Source: Fimbriosthenelais zetlandica (Eukaryota). From it: 64,000 nt of DNA. Positions within the stretch are counted from its first letter, which is position 1; each line of letters opens with the position of its first letter. The stretch spans positions 62,682,001 through 62,746,000 of the forward strand of contig OZ365109.1 of the NCBI GenBank assembly GCA_977030845.1. The letters are read 5' to 3'. Made by a program: the position numbers and the translations under genes. The notes under the pieces were generated by a model. That model saw nothing but the letters and a program-made list of their open reading frames with translations. It made no database searches and was not told the DNA's origin. Positions 1 to 64,000 of the stretch are shown in pieces.

Positions 1-112
1 TTATATAACCATAGAACTGCCTATGTTTTATGAGTTTTATGATATAACATAGGCGCAGTGCGCAGATTATAATGCGGCAATGGGGCAGAACCTAGGTGTC
101 CAGGTGTCAAGG

Positions 113-190
113 TTTTTTTTTTTTTTTTTTTTTTTTTTGGGGGGGGGGGGGGTTGGGGGTTGGGGTGGACCACCCTCCCCCCGCCCCCGG
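113..190. repeat. poly-T (113-138) directly followed by poly-G (139-152) and G/C-rich tracts
   Basis: Homopolymer runs read directly; they account for the spurious FFFF/GGGG ORF at 80-301. Confidence 0.9.
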
Positions 191-858
191 TCGACCATTC
201 CTAGGGCTGGACCGCCTAGTATACACTGTGTACTATACCATATGAAAGCAATTTTATCTCAATCTCTAATGGACAATGACATTTCGTTAATACGGATGTG
301 AATTTAATCGTATTTGCATTCTAGAAGATTACCTTTCTCCAATCTCCCATACATCCCTCTGGGCAAAGGACAGAGGACAGTAGTAATGTGTCCTGAAGAT
401 GGGCCTAATGCACATTTGATGCATTTGGCATGTCAAATTCCAGTCAACTTGTATTTCTCCAAAGCACAGGAGAGAGTCGAATTAGATTAGGCGAGATTCA
501 GAAGGACATAGAGCCAGGAGGAAGGTAAATAATAAATGGGTGGTAATATTTTTAAAGCCCAAGACAAGCATGTGTGATTAAATCCACCTCAGTAAATCGC
601 TTCTGAATGTCATTTTACCCAAGGGGCGTCCTCCAACTAAGTGTCTAAATGAAGGAAATCTAAATAAAATCGGAGCAATTTGTTGATTCATTTAGGATGG
701 CTAAATTTGGAATGCATTGCAGCAGTGCTTCTAAAGCATTGAATTGAAGTTGTGGGAAGTGAGCCTTGCACTGGCAAATTTCTCTGCCAAATGCAGTAGT
801 GTAAATAATGGAAGAAATCCCTTCATCTCTAATACTTAAGCTTTAGCAACGGAGACCT

Positions 859-947
859 GGGTGTTAGCTCAGTTGGTTAGAGCACCAGCTCACTCAGGGT
901 GGTTGACCAATAATCGAAGGGTCGGCGGTTCAATCTCCGGGTTGTCC
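859..947 (+). pseudogene. tRNA-Ile(AAT)-like pseudogene or tRNA-derived SINE head
   Basis: GTTAGCTCAGTTGGTTAGAGC (A-box/D-arm, 863-883), then CAATAATCGAAGGGTCGGCGGTTCAATCTCC (AAT anticodon-like loop and B-box GGTTCAATC, 927-935), resembling eukaryotic tRNA-Ile(AAT). About 20 extra nt lie between D-arm and anticodon and the acceptor stem is poor, so this is not a functional tRNA. Confidence 0.65.
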
Positions 948-3900
948 AAGGCATTTCCAATGCCCCCTCTTCAGGGTGCTCGTGCCTTGTACATAACGTT
1001 CTAGAGCACATGTTTGCGCCTAGAAATATGCATTGCACATAAGATGAAAAAGCTGCACATGGGTGAAACCGTCGTTTTGAAAAATTCCTTATAGAAAGAG
1101 CCATGTGATTATTGTAATCCCACATAGTTTTACTATCAGCAATGCCCTTTGATGTCACAATTTATCCTGCATTATAGGTGGCAATTGTAGAAGGGTGGCA
1201 ATTGTACTGAAGGGAAGCTTTCATCTTTGAAAGATATGGCTTCAAGGTAGATCGCTGATAGGAGAGACCTTTACTCCAGTGACATTCTGACCAGGAGAAT
1301 ACAGAAACCTGCTATATATAATCGTGAAAGCAAAGTATTGTTCTGTGTTGGCATATTCCTCGATGTTTCCATGGAGAAAATGTCAGTGTAATACCTCAGC
1401 ATTGGCTTCCATGCAAGTTGATACCATTGAAAAATACAATCTAACATGATAGGAACATTTTGTTACTTTTAGCCTACCCCTATAGAAATTCTTCAGTGGC
1501 TTTTAGCTCCATATGAAACATTTTGAAGGATCCTTTGAAGAAACGCCTATATTATGCACTGTTGGCCTAACATAAGGGTCAAATGAGAAACACTATTGCG
1601 AATATCACCTTAAATTATGGTGATGAATTCTGTCCATTTGGATATGGGCTCTTGGCCCTGATGGCATGCTCGAGACCTGCTCCAGACATAGCAAATACTC
1701 GAGGTCAAATTATGACTGTCATCACATTGCCCCAGTCATAAATCAGCATGATGAGGCACTGATTGGTACGGTCCACTTCTCCTTATACCCACCCATATTA
1801 TCAGGGGATGTTTAATAATAATATTTTATAAATGCTATGGTTTGTTAAATATCCAAATGAAGTTCAATGCTGATTGAGAACCAGATCCCAATAAGAATTT
1901 GTCCGAGGTTGTTATTTTGATAATTATGTAATTCTTCAATTTGAGACTCAATACCTTCACTGAATTTGATTGCATTGGCCCACCATGCAAAACAAGTGAT
2001 TTTTAAGAAAAACAACCGATCAATCTGGAAATTACAATCTTTCCTATACAAGTAATTTTACAATACTTCGGTGAAAGCAAAACTTTCCACATTAAAATCA
2101 TCAAGCCAAATATGACCGTCCCAAAACTGCTGGCTCATTCGGATGAAAATATTTCCCTATTCAAACAATCCACTAGTTATTTGCTTGAATCCCAATTGCC
2201 TCACACATTGCGGACTGTTTTGATTCCTTGCTTACTTTTTCATACCTCAAATTCTGATTTTATATTCCAGTGAGATGCTGCGGGGTGGTAGAATGAATTA
2301 GGCAGAGGGCAGCAGTCCGGAGATTGACTGGAAGTGAGCTATTGTCACTGCACTCCCTACTAGACATTGGCAGACCTTCTGATTTCCATTCCCTCAAATA
2401 TGTGTGCTTTTCGAAACCCCCACAAGGATTTGCTAGAGCTAACAAAGATGTTCAGGCATACACAACATGGGTGGTTTTCTATCACTTGGTTTATACATCT
2501 TTATAGCCGTTTCTGAATCAGATACCCCCTTGACATTCAAATCCAAAATTGTCCAGACGATCTTATGACACTGCTTTTGTAAGAGCCAACAACATGTCTA
2601 CAGCACACACTTTGGGTCTCCAGGGGATCTATGAAAAGTCATCCATCAAGCGCCAATCTATATACAGACGACTTGGCTCATTCGACAGATCCGATCTATA
2701 GGGGACTGAACCCAATCAGCATGCAGGAAACAAGAAAGAAGGCAATAATTGTGGTGTGGACTCCCTATAAATGACAATTGACTGCAAAGCAATTTATTGT
2801 CTGCATGTGCCCACATAGGTCGTTTCTTTATTCTTCAATTTTAATCCATTTTGTATTATGTGTTTAAGGTACCTTAAGAGAATTCCTGAGAGAATACCTA
2901 TCAACTGAAGCGAAATCATCCACCTCATTTTTCATATCAGACCCATCTTTTATGCCTCTCACATGGATTGTCTCGGATGACATAATCATGCAAGCAATCA
3001 ACAGGTAAGCATAGAGTCCTCTTGAATATTTCAGTATTTTTCTTTTTCTGTGCAATAACCAGATGGAAAGGGAGGTGCAAGCGACAAGTATTTAATGGAA
3101 GAAAGCATATTCAGTTGGTGGTCGAATTTGCTCAGGGTAGTAATAAATTCACATTCAACAGCAGGAACAAGATCTGTGCATGCATATCTTGGCATCCTCA
3201 TGTCCCATTTTTCTTCTCTTGCTCTGCAAACTTGGGCATTAAAGATCACATGCATATCTGGACTGTTGCTAGCTCATCACACCACCATTATTTGTGCCAG
3301 GAACAGACTGGATGAATATTTATAACGATAAAAATAACTTGTATAACAAAGCTGAAATATTATTAAAAGAAAATTAAAAGGCATCTCACTTGATGTTTGG
3401 CGCTCATATGATTTTAAGTTAGATAAATTTCAGACCCCCTTATAGAAAGTGTAGTTGGCACAACTTGCATTAGATTAAATTCTATGCAGCACTGTCCCTG
3501 AGAGCCTTCTATTATAGGCGTGAACATTTGTGTAATGTCTGTACATTCTACTCCCTAGGCAGCCATTTCTCCCTTGAACCTTAAGATATCGCCCTACAGG
3601 AATGGACTATTTCAGATAAGGAGACATCAGAGAAGTTCATGGGCTCAAATGACTGATCTCTATCAATGAACGTTGATGCGAATACACTGGTGCGAGCTCT
3701 GATTCAGATCGTGTGTGGAATTAAAGGATTTCTCTTGTGGGGCTCGTTTCATAACAATTTAGTGACGCACCATAATTATTAGCCCACCTTGTCCTGGAGT
3801 TTAATGTAGCACATTTTTCTACTGGAACCGGCCCCATGATAGTAGCGCCAGGCGTGGCATTCATGTATACACCTCATGCAATGATGAATATGGAGTCATG

Positions 3901-6900
3901 GCCTTAACTATCTGTATGCTTTTTGTACCGGAAGTTACATCGAAGTATCAAGAAAGATACTGATATATGAAGATGCCACTGAAGGCTAAATTATACATGT
4001 ATGTAAAAATTGGAAAAAATTGCAAAAAAATATATTTTCATTGCACGAATTCATAATAAATATTTGTAGGATGGTGTATAGTCCTATTATAGCTTAAGAA
4101 AGCTAGACTCCTTCCTCAGTCTGATTGGTTCGGACATTCCATAGTAATGAAACATTTTGAAACCACGAACGTTCAACAACTGTGACAAAGCACATTAATT
4201 TTGCCAATGGCTCATGACATTTCGCTCATCGTTGATGTAATGTCACGATTATATACATAAGTTTAGATTTAGATGTGAATCTGTTTTGGCTAGACTAAGT
4301 ATCAACAATTCATCCACCGATCTTAATTGTTTTACTGAATTGCTAAATCACTGCGTCTTTTAATCTGCATTTAGCAAAGCTTGTCGAGATGTCCTTTGTG
4401 ACCTATATACAATGTGTTTATTGACTTTTTCCTCTTTTGTGAGCAGACTCTGGCAAGTGGACGTCTGGCCTCCTCTGACCTTTCTATCTAATTCTCATTT
4501 TTTCCACTCCCAGTTCGTTTGTCTTGCCTGAGTAAACATGACCATGAATACTTTTTATCGAAAACTTTATAAAAGGGCTTAGTGCACCGAGTTTTCAACA
4601 AGGATTTTGGAGATAATTAAACAACAGCGATTTTGAGATTAATATTTAGCTTATAATAAATAGGTTACAGCATTATTATTACGTTTTCATAGTATGTAAC
4701 ATTTCAAACAAGAGTGACTAGTACCCTCCAAGTATCACCAGTGAGTAGTCTACACTGTCCCGACAGAAAATTTCGTCAAATTTCTCATCTCGTTTCTTGA
4801 GTATATCAGAAGCCCTCATTTGTTGCTCGTCAAGAGACTGACCGGGCACTTCATGGTAGGAACATAAAGTGTTGATGCTTTTCATTGATTAAACAATATC
4901 TGAAGAAAGCAATAAAACCCCGGGCCTTTCGCCATATTGCTCAATAAAAAACCTATTTGTTACATTGGCATAGAGAGCACACCCTGGCTCTCACCACAAT
5001 AGTATCTGTGGGCCTGAGGACAAAATTGGCTTTTTTATGACTCCATTCCTACCAGGCTATGTACTTTAGCAAATTAACACCAAGTACTTAGCCATTACGT
5101 GTGATCATTGCGAACCAACAAAAATCCAGGCCCCTTGAGATATTACTCTTTCCTCTCAGCAGGTTTTTCAGTCCTGTAGGAAGTCTCTTCCTACCCAAGA
5201 GGCAGCTGTGGTTAATCTAAAAAATGTCTGCATGTAAAACCTAATCTTTTCCAGTAAAACGGCTGGATAATGACACATTATGTTTAATCTGTTCCTACTT
5301 AAGGTGTCGGAAATCCTCAGCAGTGTCGAACTAAGAAGCGGCTTGCATGAGACTTGCGTAGACAAAACTGTGGACTATTATACTCTATTTCGGTGTTGGC
5401 GTCCGATCCTTCGAACGACTAGTTTCAGGGTATACGTGATTGCACCTTTCGATGAGCATTTGATACGAATTCACCATCATAATCTTATGTATATAAACAT
5501 GTCTATCAGATCCAGCACCTGAGAGGACCTACCACATGGCCATGAGATTTTTAACCAACTGTCAATTCGTCTAATTCGCATCAGAGCATCGTCATATTTC
5601 AGCATTTTCCAGGAGAGAGAAGAACTGAATATAATAATTTCTTAAAGTTATGAATTTAAAGCAGTTCAGCTAAAACTGATAATTGGTCTCCTGGGTGAAT
5701 AAAATACATCATTTCATGCCAATTAGGCTGACAAATGAATTCAAAATGTGATTTAATATTTCCATGGGTTTTCTCCAACGAACCAATTAAAGGCCTTCAG
5801 ATGCTTAAAAGGATTTTCATAGATTATAAAAATAATTTACGGTATATCTGGCTGTTTCCCTGAGAACTTACTGGATCACTAGTATTAACTCGGTCTTTTT
5901 GTAAGAGCATTTTTTCTATCCCCTAAAGACTGACTTTGGGATTGAGAAAGGAGATATAACCTTCACAAGAAGGATGCAATCTGTCTGGGAATTCTGTTAC
6001 ATTCTAAGACTGCACACGGCTAAGCCAGCAAACTGAAAAAGACTAACAGCTTGGGGAGCACAGGAGGGATCAAATGGCTCTAAGGGGACATTCTCGTGTT
6101 AAGGTTGGGCATCCCACGTTAGAGGAGTGTGTGATAGAGAGATGTATCTATGGCAAATACTGGGTTGGTAGAGGAAATGTTGGCAAAGGCATTATAATGG
6201 TGATATGCCTGATGTACCCCAGTCTCAATCACCATTAGTCTGAAAGCAGGCAGATAGTAAGGGGGCAAAAGGCAGTCCAACTTCATAACTCACACCTCTA
6301 GAACAGATTCACTGCTTAGTATAGAGCCAGGGTTGCACTGAGCAATCGGTCGCTCTGAGTAATCAGTCACATTTAATGGTAGCTCAAATGTTGTTTTATT
6401 TCTTCCCATGCGTCAGTTTCCTCTGATCCAAATCTGAAGGAAATCGGTTAACAAGGTGACGGTCATCAGATCTGATGATTTAATATCGGGGTAAGAGAAA
6501 ACGTTTTAAGTCTGATGGCTCAGTGCCACCCCAGCATATGGGCAAATACTCACTCTAAATGGTCAGGCTATTACTCGTATTAGTAAGATCCGGCAGTAAT
6601 GGTCAGATGCCAACAGGGTCATTTTTAGTCGTAGCAAACCACCAACCGGTAAATCGAATGCTTGCAGATTTGTTGTAGTGAGGGACAACATGCCATTTGT
6701 ACAGTTGACCATAATCCAACATAAGGCAACTCTCTTAGGTGAATTAATTCTGCGGGAATTATTATGGACAGAGTCGATTCTCCTAGACCAAGCATTTGTG
6801 TAAGCTCTTTCATACCCTATTAGACTACGTCCCAATCAGGCCATTCATTATATAACAACGTCTATGGTTATACAATGACCAGAATGCTTGAAATGAAAGA

Positions 6901-7299
6901 AAGCGCCATATTGAAAATGTAGAAAGATCTTATAAGCATTGGCATTTTTACTTCACTACTAAGCAGTAATATTGTTTGGTAATTAAATTTGCAATGAATA
7001 TGCCAATGACAAAATCAGCTTGATCAGCCTTTCGTACATACATGTATATCCATCATAATACAGAATAGAAAGAGAGGAGTACTTGTCCCAGAAGGATGAT
7101 TATAGATGGATTTTCTATGCCATATGTTTGGGTCCCATCTCCTTTCCCCTAGGTCACGCTTCCGATTGTGTATCTACGCATTAGAAGGTGTGGGATTCAG
7201 TCAAGATAAAGTGCTCACCTTTGTAATGTACCATCTGTGATCTTGTTTCTATACATAAAAAATATAGAAGTGGTATCTTTAGAAAAGTGACATAATTAA

Positions 7300-7950
7300 A
7301 TCATCTGATTTTGGTACATTAGTTGGATACCTATCAGCGATCATTGCCTGGTGATTCTCGCAGTGATTCTTGCACATGAAGTTTGTCTAAAAGACCATCA
7401 TCTGCAAGTGCATCAGTTGCCGCCAGAAAACGATATGTTGCCAGAATCGGAAAGCAAAAGCATGCAGTTGTCATCAGTTATATCTAATTGATATAATTTT
7501 GATTGATCTCTGCTTCGTAGGGTCACATCTACGGAAATATAGGACAATGGCTTGTTGCTGGCCATTGGCCGTCATTAGGCCTATTGATAGCCGGGGGGTA
7601 CATGCGGGTCCACATTATGCTAAGGGAGATGCCAATTGCTTGTTTTTGCCGTCCAATTCTGGCAACATATCAACATATTCGGGCAGCACTTGCAGATGAT
7701 AGTCTTGTGGACAAGCTTCATGTGCAAGAATCACTGCAAGATTCACCAGGCAATGATCCCTGCTAGACATGCAATTAATGTACCAGGTCTTTTGAGAAAT
7801 CAACTAGATATTCATGACTTGCAATTCATGCAAAGTACCATACCTATGTTTTCCCATGCCTCCCCACATAGAAGGGGGCTGGAGTTACAGATGTCCAGTC
7901 ACCTACATAGACTGGAGTGCATGCGGGTCCACAAATGTATAGGTATACTG
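7300..7950. repeat. Unidentified ~250-300-bp repeat family, locus A: two copies in inverted orientation
   Basis: Core TGCAAGAATCACTGCAAGAWTCACCAGGCAATGATCC on the minus strand at ~7340-7375 and on the plus strand at ~7723-7760; flanking similarity about 80% by eye. Confidence 0.85.
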
Positions 7951-10900
7951 TCAAGACTCTATGAAAAGACTGCATAATTATCTATCATTGGTCTGTTTGT
8001 CTTAACCTTTGTCTTATTCAAAGAATGATGATTTAATGTGTTTTCTTTTCTTTTGAGAAGTAGCGAAATTCTCAGCTGTAAAATCCCTTTATATTAAAAA
8101 TTGAAAAATTCAATTTGAAAAGGGCTGACATTCGTTAAGTTCTTTGCAAACTTTTTCCAAATTTCCCCAATCATGATTTGCCATTTGAATTTAATCCTAA
8201 AGGTGACTTGACACCTCACATTTTAACGACATCATTTGGGATTCATTTAAATTTTAACACGAGATGAAATGCTACATAAAATTCAGCTTGGTCTCCAATT
8301 GAACCTCTTTGATCTCCCATTTTCATAAAATCTCTCCCATGATTAGGATCAAATACCATTGGCTTACACTCTGACAGTTTCGATTTTTCTCTCTGCGTGT
8401 CATCCTTTTTTCGGGGAAAACGGTTTGATTTCGGGTGAAGCTATTATATAGACTGACTCCAAATTCAACACTCTGTCATAGTATTTGTCTCCGTTGCCCA
8501 TGTTACCAATATTTACCATATAGAATGTAGGCAGTAGGTAAATCCGTGTCACAAGTCACAAGAAGTCGACGGCGGGAAGTCTGCTGTCTACATAAAAAGT
8601 CCATTTTTAGCAGGCAGAGAAGTACCATGGCCAACAGAATGATCACTCATTTGTCAGATGAAGCTTTACCCTATACCGTCTATAGCTAGTTCCAATATTA
8701 TCGCATATGACAAAAACTTACCCTGATTGTCTCACTTTTCCAGCACTGTTTGCCATTATATGCATCTTTTCAATGGCCAAGGCTCCAGTCTGTCCACTAG
8801 AATGATGGGCATATTTTGTGACAATAGCAATGACTAATTTGTCATGTTGTAGCTAGAAACAGCCTTGATGAATTACTACAAACCATGAATTGTAGCTTGT
8901 TTTATGAGAACAATGTGAAGCTTTGTTTTCCCTCATCTTCTTTGCATATCTTTGTAGAAGTTTGAATTATTTATAAATGTCTCTGATATACGTGTATACT
9001 GTACTTTATAAAGAAATTGCAAATTACAACATGGGAAACATTTGCAAAAACCGAGGTCTGCAACATTAAGCGTACAATAATTGTTGGATAGTCATTTGAC
9101 AATAATGACTATAACAAAACCATGTATACATGCATGTATCTAAACAACAGTTAGGAAACAGTTTGTTCCTATTATGTGCTTATGATTAATGTGTAGGCAC
9201 GTGTTGTCACATGCCTATAAATCACAATAGCGACATCACAATGGTAATAGTCGCACTTAGGCTGAGCTCAGTTGTCTTCCTGATGAATTGGAAAATGTCA
9301 TGAAAGACCAGGAAGAGCCAATCTAAAACATTATAATGGCAGGAGTCTATATATAGGACAGCTGAAACCCACATCATAAAACACATATCTTCATAGACAT
9401 AACATGCAGGTTTTGGGAATCCTTTCAATCACCTGAACACAATATCCCGCCATCGCTCTTCTTCTTTAAAAATCTCGACCTAGCTGCTGTGAGGACTCAG
9501 ATCCTTATACCAGCATTTAACAATCTAAACCCCTCTTCGCAACATTCCTCACAGATTCTCTCTTCCAAGTTCAGTTTGCCAAATGCATCGATCCAATGAA
9601 CTCGGACGACCTATATATTGACTTTCTATAGTTTCCTCGCTCTCGGAGAGCAAAGTCCTCTAAACTCAATGTTCCCAAACTCTTTGTTAGATATGTATTG
9701 ATAGATATTTTAACAGAGTTGTTTCCCAATCCTCTTATTACATCCGGTGAACTAACACTGTTTCCGAATCCATTTAGGCTCTATAATGGACTTCCTCTGC
9801 CTCTGACCACGTCGGAGACCAATTATGTACATTTATACTGGCTTAGTACAGTAAATTTACCCTGGATATTGAACTTTTCAGGAAAATATTGTCTCCGGAT
9901 GTATTACAGACCTAATATCGGGCTGTCAGATGTTACGCAGATGTAATTATATTAAGTAATTAGTGGGTGACATAGACGGTTTCCACGGACAAGTAGTGCA
10001 CCAATGTCTCATATATCTCATATCATGGAGGCATATCTCATGTTGTGTTATGTCTTGAATTGATTGAGCCTAATTTGCATAATTATTAATTCTTTATTGT
10101 ATAAACTAACCTGATTTTTATTGTAGGCCAGTTAATTTATGTACCTCCTGTCCAAATACAGAACATAAGAAACCTAGACGTAGATAACATTTAAAACCAA
10201 ATGCATCAGACTCTCAGGTTTGCATTCATTTTAATCCATAATATTATGTCAATAACCTCTGATTTCTGTTGTCACTTGAGGCCTGGGTCAGCTATTGCGA
10301 GGAAAATGTCAATGGGACGGTCAGCAGCAAAAGCAGAAATGGTCATCAGTTGATTGATGACCCATCCAGTATGTCCTCAAGATAAGCCGGGATCCTATCT
10401 ATCAGTCATTCTGGTGAGAAAGCAATAGCCCCTCCACCTAACCAACATTTGACAAGAGGAATGCTTCCCACAATAGAGGGCCTCTCCATTCCCCCAATGG
10501 TAAGTGCCCTTTAACTCTCCTAGATTGATAGGAATTGCTCAGAGGGATCGAGTTGCTCGATCAGAAAATAGAAATGCATAGACCTAATGATGGAATAATT
10601 ACTGACCTAATTCAATTCACTGGTATACTGATATCACTTTCAGGAATGGTTTAGTTGAATCTGTCTTTAAGGCCATGCATCCACGAACCAGGGAACTTTT
10701 AAAGACTTACAGTATAAAGCATTTCACCTTAGAAGATGGTATATTCTTATTAACAAAAGTAAGTTAATTGATTCCACTTAATCTCCGAAGTAAGTGCGGG
10801 GTTCTGTAAAGAATGTTGCCCAACTTAAATGAAAAGGAGTTTGATTTTAATCAGGTAATAAAAATACATGAAGCATTCATTTCCAATTACTTTGAAATCG

Positions 10901-11009
10901 CATGTACTTAAATCTTTTGCAAACCTGATGTGTCAAATTCATGGCTAATGGCTAATTCATGGGACCATCTGATTCAGTCTTGAGGTATATAGTACAATAC
11001 CATCAATAA

Positions 11010-11700
11010 TTGTAGACAGGATGCAGTTGCAAGAATCATTGCAAGACTTGCAAGGCAATGATCTCTGGTAGGTACCCAATTAGAATACCAGCTCATTAAT
11101 GAAATCCACTAGATATTCATGACTTGCAATTCTTGCAAAGTTTCATATAATTATTATGTGTCCTCAAATGTCTCCCCACACAGGAGAGGAAGGGACGATT
11201 CCGATTCTTGTGACTTTTGATATTCTGGCAGCAATACATGCGTGCTTGTCATTGATGGTATTGTAGAAAGTTCCATTTGAAAGAATTACTGCAAGAATCA
11301 ACATCCACCAGAATATTCATGAATTGCAATTCTTGGAAACATGCATGCCTGTGTCCGCCAATGTTTCTCTATGCATACACAGGAGGGGAGGGGGCGGGAG
11401 CTACTAACAGTATCTGATGTTGTCTACACGGAAATGCTGACTCTTGCCTTACGATTCTTGTGACTTTCATATTCTGGCAGCAAAAGCTGCAGTTATGATT
11501 GATGATTTTGTAGAAAAACTTCATTTGCAAGAATCACTGCAAGAATTAGAAGGCAATGATCCCCATGCAGTGGGTACCCTATTAATGTACCAGGCCAATA
11601 GTGACATCCTCCATAATATTCATGGATTGCAATTCTTGCTAAGTTGCATACTTGTGTCCGACAATACTTCTCCACACAGGATGGGAGGGGACGAAAGTAT
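11010..11700 (+). repeat. Same repeat family, locus B: three tandem diverged copies
   Basis: Core at ~11028, ~11280 (degenerate) and 11526, each followed by ATATTCATGAxTTGCAATTCTTG and CACACAGGA motifs. Confidence 0.85.
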
Positions 11701-13621
11701 TAGACTATATTTGTATTATACTAATTGAAGAAGTATTGTCCAACCGTTTTTAGATACATATCCCAGAGTCAAGACTACATTATTCATGTAACGATTATGG
11801 TAAGTGCGACATTATGTCAAGGCAAATAGTGTTTTGCAGGTTGGATAATTATGCCACAGGTCGGCTGTGATGCATGTGTGTTGGGTTGGCCTAATTCATG
11901 TAAGATCCATATATCATTTGAACATTCTGCAGTTAAAAATCAAGGAGGAATAATGTACATACATGTGTATTTACGTAAATATGTCCTGGGCACTCAGATT
12001 AAGTAGGACTTCTGTAGTATTTACTTTATAATGGCTACAATCTCTGATAAGTCGAGTTGGTTTTGAGAGTGCCTTATTTTGACAATCAATCATGCCATTA
12101 ATCAACAGTTAACCTTGAAAAAGGACATGTCAGGTGCAATATTCATTAACGTCATTTGACATGATGTTTTGTGCCTCTGGTCATTTGTGAGGGTGATTTC
12201 AGGGCAAACGTCAATGTCCAATGGAAGGAACCTCCCTTCCATTTGTTCAGTAATAATAATAAAAGTCACTAAACATAGTGTGATTGAGACCTTTAATGAT
12301 ATTATTGCGTGTCGTACACATGTTACATGTACTTCGTCAAAACATTATAAATTTATGAGGACCTGCATCTTAATGGCTTATTCATCTGTTTCCTCCTACA
12401 GATGAGAGCAAAAAAACTACGTGAATGTACCAATGAAAGGTATTGTTTTTTTGGAACGAAAAATAGTTAGAATGTTTGTTGTTTTTTTAAAATCTGTCCA
12501 TGACAATTATACATTAGTTTTTAAACACTGGATCGTGGGCAATTACTCTCTAGAATTAAATACCTAATTGTCACGCAAAATAATCCATCATCTTCCCGCA
12601 TGGGAGGCATAGATTATGCGATTTGTTCTTTTTCTTGAAAAAGATCCCATGATGGAAGCCTAGTCATCAAGACTATTTATCTAAGGATTCTTACTTTTTG
12701 TCCATTATACATAGTTTAAATACAGAAGTAGATCTAAGTCCGCAGTATAGTGCACTATCAACCCGCAGTGGGAGAAGTGGGACATTGAGAGGCAGCATTT
12801 GCGGGAATGTCTTGCAAGTCTATATCGGTTGTTGCCAGAGTATAGGGACATACTGCATGCGTGGCGCAAATAGAAATTTACAGTACCGGCAATGAAAAAT
12901 ATTCAGTGGAGCTACTGAATGAATCGTCCCCAGGATTCCCCTTGATCCCATGGTCAAAATGCAACCTGACATCAATACAGTACGGTTCTCTTTTGGGGTC
13001 CTCTGCCTCTTTAATTATGCACAAGAGGTGACAACAGATCCTGCATTGCTTTCATTTTTGGAAATTCTATTCGAAAATTCAATATTCAAAGTCAATTTAA
13101 ATCCAGATAAATCAATTTTATATTAATTTCATGGAAATTTACAAATGCCGAGTCAGGTTATCCAGGGAAGATACAATCACTGCACGTCCTTGGCAATCAT
13201 GAAAACACAAAATAACGTCCTTCTTTTTCCATGAAGGAATAAATTTACATGTAAAATATTTCACTAACAAATCAAATTACAAGATATCATGACCCGAGTG
13301 AAAAGGAAATATGATTTAATTATACTTTAAAAAAGTTGACTGGAATGTGAAGAAGGAACAATTACACCACAATGACCCACCCGATTAAATGGGCATGAAA
13401 AAAGAGTTGGTCAATGAAAATAAAATCAGATATCAGTAATGTGCCATTACAATTTCCTGTGTAACAAGTTTCATAGGTTAATAAAGTGATGCACAATAAC
13501 CTACCCCTGGGCAATGGGCGAAACAGGTGAGGTATGGTAATTAACTAATTATTTATTTTCATCATAATTCTTTAATTTCTTCAGTTAAATTATGCTTGTG
13601 ACATTGAGCCCTATGCTCTTT

Positions 13622-13705
13622 TACAGTCTGTTCACTCTAAGTTGATCCGAAACCACCATACATATGTACTGTAGTTTCGGATCAACTTAGAATGAACAGA
13701 CTGTA
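13622..13705. mobile_element. 80-bp Tc1/mariner-like MITE or hairpin (TA-CAG...CTG-TA)
   Basis: 34-bp arms 13622-13655 and 13672-13705 with 2 mismatches and a 16-nt loop; ends read TA|CAGTCTG...CAGACTG|TA. Confidence 0.7.
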
Positions 13706-13719
13706 TATATATTAGTGCT

Positions 13720-13895
13720 GCCTGACTGATATCTCACCCTGTCGCATATTATCCTGACACCAGTCCGAACAGTCCTAGCACTAACTTATTACTGCTGAGT
13801 ATCAAGCGAGGGAGCCACTACTACTAATTTAAAAAGGCTCTACTACCTGTCGAGTTTTTGGTTTTACCAGGCCGGTTCGAACCTGCAGCATGCGA
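13720..13895 (-). mobile_element. Degenerate SINE fragment (MetaSINE-like core, B-box)
   Basis: Minus strand has GGTTCGAACC (B-box) and GTCAGGATAATATG...GGCAGCACTAAT, similar to the SINE at 14558-14730. Confidence 0.5.
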
Positions 13896-14557
13896 CCTTC
13901 CACATGCGGCGCAGAAAAGTAATGTACAACTACACCACTGTGATGGTCTGATATATTCATTGAATAGATAATTATTGCTTCGGGCATCTATAGGTGGATA
14001 CAGGCCTGATATGATATTTAATGATTGTGATTGTTTCAGGTATAAGCAATGGTGCAATGTCGTAATAATTTTGTCCAGTGAGTGTACAAGCCATGCATTG
14101 TCCCATATCGATGATCACAATGCAAAACCTCCTAACTGCAAAATGGTGTTTTCGAGAAAACAGAGCAAAACAACATTATTTTAAGAATGGATTTCAATTA
14201 GGGAACATTTCACAGGTCTATACCATAATTGTGTAACCTTCACTGGTTGGTTATATGCCACTGGCTATCCTGTCCCATGCCCACGAAAGCTAATATTGAA
14301 ATTAATGTAAAAGATACTTTAATTTAGTTATAGAGCCTCAACACGAAGATTAATATTATACATTTTTTTCTTGGGGCGCATGCATGCCAGTCAATGTATC
14401 AAATTTACAGCAAAATTGTACTCAATTTACGAGTTACTCGGCTGTTGTGGATCTTGCGACATCAAGATACAGCAGTTGCGGCTGGAAAAGCCAAAGAATC
14501 GCATGAAACAGTGTAGCTATACACTGCAAATCCACTGAACACCTAACGCGTTTAGAA

Positions 14558-14730
14558 TTGATTGAATGGGGTTTAACGTCACTTTTGAACAATTTTTCAG
14601 TTATATCATGACGGTGCCTACTTGTGACAGTGAGCCCAATGCTCTTTTATAGTGCTGCCTCACTGAGGTATCATGTCGCAGGCACATGACATGATATCTC
14701 CCCCAGTCACATTATACTGACACCGGGTTG
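14558..14730 (-). mobile_element. 5'-truncated SINE (MetaSINE-like core) inserted in the transposon left end
   Basis: Perfect 14-bp TSD TAACGCGTTTAGAA at 14544-14557 and 14731-14744. Minus strand reads TCAGTATAATGTGACTGG...TCAGTGAGGCAGCACTATAAAA...GACGTTAAACCCCATTCAATCAA (short-repeat tail). The family name is from recalled consensus, not a search. Confidence 0.8.
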
Positions 14731-15599
14731 TAACGCGTTTAGAAACGAAACAGGGGCATTTATAATTGAAGAAATGTGTTTTTAAACTAAACATTATGTT
14801 TAAATATAATGTTTAGGCGCCAGGGGTTTAGGTATATATCTCAAAGCAGAGAGGACCACGGGCCCACACAAAGATTGCTATAATATTAATGATTGATTTA
14901 AATATAACTTATCAACCACCATAATATTATACATCATGATCATATCATGGTATCAAATCGATATCCGATTCCCAAAATTTGAATGTTCCGGATATCAACT
15001 CTTGTCTCAGCTTTATACTCATTATATAATTTGAGTGGCTTGAATATAAACATGCCATTTATAACTCGGCCTCTTGCGCATGCGCCTTGATGACTTCCAG
15101 GAAGCTGACCACTTGACCACTTCATAGCCTACTACGATTCCAACAAGTAAGAACATTTTACTTAAAATTTCACATTTTCAGGCCTTCTAAGGCCACGAAT
15201 CTTAGAGAGAGGGGATAGCGATCTTGCGACTATGTCCATGGACCAGAGAAATACATAATGCTGTATGGAAAGGCATATAAAGGTCCCTGCTTATGATTGC
15301 ATGATCGCGACCCCCTCTCAAATTGAACAACATGTGAGGCCTTTTAAGGAAAATATACTACTTTTACCGGTATTATGTCGATTTAGACAAGTCTAGATTG
15401 GTGGTAGAAAACTCTGGTTGTGGTGGATTCATACATGGTAAATTAATAAGCTTGGTAATAATAACATAAATTGCCGGATCACTTAAAAACAACGTTCAGC
15501 TACATAAACACCATGCTTATCTTTGTAAACACCATGTTTAGCAGTTCCCTTTCGGCCATTCTCGTGACTTACACCATCAGTTACGAGCTATACATGCAT

Positions 15600-15832
15600 A
15601 CTGACATGTACATGTATGTCGGTATGCATGTCGGTATGTATGTTGGTATGCATGTCAGTATGTTAGTCGGTATGTTTGTCGGTATGTATGTTGGTATGCA
15701 TGTCAGTATGTTTGTCGGTATGTTTGTCGGTATGTATGTTGGTATGCATGTCAGTATGTTTGTCGGTATGTTTGTCGGTATGTATGTTGGTATGTATATC
15801 AGTATGTCGGTATGCATGCCGTCATACTGACA
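15600..15832. repeat. Compound 12-bp tandem array (GTYGGTATGYAT-type units, 36-bp higher-order period) upstream of the transposase
   Basis: Read directly; bracketed by inverted CATACTGAC units at ~15597 and ~15823; produces the spurious low-complexity ORFs at 15471-15897. Confidence 0.95.
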
Positions 15833-15927
15833 TGCATGCCTTCATACCGACAGACAGAGAGACATCTGATGATTATTTAGGTAAAGTAATCTCGTAGATT
15901 ATTCATTGATTCTTCTATTTTAGAAAA

Positions 15928-17891
15928 ATGGACGGCTTCAATTGCTCCATGTGTTGCTACAGCTCTTCTTTGTATAAACATTTCGTCGATCATGTGATAA
16001 GAATGCACCGACATGATCCTAATTTCATTGTTAACTGTAATGTGGTAAACTGCTCTTACTCCAGCAAGAGTTGGGGAGCATTTAAGGCCCATATGAGCCG
16101 AAAGCATGCAGATCCAATAATAGCTAATAATTATACTGACCATGGCATCTATGACGAGTCCAATACCATGGAATATATTGGACCTACACTTTCACAGCTA
16201 CATTTAGACCAGAAGAGAGTTGCGAATGCCACATTTTCTCTGGCACTGGAATCAGGCCATAACCTGGTCCAGTCATCGGTTGACGATGTCCTGGAGTCGA
16301 CCTCTTATCTTATTGAACAGCATGTGACACTTCTTAAGGAAAAGGTGCGGGCCAAATTAGAGGAACGTGGGATGGATGCAGACTTCTTGGAGGAAATTCC
16401 AGTGGAGCATCTACTGGATGAACTTGGATCCCACAAGAAGCGCACCAAAGTGTATGAAGAACTGGGATACATTGACCCATCTCCCGTAAAAGTAGGAAGC
16501 AGATTTGTAACAGTGAAAGGCAAATTGATCCAAAAGGATCTATTTTCCTATACAGTGCTTTTCAAGGAAAGCCTTGCCCGTATGTTAGAAATGCCCGAGG
16601 TGTGGACATATGTAAACAATGTTCATACAAGCACAAATGAATACACGATGTCTGTGATGGTTCATATATACAGTCACATCCCATGTTCATGAGAAATGCC
16701 AAGGCACTGCAAATCTTTCTTAACATGGATGACATGGAAATAGTGAATCCGATAGGGTCACACACCAAAAAACACAAGCTTTCCATGTTCTATTATACTT
16801 TGGGAAACATACCTCCTGAATGTCGCTCACGTTTGCAAGCTATTCAGCTTTTAGCAGTAGGACGAACCAAGGATCTGAGGGCATGTGGACCAGGTGTGCT
16901 ACTGCAGGATTTCATAAGAGCTATAAATGAAATGTCCACGGGGGGCGTTCTTCTGAAACTGAACGGCCATAATGTGAATATCGAAGGAACACTGATCATG
17001 GTTCCATGTGACACACTGGCTTCCCAATGGATTGGTGGGTTTAAGGAAGCTGTTGGCTTTGTGTATAGAGGATGCAGAAATTGCACAGCAACGCAAACAC
17101 AAAGGAAAGAACTATTTTGGGAGAAAGACTTTACTTTGAGAATGGAGGACGTACATCGCGAACACTGTGACGATTTGGAATCTGGTTTATCCAAGACAGC
17201 AAGGCAATATTGGAGCAAACATTGGGGTATCAACAAGAAAAGTTGTCTGCAAAGCATTCCTGATTTTCAAATCTGTTCTGGGCTTGTGCAGGACCCAATG
17301 CACATACTCTTGGAGGGTGTCATTCCTCATGTGTTAAAATACATGCTGTATGACTTCATCTTTGTTTCAAAATACTTTAAATTGCAGTGGCTGAACAACA
17401 GGATTGCTTCATTTCCATACACCTACTTGGAAATACGTAGCAAACCCGAACCTTTGCAGGGACATCAGCTCAATGGCGAAGGTCGTTTGAAGCAAACCTC
17501 TGCAGCAACATTAACCCTCACTTTTGTATTGCCTTACATTGTCTCTGAGAAGATATCACATGGAGAGGCAAAGTGGGTAAACTTTTTGAGGCTTGTGCAG
17601 ATAACATTGCTTGTCACCAGTCCCTATTGTTCGCGGACCACTGCCCCTCTTTTAGCACAGCTCATCTTTGATCATCACACTGCCTTCGTAAATCTTTATC
17701 CTTGTTTGCGGGTATGTATGTCGGTATGTATGTTGGTATGCATGTCAGTATGTTTGTCGGTATGTATGTTGGTATGTATGTCGGTATGTATATCAGTATG
17801 TCGGTATGCATGCCGTCATACTGACATGCATGCCTTCATACCGACAGACAGAGAGACATCTGATGATTATTTAGGTAAAGTAATCTCGTAG
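15928..17891 (+). pseudogene. EnSpm/CACTA transposase copy 1, frameshifted (~16641) and 3'-truncated
   Basis: ORFs 15928-16692 and 16683-17891. Two C2H2 fingers (CSMC..HVIRMH, CNVVNC..HMSRKH), LNMDDMEIVNPIG, VPCDTLAS, GCRNC and QDPMHILLEG motifs; ends in array-encoded sequence. Confidence 0.9.
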
Positions 17892-17921
17892 ATTATTCAT
17901 TGATTCTTCTATTTTAGAAAA

Positions 17922-20802
17922 ATGGACGGCTTCAATTGCTCCATGTGTTGCTACAGCTCTTCTTTGTATAAACATTTCGTCGATCATGTGATAAGAATGC
18001 ACCGACATGATCCTAATTTCATTGTTAACTGTAATGTGGTAAACTGCTCTTACTCCAGCAAGAGTTGGGGAGCATTTAAAGTGTAACTCGTGGGGCTATA
18101 CATGACTATGCATAAACATGTTCCAAATAGTGTTTAAATAATGAAAAGTCGTTCCAAATATTTTTTTCGTAATTCGAAATTTGTATAAATCCTGCGTTTT
18201 TGGAGCTATTTTGACACCTGTCTGAAAACGGTTCGTTGAGACAGTAGGTGGCGTGGTCAGTAGCGCATGACGTCACAAATCTGCACCCCCACCCACACTG
18301 AGCCCGCTCTGAGCCTTGCTCTGAGGCTTCTATGTTTGTAAACACCCGAGCGCCGACGTGGGAGAGAGCATGCACCTTTCCACTGCGAGAGAACATGCAT
18401 TACATTTGGCGGCTCTATATAGCCTATGGGAAAGTCAGCAAAGTGCAGTTGATTTGTGGGGGCGGGGGTAAAGTGTAGGCAATATATTTTTTTAGTACTT
18501 CAGTTAATAACGCCTATTAGTATTATAGGCCTCACTTAGCCGTGTTCCCGGCGTCTTCTGCCCGGTACACCCCTTCACCTCCTGGTCACTGTTCCCCACT
18601 ATCATGCACACGATTTGACAGGGGACGTTTTTAGTTAATTAGTCCTAACTGGATTAAAAAAGTAAAGGACAGTCTCATCTATAAATTGTTTGGAACAATA
18701 TAGTTATACCCTATACCCTATACCACTGGCTTTCTCGGAACTGCCCTATTTGTACAGTAGGAATCATCAGAAGCCATTTTCTCTCAACGAGCAATGCAGA
18801 TTTGTGACGTCACACTCCCCTGGCTCTACAGCGCTTTTAAATCCGGCGGTTTCAGTGGGAACTACATATTTTACACTTTCTAGGGTAAATAACTCATAAA
18901 CAAATTAGTGATTAAACGATGCCTTAACATTTTATGATACCTTTACTCAACATGAATTGTCAAAAGTCAAAAAATGCTATTTTAAAATAGCCATTAGTTG
19001 CCCTTTAAGGCCCATATGAGCCGAAAGCATGCAGATCCAATAATAGCTAATAATTATACTGACCATGGCATCAATGACGAGTCCAATACCATGGAATATA
19101 TTGGACCTACACCTTCACAGCTACATTTAGACCAGAAGAGAGTTGCGAATGCCACATTTTCTCTGGCACTGGAATCAGGCCATAACCTGGTCCAGTCATC
19201 GGTTGACGATGTCCTGGAGTCGACCTCTTATCTTATTGAACAGCATGTGACACTTCTTAAGGAAAAGGTGCGGGCCAAATTAGAGGAACGTGGGATGGAT
19301 GCAGACTTCTTGGAGGAAATTCCAGTGGAGCATCTACTGGATGAACTTGGATCCCACAAGAAGCGCACCAAAGTGTATGAAGAACTGGGATACATTGACC
19401 CATCTCCCGTAAAAGTAGGAAGCAGATTTGTAACAGTGAAAGGCAAATTGATCCAAAAGGATCTATTTTCCTATACAGTGCCTTTCAAGGAAAGCCTTGC
19501 CCGTATGTTAGAAATGCCCGAGGTGTGGACATATGTAAACAATGTTCATACAAGCACAAATGAATACACGATGTCTGTGATGGTTCATATATACAGTCAC
19601 ATCCCATGTTCATGAGAAATGCCAAGGCACTGCAAATCTTTCTTAACATGGATGACATGGAAATAGTGAATCCGATAGGGTCACACACCAAAAAACACAA
19701 GCTTTCCATGTTCTATTATACTTTGGGAAACATACCTCCTGAATGTCGCTCACGTTTGCAAGCTATTCAGCTTTTAGCAGTAGGACGAACCAAGGATCTG
19801 AGGGCATGTGGACCAGGTGTGCTACTGCAGGATTTCATAAGAGCTATAAATGAAATGTCCACGGGGGGCGTTCTTCTGAAACTGAACGGCCATAATGTGA
19901 ATATCGAAGGAACACTGATCATGGTTCCATGTGACACACTGGCTTCCCAATGGATTGGTGGGTTTAAGGAAGCTGTTGGCTTTGTGTATAGAGGATGCAG
20001 AAATTGCACAGCAACGCAAACACAAAGGAAAGAACTATTTTGGGAGAAAGACTTTACTTTGAGAATGGAGGACGTACATCGCGAACACTGTGACGATTTG
20101 GAATCTGGTTTATCCAAGACAGCAAGGCAATATTGGAGCAAACATTGGGGTATCAACAAGAAAAGTTGTCTGCAAAGCATTCCTGATTTTCAAATCTGTT
20201 CTGGGCTTGTGCAGGACCCAATGCACATACTCTTGGAGGGTGTCATTCCTCATGTGTTAAAATACATGCTGTATGACTTCATCTTTGTTTCAAAATACTT
20301 TAAATTGCAGTGGCTGAACAACAGGATTGCTTCATTTCCATACACCTACTTGGAAATACGTAGCAAACCCGAACCTTTGCAGGGACATCAGCTCAATGGC
20401 GAAGGTCGTTTGAAGCAAACCTCTGCAGCAACATTAACCCTCACTTTTGTATTGCCTTACATTGTCTCTGAGAAGATATCACATGGAGAGGCAAAGTGGG
20501 TAAACTTTTTGAGGCTTGTGCAGATAACATTGCTTGTCACCAGTCCCTATTGTTCGCGGACCACTGCCCCTCTTTTAGCACAGCTCATCTATGATCATCA
20601 CACTGCCTTCGTAAATCTTTATCCTTGTTTGCGGGTATGTATGTCGGTATGTATGTTGGTATGCATGTCAGTATGTTTGTCGGTATGTATGTTGGTATGT
20701 ATATCAGTATGTCGGTATGCATGCCGTCATACTGACATGCATGCCTTCATACCGACAGACAGAGAGACATCTGATGATTATTTAGGTAAAGTAATCTCGT
20801 AG
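17922..20802 (+). pseudogene. Transposase copy 2, interrupted by a 925-bp insertion, frameshifted and truncated
   Basis: ATG 17922 to TTAA 18076-79, resumes at 19005; ORF 19606-20802 matches copy 1. Confidence 0.9.
18080..19004. mobile_element. Non-autonomous TTAA-site DNA transposon, Kolobok-like (925 bp)
   Basis: TTAA TSD at 18076-79 and 19005-08; the empty site GCATTTAAGGCC is seen in the other three copies. Termini AGTGTAACT / AGGGCAACT (reverse complement). Perfect internal 18-bp inverted repeat at 18268-18285 and 18795-18812. AG termini fit Kolobok rather than piggyBac (CCY). Confidence 0.75.
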
Positions 20803-20832
20803 ATTATTCATTGATTCTTCTATTTTAGAAAA

Positions 20833-22796
20833 ATGGACGGCTTCAATTGCTCCATGTGTTGCTACAGCTCTTCTTTGTATAAACATTTCGTCGATCATGT
20901 GATAAGAATGCACCGACATGATCCTAATTTCATTGTTAACTGTAATGTGGTAAACTGCTCTTACTCCAGCAAGAGTTGGGGAGCATTTAAGGCCCATATG
21001 AGCCGAAAGCATGCAGATCCAATAATAGCTAATAATTATACTGACCATGGCATCAATGACGAGTCCAATACCATGGAATATATTGGACCTACACCTTCAC
21101 AGCTACATTTAGACCAGAAGAGAGTTGCGAATGCCACATTTTCTCTGGCACTGGAATCAGGCCATAACCTGGTCCAGTCATCGGTTGACGATGTCCTGGA
21201 GTCGACCTCTTATCTTATTGAACAGCATGTGACACTTCTTAAGGAAAAGGTGCGGGCCAAATTAGAGGAACGTGGGATGGATGCAGACTTCTTGGAGGAA
21301 ATTCCAGTGGAGCATCTACTGGATGAACTTGGATCCCACAAGAAGCGCACCAAAGTGTATGAAGAACTGGGATACATTGACCCATCTCCCGTAAAAGTAG
21401 GAAGCAGATTTGTAACAGTGAAAGGCAAATTGATCCAAAAGGATCTATTTTCCTATACAGTGCCTTTCAAGGAAAGCCTTGCCCGTATGTTAGAAATGCC
21501 CGAGGTGTGGACATATGTAAACAATGTTCATACAAGCACAAATGAATACACGATGTCTGTGATGGTTCATATATACAGTCACATCCCATGTTCATGAGAA
21601 ATGCCAAGGCACTGCAAATCTTTCTTAACATGGATGACATGGAAATAGTGAATCCGATAGGGTCACACACCAAAAAACACAAGCTTTCCATGTTCTATTA
21701 TACTTTGGGAAACATACCTCCTGAATGTCGCTCACGTTTGCAAGCTATTCAGCTTTTAGCAGTAGGACGAACCAAGGATCTGAGGGCATGTGGACCAGGT
21801 GTGCTACTGCAGGATTTCATAAGAGCTATAAATGAAATGTCCACGGGGGGCGTTCTTCTGAAACTGAACGGCCATAATGTGAATATCGAAGGAACACTGA
21901 TCATGGTTCCATGTGACACACTGGCTTCCCAATGGATTGGTGGGTTTAAGGAAGCTGTTGGCTTTGTGTATAGAGGATGCAGAAATTGCACAGCAACGCA
22001 AACACAAAGGAAAGAACTATTTTGGGAGAAAGACTTTACTTTGAGAATGGAGGACGTACATCGCGAACACTGTGACGATTTGGAATCTGGTTTATCCAAG
22101 ACAGCAAGGCAATATTGGAGCAAACATTGGGGTATCAACAAGAAAAGTTGTCTGCAAAGCATTCCTGATTTTCAAATCTGTTCTGGGCTTGTGCAGGACC
22201 CAATGCACATACTCTTGGAGGGTGTCATTCCTCATGTGTTAAAATACATGCTGTATGACTTCATCTTTGTTTCAAAATACTTTAAATTGCAGTGGCTGAA
22301 CAACAGGATTGCTTCATTTCCATACACCTACTTGGAAATACGTAGCAAACCCGAACCTTTGCAGGGACATCAGCTCAATGGCGAAGGTCGTTTGAAGCAA
22401 ACCTCTGCAGCAACATTAACCCTCACTTTTGTATTGCCTTACATTGTCTCTGAGAAGATATCACATGGAGAGGCAAAGTGGGTAAACTTTTTGAGGCTTG
22501 TGCAGATAACATTGCTTGTCACCAGTCCCTATTGTTCGCGGACCACTGCCCCTCTTTTAGCACAGCTCATCTTTGATCATCACACTGCCTTCGTAAATCT
22601 TTATCCTTGTTTGCGGGTATGTATGTCGGTATGTATGTTGGTATGCATGTCAGTATGTTTGTCGGTATGTATGTTGGTATGTATGTCGGTATGTATATCA
22701 GTATGTCGGTATGCATGCCGTCATACTGACATGCATGCCTTCATACCGACAGACAGAGAGACATCTGATGATTATTTAGGTAAAGTAATCTCGTAG
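20833..22796 (+). pseudogene. Transposase copy 3, frameshifted and truncated
   Basis: ORFs 20833-21597 and 21588-22796, near-identical to copy 1. Confidence 0.9.
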
Positions 22797-22826
22797 ATTA
22801 TTCATTGATTCTTCTATTTTAGAAAA

Positions 22827-25270
22827 ATGGACGGCTTCAATTGCTCCATGTGTTGCTACAGCTCTTCTTTGTATAAACATTTCGTCGATCATGTGATAAG
22901 AATGCACCGACATGATCCTAATTTCATTGTTAACTGTAATGTGGTAAACTGCTCTTACTCCAGCAAGAGTTGGGGAGCATTTAAGGCCCATATGAGCCGA
23001 AAGCATGCAGATCCAATAATAGCTAATAATTATACTGACCATGGCATCAATGACGAGTCCAATACCATGGAATATATTGGACCTACACCTTCACAGCTAC
23101 ATTTAGACCAGAAGAGAGTTGCGAATGCCACATTTTCTCTGGCACTGGAATCAGGCCATAACCTGGTCCAGTCATCGGTTGACGATGTCCTGGAGTCGAC
23201 CTCTTATCTTATTGAACAGCATGTGACACTTCTTAAGGAAAAGGTGCGGGCCAAATTAGAGGAACGTGGGATGGATGCAGACTTCTTGGAGGAAATTCCA
23301 GTGGAGCATCTACTGGATGAACTTGGATCCCACAAGAAGCGCACCAAAGTGTATGAAGAACTGGGATACATTGACCCATCTCCCGTAAAAGTAGGAAGCA
23401 GATTTGTAACAGTGAAAGGCAAATTGATCCAAAAGGATCTATTTTCCTATACAGTGCCTTTCAAGGAAAGCCTTGCCCGTATGTTAGAAATGCCCGAGGT
23501 GTGGACATATGTAAACAATGTTCATACAAGCACAAATGAATACACGATGTCTGTGATGGTTCATATATACAGTCACATCCCATGTTCATGAGAAATGCCA
23601 AGGCACTGCAAATCTTTCTTAACATGGATGACATGGAAATAGTGAATCCGATAGGGTCACACACCAAAAAACACAAGCTTTCCATGTTCTATTATACTTT
23701 GGGAAACATACCTCCTGAATGTCGCTCACGTTTGCAAGCTATTCAGCTTTTAGCAGTAGGACGAACCAAGGATCTGAGGGCATGTGGACCAGGTGTGCTA
23801 CTGCAGGATTTCATAAGAGCTATAAATGAAATGTCCACGGGGGGCGTTCTTCTGAAACTGAACGGCCATAATGTGAATATCGAAGGAACACTGATCATGG
23901 TTCCATGTGACACACTGGCTTCCCAATGGATTGGTGGGTTTAAGGAAGCTGTTGGCTTTGTGTATAGAGGATGCAGAAATTGCACAGCAACGCAAACACA
24001 AAGGAAAGAACTATTTTGGGAGAAAGACTTTACTTTGAGAATGGAGGACGTACATCGCGAACACTGTGACGATTTGGAATCTGGTTTATCCAAGACAGCA
24101 AGGCAATATTGGAGCAAACATTGGGGTATCAACAAGAAAAGTTGTCTGCAAAGCATTCCTGATTTTCAAATCTGTTCTGGGCTTGTGCAGGACCCAATGC
24201 ACATACTCGTGGAGGGTGTCATTCCTCATGTGTTAAAATACATGCTGTATGACTTCATCTTTGTTTCAAAATACTTTAAATTGCAGTGGCTGAACAACAG
24301 GATTGCTTCATTTCCATACACCTACTTGGAAATACGTAGCAAACCCGAACCTTTGCAGGGACATCAGCTCAATGGCGAAGGTCGTTTGAAGCAAACCTCT
24401 GCAGCAACATTAACCCTCACTTTTGTATTGCCTTACATTGTCTCTGAGAAGATATCACATGGAGAGGCAAAGTGGGTAAACTTTTTGAGGCTTGTGCAGA
24501 TAACATTGCTTGTCACTAGTCCCTATTGTTCGCGGACCACTGCCCCTCTTTTAGCACAGCTCATCTATGATCATCACACTGCCTTCGTAAATCTTTATCC
24601 CTTGGGAACAGTCATCCCAAAAATGCACTACTGCGTGGATCTGCCACGTCAGATGTTACAGTATGGTCCACTGAGACATCATTGGTGCATGAGGTATGAA
24701 GGGAAGCATGGATTCTTCAAAGGGAAGAAATGGAGAAATTTCAAAAATCTCCCCTTGAGTATAAGCAGGAAACACCAGAAATACATGTGTTATAAACAGT
24801 TGGGTTGTGGAGGTGAGAGGTCTAGCTCATTTCTCTATGAAGGTGATATAATCCGTGAGGGACAGACAGTTGACTTCTTAGACATATATCCAGAATTAGC
24901 TGACAATATGTTTGCCCAAACTGGCGAGGTCTGCAATGGTCTGGAAGTCTACCAGACACCAGGTGTCACCATTCTTGGACATGAGTACAGACCAGGATGC
25001 TGCCTAGTTGTGGGGTACCAGGAAGATCTCCCACAGTTTGGCTTATTGTGTGACATTTTTGTTTTCAAAGATACAAAATACTTCGTGATTGAATACATGG
25101 ACATTGACTATTTCGAAAGACATTGTATAAGCTACGTGTTGCAAGCAACAAATACTCGCGCAGTACTTCCGCATTCTAAGCTCTTCTCAAAATGGCCTTT
25201 GAGTGTATATGTCCACCACAACCAGAAAACAGTTATCAATAGATATTCTCATACTTGTGAACAATTCTGA
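22827..25270 (+). pseudogene. Transposase copy 4: full-length EnSpm/CACTA DDE transposase (~810 aa if the frameshift at ~23540 is corrected)
   Basis: ORFs 22827-23591 and 23582-25270. All motifs of copy 1 plus PKMHYCVDLP, YGPLRHHWCMRYEGKHGFFK (likely catalytic E, codon 24698-24700) and a natural C-terminus. Confidence 0.9.
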
Positions 25271-25333
25271 AATATTAGGTACTTTATAATGGGTTACTAA
25301 TCCCCAGAATTCCCCACAAACCAGAAGTCAGGA

Positions 25334-25366
25334 GGGGTGGGGGTAGGGGTGGAGTGGGGTGCGGGG
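25334..25366 (+). other. Potential G-quadruplex between the two transposon genes
   Basis: Five runs of at least 4 G with 1-6-nt loops. Confidence 0.6.
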
Positions 25367-25748
25367 TGGAAGTTTAAAAGGTAAATGCATTCTAATGTAT
25401 AACTTGTCACCCAATACCCATCCAAGGAAGGCAGGCATCAGCATTATTTAACCTCTTACATACACACACAGCATGTGGTGAGGGGTTGTGCCCCACAAGC
25501 TGACACCCAACCATCTCACACACACTTTCGTAATCAGTCGTAACTAAGGGAGGGTTAAAATAGTAACTAAGAGAGGGCTAAAAATTGCCAAAATTATGCT
25601 GGGGAATGTGCTAAAGTATACTATTAAATTGGGCATTTTTGAATTGAAATGAACAACTCAAAAGCTGTGATGGTAGACTGGCAGAGCATAATTGTTCCAC
25701 TGAATTATGTCACTAAAAATGTATTTATCCTTTTAAAAGGTCAACATC

Positions 25749-28726
25749 ATGCCAGTATACAAATTGTGGACATGGGATAGGGGAAGCAAAAAGTCTGTAG
25801 TTGCTCAGACATGTGCAGAGGTCATCGAGAAAGGTAATGAATGTTTTCACATCGTTATAGACACGTATATCCTATAGAATTGACGAAATGATGTATTAGC
25901 TACATAATTATACGGTTGCACATAAAACTTATATCAGACAGAATGATATGTCCTCTATATGTTGGTCCACCAAATGATCCATTTTTCCACAGTAACATGT
26001 TTAACTGGAGTTTTCACATTCTAATGATACTTTTCAATAGTGGCAAGATCTAACTATTCATTTGGCTTACAGGGAAGGTCAAGCATGGATTCGACTGTCC
26101 TCCTTCATCTCTACGTCTTGTTATTGAGGAAGACGGCACCGAAATAGATGACGACGAAGTTCTGACCGAATTGAAAGGGAGTATTTTAATGATTCTCCAG
26201 GAAGGGCAGTGCTGGCAAGAGAGATCTTCCATACCCGAACCTGATTTGGAAGTTGTGGATTCCCCACGGCCCTCAACCTCCACTGACTGCAACAATGCTC
26301 CAACCTATGACCCTCCAGCTGGAGGGAGAATAACTATTTCTACACCTCTTCCCCAGTTGAGTATACGAATTCAACAAAACTTGGAACTCAACACGGAATA
26401 TAAAGTCTGGAGGGAGCTGGTTTCTGAAACTGCCTACCATTACCTCCGAATCAACCCGAATATAGATAACAGTGGAGTACCGCGCAATAGGGCAGGCCAT
26501 GTTGGATCGTTATCCAAGCATGGCGAGGGATGGAGAACATCCTTGGGTAAATATGACAGTTATCATTATTATTATTATTAGTCATTATTATTATCCCCCG
26601 GGTCAACTTAGTGTAATATAAACTTTGACCATGATTTCCATGTAGACCTATCAAACGCTGTTGCACTTTTTGTACTGACTCATGTAGTAGAATTCCTCCT
26701 GCTTTAAATTATCTACTCCGATGATCAGATCTGATGATTAGGGTCCATTGTACGTGTGTCCTCACATATAGTATATTCGAGGTGGACCTCAACATCTTTT
26801 TACAATCATGTCCGAGCATTTTCCTATTTGGTATTTTGCAGAGTTTCTTCATAAAATGCCTTAGCCAGTGTATTCGCCATTTACGGTGGATCAACAAAAA
26901 AAGAACCCAGCCACATCTTAATTCAGCTGATGGTACAAGGAAGAGATCTGGAGACAAAATCCCAGCCAGCACACCAGCAAAGACTGCAAGAGGGGCATCA
27001 CTGCCATCAATGCCATCCCAGGATAGGGTAAATGTACTTTTCATGCACCATGTGAATATTAAGACATTCAATCTGTAAGTTGGGTCGTACATAACACTGT
27101 ATTTCATCCAAAGTCTGATCATGTTAATTTATGCATATATATAATATAATATATATAACGAACCACAGGGAATCATCAATGATGAAGAGTATGATGGCCA
27201 TATCGAGCAGCTCCAGCGCCAGTGGGATAAACCAGAACAGTCACGAAACTTAAGTCATATCAAAGTGTTACTCGCGGAGACATTTACAAGAAATCAGGCG
27301 TGGATAAAGACCCTTCCCGACTCAACCGTTGCGCCAATATTACAAAGGATTCCATGCTACCAAGATGGAGACATGGTGAGTATAATTGTATATTTGTTGG
27401 CAATCTTGTTCGACTAGCCACTTTAAGCAGGGTGTCAACAAAAGAACTGCAATAATTATAAAAATCGGATAGTTTTTTACAGAAACATTAAATTACGGAA
27501 AGCTTTCAAAGTTGTGCTCAGTGTTTGCAGTTTTGGTGGGGGAAAGGCCAACAATGCATGCTCAAAAGGGAATATTGATTGATAAATTCCTGAACTTACA
27601 TAATGCATGGAGCTATATTTTAATGTTTTTATCAGCCTTTCATTTTTGGAATATAAATATGTTCTGCTTTGGTCATTAACAAAGTCAGATTTAGGGGAGT
27701 GGCTAATCATTTCAGATATGTCATGACTTCAAACTAATGATCTGTAAGGAAATGTACAGTGCGTTGGCACAAAAAATAGAGACATTATTGTGTGCAGTGG
27801 AGGCCATCATGGGGTCCAAAACAGAGGTATTGCAGGGTTTATTGCACGCCTATTTATTGTAATGATATTATTTTAAGAATGTAACAGGCCCCTGATATAT
27901 AACAAATTCCACCACTGCATGGTTCCAGGATGATTTCAGGATTCCTGGATGAACGGACAGACCGAGGAACCCATCATCAGAGCCAGCATATGCTTACAAA
28001 TTTGATATATTTATATAAATTGATTGTTTTGTTCATCATTTCCATTATAGTTTTAAGTGTTTTGTACTTGTTCTTCGTGTTAAATTCTTCGTCTTCATAT
28101 TCTATATTAATACACTGATATTTAAGTTTACCAGTTGAACTAAAATATCGAATATTAACAAGTTGTTTAACATTATACCAACGTTTGGTAGGTCAAACAT
28201 CAGGTCACTGCCAGTGTTCTCAAATGATTTCTCCGTCCTTTCGGAAACTTAGAATTACACGTCTTCTTTTATTACAATTTTCTTCTTTGATTTCTCTTTC
28301 TGGAATTTAATTCAATTTGTCCTGCGATATGTGTATATACAATATTTGTCTGTCCTTTCTGAAAATTTGAATTGTCTTCTTTGATTATCTTATCCTGTAT
28401 ATATGTGTATATCGAGCTGTTTTTTTGTTTGAAGCTGTCACTTTGACAAATAATGTCCTCTATCAATCACTATGCTCATTAACATAAGAAATGCTGATGG
28501 CATAACAATAGACACACAGACAACTAGTGTTGCGGCTGCAACACTAGGCCTGTTAGCCTCATATTTCGTCTTCAATTTGGAATTTCCAAGGATATATTCA
28601 CAACTGTTGGGGACATTACAAAGTGCTTTTCTACCCATGTCGCAGTACGACGGCCCTAAAAGTTCTAAGTATACTCATTTTCAATCATTATTAAAACGCC
28701 AGGTATCAAAGACATTCAAAGAGTAG
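25749..28726 (+). pseudogene. Spliced transposon accessory gene (ORF2, ~470 aa reconstructed) with an N-terminal CIDE-N-like domain; disrupted
   Basis: GT-AG exons 25749-25833, 26073-26546, 26842-27027, 27169-27375, 27716-27858 and 27929-(insertion)-28726, joined in compatible phases. Translation MPVYKLWTWDRGSKKSVVAQTCAEVIEK/GKVKHGFDCPPSSLRLVIEEDGTEIDDDEVLTELKGSILMILQEGQCWQ...; C-terminus ...AAATLGLLASYFVFNLEFPRIYSQLLGTLQ. One +1 frameshift at ~26474 and a 482-bp insertion. The last two junctions are less certain. Confidence 0.75.
27995..28476. other. 482-bp AT-rich segment interrupting the last ORF2 exon
   Basis: Bounded by direct TATGCT at 27989-94 and 28471-76; removing it fuses ORF 27930 and ORF 28472 in frame. 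Confidence 0.45.
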
Positions 28727-28744
28727 ATTACAGGTATACAGTCG

Positions 28745-29315
28745 GTTTTTATTTATGTTTTTTATTTTATATTTGAAAGCCTCCTATTTGTCAATTTCTT
28801 GGGGTTTAAGTCGTTCCATAAAAAGCTTCCTATATAGCGGGGATTCCCTTTGAAAGATTCAAGTTTAGGTTTAGTCGTTAAAAAATTGGTATGATCATGT
28901 GACCTGGTGGCGAGTTCTCTTTTATCAACCCAGGCTGTTCTGTTCTGTTTAGAATACATGATATTAAGAATGCGTGCTTTTCTTCTTTTTTTTCAACAGC
29001 GGGATATTACACCTTGTGTGTAGGTCATTGGTTGCTAAAGTATGGTCATTGTATGCAAGTCTATCCTTGCAACATTGTATGCAAGTCTATCATTGGTAAA
29101 CAGTTATTTTGAAGGGTTTGTAGCTTTTTGAATTTTATATTGGACCCCCCATTGTATATGATGTCCCCATAATCTAGGTGGCTCATAATAGGTGATTTAT
29201 AAATAATCACTGCTGCTTTTTCAGTAAGATACGGTCTGATTTTGGCTAGCATTAATATTTTGTAGCTTAGTTTTTGTATTAATAGGTCAATGTTCTTGGT
29301 AAAGGAGAGAGTCAT
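28745..29315 (-). mobile_element. 5'-truncated CR1/L2-type LINE 3' fragment (post-RT region), antisense inside the transposon
   Basis: TLSFTKNIDLLIQKLSYKILMLAKIRPYL..IYKSPIMSHLDYGDIIY..KLQTLQN and ATRS..PKLESFKGNPRYIGSFLWNDL resemble the C-terminal part of CR1/L2-clade ORF2; A-rich tail near 28745-28770. Confidence 0.8.
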
Positions 29316-29364
29316 ATATTATAATTATCTGGTTTATGTTTCGCGATAAGCATTTTAATCCAAG

Positions 29365-29681
29365 TTTATGTAACTTGCTACACACCAGTGTTTATAATAT
29401 AAATTATAAACACTGTCAGGTGTTTACTAACTGTTACTAGTAATAAACATGTAAAAACGTTTATAAACTAAACATGTCTTGATGTTTATTATTTAAACAA
29501 GGTGTTTTCTTCTAAACATGTCGGTATTTACTGCATAAATATCTACTGCGTTTATCTCGCTAAACATTGGTGTTAATATTTACACAAGGTGTTTACATGT
29601 AAACGTGTTAAAGTGTTTACTACCCGTTACAGATATGTGTTTATATTAGTGTTCAAAACCTAAACACTTGGACTTACAGTG
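29365..29681. repeat. Right subterminal repeat region and right TIR of the CACTA element
   Basis: About a dozen TAAACA/TGTTTA motifs in both orientations, ending in TGGACTTACAGTG. Confidence 0.8.
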
Positions 29682-30758
29682 TACTCCATAATGGGGCTGT
29701 TGCGGCATGCAATTGAGGCAGAAAATTGCGGATATTTCAACAGCGAAATCACAAGGTTCCAAAGAAATAAAATCTAATTGAACTACTCCATTAGAGCAAC
29801 CCGTTGAAAGCTGCCAGAATACAAAGCCATCAGACAAAGGGGTGGATTTAGAGTTATAAATAGTTAAGTTAAATTCAAGTCCTGCTCTATAGAGCGTCAT
29901 CTTCTCCTTGAGTCTTTAGAACAAGACTGGAACATTACAGGCGTAACTAATGAATGCGATATCTGAATGAGAAGAAATGATTTAAGGATGCTGGGCATCA
30001 CAACTTCTGTCTTAATTACCTGTCTTCCAGACACAGTTAGGATTAAGTGTTGCATATATATTACATTCCTCGCCATAATTAAAACAACAGGAGTCCGTCC
30101 ATTAGCATGCAACAAACTCAGCTAAATTAAATTTCTTTTCGGTTTCAACCTCACTCCTGTACAAACAGTTGATACCCATGAGTAACGGGAACCTTTTTAA
30201 TGCCCAGCCGACGCCTTTAAATTCTCCATATCAAATCCACTGACACATCAGGCGGGCAACAGTTTTTTCGGCGTATTTTGAGCATTATTGTTAAATGAAA
30301 AAAGAAACTTGCATCGGATTCTGCTGGGATGAAAAAAAAACTGTTTTAATTGAAAAATATTATATTTTGTATTTTCCCAGGAAGAACACCTGAGTAGGTG
30401 CACCGTGAATGAACATTATTGAGGAACCTTATGGCCATTTTGCGTGCTTCGAGGATATAAAGTAGACCACCCATAATTGAGACCAAATCAACACTACACT
30501 GTAACGCCCACTACATGCTCTAGCAGTCTCATGTCCTGCGCGTTCCCGGCAGCAGGGGTAAATAACTCTCCGATTATGATACATTGTATCCCAGTGCGGT
30601 ACTCTGAGCGCGCGAAACGCGCCGGACCTTTTGCACCGTGCGGCTGTCGATGCGACGCATCAATATGCAGGTGCTAAGCATTGTATAGCCAGGAGTATAC
30701 ACTGAGTGATGGCTGCGTCGCGCTGTGTAACTGCGGCTCCAACCAGAAGCTTGTGCAT

Positions 30759-30810
30759 GGGGCGGGTGGGGGTTGGTGGGGGGGGGGGGGGGGGGGTAGG
30801 GCTAGTGGGG
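30759..30810 (+). repeat. Poly-G / G-run tract (G4-capable)
   Basis: 19-nt G run at 30778-30796 flanked by several shorter G runs. Confidence 0.85.
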
Positions 30811-30976
30811 TTCAATTAATCCTAATTTTACATGCTTATTCTTAAATTTGCATGCCCCCCATTCCCTGGCTCCTCCCACCCAGAAGTCATTTTATTTCAT
30901 TTTCACATTATACTTTATATGGATTATGGAGTATCATCTAATTTGCAACATCATTTTCATCTTTTCATCATATTGA

Positions 30977-32159
30977 TCACTTTTTCTCAACATCATTTTC
31001 CTCATATATCTCCTGCATGTTTCCAATGTCCAGAGTTTTGATTCTTTTCCTGCAAGAAAATACAGTAGTACACTTTATATTATAATGAATACCAGTGTTA
31101 GATAATGTTCAGAATAATTATCAGATACTTCAAAGTTTATCATTTTCAAGCAGCAGTACTCGCTAGAAATTCTTTAATTATGAAGTGACATTAATTTGTT
31201 TGACTATCTATGAATGATTTAATCCAGACAGTTTCTACCTTTATAATAAGCTCTTAAGCTTACCTCCATTGTATTGGGTCTATTGTCCAGGGTATAGACG
31301 TAGCTTTCTCAGCCCATTGTTCTCTCCCTGACTGCTGCTGTAGACTGAGGCTTCAGTCAGTCCCTTTGTCCTAGTTATCACTTGTCCAGTCACCATAATT
31401 CCCTGCAGTTACAATATATAAACACGAGGTTATTAAAATTATTTACATCTTAATAATGAGATAGTAATCCCGGGCTTTATATAAATTTCACGGAATATAA
31501 TATGTATGTGGCATCTCAATATTTATTGTTCTTCTAGCCTAGCGCACAGAGCCCGTCAGTTTCTGTGAAAACGCTAAATTTCCTTACCCACTGAGCTCAG
31601 ACATGGTAAAATATAATCTATTATGACTACTATGAGGGAGTGAGTGCAAACAGTACCTTGTCCATTATCATGATGACGTGTGTGAAAGCTACCATTCGCT
31701 CAATCCTCTTCTCTCTGGAATCTGAAACAAATGAGAAGTAGTATTGGTCATACAGCTTTATTGAAATCTTGAGATCTTAACAGTTCCCTTAGATTAAATA
31801 TATATTGTAAAAAGTACATTTCAAGCAAAAAGAAATGAATTTACCTACCAAAATGTTTGAATCCACCAAGAGTCTAACTGATAGGAACTACATAACTGTA
31901 TGAGTTAATTGGTCTGAAACAAATGAAAACATGGCAAATAATAATCCCCTTTGATATTCGGGTACGTAGATAAAAACTAATAATTCAATAGATCTTAATA
32001 GACTAAGGAATCAGATTAATGTAAATACTTTACCTGTTGTTTAAATCATCCAAAGTCAGGCTTTCTGTGTCCAATACCCCCTTCACCAATTTTAAGAGGT
32101 CCTCATGGTTTGAATGCCACAGACCAACTGGCAGAGTTTTCTGCTTAGTACATATACCA
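30977..32159 (-). pseudogene. Four-exon spliced pseudogene-like chain, product unknown
   Basis: Minus-strand exons 32159-32034, 31721-31657, 31402-31264 and 31049-30977 with strong sites (CAG|GTAAAG, TTTCAG|, AAG|GTACTG, CTGCAG|, GAG|GTAAGC, TTGCAG|). Phases 2, 1, 2 match across junctions; three internal stops. Confidence 0.5.
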
Positions 32160-34966
32160 CTATGGGATTAAGGTCAGTGAAGATGATGTAATAGTCTTAA
32201 GACTGGGCGGTAACCAAGGTGATGGGTGACTGTGGTGGGAGGTATGAAACGCGCTGCACATACTCTGCGACCCCCCTGATAGCCTGTCAATCGCCGATTA
32301 TTTGTGGAGGCTGTTATCACTCCGATTCACAGCTGCGTCATTAAAAACCTATGTTTGATGATCTGAGTATTTTAATTAAACCGATTCATAGCGGTTGATC
32401 TCAGATTGGGCACTCCTCGGTGTTACAGTGTACCAAAGGGTATTTTCTCGTACAGTGAGGGTAAAAATCACTGTAATTACAAAATGGCAGGTTTCAGATA
32501 TAAAGTGCACTGTATGTCAGTAACACTTTAGATCCAAGGAGATTTATTTAAACTACCGAATTAATGGAGTCCTATTTTCATGCACGCCCTCTACTTTTGC
32601 AATTTAAAAAGAGGTATTTGTCTAACATAATTGAAGTAATTCTGTGGCTGGTGTAAGTACTTCAACAGAGAAAATGAAATATGTGCATCATTGTAGGTTA
32701 TTTTGTCCCTGCAGTGTAGTTTGCAAGCACACAGAGATTGCTCGGTTATTTGAACGCTATTCATAATTCATCACCAGGCTGATTGAAACTTTAATTTCCA
32801 CACCATCCTCTCGAGATAACAGGCACGTTGGGAGACTTTCTATGCCTTATTGATTTTTATTGATAATATGTCATTTTCACAATTACATTTATTGATGTTG
32901 CCATGGAATCACTCACTTTTTTCACTCAGAAAAAGAGGTGGGAGGTGCGGAGGTTATGCCATCAGGTGAAAATCAAAAGAGCAGTCTCATTTCTGAGATT
33001 GTGTTTAATTCCGCGTTTTTTTTTCTAGTTAGTATAGATGTCTGAATGAGACGCATGATTCCATGGGAATTATTTTGGTAGACTAGAGTTAACAGTTATT
33101 GTGGAAGCTATTCTCCGCGGGATGACATAAGTGCACTGTCAATGAATCGTGAAGGTAAGCTATATAGAACCTGACCCATGTTTTCCACCTGTGAGGGTAA
33201 TTGATTTTGTGCTTTAAGTATTGATTTAAACTGGTTGCACAACGGTAAATGGAACGTGGCATGCAGGGCAATAACCATCAGCTTTATAGGCGACTGGTGG
33301 GACATGAGGGAATTTATCTGTCAAATGATATGTGTCAGGCAGTGATAGAACTGAAAATATGACTGAAATGATATATTTCTAACTTTTAACTGATGACAAG
33401 TAAAGGGTATCATTATAGGGAGTCTACACTAATAGGATCTCGACATCCGTCCTCTCTGGCAGTCCCATGTACATTTTTTTTACTTAGACCATATTATTGC
33501 AATGTAGGCCATTATCTTTTGAATTTCAAGAAAACGTCGAATTTTGGTCTACGTCCAGAATGTGTACGCAGGGAGCCAAGCAAAGGAGTGAAGGGCTATT
33601 AATTATGTGACAATTGTCCGTAGATCTGACACTTGAGGACAAAGTCCATTAAAAGTTATAGAAGGTTATATACCTTTCTAATTCTGAAATCGAAAGAACA
33701 CGAATTTAACCAACTGTATAGCCCACGAGTATCAACAATTTCTTCCACATATTTAAGCACACATTGATGTGCAAATATCTCCAAAATCCAGATAGGCAAT
33801 CATGGTTATGATGAATTGGTATTGATGGGGGACGCCTAAAAATTGGATTGATCCAAGGCTGATCCAACTCTGGATATCTGGGGACAGATATGTGATTTAG
33901 AAGATTAAATACGTTTCCATTTCCCACCCTAAAATAGCCTAAATCATGGGATGATAATAATATTGTCATATATATATATAACAGTCATGCACTCAAGAAA
34001 CCCATGTAACCTTCTCATACTTTATCACACTCACTGGTGTTTCAACTATGCTTTCACCTCTTGTGCATGTCACCCATTCAGCCAATTTTATTGGAGTGGC
34101 TTCGTCTGTTTCAGTGTGGCTCCCTTAGGTTTTTTATGTATTTTTATTAGGCGATTACTAGTTGGGTTATAGGTAGAAACGTATTGCTCCATGACAGAAA
34201 ACAAGTATGCAAACCAAACGAGAAATTGTGCAAACTTTATTATGGGATGTACTGTATATATACTGTATAATTAGTATGTGATCTTTTTGTTTCTTGTATT
34301 GAAACTCATATCACTGCCCTGGGTGAGAAGCAGAAGACGAGGAGTGAAATAGTTACCTCTAATGTAACATCAGCTCAAGACTTTTTTCCAGATAAGTACT
34401 ATTTATCTAAGCTCATTCCCATACCATACATCCAGGGAATAATGGACCGTTACTGTACTATGTATGTACATACATGTGGGTGAAAAGGATTATGTATGAT
34501 CATGAAAAAGATGAGATGCTTTGAGATACTAGAACATTAAAGAGAGGAAGTCCCATCAGTGAATTCTGCCTTCCATCTACCCTTAATGGCTTGCTTGAGG
34601 GAAAGATACTATGACGAGTAGATACATTGTAATATATAGCTCTTTCTCATAGAAAAGCAACAACACGTTGAGTACAGGCATGGAAATAGTGGATTTGATC
34701 AGAAGAACTATTCATCTATACACAGTACATTTGTCCATATAATACTAAGCCTCTACAATACATGGGGGTATACTTTCAAAATAGAATACTGATTTTCAAA
34801 GTTTTACTCTTTATCCAATGCTTTCTTACCATAAATATCTATTCGGATTTTAGTTTCCAGCAAGTGTTGGGAGTAGTAAAGTATAAATGGCAGTCTATAT
34901 TGGTACCGTAATGAAATCTGGCGGCCACATATCGTTTTTAAACCGGTTTAATGAGGAAAGCAACCA

Positions 34967-36063
34967 ACATGGAAACCAACCAACATGGATGGCTTTTATT
35001 ATAATTGCTATAGGGTTCTCCGCAAGGACTTGGGTGAAAGTATACCCAATGGCCGATGCCTAATACATGAAAAGTATTAGTTGTAAGCACAGAAACAGTT
35101 ACTATCAGTGGTTGGCAACAGCAAACAAGGGAAATGCCCTTGACAATCAATGGTATTTCTCATGGGATGCAACCAGTGATGCCCCCTATCACATGGGGTT
35201 TGTTTAATAAGAAACGTAGGCTATATTAGGCAATGACATGTAAATGGGCTAAAACAGCACACATCTTTTCCCAGCGAACCCCTGTTGGACCGGACTAACC
35301 CCAGTCCAATGCAGAACTGTTGCCATTAGATTAAGATGAAATTAAAATGGATCGCATCACAGCGTCTGCCATCAGATTGGTCCCAATCCTGTCTATGGCG
35401 GAGATTATAGATTATAGTGCTCATCATGTAAATAACCACACTATTGCACAGTATTTTTAGCCACACCAATTAATTCATGGTTGCATGCCAATTTTTCCCG
35501 TGGGTTTTACCACTATACTTTGCCTCTGCGTTATTTTTTCACGCTTATCGACACCGGAAACATTTGAGTACGACCCCCGTAATAATCGGAAATTAAATCG
35601 GATCAAAAATAGTACCTAAAGTTTAGTAACTTTGGTTTCCTAAAGTATAATATCGGAATTCAGATATAGTCTTAGAAATGATTCTTTTATCAGAAAAGTC
35701 TGTATACTGTTATTAGCATGATCATAATTATATGGTTGTTTACGACTGTCCATTACATGAATTTTAATTTATTTTAAAATAATTTTATTGATCTCCCATA
35801 TTTGAACTTTGTTGTCAATTGCAGATCTGAAATAATAGTCTGAGTTGGTCATTTTGATTAATTATCATTGTAGAAGCATGTGGCCAAGTCAGTTTGAATA
35901 ATTAATGTTTAATAGGCCGTGATATGCATGACCTGTAGATATTTTCCATTTTCCAACCCACATGGAAACCAACCAACATGGATGGTTATTATTATAATTG
36001 CTATAGGGTTCTCCGCAAGGACTTTGGTGAAAGAATACCCGATGGCCGATGCCTAATACATGA
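34967..36063. repeat. 104-bp direct repeat pair (34967-35070 and 35960-36063)
   Basis: ACATGGAAACCAACCAACATGGATGG...GCCGATGCCTAATACATGA in both, with a few substitutions; the intervening sequence is unrelated. Confidence 0.9.
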
Positions 36064-38909
36064 TAAGGTTATATTACCAATTAAGGTTATATTTTTGTAA
36101 AACAAGAAGATTTTAATTGGCCTGGCTTTTACAGTGTAGAAGTACAGGTCTACATACATGTAAGCAATATAATTTAGCAGGTTATTGTGAATTTCACTTG
36201 TACTATAACAATCCCTTTTATTTCTTTTTGTTCAAGTACACGCCGGCCTACATGCAGGACCATGTATGAATACCAGAACATCCTGTTCAAGATTATTCAT
36301 GAGATATTTGCAAAAAAAATCTAAATCATCCTGAACATAATGCAAAAACAATCATATGTAGAGAGAGAATGGTTCATCCGTGCATTAACCACCAACAGGC
36401 AGCACTTAGGAACTAATGGATCATCATTAGGTCAGGGAAGCATTACTTTAGAAGCGCTCATGGGGGAAATGAACTGGCCTCCATACTGCCAAGGACGTAG
36501 CCCCACCATCAAAGGAGGTAAAGCCCCTCAGGACCAAACCAAATACATCCAGCAGTCGTGAAAAATTAGGGACCCAAGGAAACCCTCGAAGCAATTTAGT
36601 ACAACCTGAAAGATTTAAAAGCCAACAGGCAAATTCCCTCAACGTGGGTGGGAGGGGGAAATTATTACCCTCTAGAGTTGTCCGACTTGCTGGGCATTGG
36701 AGTTGCATGTACTTGTATCCATTCCCAAGCCATTTGCATGTTAGTAACTCTAGATTGCTTCTCTTACATGATGCATTGTAGAAATAATCCATCAAAGTGC
36801 TAAACCCGTATTTGCATGGAGAGACCCTGGTATGCAGACCCTAGATGCCCTGTGGCACAAAATGTAGTGGCCAATAAAAAAGGTATGGAAATGTGCATGG
36901 AAAAATCGGTAACAAAAAAACTAGGGGCCATTAAATTGCTCGCCCTCGCATTTTTGGTACCGTATATTGCATTTTACCATATATTGCATGTTATTTAAAA
37001 CGTTTGACTTTATCGATGTAACCAAATATTTGACTTTTTGGAAATCGTTTATTTATGAAATAACAAAATAATTTATTATTGTAACATTCTGCTTTAGCCT
37101 AAATGAAAGACAGTCAGGTTGTCTGTTCCATCCAAGGACTTTGCTTTAATCAATTTAACTATACTAAGTACGATCTACTGTAAACCTCATTTTAAACTGA
37201 AATTAAATTTCTCTTTCAGGAATGTAATCAAATGAACATTATTAATTTATTCTCTTACAAATATTTCAGAGAATTCTTCGGGGGCATATAAATTAATAAT
37301 GACAGAAATATAGGGAGAAATAATTATAAGGGGCAGTCTGGAAGACATGGTTGAGTGTCTATGAAAATTGGACTGGCTCCTAATTAACAGTATCCTATGA
37401 TAAGCTCATTAGTGTTGATTAGGTTTTAATAAAACTTCAATGACACCTGCGAGAATGACAGACCTCTATCTTACGTAATGGAAAACATTATGGAATTAAT
37501 TGGAATTCAACGTTCACTAATGACCTTCTAACTTATCACTGACTGAGGATTTACAGGAGATAATGGTAATAGAGTACAAAGAGACACACAGAGGCCTGCA
37601 AGTATCTCAGTCTTCCATTAGAAATTGTGATTTGCAAATTCTTTTTTTAATAAAGGATTTCTTTTATTCTTCTTTCTCTTTCGTTTCCCTCTTAGAAGAT
37701 TGTCAATCAGGTTTGGGGATTCTGATGTTTGATGTTTAAAGTAAAGACACTGAGATTTCTTGGCATCATGGGTCCTGTCACAACAACCAGGGCGCCGAGT
37801 TCTATCCCCTCAGGATTGGGTCCAGTTTCCTGAAAACTGATTCCAGTCCCTTGAGGACTATGTAAGCCTATAGGGATTATCACCCATTCGTTCAACTACG
37901 TCTAGGCTCCAATCTTGTTCGGGATTACTTCCATTCAATTCCGTGTAGACCCTGTATGTAGTATCTATATAGTGATAAGGTCATGGATCTTTGTCTACAG
38001 ACATGAACGGTATTAATATTTTGTGAATGCTGACTTTGATGTCTGATTAGGAAAGGGAATTCTGCGTATAGGATGGAGACGATGGCAGTAAAGGATCTGC
38101 GAACAGATTCTCTTATTAAAGCAACATTAATAAGATGGATGTGATGTACAAGTTTTTTACTGTGGCATTTTTTTCACTAAACCATGTCATTTTTGCAGGA
38201 CGGCTAATAGAGAAATATTATTATGCATATCATATCTTACTTCTATGATTTCTGGCATGTGTCTTCAGTATTTGCTAGAGTGCTTGCTACATGAAATATT
38301 AGTATGAGGGCTTCATTTCCCTGACATACACAATACAATATTTTCCGCAATGTCTCAAAAAGTGAACACATTATTCCTATTTGTTACCATAGGAACTATA
38401 CCTCTATCGCTTGAAATTGCCTCAATATATTCACATTTTTCCATACACTTCTCATTGCCTGGGGGTCTTTCGAAACATGCAGTTTGTACAATAACTGATG
38501 GCCTTACAATAGAAAATGTTATTGCTTAAAGGGGCATGGGCGTTTTCGAGATTTCCCTGAAAATAAATAAAGCCTCAAGAAGCTGTTGAACTTATTGAAA
38601 GAAAAATTGCACAAATACTAAATAAAAATGTACTGGCTTTCTTTGTCTGTGCAATGTTGTAGTGGGGGCCAAATTATGAGGTTTATTAAAAAGAAAGAAA
38701 CAGAAAATTCAACAATGCGTGTCAATGAGAGAAAAGGGGAAATAAGAAGGCACTTGCCTTACTAAGGGCCTGGACTAGCCAGGAAATGCATTTTCAGATC
38801 AACACCACGGGTGGCACCACTTTCAGGCGCATATAATATACAGGAATATACAGGAATTGTGGACCATAATACAAGATCAGTGACGTGACGTGCTCCTATG
38901 ACAGGATGT

Positions 38910-39800
38910 GGCTGACAACAATACCATGTAGGTGACTGGACATCTTGACACCCAGTCCACTCCTGTGTGGGAAGGCATTGGAAAATATGGGTATGAATTG
39001 CAAGTAATGAATATCTAGTGGATATCTCAAAAGACCTAGTACATTAATTGGATACCTACCAGGGATCATTGCCTGGTGATTCTTGCACACGAAGCTTGTC
39101 TATATGGCCATCATCTGGAAGTGCATTAGTTGCTACCCGAAAATGATTATGTTGCCAGAATCGTAATGCAAAAGACAGCTATTAAGATTTCGTTTGACAG
39201 AATGTAGCTCACAACACTACCCCCAGGACCTTGTATGTGTCTGGGCATTTGTAAACCCAGCCCTCTCCTGTGAGGGAAGGCATTGGAAAACATATGTTAA
39301 AACTTTGCCAGAATTGCAAGTCATCAATATCTCATGGATATCTCAGAAGACCAGGTACAGTAGTTGGATACCTACCAGGGATCATTGCCTGGTGATTCTT
39401 GCAGTGATTCTTGCACATGAAGCTTGTCTACAAGACCATCATTTGCAAGTGCATCAATTGCTACCCGCAAATGATGTGTTGCCAGAATTGGACGGCAAAA
39501 GCAAGCAATTGACATCTCCCTTAGCAAAATGTGGAACCGCATGCACCCCAGTCCATGTGACATGTGTCTCTAACCCCAGCCCCATCCTGTGCTGGGAAAC
39601 ATTCGAGTTTACGGGTAGGAAACTTTGCACGAATTGCAAGACATGAATATCTAATAGATATCTCAAATTTGGTACCTACCAGGGGTGGTACCTACATGGT
39701 TTACGAGACCATGAACAGCAAGTATATCAATTGCTGCCAGAAACTGATATGTTGCCAGAATCGCAAGGCAAAAGTCAGCTATTGAGATCTCCTATTTGGA
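38910..39800 (-). repeat. Same ~250-300-bp repeat family, locus C: three tandem copies on the minus strand
   Basis: GGGATCATTGCCTGGTGATTCTTGCA at ~39062 and ~39378; a partial third copy at ~39600-39790. Confidence 0.85.
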
Positions 39801-42800
39801 CTGCAAAGGCATGAAGAATCCGTAACTGAATTCAATTTCATTATCACGTTCACTGTCTCTAATATTACCCCATTTTGTAATGCTTAAAGTGTCAATTACC
39901 CATCCCCTCCATGGAAAAGGAATTTTCACTAGTCCCTACTTTTCTCCTCATAGGATCATAGCCAGTATATCACATTGACAGTTAATGACAGGGCTACATG
40001 CGACCATCACTCCCATTCTCTAATATACGGAAATAAAAAGAAGCAATATTGCTGACCTCCTCTGAGTAGTGGACATTATAATGGTTTTAAAGTGAAAGCC
40101 TTGAGCTCTCCGTCACGATCATTAGCCAACGTTCGGGGAAGATACACAAGCTCTTTATAAAAAATTATAAAATTGGAGTGTCACATTATCAAATGTGTAA
40201 TTTTGACAACCAGTAGGGAGACATATATCGGGAACCAAATTTGGTCCTCATTTCAGCAATATTTTTTCGCTTTACAAAATCTGGTTCCCGATAATAATAA
40301 TAAATACCCTACGAGGAAAACATTCACTTGAGATGTGGATTGAGCACTGATTGTATATCACTTGTAGCAGTCGAGCAATGGCGAATGATTGCTATCGTAG
40401 GAGAAGTGGCTTTTTGAATCATCGATACCAAAAGCAATTACACTGTCTTTATAGCTATTTTTAATGCTGACAGTCTTTGCTTAAGAGGGATGTAGCGTTG
40501 TTAATTTCAGAGTAGAGACATGTGCTATTGTCATGAACGAGATATTTTTCTTTTGCAAGCTGAATCAGTCTCCCCTTCATAGCAGTTACTACTATATTAA
40601 AATGACGATGTATAGAAGGAATTCCATAGTATTTATAGTACAATGTGTTCGAAGCACTCTATTCCAAGCAAAATAGGGAATGCAAATAATTGCCAAAAAA
40701 AGGATGATAACCATTTTTAACAGATCCATTCCGTAATATGCAGTAAGAGAGCATGCAGAGGCCGTCGGTAGTAAATTTCAATATGAGCATCCATAAATTG
40801 TATGGATCCCATTTTTAATTCCATAGCCTACATGGTATGCACCTGTCCAATATTGCAGTTTGCTTCACTATCATAGTTTTATCGCTGCAGATTAGAAATC
40901 CCATCTTCAGAAAGGTCATGAGCATCTTTACAAAAAATCATGAGTTTGTGTTTTCCGCATTAGTGTTAAAGGTCATTTAAATCTTTGTTCACCACACCGG
41001 AAGCCTGATTGGTTGAAGGGAGAAAATGACATGAAATTAACAGGCAAAAACTACCAGTTCTCACTTCTCTGAGCTAGTTGAACAAATTTATTTTATTCCT
41101 ATTACATGACCTGTGGCTACACACATTTGAGTTGGTGCGACCTGGGATTCTTCTGAGAATAGACGCGGACATTGGAGTCTAAATGAACCTCTTATGCAGG
41201 GTGTTCTCTGATCTTAAAGTAGAGATTACAGATTAGATTAGAGGTTACGTTAAAGAGCTTCCTCTTAATCAACTCACAAATGTCTTTGGGCGGTTGGATC
41301 CCAGGTGGCAGAGCAATTTCATAATAATTGTCTCTAAGCAGCCATTAATTCATTATCCTTTAATAGAAAAAGGTTAGATACAAATGCCACACGTTCTTCT
41401 CAATCTTCCTGAAATTGATAGTGTGACTTGTCAGGGATTTTAAGTCATTTGGGACAGGTTAACACGTAATTGTAAGGGAAATTCTTCTGCAATAGTTAAT
41501 TTATCTTTTTGGAGAATTTAGAATCATGACCAGGAATTTAACGGATTCATCCATAGCCTATTCTATTCTATGTTAAATAGAATATAAAATTCCCGTAATA
41601 AGTCTAATATTATGCAATTGAAATGTACATCCTGAATGTGCACAGCCCTTTCAACATATGGATTTAGGAAAGAGAGATTCGCAACTATTTAACATGGGAA
41701 GCCTGGAAATAATAATTACATTCAGTTATCTAACCTGAATTGGTTAATTGGTTTCACTTGGTGATAGTATTGGCGCTTGTCGTGGTACTTGTTTGATATT
41801 TAAGATACATTAGATTCATGATACCTCCCCATGGTTTATGTTCCATGTCTTACAAACACAATCTGAGGAACAAATATATAATTCTTACAAGATGTGATAA
41901 ATGCACAGATGAATATAATTATTGTGAAATTAGAACGGTCTCAAAATAAACCAAATTCATGGTGTTGCGGTGGAATTTAACGTTCGCCATAAAAGAGGAA
42001 TAAATCCTGTAGTGATATCACCCTGGCCATAAAAGCCAAACGCAATAACCCTGTAATGTTTTACGGTAACAAAAACGACTTTGGTTTTAACATAAGATAA
42101 TGTCTATCGTACACTATCAAAAATTGATTGATCATCTTCAGAGAAATTTGAAATTCAATCCCAGATCGCATAAGATCTTAAAATTCTCACGAATATTAAA
42201 TAATACTCTTTTTTCAATTCGCGAATAAGCATTCTCATCTTTCTCACCCGGGGGTACATTTTTCCGATGCGGAACACACAGCTCGTACGCAGTGCATCAC
42301 AAGGTTCCGTCTTGAAGTACAGCGACTCGGATAATCCAATCATATAAAAGATCTCATTTTAAGATCTAAGCTTTGCGGGCTTGAAATGATTGAATCAGGA
42401 GGGGCGTACTTCGTATGCTCTCTGTGTGGCATCATTCACCACTGGCAGAGATGATCTCTACCTGCTAAATATGCTTCATTTGCCAAGCTCGTCTAAGTGA
42501 TGGATGGAGGAGATATCCTGTGGCAGCGAAATGACATTAAATCTGATAAGCTACAGTATTCTTATAAGAGAATGCCGGGCTACTCTCTCCTTATAATTCA
42601 ATGGCTCCGTACATTATCAATGCGCAGTTGTGTGCTTCTGTTTAGAATAATACAGTATGTTGCATTACAATTATATAATAATACATGAATAGACCTAATT
42701 ATATCTTGAATTTTTAATTGGCACTCGAGTCTAAATCAATTATAGGAGGGAAAATGTTATATCAATGTTTCATCCAACATTATATTCGAGTAAATCACAA

Positions 42801-45800
42801 TCATAGTCACAGTTATGTATAACTGGTGGAGTCATTTTATAGCGCATTTCAGAGTCTGATAAAATATACTAAATCCGCAGATAACTGTACCATTGCATGG
42901 TCACATACAGTGTCTTTGTGCTGAAACTGTTCCTGCCTCAATCTGAAAAATGCCAGTCAAATAATGACTATGATGATTGGAGGACCCATGACCTGTACTT
43001 GATTTTCCGAATGCTGATTATTGTTTTTAGATTTTCATTTACTTCCCATATCAATAATTATTTGACGAATAACCCTCAAATGTCAGCCAGTACTAAAAGA
43101 CTGTGGGCAGAAAACATGGGAGCTACTTCGACTGAGCAAGTGAAAGAGATCCCATCCTATAGACTCCTAATTGCACTGGAAGAATTTAAAGCCAGCAATG
43201 TAACACGTGATGCCAATGATCAGAGTGAATAGTGATTCAATTAGCGCAATGGCAGAATCTAAAGCCCCTATTTTCCTCGTCATGATCCAAATCATTGTAT
43301 GAGTCCACATTGTCTTGACAGATGGTGAGATTTCTTTTATATTTTCTTTCCTCCTTTCTCTCGGATTTGAATATCTAAAGACGTTGGCCGTGTAATCCAA
43401 TATTGGCCGGCGACACACTCAGACAAACACATTCATCCCTTGGTTAAGCTGGAAGCAGGAGGCTATGTCATTAAGTTGATTAAGTGAAAAGGGCTGGCCC
43501 TCCCCTTGACCCTGGTTTTTGAAAGGGAAGGATTCTGTTTGGTTCTGCAGGGTCACTCTCCCTTCCAAGTCACCCACTGTGGTACCGCCACACTTCCACT
43601 CACACAACTCCTAATTTATTACCTTTCAATATTCATTGCAATCTCTCTGCATCCCTCAAAGGCACCCACAGCTTGTGTGGTTCCCCAATTCAATGTTTAC
43701 AGTGCCTTGAGATATTATTGACCAGCAATTTTCTTGTCAAAATTATCAATATAGGCAGAGTGGTCTTATTCACTGCCAATGGCAATTATTGACCGATTTG
43801 GAGATGGGGAAAGAGACGGGGTGAATATCTCCCAAAATAGTCACTTTCAGTGTCAAAAATAGTTACCAAAAGTGAGGGGAGAAAGGAATATAGGTACTGG
43901 TTAGTATGGATAACGTGGGTACAGTCATTTGGTATTCATTGTCATTAAAGCAAATTAGCAGTAATAACCAACAGTCTAGTAATCAGAAAGTAGAAGGTGC
44001 CCAGGCAATGATGGTGCAATGAAACGTTGGGTAAGGTAATTAATGTTTATCCCCATTTTCTGGACGCTTCCATCTTAATGGGCATGTTATGTATGAAAGA
44101 TATATACATTTTATGACCCTTACTGAGGAACACAACATGCAGTTCTCGTAAAAGAGCTTCATAAATTAAGAAATCTTCTGAAAAATGTACTGTCTAGTTA
44201 AGTACATTTATGGTTTGTACATTGCCTGTTTCTGAATGTTTCTTAGAACATTTGGCTCATTTCCCGGCGCTCATTTATCTTATCTTCGTTTTTAAAATGC
44301 CCCTATTTACAGGAAACCGTCAGTTAGAATAATAATTTTTACATTACTTTTTGCAATGATAATGTTCTGTTTAAGAATTGTAGGCTAAGCGTTCAGAAAA
44401 TACAAACATACAATTAAGTGTTTGAACAAAAGTTACACTTGGCATCATTTTGAAGGGAAACTCATATTATTATGGTGCGTGGTATACGCAGTAGAGCATC
44501 GAAATGACTGAGAGGATCAATGAGGATCAGACGACTGTTTTATAATGGACGTCTGATAAGTATTTTTTGAGTTATGACTACTAGTTCTTATCGATCCCAT
44601 TCACTATGCTACCCACTAAATATGATTGATAACGGAAGCCAGAAAGATCAGCTTGCTAGTGAATAGCAGTTGAGGACTATTCTAAAGGCTAGTGTCAAGT
44701 CTCCCACAGTTTCTGACACAGGGTTTATTTAGAGAGGATCATGCACTGCTATCACTCATAGACCTATCTATGTATACCCACTATCTTTGAAAGATTGGGT
44801 GGTCTTTACTTCCCTTGTTAGCCGTGTAACGTTTACATCCCAACCTTCCCGAAGCACCCCCGCCCCCACCCACCCCGCTGCCACCACCCTTAGGAATTAG
44901 AAAACGTGTTTAAATTCCCCTCCAGGGAATTATTTAACTATCTGCTTACTTCTTCTGCTCAGAAGTAATTATAGCGGTTATGAACAATTCATGACCGTTG
45001 ATTCCTGTTCGTTCTCACCTTTTATTTCTTCCCTCACTATATACTATAGCTACTATCACCCCAGTCACTCATTGTCATTGTTTTTTCCTGTTGCCAGGGG
45101 TTGGCAACCAAAAATGGCATGCATGTGAGACTGAGTTATATAAGATGCAGCAGCACCCGAAGCATCCAGCCGACCAAAATGCCCTGAAAACCACTTGGCA
45201 AGCACCGGCATATTTTTTAAACTGTCAAAAATAATTGCAGACCTCTGACAACCACTAGTTTGTGGTTGATCGTGAGACTTTCGCAATTGGTTTTATGCTA
45301 TCCCTGATATTAGTTGTCCATAGGATTAACATTGGGCCTTGATATCAGGAAGGTACGGTAGTTGGTACTATGAAAAGTTATCTCCCGCCCAGTTGATACA
45401 ACATTTTGACCTAATTTCGAGTGAATGGGAGGGGGTAACCATTCACTCTCAGGGAATACTGCCACCAATACGACTGTTCGGTCATTTCTATCTATTTACT
45501 TGCAGATTACCAAAAGCGTCTGACAACAACCTACTAACGACTACAGTAGAGTCCTGCCTCAAATGGAACGGTATGTATGTAATAAAAATGTGCACATAAG
45601 TGGAGGAAGAGTATGTACATATCATCTTTATACCTGACGAATGTGATAGTCATCAAAATGAACATGTTATGTTATGAAAACAGAGCTGTTTCCATGTACA
45701 TGTAACTTTCATGATACATTGCTATGTTTTTCGTTATATATGGCATAGCAATCTCTGCTCATCCGACAGGACTCTGTTTGATTAATAGGATTCCCCCGTG

Positions 45801-48800
45801 AGGAGGCCCTTTATTTTTCATGTGTTCCAGAGATGGATGATAAAGAGCAGCTCCATTTAATGCTCTGAGTTGGATGAGCAGATTGTCACCAGTCCCATGA
45901 AAAATTCAGGTAATCTATCACTCCTTGGACTTGTAAAGGACAGAAGGGGTAAAGATGGGTAGGGTTGAATGGTGGATACATCATGGTCAGAATAAATAGT
46001 TGTCACTTCTCCATACTGAGAGACACATTCAATACAGACGAAAATGGCATTATGTTTTAGTATAGAATCTGATCTAAAATCTCTGAAATGTGAAAGTGTC
46101 AATGCAAAACATTTTCTATCGCCTGACAAGTGGCAAAAACCAAAGGGCGAAGATAGGTTATAACGATATGAGTTACTAAAATAAAGAGTTATATGAAAGT
46201 AAAGATGGAATGGGGCTGAAGAATGGGAGAAATAGGCAATGACTATATAAATGTCACTTTGCTTCTTGTTATCTTGTCTGACAAACAGACAAAACTCAGA
46301 TAGGGCAGTCGAAGATGAAGGCACAAAAAATTAATAATGGCACAGGCGTTCGTTCCAGACCAAGGGTCAAGGCAAACAGCTTGTATTCTACAATAACTGG
46401 TACACGTGTGTATACATGTATGGGTAAATGGGCATATACATACAGTAACTGCATGGTTCCTCCATACTATTATAAAAGAGCAACATGATATAAAGAGGCC
46501 GGCAGAACAAGGATTTAAAGCCTTTCCGGGGAAAAACATGGATGAAAAAAGTTGAGAGGGCCATTCCATTGGCTGCTTCAATTTCCCGCTTCCCATCTGA
46601 CCCATGTGACCTCTTCCTTTGACCCATTCCAAGATGGCCGTCACTGTTGTTTTGATGTGGGCCTACCTACTGAATGATTCAAATATTAAATCGCCTCTAA
46701 ACGATACTGACAGACCAAGAAAGGTCATTGTGCATTGTTGAATGACAATAAAGGCGGATAAAGGCATCTACTTATGCCTAGGTCCATTTATTGGCATAAT
46801 CTCAAAATGTAATCCAAGCAAACCAGTTCTTCCCGCACGCAATACCCCATTCCTTATGTTGATCCCCCAATTATAGGCCTAAATGGACGTCCGTAGTGGC
46901 TGTCCGTAGGATGGGTATTTGCTAGTACTATAATAATTATAGTATGGATGTCTTATAATTAATGTGCATTATATCAATATACTCCTTACTGCAAACTCAG
47001 CAATTTATATGTCATGCATACTTGAAGTCTACTTTACAAATGCCAATTTCTTATATTAAGCCACGTTTCTGAGTCATATCCCCGGCATGAAGCATCCAGT
47101 CTAGAATGAACCATGATTAGTAATCTTGATTCTGGCTTCCAAGTCCCTTAGATATAATTAAGTTAATTAGTCTGCGACTGCTCAAAGCTGTATAATCATC
47201 ATTGGGGGAGATTGAAAGTTGTAGGTACTCCAACAGTATAGGCTACCACATTATGTAGATGAAACGGAAGCTTTTATGAGCATAATGAAAGCTCACTTCA
47301 AGCAAAATAATGGAAGGTCTATGCCTTTGATCATTATTTCTATGTTAGGTCGAATTTGTGAGGTCCTGAATAGAAGATACAAGGTTACTGTGACTTTGTA
47401 TTATAAAAACTTGGTAAAATTTAATATAAAATCAGTCTGTAGCCCATTTAAATTAAAACATACACATTTTTATAATTATTCAATCTATTATTATACAGGA
47501 GGGTCAGAAAAAAAGACACAAACAGTGTCGGGCAACCTCACTTCCCATTGCTTCCTGTCCAAAAAGGAAAGAGTACAATATATTCACAGCAAGGCGCGTG
47601 TCATTTAATAAACCATTCTCTGAAGCCTACAACACATGACTGTCCAATATCAATGGCGCCTAATGCCACATTTTGCAAGGTAAAAGACTGATAACAGGCC
47701 AGGGAGATGCACGTGCAAATCCCTAACCAGAGACTGGAAGCCACACATTGTATACATGTTTCAGTTTGTCAATGACATGATATCCATGGTGAGGGGGAGA
47801 ATGGAACCAAAGTCTTCCTTCTAAAGCTTCCGGTAAAGGCAAATCATGTAACTTTAATGTTGCAAATTACTTTGGCTGACACAAGTGCTTTATTCATGAT
47901 GGTCTAACATCAAGGCTACCCAAGTGGAAGGCCATTATTTGGCAAAACCCTTTAGCGAGTATGCCTTGTCATGGGGCTGAGTGTTTTGTCATTGTGTGCA
48001 TCTTTGAGGGTTGGAGATCAATGGACGGTGGATAGGTGGTCATGTCACATGTAAAGTGGTCGGACTTGATTAACATAAAAAAGTATTGAAAGAAACGGGA
48101 TGTTGTTTTGCTTCTCTCATGAATATAATATTAATACTTGTATAACACGCAATATTCAGAACATGATTATGCATGTATGTATGACGATGTATGGGAATCT
48201 ATATAGTGCTACACATGGCCTCAGTTAAAACAACCAAGATGAGGACCTCTCTAATCATCCTTTAATTTCCCATTATTTTGTCGCGTTTTGACAATGTTTT
48301 CATATTCCAGTGTATTGAAAGACTTTAATTTCGCGTTTTGTTACTTCGCGAATCTTTTAAAACGCAAAATTAAAATACATGCGAAAATTAAGTGTTTTAC
48401 AGTATATTCAAACAATGAACAATTCTTTTTGCTCAAATGTTGATGATGCGGACAAATTAAATTGTGTCACTTTTGTTGTACAATCACGTATTAAGTGTTT
48501 TTTATCTTTGTTTTCATCAATTCTCCATCAGGCAGTTTGCATAAATGTTCCCTTCACAAAAGATGAAAAGCTGGACTGGGGCATAACTGAAACTGTCTTA
48601 AAATCCTGGAAATGTAAAAAACCGGAAATGGAACTGGGACGTTTGATTTTTAAAGACCCAACTTTTTATCTTGTCAAATTGTCTCCAATTTTGAGATTGC
48701 AAAGAAAGGGTTCAAAAGTTCCGAGCTGTCATTATTTTTAATGGTGTCAGGCCATGTAGACACGATCTCCGTCTTTTGTTGATCAGCAAAGATGAAAACT

Positions 48801-50464
48801 AATTTTATTTCCTTAAAGATTTCTCGGGCAGTGGCATCATGCAGAAGAATTATTAAAAAAAACTTAATGTGGCCATATATATAGTTCGTTTCATTTATGA
48901 AATTTTCTACTTTGTTTACCCCATGAAAAAAATGTCACATCCTAACCACAGCATTTATTTAAAATGCATTTCTTTTGTGTAAAATTGGCCAGATTTTGTT
49001 GTATTATTTCGTAATACATGACAGGAAAAGCATTAATTATGATGAACATTTTGCGTGATTGATATGTGGACAGTTTAATGAATGTTACGTTACAGCAGAG
49101 TCATTTTCAACATGAATAAATTAAAGGGATTTGAAAGAGTTTGAAAGAGGCAAGTTTCTTTTTCTGATCATAGATCTGTGATTTCACTAAAATAATTTCC
49201 GTCCAATGTTTCATAGGGAAAGAAATCAATTCCTTAATTGATGTGATGATTTTGCCCCAAAATAAGTGATACATGGAGGCGCCAGGTTTTTTTCCAAGAT
49301 TAGGCAGAATAAATTGTATTATTCTGATCCTTTCCACTTGAGGCCTCCTATATCTTACAGAGGTAGCACGCATGGATTGGTGACCTGTCATTTGTCAGAA
49401 TTGATCTTCAGCATAGGCAACGGCACTTTTTGTTACACACTAATATGCCTTAATTAATATGTTCAGCATACCCTTTTCCACCTAGCAATTAACGCTAAAC
49501 GACCCAATTCATTTAATGAAATGTACTCAATTATAGTTTGGGTTTTGGATTTCCAAATCTAGAAAACAGATTTTGTTAATCCATGTATGGTGGGCTTTTA
49601 TCAGAGGGAATTTAATGAGCAATCAATCTCATAACATACACAACATAATCCGTTTTTGTTTGTCCATACAGAATTAAAATGAATGATTTACATCTACTAC
49701 ATGATGAGCCACATTTGCCGTTGTTGCCTCCCCTGCCAAGCAATACAGTCAATTATACTGAGACAATTTCTATTGTTTGAATTTTGGATCTGTCTCGTTT
49801 TCTCAATGTCACATTGTTTGGATTGAAGCCTAGTAAAGTAGGAATAAGATCCTCCATTAATTATTCCAAATCACTAGAAGAGGTTGAAGCTAGAAATGAG
49901 CTGCTTCGAATTAATTCAGAACTCTTGACAGATCAAATACATTGTGTTATGTGAGTCTATATTATCTGGACGTGCTATACAAACACTTGGGATAACAGGA
50001 AGTTCCGAACCTATGTCCAGAGGAAACATTGTAGGCGCCATCTTTTCAATTTCCAAAAGGCAATGCAATAATGCAACAAAATCCTAAAGGTTGTTTGAGT
50101 AGGAATTAAGGCGAATTATGTAAGTTATGCTCTATGGGAATCAACATAATGAAAATCCATAAATTTTCCTGATAAAAGGTCAGAAATTCTCCTTTTGCTC
50201 TTTAGAAACAAATATGAACTGCCGTCGGGTCGGGTCGGGTTTTAAGAGAATGTATTCAGATAATTGAGAATTCTTGTCACGTCTCTAACTTGAACCAAAG
50301 AAACATTTTGGAAGGAAAACATTGAATGTAATCTTTGGCGGCTATTTGAACAGATGCCTCGTGGGTGATTCTCCTGGTTGATTCATTAAGATTTGGACAC
50401 CATTAGTGAATGCAAACAGAACAAGTATTGATCTTAGAGATGGCTGTAAAACATACATTCAAAC

Positions 50465-50535
50465 TCCAACCCATGACAGTTTCTATTTCCAACCCATAAC
50501 AGTTTCTATGTCCAACCCATGACAGTTTCTATGTC
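50465..50535. repeat. Minisatellite, 3 x 23 bp (TCCAACCCATGACAGTTTCTATK)
   Basis: Read directly. Confidence 0.9.
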
Positions 50536-52927
50536 TATTCTAAAGTCTTCTAAAGTTGATGACTACAGATCATGTCCTCTACTGAATGTAATATATCAGG
50601 AAGGTAACACATCCTTCGACCTTATACTCAATGTTCATATTGTAGGCTACCTGTTCTAACCCTTCGGCTAGGGATGTAAACATTAGCGGAGATTGTGAGA
50701 AGCGAGGGAAAGTGAAGGGAATATTTAATCATGTTTTGAGGTAAAAGTTATGATATAAATTGAAATATGGAATACAATGAGACATGAATCTGTGAGGGCT
50801 AATCGGGCGCACGAGGGTTAGAAAAAAACAGATAATCGTGAGTGGCAGATCCATGAGATATTATCTGCATTTTCTCATGTATTGCACTTTTTCCTTTGGA
50901 TTCCAACCAATATAAGCCTAGCTTGCTTCTAGAAAAAGATGATATATAGTGTTCTTGTGTACGAGATAATTTCAGAAATTAGGTTTCCTGAAACAGTCGA
51001 AAGGGCAACTAAAATTACATAATTTGTAGTAACGCATTACCTGAGACGGATAATGACATAAACCTGGTGATGATACATTGTGAAGGCCTTTGTTACTTTG
51101 GGGACCATGACGCTTTGTGAGATGGCCTAATACCACTCTGCCATCGTGCCCAAGCACAGATCGGAATGAAGAGTTGCAATTATGTCAACTCGAGCCTTAT
51201 GACCTAAAAGTGTGCCTTGTTTGACCAACACTTAGTCCTCTCTGTGTTCCATCTACATTATTCACTTCTCTGATCGATACAGGGGACATTTTATTTGACA
51301 TAGCTAGAATGCCCAAGCCAGCTATACAAATTTGCTCCATCAAGAATGTCTGAATTATTGGTACACTTATACCAGAGGACAAGTTCACCCATATGCTCCC
51401 TCTGGTTTCCTTGTCAGGGTGGTTTTAGAGGGAGCGTATAATCCAAGGCAAACTCAAGTAGTTCTTCATCACTCTGACATGTGGACAAATATGATCCTCA
51501 GAAATTATATGGCAGAATTGTTGTACAAGCTCTGGGTGAATATACATGGTCAGGCTAAATGTTACCAATTCAGGGGGCCTGTTTCATTTTTGGTCTACTC
51601 GTTGTGTACTTATATACAATATATTTTTATACCCTAATAAAAAATCAAATTGTGACATGTATTTATTTCGTTTCTCAGTTGAAGTGAAATATTCTATAGA
51701 AGTGATTTTTTTTAGAAGTTTCTCATGGTTCTGTATACCTTTTACAGATGATTTGGAATCTGGACTTCCCACTCATTTCCCCCAAGGTTACAGAAAGTGA
51801 AGTTATCCTGAGGCAAATGGACTCTTGTTGAAGTTGTATGAAAGTTTATAGGCACGTTAACCTTCTGCTTAAGATCCCTCAGGGACATGTGACAGGACAA
51901 GTAGGGAATTATCTATGTAGTAAACCCTCGTTTACCCTCAAATTTCGATGAGCAAAAGTGTAACGACGCAGTGTCGCGAAGACACTCGTAGCTTTTGTCC
52001 ATGGAAAAAGCATTCTCAACGGAGATGAGCAATCCAAACTAATAGCCTACACGTCTATGTGAAACTAATTATCTGTCAGCTAATACTCATATCCTTCAAT
52101 GTTCAGAAGGGCATGTCAAGAATGTAATTGTATATCAAGGGCTTGTTTCTCTGGTATATCTATAAGGTATTAAGTTACATATGTATTGATACAATGAAGG
52201 GTCTTCTAAAGTTGTTCCAGACAGGATCATAAGTATTTAAATGGACCCGCTAACGTATGTATACATGTCAAAAAACTGCCCAGTTGACGTAGAGTTTAAA
52301 ATACAAATGTAATTTTCCTTAAAAGACATACGAAAACAAAGAAATCACATTCCCGTCACTTAAATTTTGCACTATAAATACATGTAGCACGTATATCGCA
52401 TGTAACTTATGTGCATGTAAGTTTCTCCAGATCCATACATTTTAACATATAGACCATCAAGCGCGCTAGGATTTTAACCCACACACTATGATTTTTAATC
52501 AGCTACAACATTATCTGTAGTTCAGTGTCCTTTATAATTATTGTGAATAATTTCATCCGTATTTACAATAGTGCTTGTAAATATATTAGTAGGCCCATCG
52601 CAAAGAGCAGCAGAAAAAAATTGAAAATATTTAGAAATTCTATTCGTTTGTCCAATTACTGACATTTCCCAATGGACCGATCTGAAGTCGGCCATAGAAA
52701 ATACTGGATATTGACATTGCCTTTTCGAGATGAAATGACCTTTAATTTCCGGAGACTTCTTATGGCAAATCATTGAAGTCAGAGAAAGAAATCTAATCTG
52801 GCACAAACATTTTTTTCATTGAATTCAGATGCTATCCTTTACAAGTCACTCTTGGCAGAGAGTGCTAACTCTACTAATGTCTACAGGAGAAAACACTAGC
52901 ATTGTGTGGTGTTTTATGAACAAAATA

Positions 52928-52986
52928 ACTGAAATAGATTACACTGAAATAGATTAGGTGAACTAGATTAGGTAAATAGATTTAGG
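52928..52986. repeat. Degenerate ~15-bp tandem repeat (TGAAATAGATTA-like)
   Basis: Four diverging units read directly. Confidence 0.6.
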
Positions 52987-53008
52987 AAAACATGTCAACA
53001 TAGATCTC

Positions 53009-53150
53009 GGGATCATTGACGTCACTCACAATGCCAGTGGCACCCTCTGATGAATATAGGCATAAACCTTTCTATTGGCAGCAATGGAGAAATTAGGCAT
53101 GATATTCATCAGAGGGCGCCACTGGTAGTGTGAGTGATGTCATTGATCCC
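53009..53150. mobile_element. MITE-like inverted repeat / hairpin
   Basis: 49-bp arms 53009-53057 and 53102-53150, 44/49 complementary, 44-nt loop; no TSD identified. Confidence 0.6.
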
Positions 53151-56100
53151 TGGACTAAATTATAGATCTAAAAAAATGTTGTTTTTTAAAATATTTTGCA
53201 CCAAAAGCTTTTCAGGTAATTCAAGTTATTTTTTACATGATACTTGTGTTTTCTTCCCCTTTTAGCTGAAATTAACTCAAAGTTCAGAAGAAACACAAAG
53301 TTATGTATGAACTGAAAATAATTTTCTAATATTTTCTAAGCCGGCTTGAAACAATGAAATACATCATGATGGTTTTCTCCTCCTTGTTCCTTCCAGGACC
53401 TTGTGTAGGTTGGATCCATTACGTTAATGGAACAACGTTTTTCACTCAAGATAGTTTCCAATGACAACACTAATGGTTAATTACCTATGATAGGTTCTTG
53501 GATTAATCCAAACAAAAAAGAACAAATCTGTTGTTACAAAATTGGACGCTGTTTTTCACAGCATGGTCATCATCCATTAATCAGAATGTCTGCAAGTGCA
53601 TGAGGATTGGAAGACCCCCTGAAATTATTTAGAGATGTTTATAACTCCTAAAACGCTAAAAGCATTCCTAACCTATCATACCTTGGGATCTAGAATGTAA
53701 ATTTCCATGTCGTGCCCCGGGGCCTTGTCTAGCGTATTGCAAGAGGTTGGAAAAAGATATTCATAAGTGCTGGAAGAAAGTAGCCAGAGAGGCAATGATA
53801 CATGTATTCAACCACTCCCCCTTCAGAGGCACCGCCACCACAAATCAGGTGGGTACAAGGAAAAATGATCGGGTCGCCAGCTTAGAGTGGAAAGGCGTGG
53901 AAATAATGGTTCTTGGCGACAATGAGAGGTCATACCTCGTCACCTCCATCTTTGCAAAGGTAGTCTCTACTTGTAGAAAAGCAGAGCCATCTCTCTATTA
54001 GAAAGCGGTGAAGTATTGCTGGTGTGGGGGAAACTATCCCCAAAATACATCTCATGACAGAAGGAGAGTCATGATTCATGGCTTCAAGGAAGTAACCTTG
54101 GCGATGTCTGGGCTCTGCTAGGTATAAGGACTGTGAGGAAGAAACTTATAAATTTGGATAATAGATACTGACCTTTTTTCCGCTGCAGACGGCATACAGG
54201 ATCAAAGGGTTTGGTAGTCCTATAGCTGTATGAATAAAACTGTCACTCAGGCCGTATACACATAATACTGTAGCCTATGTACAGGTCCATGGGTTTGAGT
54301 GACCACAGGTTGATACACTCTGGCCAGTGTTTGCCTGTATTGTCGCTCACTTTTTACACCATAACAACTGCACTGCGAAGACCGCAGTCCAGTTTGAATG
54401 TGATAAAACTCCTTATGACCTCCCGAGTTGATAGGATAAAATCCGTTGGGCCCGGCCTAGAAGGTATGTAATTCCGTGATAAAAAATATCGTGAGGAGTC
54501 TCTACTGCCTTGGTGGTCAAGCCTCAGGACTCTTGGCACATATAGGCTGAGCTTCGAGTTTGGAAGGAAATCATTGAAGCGCGACTGACTTTGATTGGGA
54601 TGATTCACTGATTGGATGTCGAGGCAATCATAATGGATTAGACTCGGACTTGAGTGTTTCCCTACTATTCTTAGAGCGGAAGAAACCATTCCTTTGATGA
54701 AAATTATTTAAACTAACGTTTCATCCCAAATCAGAAATCTGCCAATATAATGGTTCGATAAAATCGGAATCCCGGTGGCACTTGCCTCCATAGATCAGCC
54801 GGTTTTCTTAACCAGATCAACCCGTCAGTTGGACGGGCCAAATGAAACTGACATACATCGGTCATACGTCAAGAAAATAACACAAAGGACATTTATGTAT
54901 GGATTCATTCTTTTTATAGAAAATTCTAATTTATCTGCAGTTAAAGTTGATTCATAACATTGATACAATTACAAAATATGACATTCAGGGAATGCATGAC
55001 ACTGTGACTGTCTGAGAGACTGTACTCAAAGATTAAATCAAGCCTGTCGTTCACAACGAATAAAGCAATCCACCTGCCCCTTCCTTCATACTACATCAAT
55101 ATTAGCCAACTGCCAATCACAATGATGTAGAAGTCAACAGTCCATACTATTGCTTGACAGATTTACAATATAGCCAGAGCTATTAGTGACCCATCTATGG
55201 GGCATTGGATTGACTTCCCCCTCCCCTCCCCCCACTCCTCACCACCTCACAGCAAGCCGTGTCACTAAACTAACCCTGTCGCCTACAATCTCACATGTGC
55301 TGGTCTTATATACTGTATTACACCGATGAAAGATATCCCTATCAATAGATGAGAAGGCCTTTCGATAAGGATATAACCTGTATGCCTGCTATGTTCAGAA
55401 AGAGAGAGTGGGACAAGAGTAGGTTGATGCCTGTATGAATGTTGTATCCGACTAATATTGTCATCTTCTTATATGGAAAGCAATAAAGTTAATGGACTGC
55501 ATCTGGCATTACTTAATGGAACTTACTGCTGCATGGGGGAGTATCATGGATATCAGCAATGACTTCTATATGGCATATATCACAACTATTCATCACTTCT
55601 CAGAAGAGATTGTTGCCCATAACTGACACCATCCTAATTTGCGCTTGAAATGCATATTATTCATCACATTCAAACATAAAGAACATTAAATAGTCATTTA
55701 CGCGTCTGTTCCTGTCCATTATAAACAATTCTGACAAAGACAAACAGTTATACAACAAACATCCCTGAAAATGTACTTAAGGCCTTATATCAAACTTTGT
55801 CTCTTTCATGTTCGCTCACATATAGCAAATTAATTGTATCTCCCCTAGAGAATACCTTATAAAAACACGTGTCCATGTTGTCTTAATGCACTAAAAGTCC
55901 CTTTTTTGAAGTTCTCAGCATAAAGGGGATATCTCATAGAGGACTAATAGGTATTGCCTTCTTAATCAAGCAGAAAAGTAGAGAAAGGGGAGGAGAGAGT
56001 TTCCTAAGAGCCCCTCTGGGGCACAAGATGAACAAAAACGAAGAAAAAGCTGTATGTGATAAAGGGCCCGTCATTATCTGCCATATATATAGTATGACAT

Positions 56101-58122
56101 TATTTACCCCATAATATATTGTCCGAAGATTTATCCGGAGTCAGATCTCTAACTAAGTTGTTTATTAACAATACTGCTAATTGCACTACAGAATTCAACA
56201 TAAGACAATAAAAGTACACCTGTCCATATGAGAGCGAACGCCTTATAGTGACCCACTCACCACCGTAGCTATATATACTTGTATGCACACAACATGCAGT
56301 AATTATAGGCCATTATATAAAATTGATTTAGCCTAGGGTTATAAAAAAACCCTGATATATCTAATCTAAACACTGCTTGATTCAAAAACACACAAGCATG
56401 GGTCAAATCTCGTTACTGATTCAAAAGACCCAACAGCATTTGCCCCGTCAAAATTAATTAGCACTTAAAAAGGTCTTCCAGCCTCAGGCACTAATTGATT
56501 CTCCTTTTCTTTTCCACTCATCGCATTATTCGTGAGGTGAATTGAAAGGCACAATTGATTGCATTTGTGTGCCATGGCCTTTCCAGGCAAGCAAGTAAAG
56601 CATGCATGCATTGGTGAAATGTTTGGAGGGGACCATACGGATATGTATAGGCCTATACCAGTATATACCCACTTTGTTTACCCGGGATGCACATGACGTA
56701 CAGGTAAGCAGAAAATTATTTATAACCCCTTGTCATTTTTTTAAGAAATTCCCTACAGCCCTTTCCAGGATCAAACGCCTTTCTGGTTCTAAACTAGAAA
56801 TAAAAAAGCTTAATTAAACCAGATGGATGTTTATACCTTAAATTGCGTTATGGAAGGTATTCAAAATTGATACATGTATACAAATTATTTCGGGTTTAAC
56901 TGTACATGTATGACTATACTTGTATATATGTACATGTATAATGGTTTTCGTGTGGCATGTAACATGCCAAATAGTAAGTTGTCAGTGGGTCCTGAACCCT
57001 ACTCTTCCATCCCCTTTCAAAAATTCTTCCCTTTACTCAATAATAATTCATGGAGCATGCCATGGCATTCTGCCAGGATTTGATGCATACATACATTATC
57101 TAACCATGCATCATGTGGCAAAGCATCTATAGTTCATAGATACATGTAGCAAGGGCTATCGGTACTCTATAGAAATGTGCGTGCATTAAGAAATGAACCT
57201 GAAGAATGCATCTCTTTACTGTATGAATGGCTTTTATCATCCCTCGGGGACCTTTCAATGAGGTTCTGTTCACGAATATGTGGTGTGTACATAGCAGTCT
57301 CTTCTCTTTTTACTGATTGCTTTGAAGAAGCTTCATGTATCTTGTTGCTTGGTGATATTACGGAGCTGTAAAGTGGAGGAAAGGGATTAGGCTAGGATAT
57401 GTAGGACTCTTCAGGGATTACATTTACTATGTTGTGGTTGAGAAACAACAAGTTTGTTCGTTTCAAGAAACTAATCACTGCAACGCATGGGGAATAAGAA
57501 TAATTCAGAAGAAAGCCTAAAATCGTAGCTCCTCCATCTATGAATGTATACACACACCTACCGAAAGTTTAGATCGTTTTCCATGCAGACTTATTATACA
57601 TGAAAACGGTCTAAATATTTGGTATACATCAGGCGTGTGTTACAGTACAAAACTTGCAGTCACTGTTAATATACAAAGAATTGAGAATTGATCAATCATT
57701 CAATAATAATAATTAATGCAAGGAAAGAGAAGTGTAAACAGATGGGATTTCCCTCCTCCACCTGCCTTAGCTTGATTACTGGCAACTGAAGTAATTATTT
57801 AAAGAACCATGGGGAAACGTAGATCTATATGTGGGACACTACCTCAGAACAAGGCCTTCATTTCCCATGTGGAAATTACCATTCAGCACAGGGATAATGA
57901 GGTAGTAACTATACACCTCTGTCTCTCTGGTATGTTTGGTGGTTATGAATGCCCACGCCCCCTCCCCCACCCTTCTCTCGTGCCCCCTGTACAAGTTCTG
58001 ACGATAACGAGACTGTACATAGTTGCAAAGAAGGTGGGAATTCTGTGGATTGTGAATTTTGTGTACCATCAACGAATGTCTCCACGACACTGCGACGTTA
58101 CACTTTTGCTCATCGAAATTTG

Positions 58123-58261
58123 CCAACGACGGCCAACGAGGATCAACGAGAAGGTCAACTATCGTGAAAAGCTATGACAAGGGCCCCCCTTGTGTTAGCT
58201 TAATTATGACAGCTTTTCACGATAGTAGACCCTATCGTTGACCCTCGTTGACCCTCGTTGG
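58123..58261. repeat. Hairpin with 51-bp arms built from 10-bp internal repeats
   Basis: Perfect 16-bp inner IR at 58158-58173 and 58211-58226; the outer 35 bp match 29/35 and contain (CAACGAGGGT)x3-like units. Confidence 0.75.
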
Positions 58262-61200
58262 AGACGTACAATCGTTCCCAGGTCAGTACATCAATGCTAA
58301 AGCATTCGGTTTCTGAAGTTCAAGCTGTCATACAGGGTACAAACATTCGTATCAAAAATTGGGATGGGACACTGTTTCAAGATGAGATTAATGGTTTCAT
58401 CCAAATTCAGGCTGGAACGATTGGCGTGTTTTTACTTTCAAGGCCAGAAAAAATATAGTAGTACCTTCTTCCCTATTTTAACGATGGCATCATGAATTCT
58501 AACTACAGACGCCATTCTGTCAATTTTAGCTGCAATGCTAAAATTTAAGAGTTAATGTGCATCTCTTGTAACAAAGGAAACAATCTAATGGATCTAATAA
58601 TCACCGACTTAAAAGACACAAACAAAATTCATGGGGAATTTGAAAATCCCATGAATGAAACTCCCATGTGTTATTTCATCGCTTCTGAGCAGAAATTCCA
58701 ATGCAGCCTTTCCAAGACAAATATCCATCAGTCTTTACGATGGAATAATGCTGTCTCCATTAGAATATCAGTCCTGGAGTTAACACTAACAAAGAATTTG
58801 AATAAAATTCAGTTCAACTGGCTGATGCCTATTGCTCAAATCTCGCCTACGTTCAATCCTTTAAATTCATCCCCTGTTATGAACAGATAAACACATGCCT
58901 CAGTGTAATAGGAAATTATAATAGTAATGAAAGTGCAATAGAAGATAGGCATCAATTAACAAGTTCATTGAACCTGAAAAAAGCAATAAACAATCTAGTT
59001 ACAACTGCCATAAACATGACGTCGGCCACTCCCCCTTTAGGTTTTGCCACTAATTATGTCACTGAAAGGGAACTGAAAGAATTACACAAGCTGCCTTTCG
59101 ACATATAATAAGCTTAGCCTGCCTTTACTGAATGGTTAACCTTGGCCCTGAGTGAAGCTGGACTCATTACTGGATTTGGGGGATAAATCAGGGAAAAGAT
59201 GATCAGATTAAGACTTTCTAAGGAATCCCTGGCTAAATCCCTGCAGTCTGGGCCTTCAGAGGAACTCCGATGGTCGATACTAATCAAGGTCTCCAGGGTG
59301 AAAGCAGGCCAATGTAGGGACACAAGGTTAATTTACTTTCGTAGGTTCATTCAGAGATTGTTTTCAAATTTCCTTCGCTTGAATGTAAAGTTACATAATA
59401 TTATAGCCTACAGTTTTAAAGGCATGAGTATAGTGAATTTAGCACTGTCTAAACACTGTCTAAGCACTGCTTTCACATTGTATAAAACAGGTCTAGAGAG
59501 TCCATGATTTGGAATCAGACATTGGATTTCATCGACCATATCCAAAAACAATATATTCGTACCTAAACATGAGGAGTGGAATTACAAAATTTTAATTCTA
59601 TCCGAGGCATACTAGAACTGCTAGGTGCTATTAGAATGAACAGTGAATTGTATTTATCATTCACAAAGTCTGTCAGGCTCTCATTTGCTTCACTGGCCTG
59701 TAGATGTTGCAGTAAACTGTTGTAGCATTTGGAAGTGGGTGTGGATTTCACTATGAGTGAGAACCAGAGATGATGAGACGGAGTTCTCCTCCAAATAGAA
59801 GTAGCCCAATCAATATCATCTTTCCAAGAGAGCAACCAGATGATTAAGAATGGCAACAGTTCTCAAACTTAGTCTAAAATGCCAGAATAGAAAGGTATAT
59901 GATTCTGAATACCTTCCATTTTCACATAAGATTAGTTTACTATGCTTCTCATAATATTATAGACCTAGATCTATATATATGTACATACATGTACATGTAT
60001 ATAAAATCTGGAGTTCGTAAACTAATGAAATACGTACGCAGTATTCTTCCATGCAGATTATTGCCAGTGAGGTGTGAACTGTATACCTATAAGGAGCTTT
60101 GTTTATCATCCGAAACTTAATCTGTCATTCAGATCAGGCCCCATGATTGGCCATCTTAGCATTTTATCGAGGAAAATAAGACGTGTGTCAGAGCAATGGG
60201 ATGAATTCGATATTTCCTTGGGGAAATTATAGTATCAAATCAATTGTAGATGCTCAGTCTTTGCCTTTTTCTTATGGAGATAATAATTGTCCAGGGCTCA
60301 ATATTGTGCATAGTGTATTCTCCCTGAGTAATGAGAATCATAACGCATGTGCAAATAGCTTAATGAAATGTCGGTCAGCCATATTTGACATGTGAAAGGC
60401 ACTGCATACATGGAATACTGATATGAGAGATCATATGCAAGATTGTATTGAACATGAAAATTCCGAATGTACGATGATCACAACGAAGAATGATTAACCG
60501 ACCTATAATGAACCGTATTAATGCATGGACAAGTTTGCAACCCTGACCTTCCCACTTGTCTGACAAGAAGGTTAATAATCTGAATTGTTTTTTTATTTCA
60601 TTCCCCAGTGTTCACTGACAATCTGACACTGAAATAATAACCTTGAAGTTGCTGACCGACTGACCCTGGGCCTGGGTGAAAATTGACTCACAATGTTGGC
60701 CTATAATTAGGAAACCTGACATTGATCCGGAGGTGTCTCAATCCTACATCCGTTGGAGAAAACCAACTTGAAGAGACATGGATTGGCCTGGGAAAGTACC
60801 ACTGTGAAAAGCAATTTACATTTTCAAAGTTGCTTCAGCATAATATATCACAGGTCCAGCTTTAAGCCAGGGAAACCGAAATAAAAAGTTTTACGTATTA
60901 ACGTTGTTGAGTAAATTCAGAAAATATTCACATTTTGTAGCATCCCCAGTGCATCCTTATAACCTTAAAGGTCATTAGATTTTCCTCCCGCCTCAATCAA
61001 GGTTAAGGATATTAGGAAGCTGCCGTTATTTGGGACTTCCCACATCACTTACTCTATGACTGATCTGCCCCAGCCTAACTCATCCATGATTCAACCTAAG
61101 GGTTCCCTTAAGACCAGCTTCCAAAGCTTTCCCTCAGCAAATGACACCTCCAGAGGTTGCCAGCTACTAACATTAAAACCACCTAATGAGGTGGACATCA

Positions 61201-64000
61201 GGCTAATGAAGATTCAGCCTTCTGCTTCAGGGGCTTGTTTCAGAAAAATAAACAAGCTTTTCCTATTTCTCCACCGCTACTACCACCAGAACGATCTTTT
61301 TCGCGTGAACACACCCCACCCCTGATTTCCGTGTCTTCTAGAAGATTTGGAGCTATAAGTCACTGCTATTATAACTAACCCTAATCCAAATTACCCCCTA
61401 TGACTACCGAGTATCAAGTCTGCGGATCAATGGCTGGTACCTGAACCAGCTAATTAATAACCTTATTCAATGCCATCAGCTTAAATCAGGGGTCTTCATC
61501 ATTAGGCCACAGGTTCTTGGGGATTTATCAGAACCAAAATAGAGTCTTCGGCTAATTAAAGAGCGTCATCGATGTCAAGGGATAATTGTTCCTTTTGCAA
61601 CGTGGCTTAATAAATTATTGTATGTATGAGATTGTGACGCATACTTCCATGATGTCAGTTTACCTCTTAAAGTCATACACTAATGGCCATAATTTCTGCA
61701 TTCTGCAAACAGGTAAGAAATGAGTAAAAAGTAAGTAGCGACAAAATGGAGGAATCTCGTGATCCTTTCATGAAAAATTAATTCTGAGTCTTACGAAAGC
61801 CATTAGAGGAACATGGATGCCACCCTGATGCTGTAACTAGGAGCAGTCCTTCCATCCCATTAGGGCAGAAAAAAACCCTTAAAAAATACATAAGACATTT
61901 TAAGCTAGTGGGTATCTTTTTGTACTTATCCATGCAGAAAGGTTCCCTAAAATACAGGTCGACCTCACGTTACCCATATCACATCATATCTTACCCATAT
62001 CCCTGATATCTTGGCTAATGTAAAATGAAATATCTTCCCACTCCCTTCATATAGCAGTGTTAAGCGAATGATCACATATCCCATATACAGAAGTCTCATA
62101 TAAATGACACCTAATTTGTCAAAATCTCTCGGGTCCATTTACGTAGAAATAGGATAAATAGGCTAACATTTCCACTGACATTTCTTATTCATAGATATAC
62201 AGCAATTCAAATAATATACTGATCCTATACTATGATGAATAATTCAAAATTTATCAACAGAAACTAATTTGTATGGTTGATTTAATGAAGCATTACAAAT
62301 TAAATCGTTGTCAGCCTATCAACCGTTATGATAAATCATCGGTCGAATAATGGACTTTATGTATATCATTATGATATCGCCAGTTAACCCACTTAATTGT
62401 ATGCATAAAAATATATATTATATTTGTCATTCCTGAGTTTAGTTTTCCATACATTGTGGATGTTATACATTTTAGTTAAATCATCTGGGCTTCCTACAAT
62501 CAGCATGAAGGATACAAGTCCGACACTCCATCTAGAGGACCATGATGAAGTTGCTTCTCTGTGAGTCGCTCTCAAGGTAAGGCTGGAACCTCGAAGGCAG
62601 CCTACAAACCAGTATTTCCCAACAATCACACGAGAGGGTGCCAATCACTTCAAAGGATTAGTACAGGGTTTTGTATTATAAAAATGAAAAAAAATATCCA
62701 TATCCTAGGATATAACTCATAGGTAATTCAGCGGCAGGATTAGGGTTGTAAAACCATGAGTGTCAACATATCATGAAATGGTAGTTTAGCGCTCGGTAAA
62801 AACAATATACGTTCTTACCGAGAATAGTTATGGAATAACTACAAAATCCAGCACCCATCTATTTAACTCATAATATTCAAAGCATTTTGTGTGCAATCCA
62901 AAAATTTAAATCCCTGGATTCTATATTTTACCCGTTCTTTCCAGGTGCTGAGACTGTATGATAATGTTCAAGATATGGTAATGGTACACAGCTGACCACC
63001 ACGACGCACTCCCAGCGGAGGACACATACATAACTCCCTCCTACTCCTTCTAATCATCTTTATGGACTCTTCTCTCCGCCGTGTCTGGATAATAAAGACT
63101 GGAAAATATTATAATCCTTGGGTGTAGCCTAACGTATCTCCTCTTTTCACCTTGTACACTCAAACGCTCGGGATTAAATAAAAACAACAAAGCTATTTTG
63201 GTTTCAGGCTTCATTGCGCAGCTACCTGGGTCAGGCGCTCGCATACTTCCGCCTCTCACGACTGGAATCAAGCTAAACATGAAATAGAGGAGGGTGTCAT
63301 TTTTCGTCGGACAAGGACTTGCACAATCTGTGTCACGACTCTGATTTTGAAAATCGTTAATATCTCGGCAACCACTGGGTCTTTTTTTTAAATGAAAAAT
63401 GATAAATCTTAGTTGGGAAAATGTCTAGTGGGTGGTATACGATATAAATGCTGAAACAGCTTCTAAAAATTTCGATTTTCAAAATGTAGCTAATTTTCAA
63501 ATGGTCCCGACCATGGCCCGGTTTTCAATCCAAGGCTCTGATATAAGTTGAATGGCCGACACAGTGGCGCCCTCAGGTGGCGGGTGCACGTAGGCCTATC
63601 GCTCGTGCTGGCTTGCTCCTTCCAGAGAATCCAGGAGTAGAGAGCGTTGGCTAGATCTCAGTAGGTTAGTTCACCTTTTCGCCGCTAGAAATCTCGGGTC
63701 ACTACTGTCGCGCTGGCCATAGAACACAATGCTAAGACCTCAAATTGGCACCATTTTCAAAATCCGAAATTTTAAATTAATTTCATGTGCACAAAAACCA
63801 CATACACACCTGGAGATGCTCTCAACTAAGAATAATCCGTTTTAATTGTAATTTTAGACCCATTATTTACAAAAATATTCAACAATTTCGACTTTTAGTG
63901 AGAGGGCGCTGTTAAGGTTTTTAAAAGGCCAAATTATAGGCCTGTATACGTACGGCCGATTTGTCAACTTCACAGAAATCGGTGTTTTCCTCGTTTTCCG

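What the first reader, a model, noticed from the sequence alone, without database searches (positions are those of the whole stretch)
14522..29681. Complete two-gene animal CACTA/EnSpm element with definable ends, swollen to 15 kb
Seen: 11/13 TIR match starting CACTG, TA on both sides, subterminal repeats and two co-oriented genes. Subtracting three extra transposase units and the nested inserts leaves a parental element of roughly 7 kb. Established: CACTA elements have short CAC-initiated TIRs, 2-3-bp TSDs and subterminal repeats. Inference: this single copy records a whole life history of amplification, nesting and decay, and the parent can be reconstructed from it.
Basis: partly seen in the sequence, partly recalled or inferred. 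Interest (0 to 1): 0.7.

Follow-up and report, generated by a model that had tools for sequence, protein, structure and literature searches.

The report
Decayed two-gene CACTA-type jumping gene
This 15-kb stretch is a genuine but no longer functional cut-and-paste jumping gene of the CACTA/EnSpm kind, swollen by an internal four-fold repeat and later insertions, whose second gene (carrying a cell-death-type CIDE-N domain) travels with the transposase in starfish and limpet genomes too.

Summary
The termini at 14522 and 29681 (CACTG..., 11/13 inverted match) and the TA on each side are there. They would not exceed chance on their own, but other copies in the genome prove them. A 6.7-kb sister copy carries both ends, and so do 19 of 19 examined 1.76-kb non-autonomous copies. 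All stop at these bases; 18 of the 19 non-autonomous copies have a 2-bp direct flank repeat (TA or CA).

The transposase has no Pfam hit, but a family profile reaches true Transposase_21 proteins (hhalign 98.9%). It carries the CMC signature D-D-C(2)C-H(3)H-E, and its model matches RAG1/Transib.

Four ~1,994-bp tandem units (three extra, 99.7-99.95% identical) are real in the assembly. A TTAA-flanked 925-bp element and a SINE-like 172-bp repeat are nested inside.

Corrections:
- 26225-27770 is ancestral gene-2 sequence that the sister copies have lost, not an insert.
- The un-swollen length is about 8.1 kb, not 7 kb.
- Both genes are broken. The transposase has a frameshift in all four units and a changed invariant histidine. 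Gene 2 has a frameshift.

The transposase followed by a CIDE-N gene recurs in Acanthaster and Lottia. I found no description of this in the papers I could search. The scan also noted a related two-gene CACTA-type element elsewhere in this genome (s1-188369).

The parts
14520..14521 (.). Left copy of the 2-bp target-site duplication (TA)
   Evidence: Among 19 non-autonomous copies the 2-bp flanks are TA/TA in 13, CA/CA in 5 and CA/TA in 1.
14522..14534 (+). Left terminal inverted repeat, CACTGCAAATCCA
   Evidence: Sister alignments begin here. The first 16 bp are identical in 19 of 19 non-autonomous copies.
14522..15100 (.). Left subterminal region with 7 GTTTA/TAAAC motifs in both orientations (SINE-like insert left out of the count)
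   Evidence: 18 per kb against 2.6 per kb in the window.
14559..14730 (.). Nested SINE-like 172-bp repeat, flanked by a 14-bp duplication (14545-14558 and 14731-14744)
   Evidence: Absent from sister copies L001 and L002. About 1,980 candidate copies in the genome, the scored ones 98-99% identical. No tRNA-like part.
15612..15852 (+). 12-bp minisatellite (ATGTATGTCGGT, about 16 copies) plus a 20-bp repeat, upstream of the transposase start. One breakpoint of the tandem duplication lies in it.
15708..17701 (+). Tandem unit 1 (1,994 bp): minisatellite, leader and the first two thirds of the transposase (ORFs 15928-16692 and 16683-17891)
17702..20624 (+). Tandem unit 2 (2,923 bp = 1,994 + 929), interrupted by the TTAA element
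18080..19004 (.). Nested 925-bp non-autonomous element flanked by TTAA (18076-18079 and 19005-19008), piggyBac-like target. It lies only in unit 2, so it arrived after the amplification.
   Evidence: at least 155 candidate copies, the best 99% identical, with alignments running through TTAA on both sides.
20625..22606 (+). Tandem unit 3 (1,982 bp; one minisatellite repeat fewer)
22607..24600 (+). Tandem unit 4 (1,994 bp), which continues into the only complete transposase 3' part
22827..25270 (+). Transposase gene, about 816 codons in two overlapping ORFs (22827-23591 and 23582-25270). The frameshift lies at 23519-23540. The N-terminus has paired C2H2 fingers. The core is a DDE domain with C(2)C and H(3)H. 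The codon at 24638-24640 reads D where relatives have the second H.
25749..28726 (+). Gene 2 (accessory gene). Exon 1 is 25749-25834 (first half of CIDE-N). The intron is 25835-26072 (GT..AG). Exon 2 starts at 26073 (second half of CIDE-N) and has a frameshift near 26475. Further conserved coding blocks lie at 26725-27075, 27145-27414 and 27737-27834. The conserved C-terminal domain is at 28454-28723.
   Evidence: The same gene order occurs in Acanthaster and Lottia.
26225..27770 (+). Gene-2 segment (1,546 bp) kept only in this copy. Sister copies L001 and L002 share its loss; one base stands in its place, a net 1,545 bp, which keeps the frame.
   Evidence: No other copy in the genome. It carries blocks 35-49% identical in protein to the Acanthaster gene. 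Junction read.
29092..29313 (-). 222-bp multi-copy repeat fragment inside the right part, also present in L001 and L003, so older than these copies
   Evidence: No Pfam hit for its 84-aa ORF.
29320..29681 (.). Right subterminal region with 19 GTTTA/TAAAC motifs in both orientations
   Evidence: 52 per kb against 2.6 per kb.
29669..29681 (-). Right terminal inverted repeat (reverse complement CACTGTAAGTCCA)
   Evidence: Sister and non-autonomous alignments end here or within the TA.
29682..29683 (.). Right copy of the 2-bp target-site duplication (TA)

Best explanation
Window 14522-29681 is one insertion of an autonomous-type cut-and-paste DNA transposon of the CMC (CACTA/EnSpm-Mirage-Chapaev) superfamily. 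It is now coding-dead.

How such an element works:
- Shown: the family has CACTG... termini, short imperfect TIRs, arrays of a TGTTTA-type motif under both ends, a 2-bp duplication of a YA target, and an ~820-aa transposase.
- Shown: the transposase has N-terminal paired C2H2 fingers and a DDE core carrying the C(2)C and H(3)H zinc motifs. Its modelled fold is closest to RAG1 and Transib.
- Inferred: the fingers, and/or the product of gene 2, bind the subterminal motifs and pair the ends. The core nicks at the CAC termini, probably with a hairpin on the flanking DNA as in RAG1/Transib. It then inserts the freed 3'-OH ends with a 2-bp stagger.
- Gene 2 (CIDE-N domain plus a conserved ~110-aa C-terminal domain) is a lineage-conserved accessory gene. 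I take it to be a functional analogue of maize TnpA; this is inference.

History of this copy, as shown by the order of nested features:
1. Insertion at a TA.
2. A frameshift in the transposase.
3. A microhomology-type tandem duplication joining mid-transposase (...CTTTATCC) to the upstream 12-bp minisatellite.
4. Expansion to four units, presumably by unequal exchange, since all three junctions are identical.
5. Insertion of a TTAA element into unit 2.

A young SINE-like repeat also entered the left end. It is absent from the sister copies and 98-99% identical to its relatives, but its place in this order is not fixed.

The same termini flank several hundred 1.76-kb non-autonomous elements, which this or a close transposase presumably moved.
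For: Ends and TSD.
- Sister L001 is 6,724 bp and carries both ends.
- 19 of 19 non-autonomous copies share identical 16-bp termini, and 18 of 19 have a direct 2-bp repeat, TA or CA.

Superfamily:
- A profile of the family finds P0149 and P0150 at E 2.9e-23 and 6.5e-19. Both pass Pfam's cut-off for Transposase_21.
- hhalign of the family profile against P0150 gives 98.85% probability, E 4e-17, over 415 columns.
- Own-genome paralogues at E 1e-45 to 1e-30 have Transposase_21 as their best, sub-threshold hit. P0120, a homologue from the protein search, has DUF4218 and Plavaka as its sub-threshold hits.
- D276, D370, C391, C394, H608, H612 and E632 are invariant across 74 sequences.

Fold: model pLDDT 92, pTM 0.91. 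All 48 significant PDB matches are RAG1, RAG1-like or Transib.

Subterminal repeats.

Tandem units: (1-6 differences per 1,855 bp; identical junctions).

Nested inserts.

Gene 2 and its conservation.

Lesions.
Against: - The window transposase itself has no Pfam hit even at E 10, so the link to Transposase_21 is transitive, through profiles.
- The 2-bp TSD and CACTG differ from the plant prototype (3 bp, CACTA).
- Sister L001 has CA on the left and TG on the right, not a direct repeat.
- The non-autonomous copies are 10-26% diverged from this element inside the termini, so their mobiliser may be a different, unseen relative.
- No RNA or read data could be obtained. Transcription, the gene-2 exon model and the four-unit array therefore rest on the assembly alone.
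- The biochemical steps are inferred from RAG1/Transib and En/Spm, not shown.
Confidence: 0.9

Rival explanations
1. The element belongs to the Transib/RAG1-like lineage rather than to CACTA/EnSpm-type CMC elements.
For: The only significant solved-structure matches are RAG1, amphioxus RAG1-like and Helicoverpa Transib. The termini start CAC, as in Transib ends and RSS heptamers. The C(2)C and H(3-4)H motifs are shared by both groups (PMC12730594).
Against: No CACTA-type transposase structure appears among the matches, so RAG1/Transib is simply the nearest solved relative. Sequence profiles link the family to Transposase_21 and DUF4218 proteins. I recall the Transib TSD as 5 bp; here it is 2 bp.
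Confidence: 0.05
2. Within CMC it is a Mirage-type element (2-bp TSD) and not an EnSpm/CACTA-type one, so the label 'CACTA/EnSpm' is wrong at the subgroup level.
For: The TSD is 2 bp, which I recall as the Mirage value. The prototype CACTA TSD is 3 bp.
Against: Animal Transposase_21-bearing 'TRC' elements, filed under the CACTA superfamily, also make 2-bp duplications (PMC1636069). The profile links go to Transposase_21/DUF4218 proteins. No Mirage reference sequence was available to test.
Confidence: 0.2
3. The four-fold tandem array is an assembly artefact, an over-expanded repeat, and the real element has one unit.
For: The units are 99.7-99.95% identical and both sister copies have one unit. 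No reads could be laid.
Against: The units differ at six fixed sites. Unit 3 has one minisatellite repeat fewer, and only unit 2 carries a 925-bp TTAA element with its own target duplication. Distinct units of this kind are not what a simple mis-assembly gives.
Confidence: 0.08
4. Gene 2 is a host gene fragment captured by this element lineage (transduplication), with no role in transposition.
For: The host genome has two cellular CIDE-N loci split by an intron at about the same domain position. A gene-2 homologue in Lingula has no transposase within 10 kb upstream. Another homologue is fused to a RING/B-box protein in a fish.
Against: The transposase-then-CIDE-N order is kept in an echinoderm and a mollusc besides this genome, with transposases only 42-61% identical to this one. 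A passenger with no function would not be expected to stay linked that long. A weakly similar C-terminal domain lies downstream of three paralogous transposases in this genome.
Confidence: 0.2

Closest known systems
Animal CACTA-superfamily 'TRC' elements such as SmTRC1 of Schistosoma mansoni (PMC1636069)
   Same: Animal host, a transposase related to Pfam Transposase_21, 2-bp target duplication, several kb long, and more than one protein product including one without the transposase domain.
   Different: The TRC termini reported there start CCC, whereas here they start CACTG. SmTRC1's transposase hits Transposase_21 directly, while this one does so only through profiles. SmTRC1's accessory products showed no similarity to anything, whereas gene 2 here has a CIDE-N domain and is conserved across phyla.
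Maize En/Spm (the CACTA prototype)
   Same: CAC-initiated short TIRs, arrays of short subterminal motifs in both orientations, a DDE transposase of the Transposase_21/DUF4218 type, a second element-encoded protein, and many internally deleted derivatives.
   Different: En/Spm has a 3-bp TSD and CACTA termini, against 2 bp and CACTG here. In En/Spm, TnpA and TnpD come from one alternatively spliced unit (as summarised in PMC1636069). Here the two genes lie one after the other, and how they are expressed is untested. TnpA has no CIDE-N domain, to my knowledge.
Transib transposase and RAG1 (PDB 6pqx, 4wwx, 6dbv)
   Same: Closest solved fold (Foldseek E 5e-11 to 1e-5). [quoted passage not shown] Ends begin with CAC.
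   Different: Sequence identity is only 10-13%. The TSD is 2 bp, against the 5 bp I recall for Transib. There is no RAG2-like partner. The N-terminal DNA-binding part consists of C2H2 fingers.
Another two-gene CACTA/EnSpm-type element in this genome (scan note s1-188369)
   Same: Same genome, a CMC-type transposase plus a second gene. A weak match of the gene-2 C-terminal domain lies downstream of three paralogous transposases.
   Different: It is a different family; the own-genome paralogues I tested are 27-29% identical in the transposase. That accessory gene is described as SAMD3-like, not CIDE-N. I did not establish which paralogue that note refers to.

Membership tests
CMC / CMCT clade of DDE transposons (CACTA/EnSpm, Mirage, Chapaev; PMC12730594, PMC4079192) | Termini 5'-CA(C)...(G)TG-3' | tested here: met
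   CACTG... and ...CAGTG in the window, in L001 and in 19 of 19 non-autonomous copies.
CMC / CMCT clade of DDE transposons (CACTA/EnSpm, Mirage, Chapaev; PMC12730594, PMC4079192) | Short TSD (2 to 5 bp) | tested here: met
   A 2-bp direct repeat in 18 of 19 non-autonomous copies and in the window copy. L001 is an exception, with CA and TG.
CMC / CMCT clade of DDE transposons (CACTA/EnSpm, Mirage, Chapaev; PMC12730594, PMC4079192) | [quoted passage not shown] | tested here: met
   D276, D370, C391-x2-C394, H608-x3-H612 and E632 (Acanthaster numbering) are invariant in 74 sequences, including two true Transposase_21 proteins. The window copy itself has D at the second H.
CMC / CMCT clade of DDE transposons (CACTA/EnSpm, Mirage, Chapaev; PMC12730594, PMC4079192) | Transposase homologous to Pfam Transposase_21 (PF02992) and DUF4218 | tested here: met
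   Direct hmmscan of the window protein finds nothing. The family profile reaches PF02992 proteins at E 2.9e-23 and 6.5e-19, and hhalign gives 98.85% over 415 columns covering both domains.
Canonical CACTA/En-Spm as defined in plants | 3-bp TSD | tested here: not met
   The TSD is 2 bp.
Canonical CACTA/En-Spm as defined in plants | Terminal pentanucleotide CACTA | tested here: not met
   The termini read CACTG.
Canonical CACTA/En-Spm as defined in plants | Subterminal repeat arrays | tested here: met
   GTTTA/TAAAC motif enriched 7-fold on the left and 20-fold on the right, in both orientations.
Canonical CACTA/En-Spm as defined in plants | Two products (TnpA and TnpD) from one alternatively spliced transcription unit | not testable with these tools
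   No RNA run was listed. Two co-oriented genes are present.
Mirage subgroup of CMC | Transposase groups with Mirage references in a tree | not tested
   No Mirage, Chapaev or Repbase reference sequences were available. The 2-bp TSD is compatible with Mirage.
Transib / RAG1-like | 5-bp TSD (from my own knowledge) | tested here: not met
   The TSD is 2 bp. The fold similarity to RAG1/Transib is real but is shared by the wider clade.
piggyBac-type non-autonomous element (the insert in unit 2) | TTAA target duplication | tested here: met
   TTAA on both sides here, and genome-wide alignments run through it. The transposase source was not sought.

The most novel reading that the evidence does not exclude
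The CIDE-N gene is not a passenger. It would be an obligatory, anciently conserved partner of this RAG1-like transposase lineage across bilaterian phyla. Its conserved C-terminal domain would bind the element or the transposase. Its CIDE-N domain, the module through which the apoptotic nuclease DFF40 and its inhibitor DFF45 pair, would tie transposition to the host's DNA-fragmentation machinery, for instance by damping the response to the breaks that excision makes.
Probability: 0.12. Interest if true: 0.75.

Novelty: new variant of a known kind. Interest (0 to 1): 0.42.

Why it matters
Animal CACTA-type elements are known but poorly characterised. Their transposases often escape family models, as this one does, so such elements get annotated as 'uncharacterized' host genes. 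All named homologues found here carry such labels.

This locus, with its sister copies, gives a fully delimited reference for one such lineage: exact termini, a 2-bp YA target, subterminal motifs, a catalytic signature and hundreds of non-autonomous derivatives.

The more interesting point is the accessory gene. A CIDE-N protein with an uncharacterised, confidently folding C-terminal domain stays linked to the transposase in an echinoderm-like genome, a starfish and a limpet. That makes the question of what accessory proteins do for RAG1-like transposases testable in a new system.

The internal tandem amplification is a clean, datable example of how a transposon copy can swell without transposing.

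Tried and rejected
- Pfam on all long ORFs found no family at E up to 0.01, and none for the main transposase ORF even at E 10. This was overcome with profiles.
- The protein atlas look-up failed because the machine was busy.
- The paper by Yuan and Wessler (2011) that defines CMC is not held. I used the restatement in PMC12730594.
- I first took E470 (MHxxxEG) for the catalytic E. I dropped this when the alignment that includes true Transposase_21 proteins showed H608/H612 followed by the invariant E632.
- I first took 26225-27771 and 27835-28071 for nested inserts. Both were rejected. The first is unique in the genome and homologous to the Acanthaster gene. The second is present in L002, so it is a deletion in L001.
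- I considered that TA and CA...TG might be part of the TIR rather than a TSD. This was rejected because five copies have CA on both sides, which is a direct repeat, not an inverted one.
- The empty-site search in the assembly found no match.
- No sequencing runs were listed.
- Fold searches for the gene-2 C-terminal domain found nothing significant. The best were weak SH2-like matches at Z about 4.
- No CACTG-type terminus was found within 10 kb upstream of the Acanthaster transposase with a strict pattern.
- The 222-bp repeat at 29092-29313 looked to me like the tail of a non-LTR retrotransposon ORF, but Pfam gives no support.
- The SINE-like repeat has no tRNA-like part.
Full report
**1. 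The observation**

The left end reads CACTGCAAATCCA from 14522. The right end reads ...TGGACTTACAGTG up to 29681. In inverted orientation the two match at 11 of 13 positions, and TA lies directly outside each end.

This alone is weak evidence. The 64-kb window holds 85 CAC-initiated inverted pairs of 11/13 or better within 2-20 kb, seven of them with matching 2-bp flanks. Shuffled sequence gives 62-79 and 3-7. The case therefore has to rest on other copies.

**2. Other copies fix the ends**

I searched the window's own genome with 800-bp stretches across each end.
- Alignments stop at 14521/14522 and at 29682/29683.
- The 200 bp outside each end are single-copy.
- A sister copy on the same chromosome (L001) carries both ends 6,724 bp apart. 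A second (L002) has the left end, and a third locus (L003) is a solo right end.

Searching with the sister's left end, which lacks the nested SINE-like repeat, gave at least 338 candidate sites. I fetched twenty of them. Nineteen had both termini, mostly 1.66-1.76 kb apart, each with identical 16-bp ends. Their 2-bp flanks were TA/TA in 13, CA/CA in 5 and CA/TA in 1.

CA on both sides is a direct repeat, not an inverted one. So the dinucleotide is a true target-site duplication of a YA target, not an extension of the TIR.

L001 is odd, with CA on the left and TG on the right. I leave that unexplained; decay of a CG is possible.

Fifteen of the non-autonomous copies are on average 98.1% identical to each other. 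They are only 90% (first 176 bp) to 74-76% identical to the autonomous copies inside the termini.

**3. Subterminal repeats**

The motif GTTTA/TAAAC, the core of TGTTTA, occurs in both orientations. There are 19 copies in the last 362 bp and 7 in the first 392 bp. That is 52 and 18 per kb, against 2.6 per kb in the window.

**4. The transposase**

The longest reading frames are a 254-aa ORF (22827-23591) and a 562-aa ORF (23582-25270). Neither has a Pfam family, apart from weak C2H2 signals in the first.

A word-based search found 124 relatives. All were unnamed or 'uncharacterized'. The best is an 824-aa protein of Acanthaster planci at 61% identity, followed by proteins of sea urchin, crinoid, molluscs, a hemichordate, a nemertean and a soft coral. 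The window's host is therefore probably an echinoderm or a near relative; this is inference.

Against the single Acanthaster ORF, the window gene changes frame between 23519 and 23540.

In this genome only three copies of the family exist, and each is broken in its own way:
- L001 has a frameshift near residue 325 and a TGA.
- L002 has two insertions and a TAA.

More distant paralogues (27-29% identity, E 1e-45 to 1e-30) have open frames of 820-941 aa.

**5. Superfamily**

- Genome-wide, all eight sub-threshold hits of Pfam Transposase_21 lie at loci that the transposase query had also matched. The five that I translated have Transposase_21 as their best hit (E 4e-5 to 0.015). One distant homologue from the protein search, P0120, hits DUF4218 and Plavaka instead.
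- A 16-sequence profile (A1) retrieved two proteins at E 2.9e-23 and 6.5e-19. Both pass Pfam's own cut-off for Transposase_21, at 59.8 and 50.9 bits against 28.6.
- hhalign of A1 against one of them gives 98.85% probability, E 4e-17, over 415 columns spanning both the Transposase_21 and DUF4218 regions.
- In a 74-sequence alignment that includes those two, the invariant residues are D276, D370, C391, C394, H608, H612 and E632, in Acanthaster numbering. This is the D, D, C(2)C, H(3)H, E pattern that PMC12730594 gives as the mark of EnSpm, Mirage, Chapaev and Transib.
- The AlphaFold model is confident (pLDDT 92.2, pTM 0.91). All 48 significant PDB matches are RAG1, amphioxus RAG1-like or Helicoverpa Transib. 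That fits the same clade. No CACTA-type structure is among the matches.

The 2-bp TSD matches animal CACTA-superfamily 'TRC' elements (PMC1636069) and, from memory, Mirage. It does not match the 3-bp plant prototype. I therefore file the element in CMC, EnSpm/CACTA-like by its Pfam link, with the subgroup left open.

The window copy has D (GAT) where both sisters and all relatives have the second histidine of H(3)H.

**6. The swelling**

Four tandem units lie between 15708 and 24600. Their periods are 1,994, 2,923, 1,982 and 1,994 bp. Each holds part of a 12-bp minisatellite, the leader and the first two thirds of the transposase.

The three junctions are identical. The sequence ...GTAAATCTTTATCC is followed by TTGTTTGCGG and the minisatellite, where the intact gene continues CTTGGGAAC. 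This fits one microhomology-type duplication followed by unequal exchange; that is inference.

Outside the minisatellite the units differ at only 1-6 of 1,855 positions, whereas sister copies differ by 3-8%. All units carry the same frameshift, so it came first.

Two inserts are truly nested:
- Unit 2 alone holds a 925-bp element flanked by TTAA. It has at least 155 relatives, the best 99% identical.
- The left end holds a 172-bp SINE-like repeat with a 14-bp duplication. It is absent from the sisters and has about 1,980 candidate relatives, the scored ones 98-99% identical.

Taking out 6,899 bp (the extra units with their insert) and 187 bp (the repeat plus one TSD copy) leaves about 8,074 bp.

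**7. What is not an insert**

Against L001 and L002 the window has an extra 1,546 bp at 26225-27770, where the sisters have a single base. It has no other copy in the genome. It contains blocks 35-49% identical in protein to the gene downstream of the Acanthaster transposase.

The net change of 1,545 bp keeps the frame in the sisters. So the sisters share an internal deletion, and the window copy is the only one with the full gene 2.

The stretch 27835-28071 is missing only from L001.

**8. Gene 2**

Pfam CIDE-N matches in two pieces. Model positions 4-35 lie at 25758-25853 and positions 25-76 at 26066-26218. The exon junctions behind these are AAAG|GTAATG at 25834/25835 and TTACAG|G at 26072/26073.

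Relative to the Acanthaster gene there is a frameshift near 26475. Two in-frame stops near 27076-27144 may lie in an intron.

The same order, transposase then a co-oriented CIDE-N gene, is annotated in three other places:
- Acanthaster: an 824-aa transposase and a 648-aa product.
- Lottia gigantea: 781 aa and 409 aa.
- More faintly, one ENA contig.

In Lottia, candidate termini CACTGTAAACC with TA flanks enclose both genes.

The last exon encodes a ~110-aa domain with the motif LLxxYYVFNLxYP...Q.
- It has 320 representative clusters at E up to 0.001.
- Of ten longer relatives scanned, three carry an N-terminal CIDE-N above Pfam's cut-off and a fourth just below it.
- All named ones are 'uncharacterized', from molluscs, a brachiopod, a hemichordate and a fish.
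- It folds confidently (pLDDT 88.6) but matches no solved fold. The best are weak SH2-like hits at Z about 4.
- Weak matches to its core lie 2.7-3.9 kb downstream of three paralogous transposases in this genome, at E 4e-4, 4e-3 and 0.04 in a small search space. This may connect with scan note s1-188369, which describes a SAMD3-like accessory gene.
- A Lingula homologue has no transposase within 10 kb upstream.

I found no paper linking CIDE-N to a transposon gene. Repbase and Dfam could not be consulted.

**9. Verdict**

Three points need correction:
- The element is structurally complete but coding-dead.
- The un-swollen size is about 8.1 kb.
- The 6.7-kb sisters are deletion derivatives, so the parent cannot be read from this copy alone.

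It is a new family of a known kind. Its accessory gene, a CIDE-N protein conserved with the transposase across phyla, is the part worth following.

**Untested**
- The reads-based check of the array and of an empty allele.
- RNA evidence.
- Placement among EnSpm, Mirage and Chapaev.

Noticed in passing
G000:C1, e.g. L013 108-1868, L017, L020, L023 (19 copies in L012-L030): A family of about 1.76-kb non-autonomous elements has the same 16-bp termini and 2-bp YA duplications. There are at least 338 candidate left ends. Fifteen compared copies are about 98% identical to each other, which points to a fairly recent burst, although no intact transposase of this family is in the assembly.
   Followed up: partly
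G000:C38:704361-707060, C19:20861279-20864014, C25:21552124-21554946, C27:5924078-5926549, C13:36074551-36077010 (L005-L009): Five paralogous CMC-type transposase genes have uninterrupted ORFs of 820-941 aa (27-29% identical to this one). Each has Transposase_21 as its best, sub-threshold Pfam hit.
   Followed up: partly
G000:C19:3035298-3035674 and C38:9140551-9141009: Two cellular-looking CIDE-N loci are split by an intron at about the same domain position (model position about 36) as the transposon's gene 2. This is compatible with an old capture of a host exon pair or with a conserved intron.
   Followed up: no
window 18080-19004: A 925-bp TTAA-flanked element with imperfect 14-bp TIRs (AGTGTAACT.../AGGGCAACT...) has at least 155 copies in two age classes (97-99% and about 92% identical). 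The autonomous partner was not sought.
   Followed up: partly
window 14559-14730: A 172-bp SINE-like repeat has about 1,980 candidate copies, the scored ones 98-99% identical, so it is very young. It has a 14-bp TSD here, and no tRNA-like part or poly-A tail was seen.
   Followed up: partly
window 29092-29313 (minus strand ORF 29061-29315): A 222-bp multi-copy repeat fragment is carried inside the right part of the element and shared with L001 and L003. Its ORF reminded me of the C-terminal tail of non-LTR retrotransposon ORF2, but Pfam finds nothing.
   Followed up: partly
L001 flanks (G000:C1:34817438 and 34824161): The sister copy has CA outside its left end and TG outside its right end, instead of a direct 2-bp repeat. 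L001 and L002 are 100% identical over their left 500 bp, although each differs from the window copy by several percent.
   Followed up: no
P0185 (Synaphobranchus kaupii, 1,265 aa): The gene-2 C-terminal domain sits at the end of a RING plus B-box (TRIM-like) protein in a fish. This could be a domestication or a chimeric gene model.
   Followed up: no
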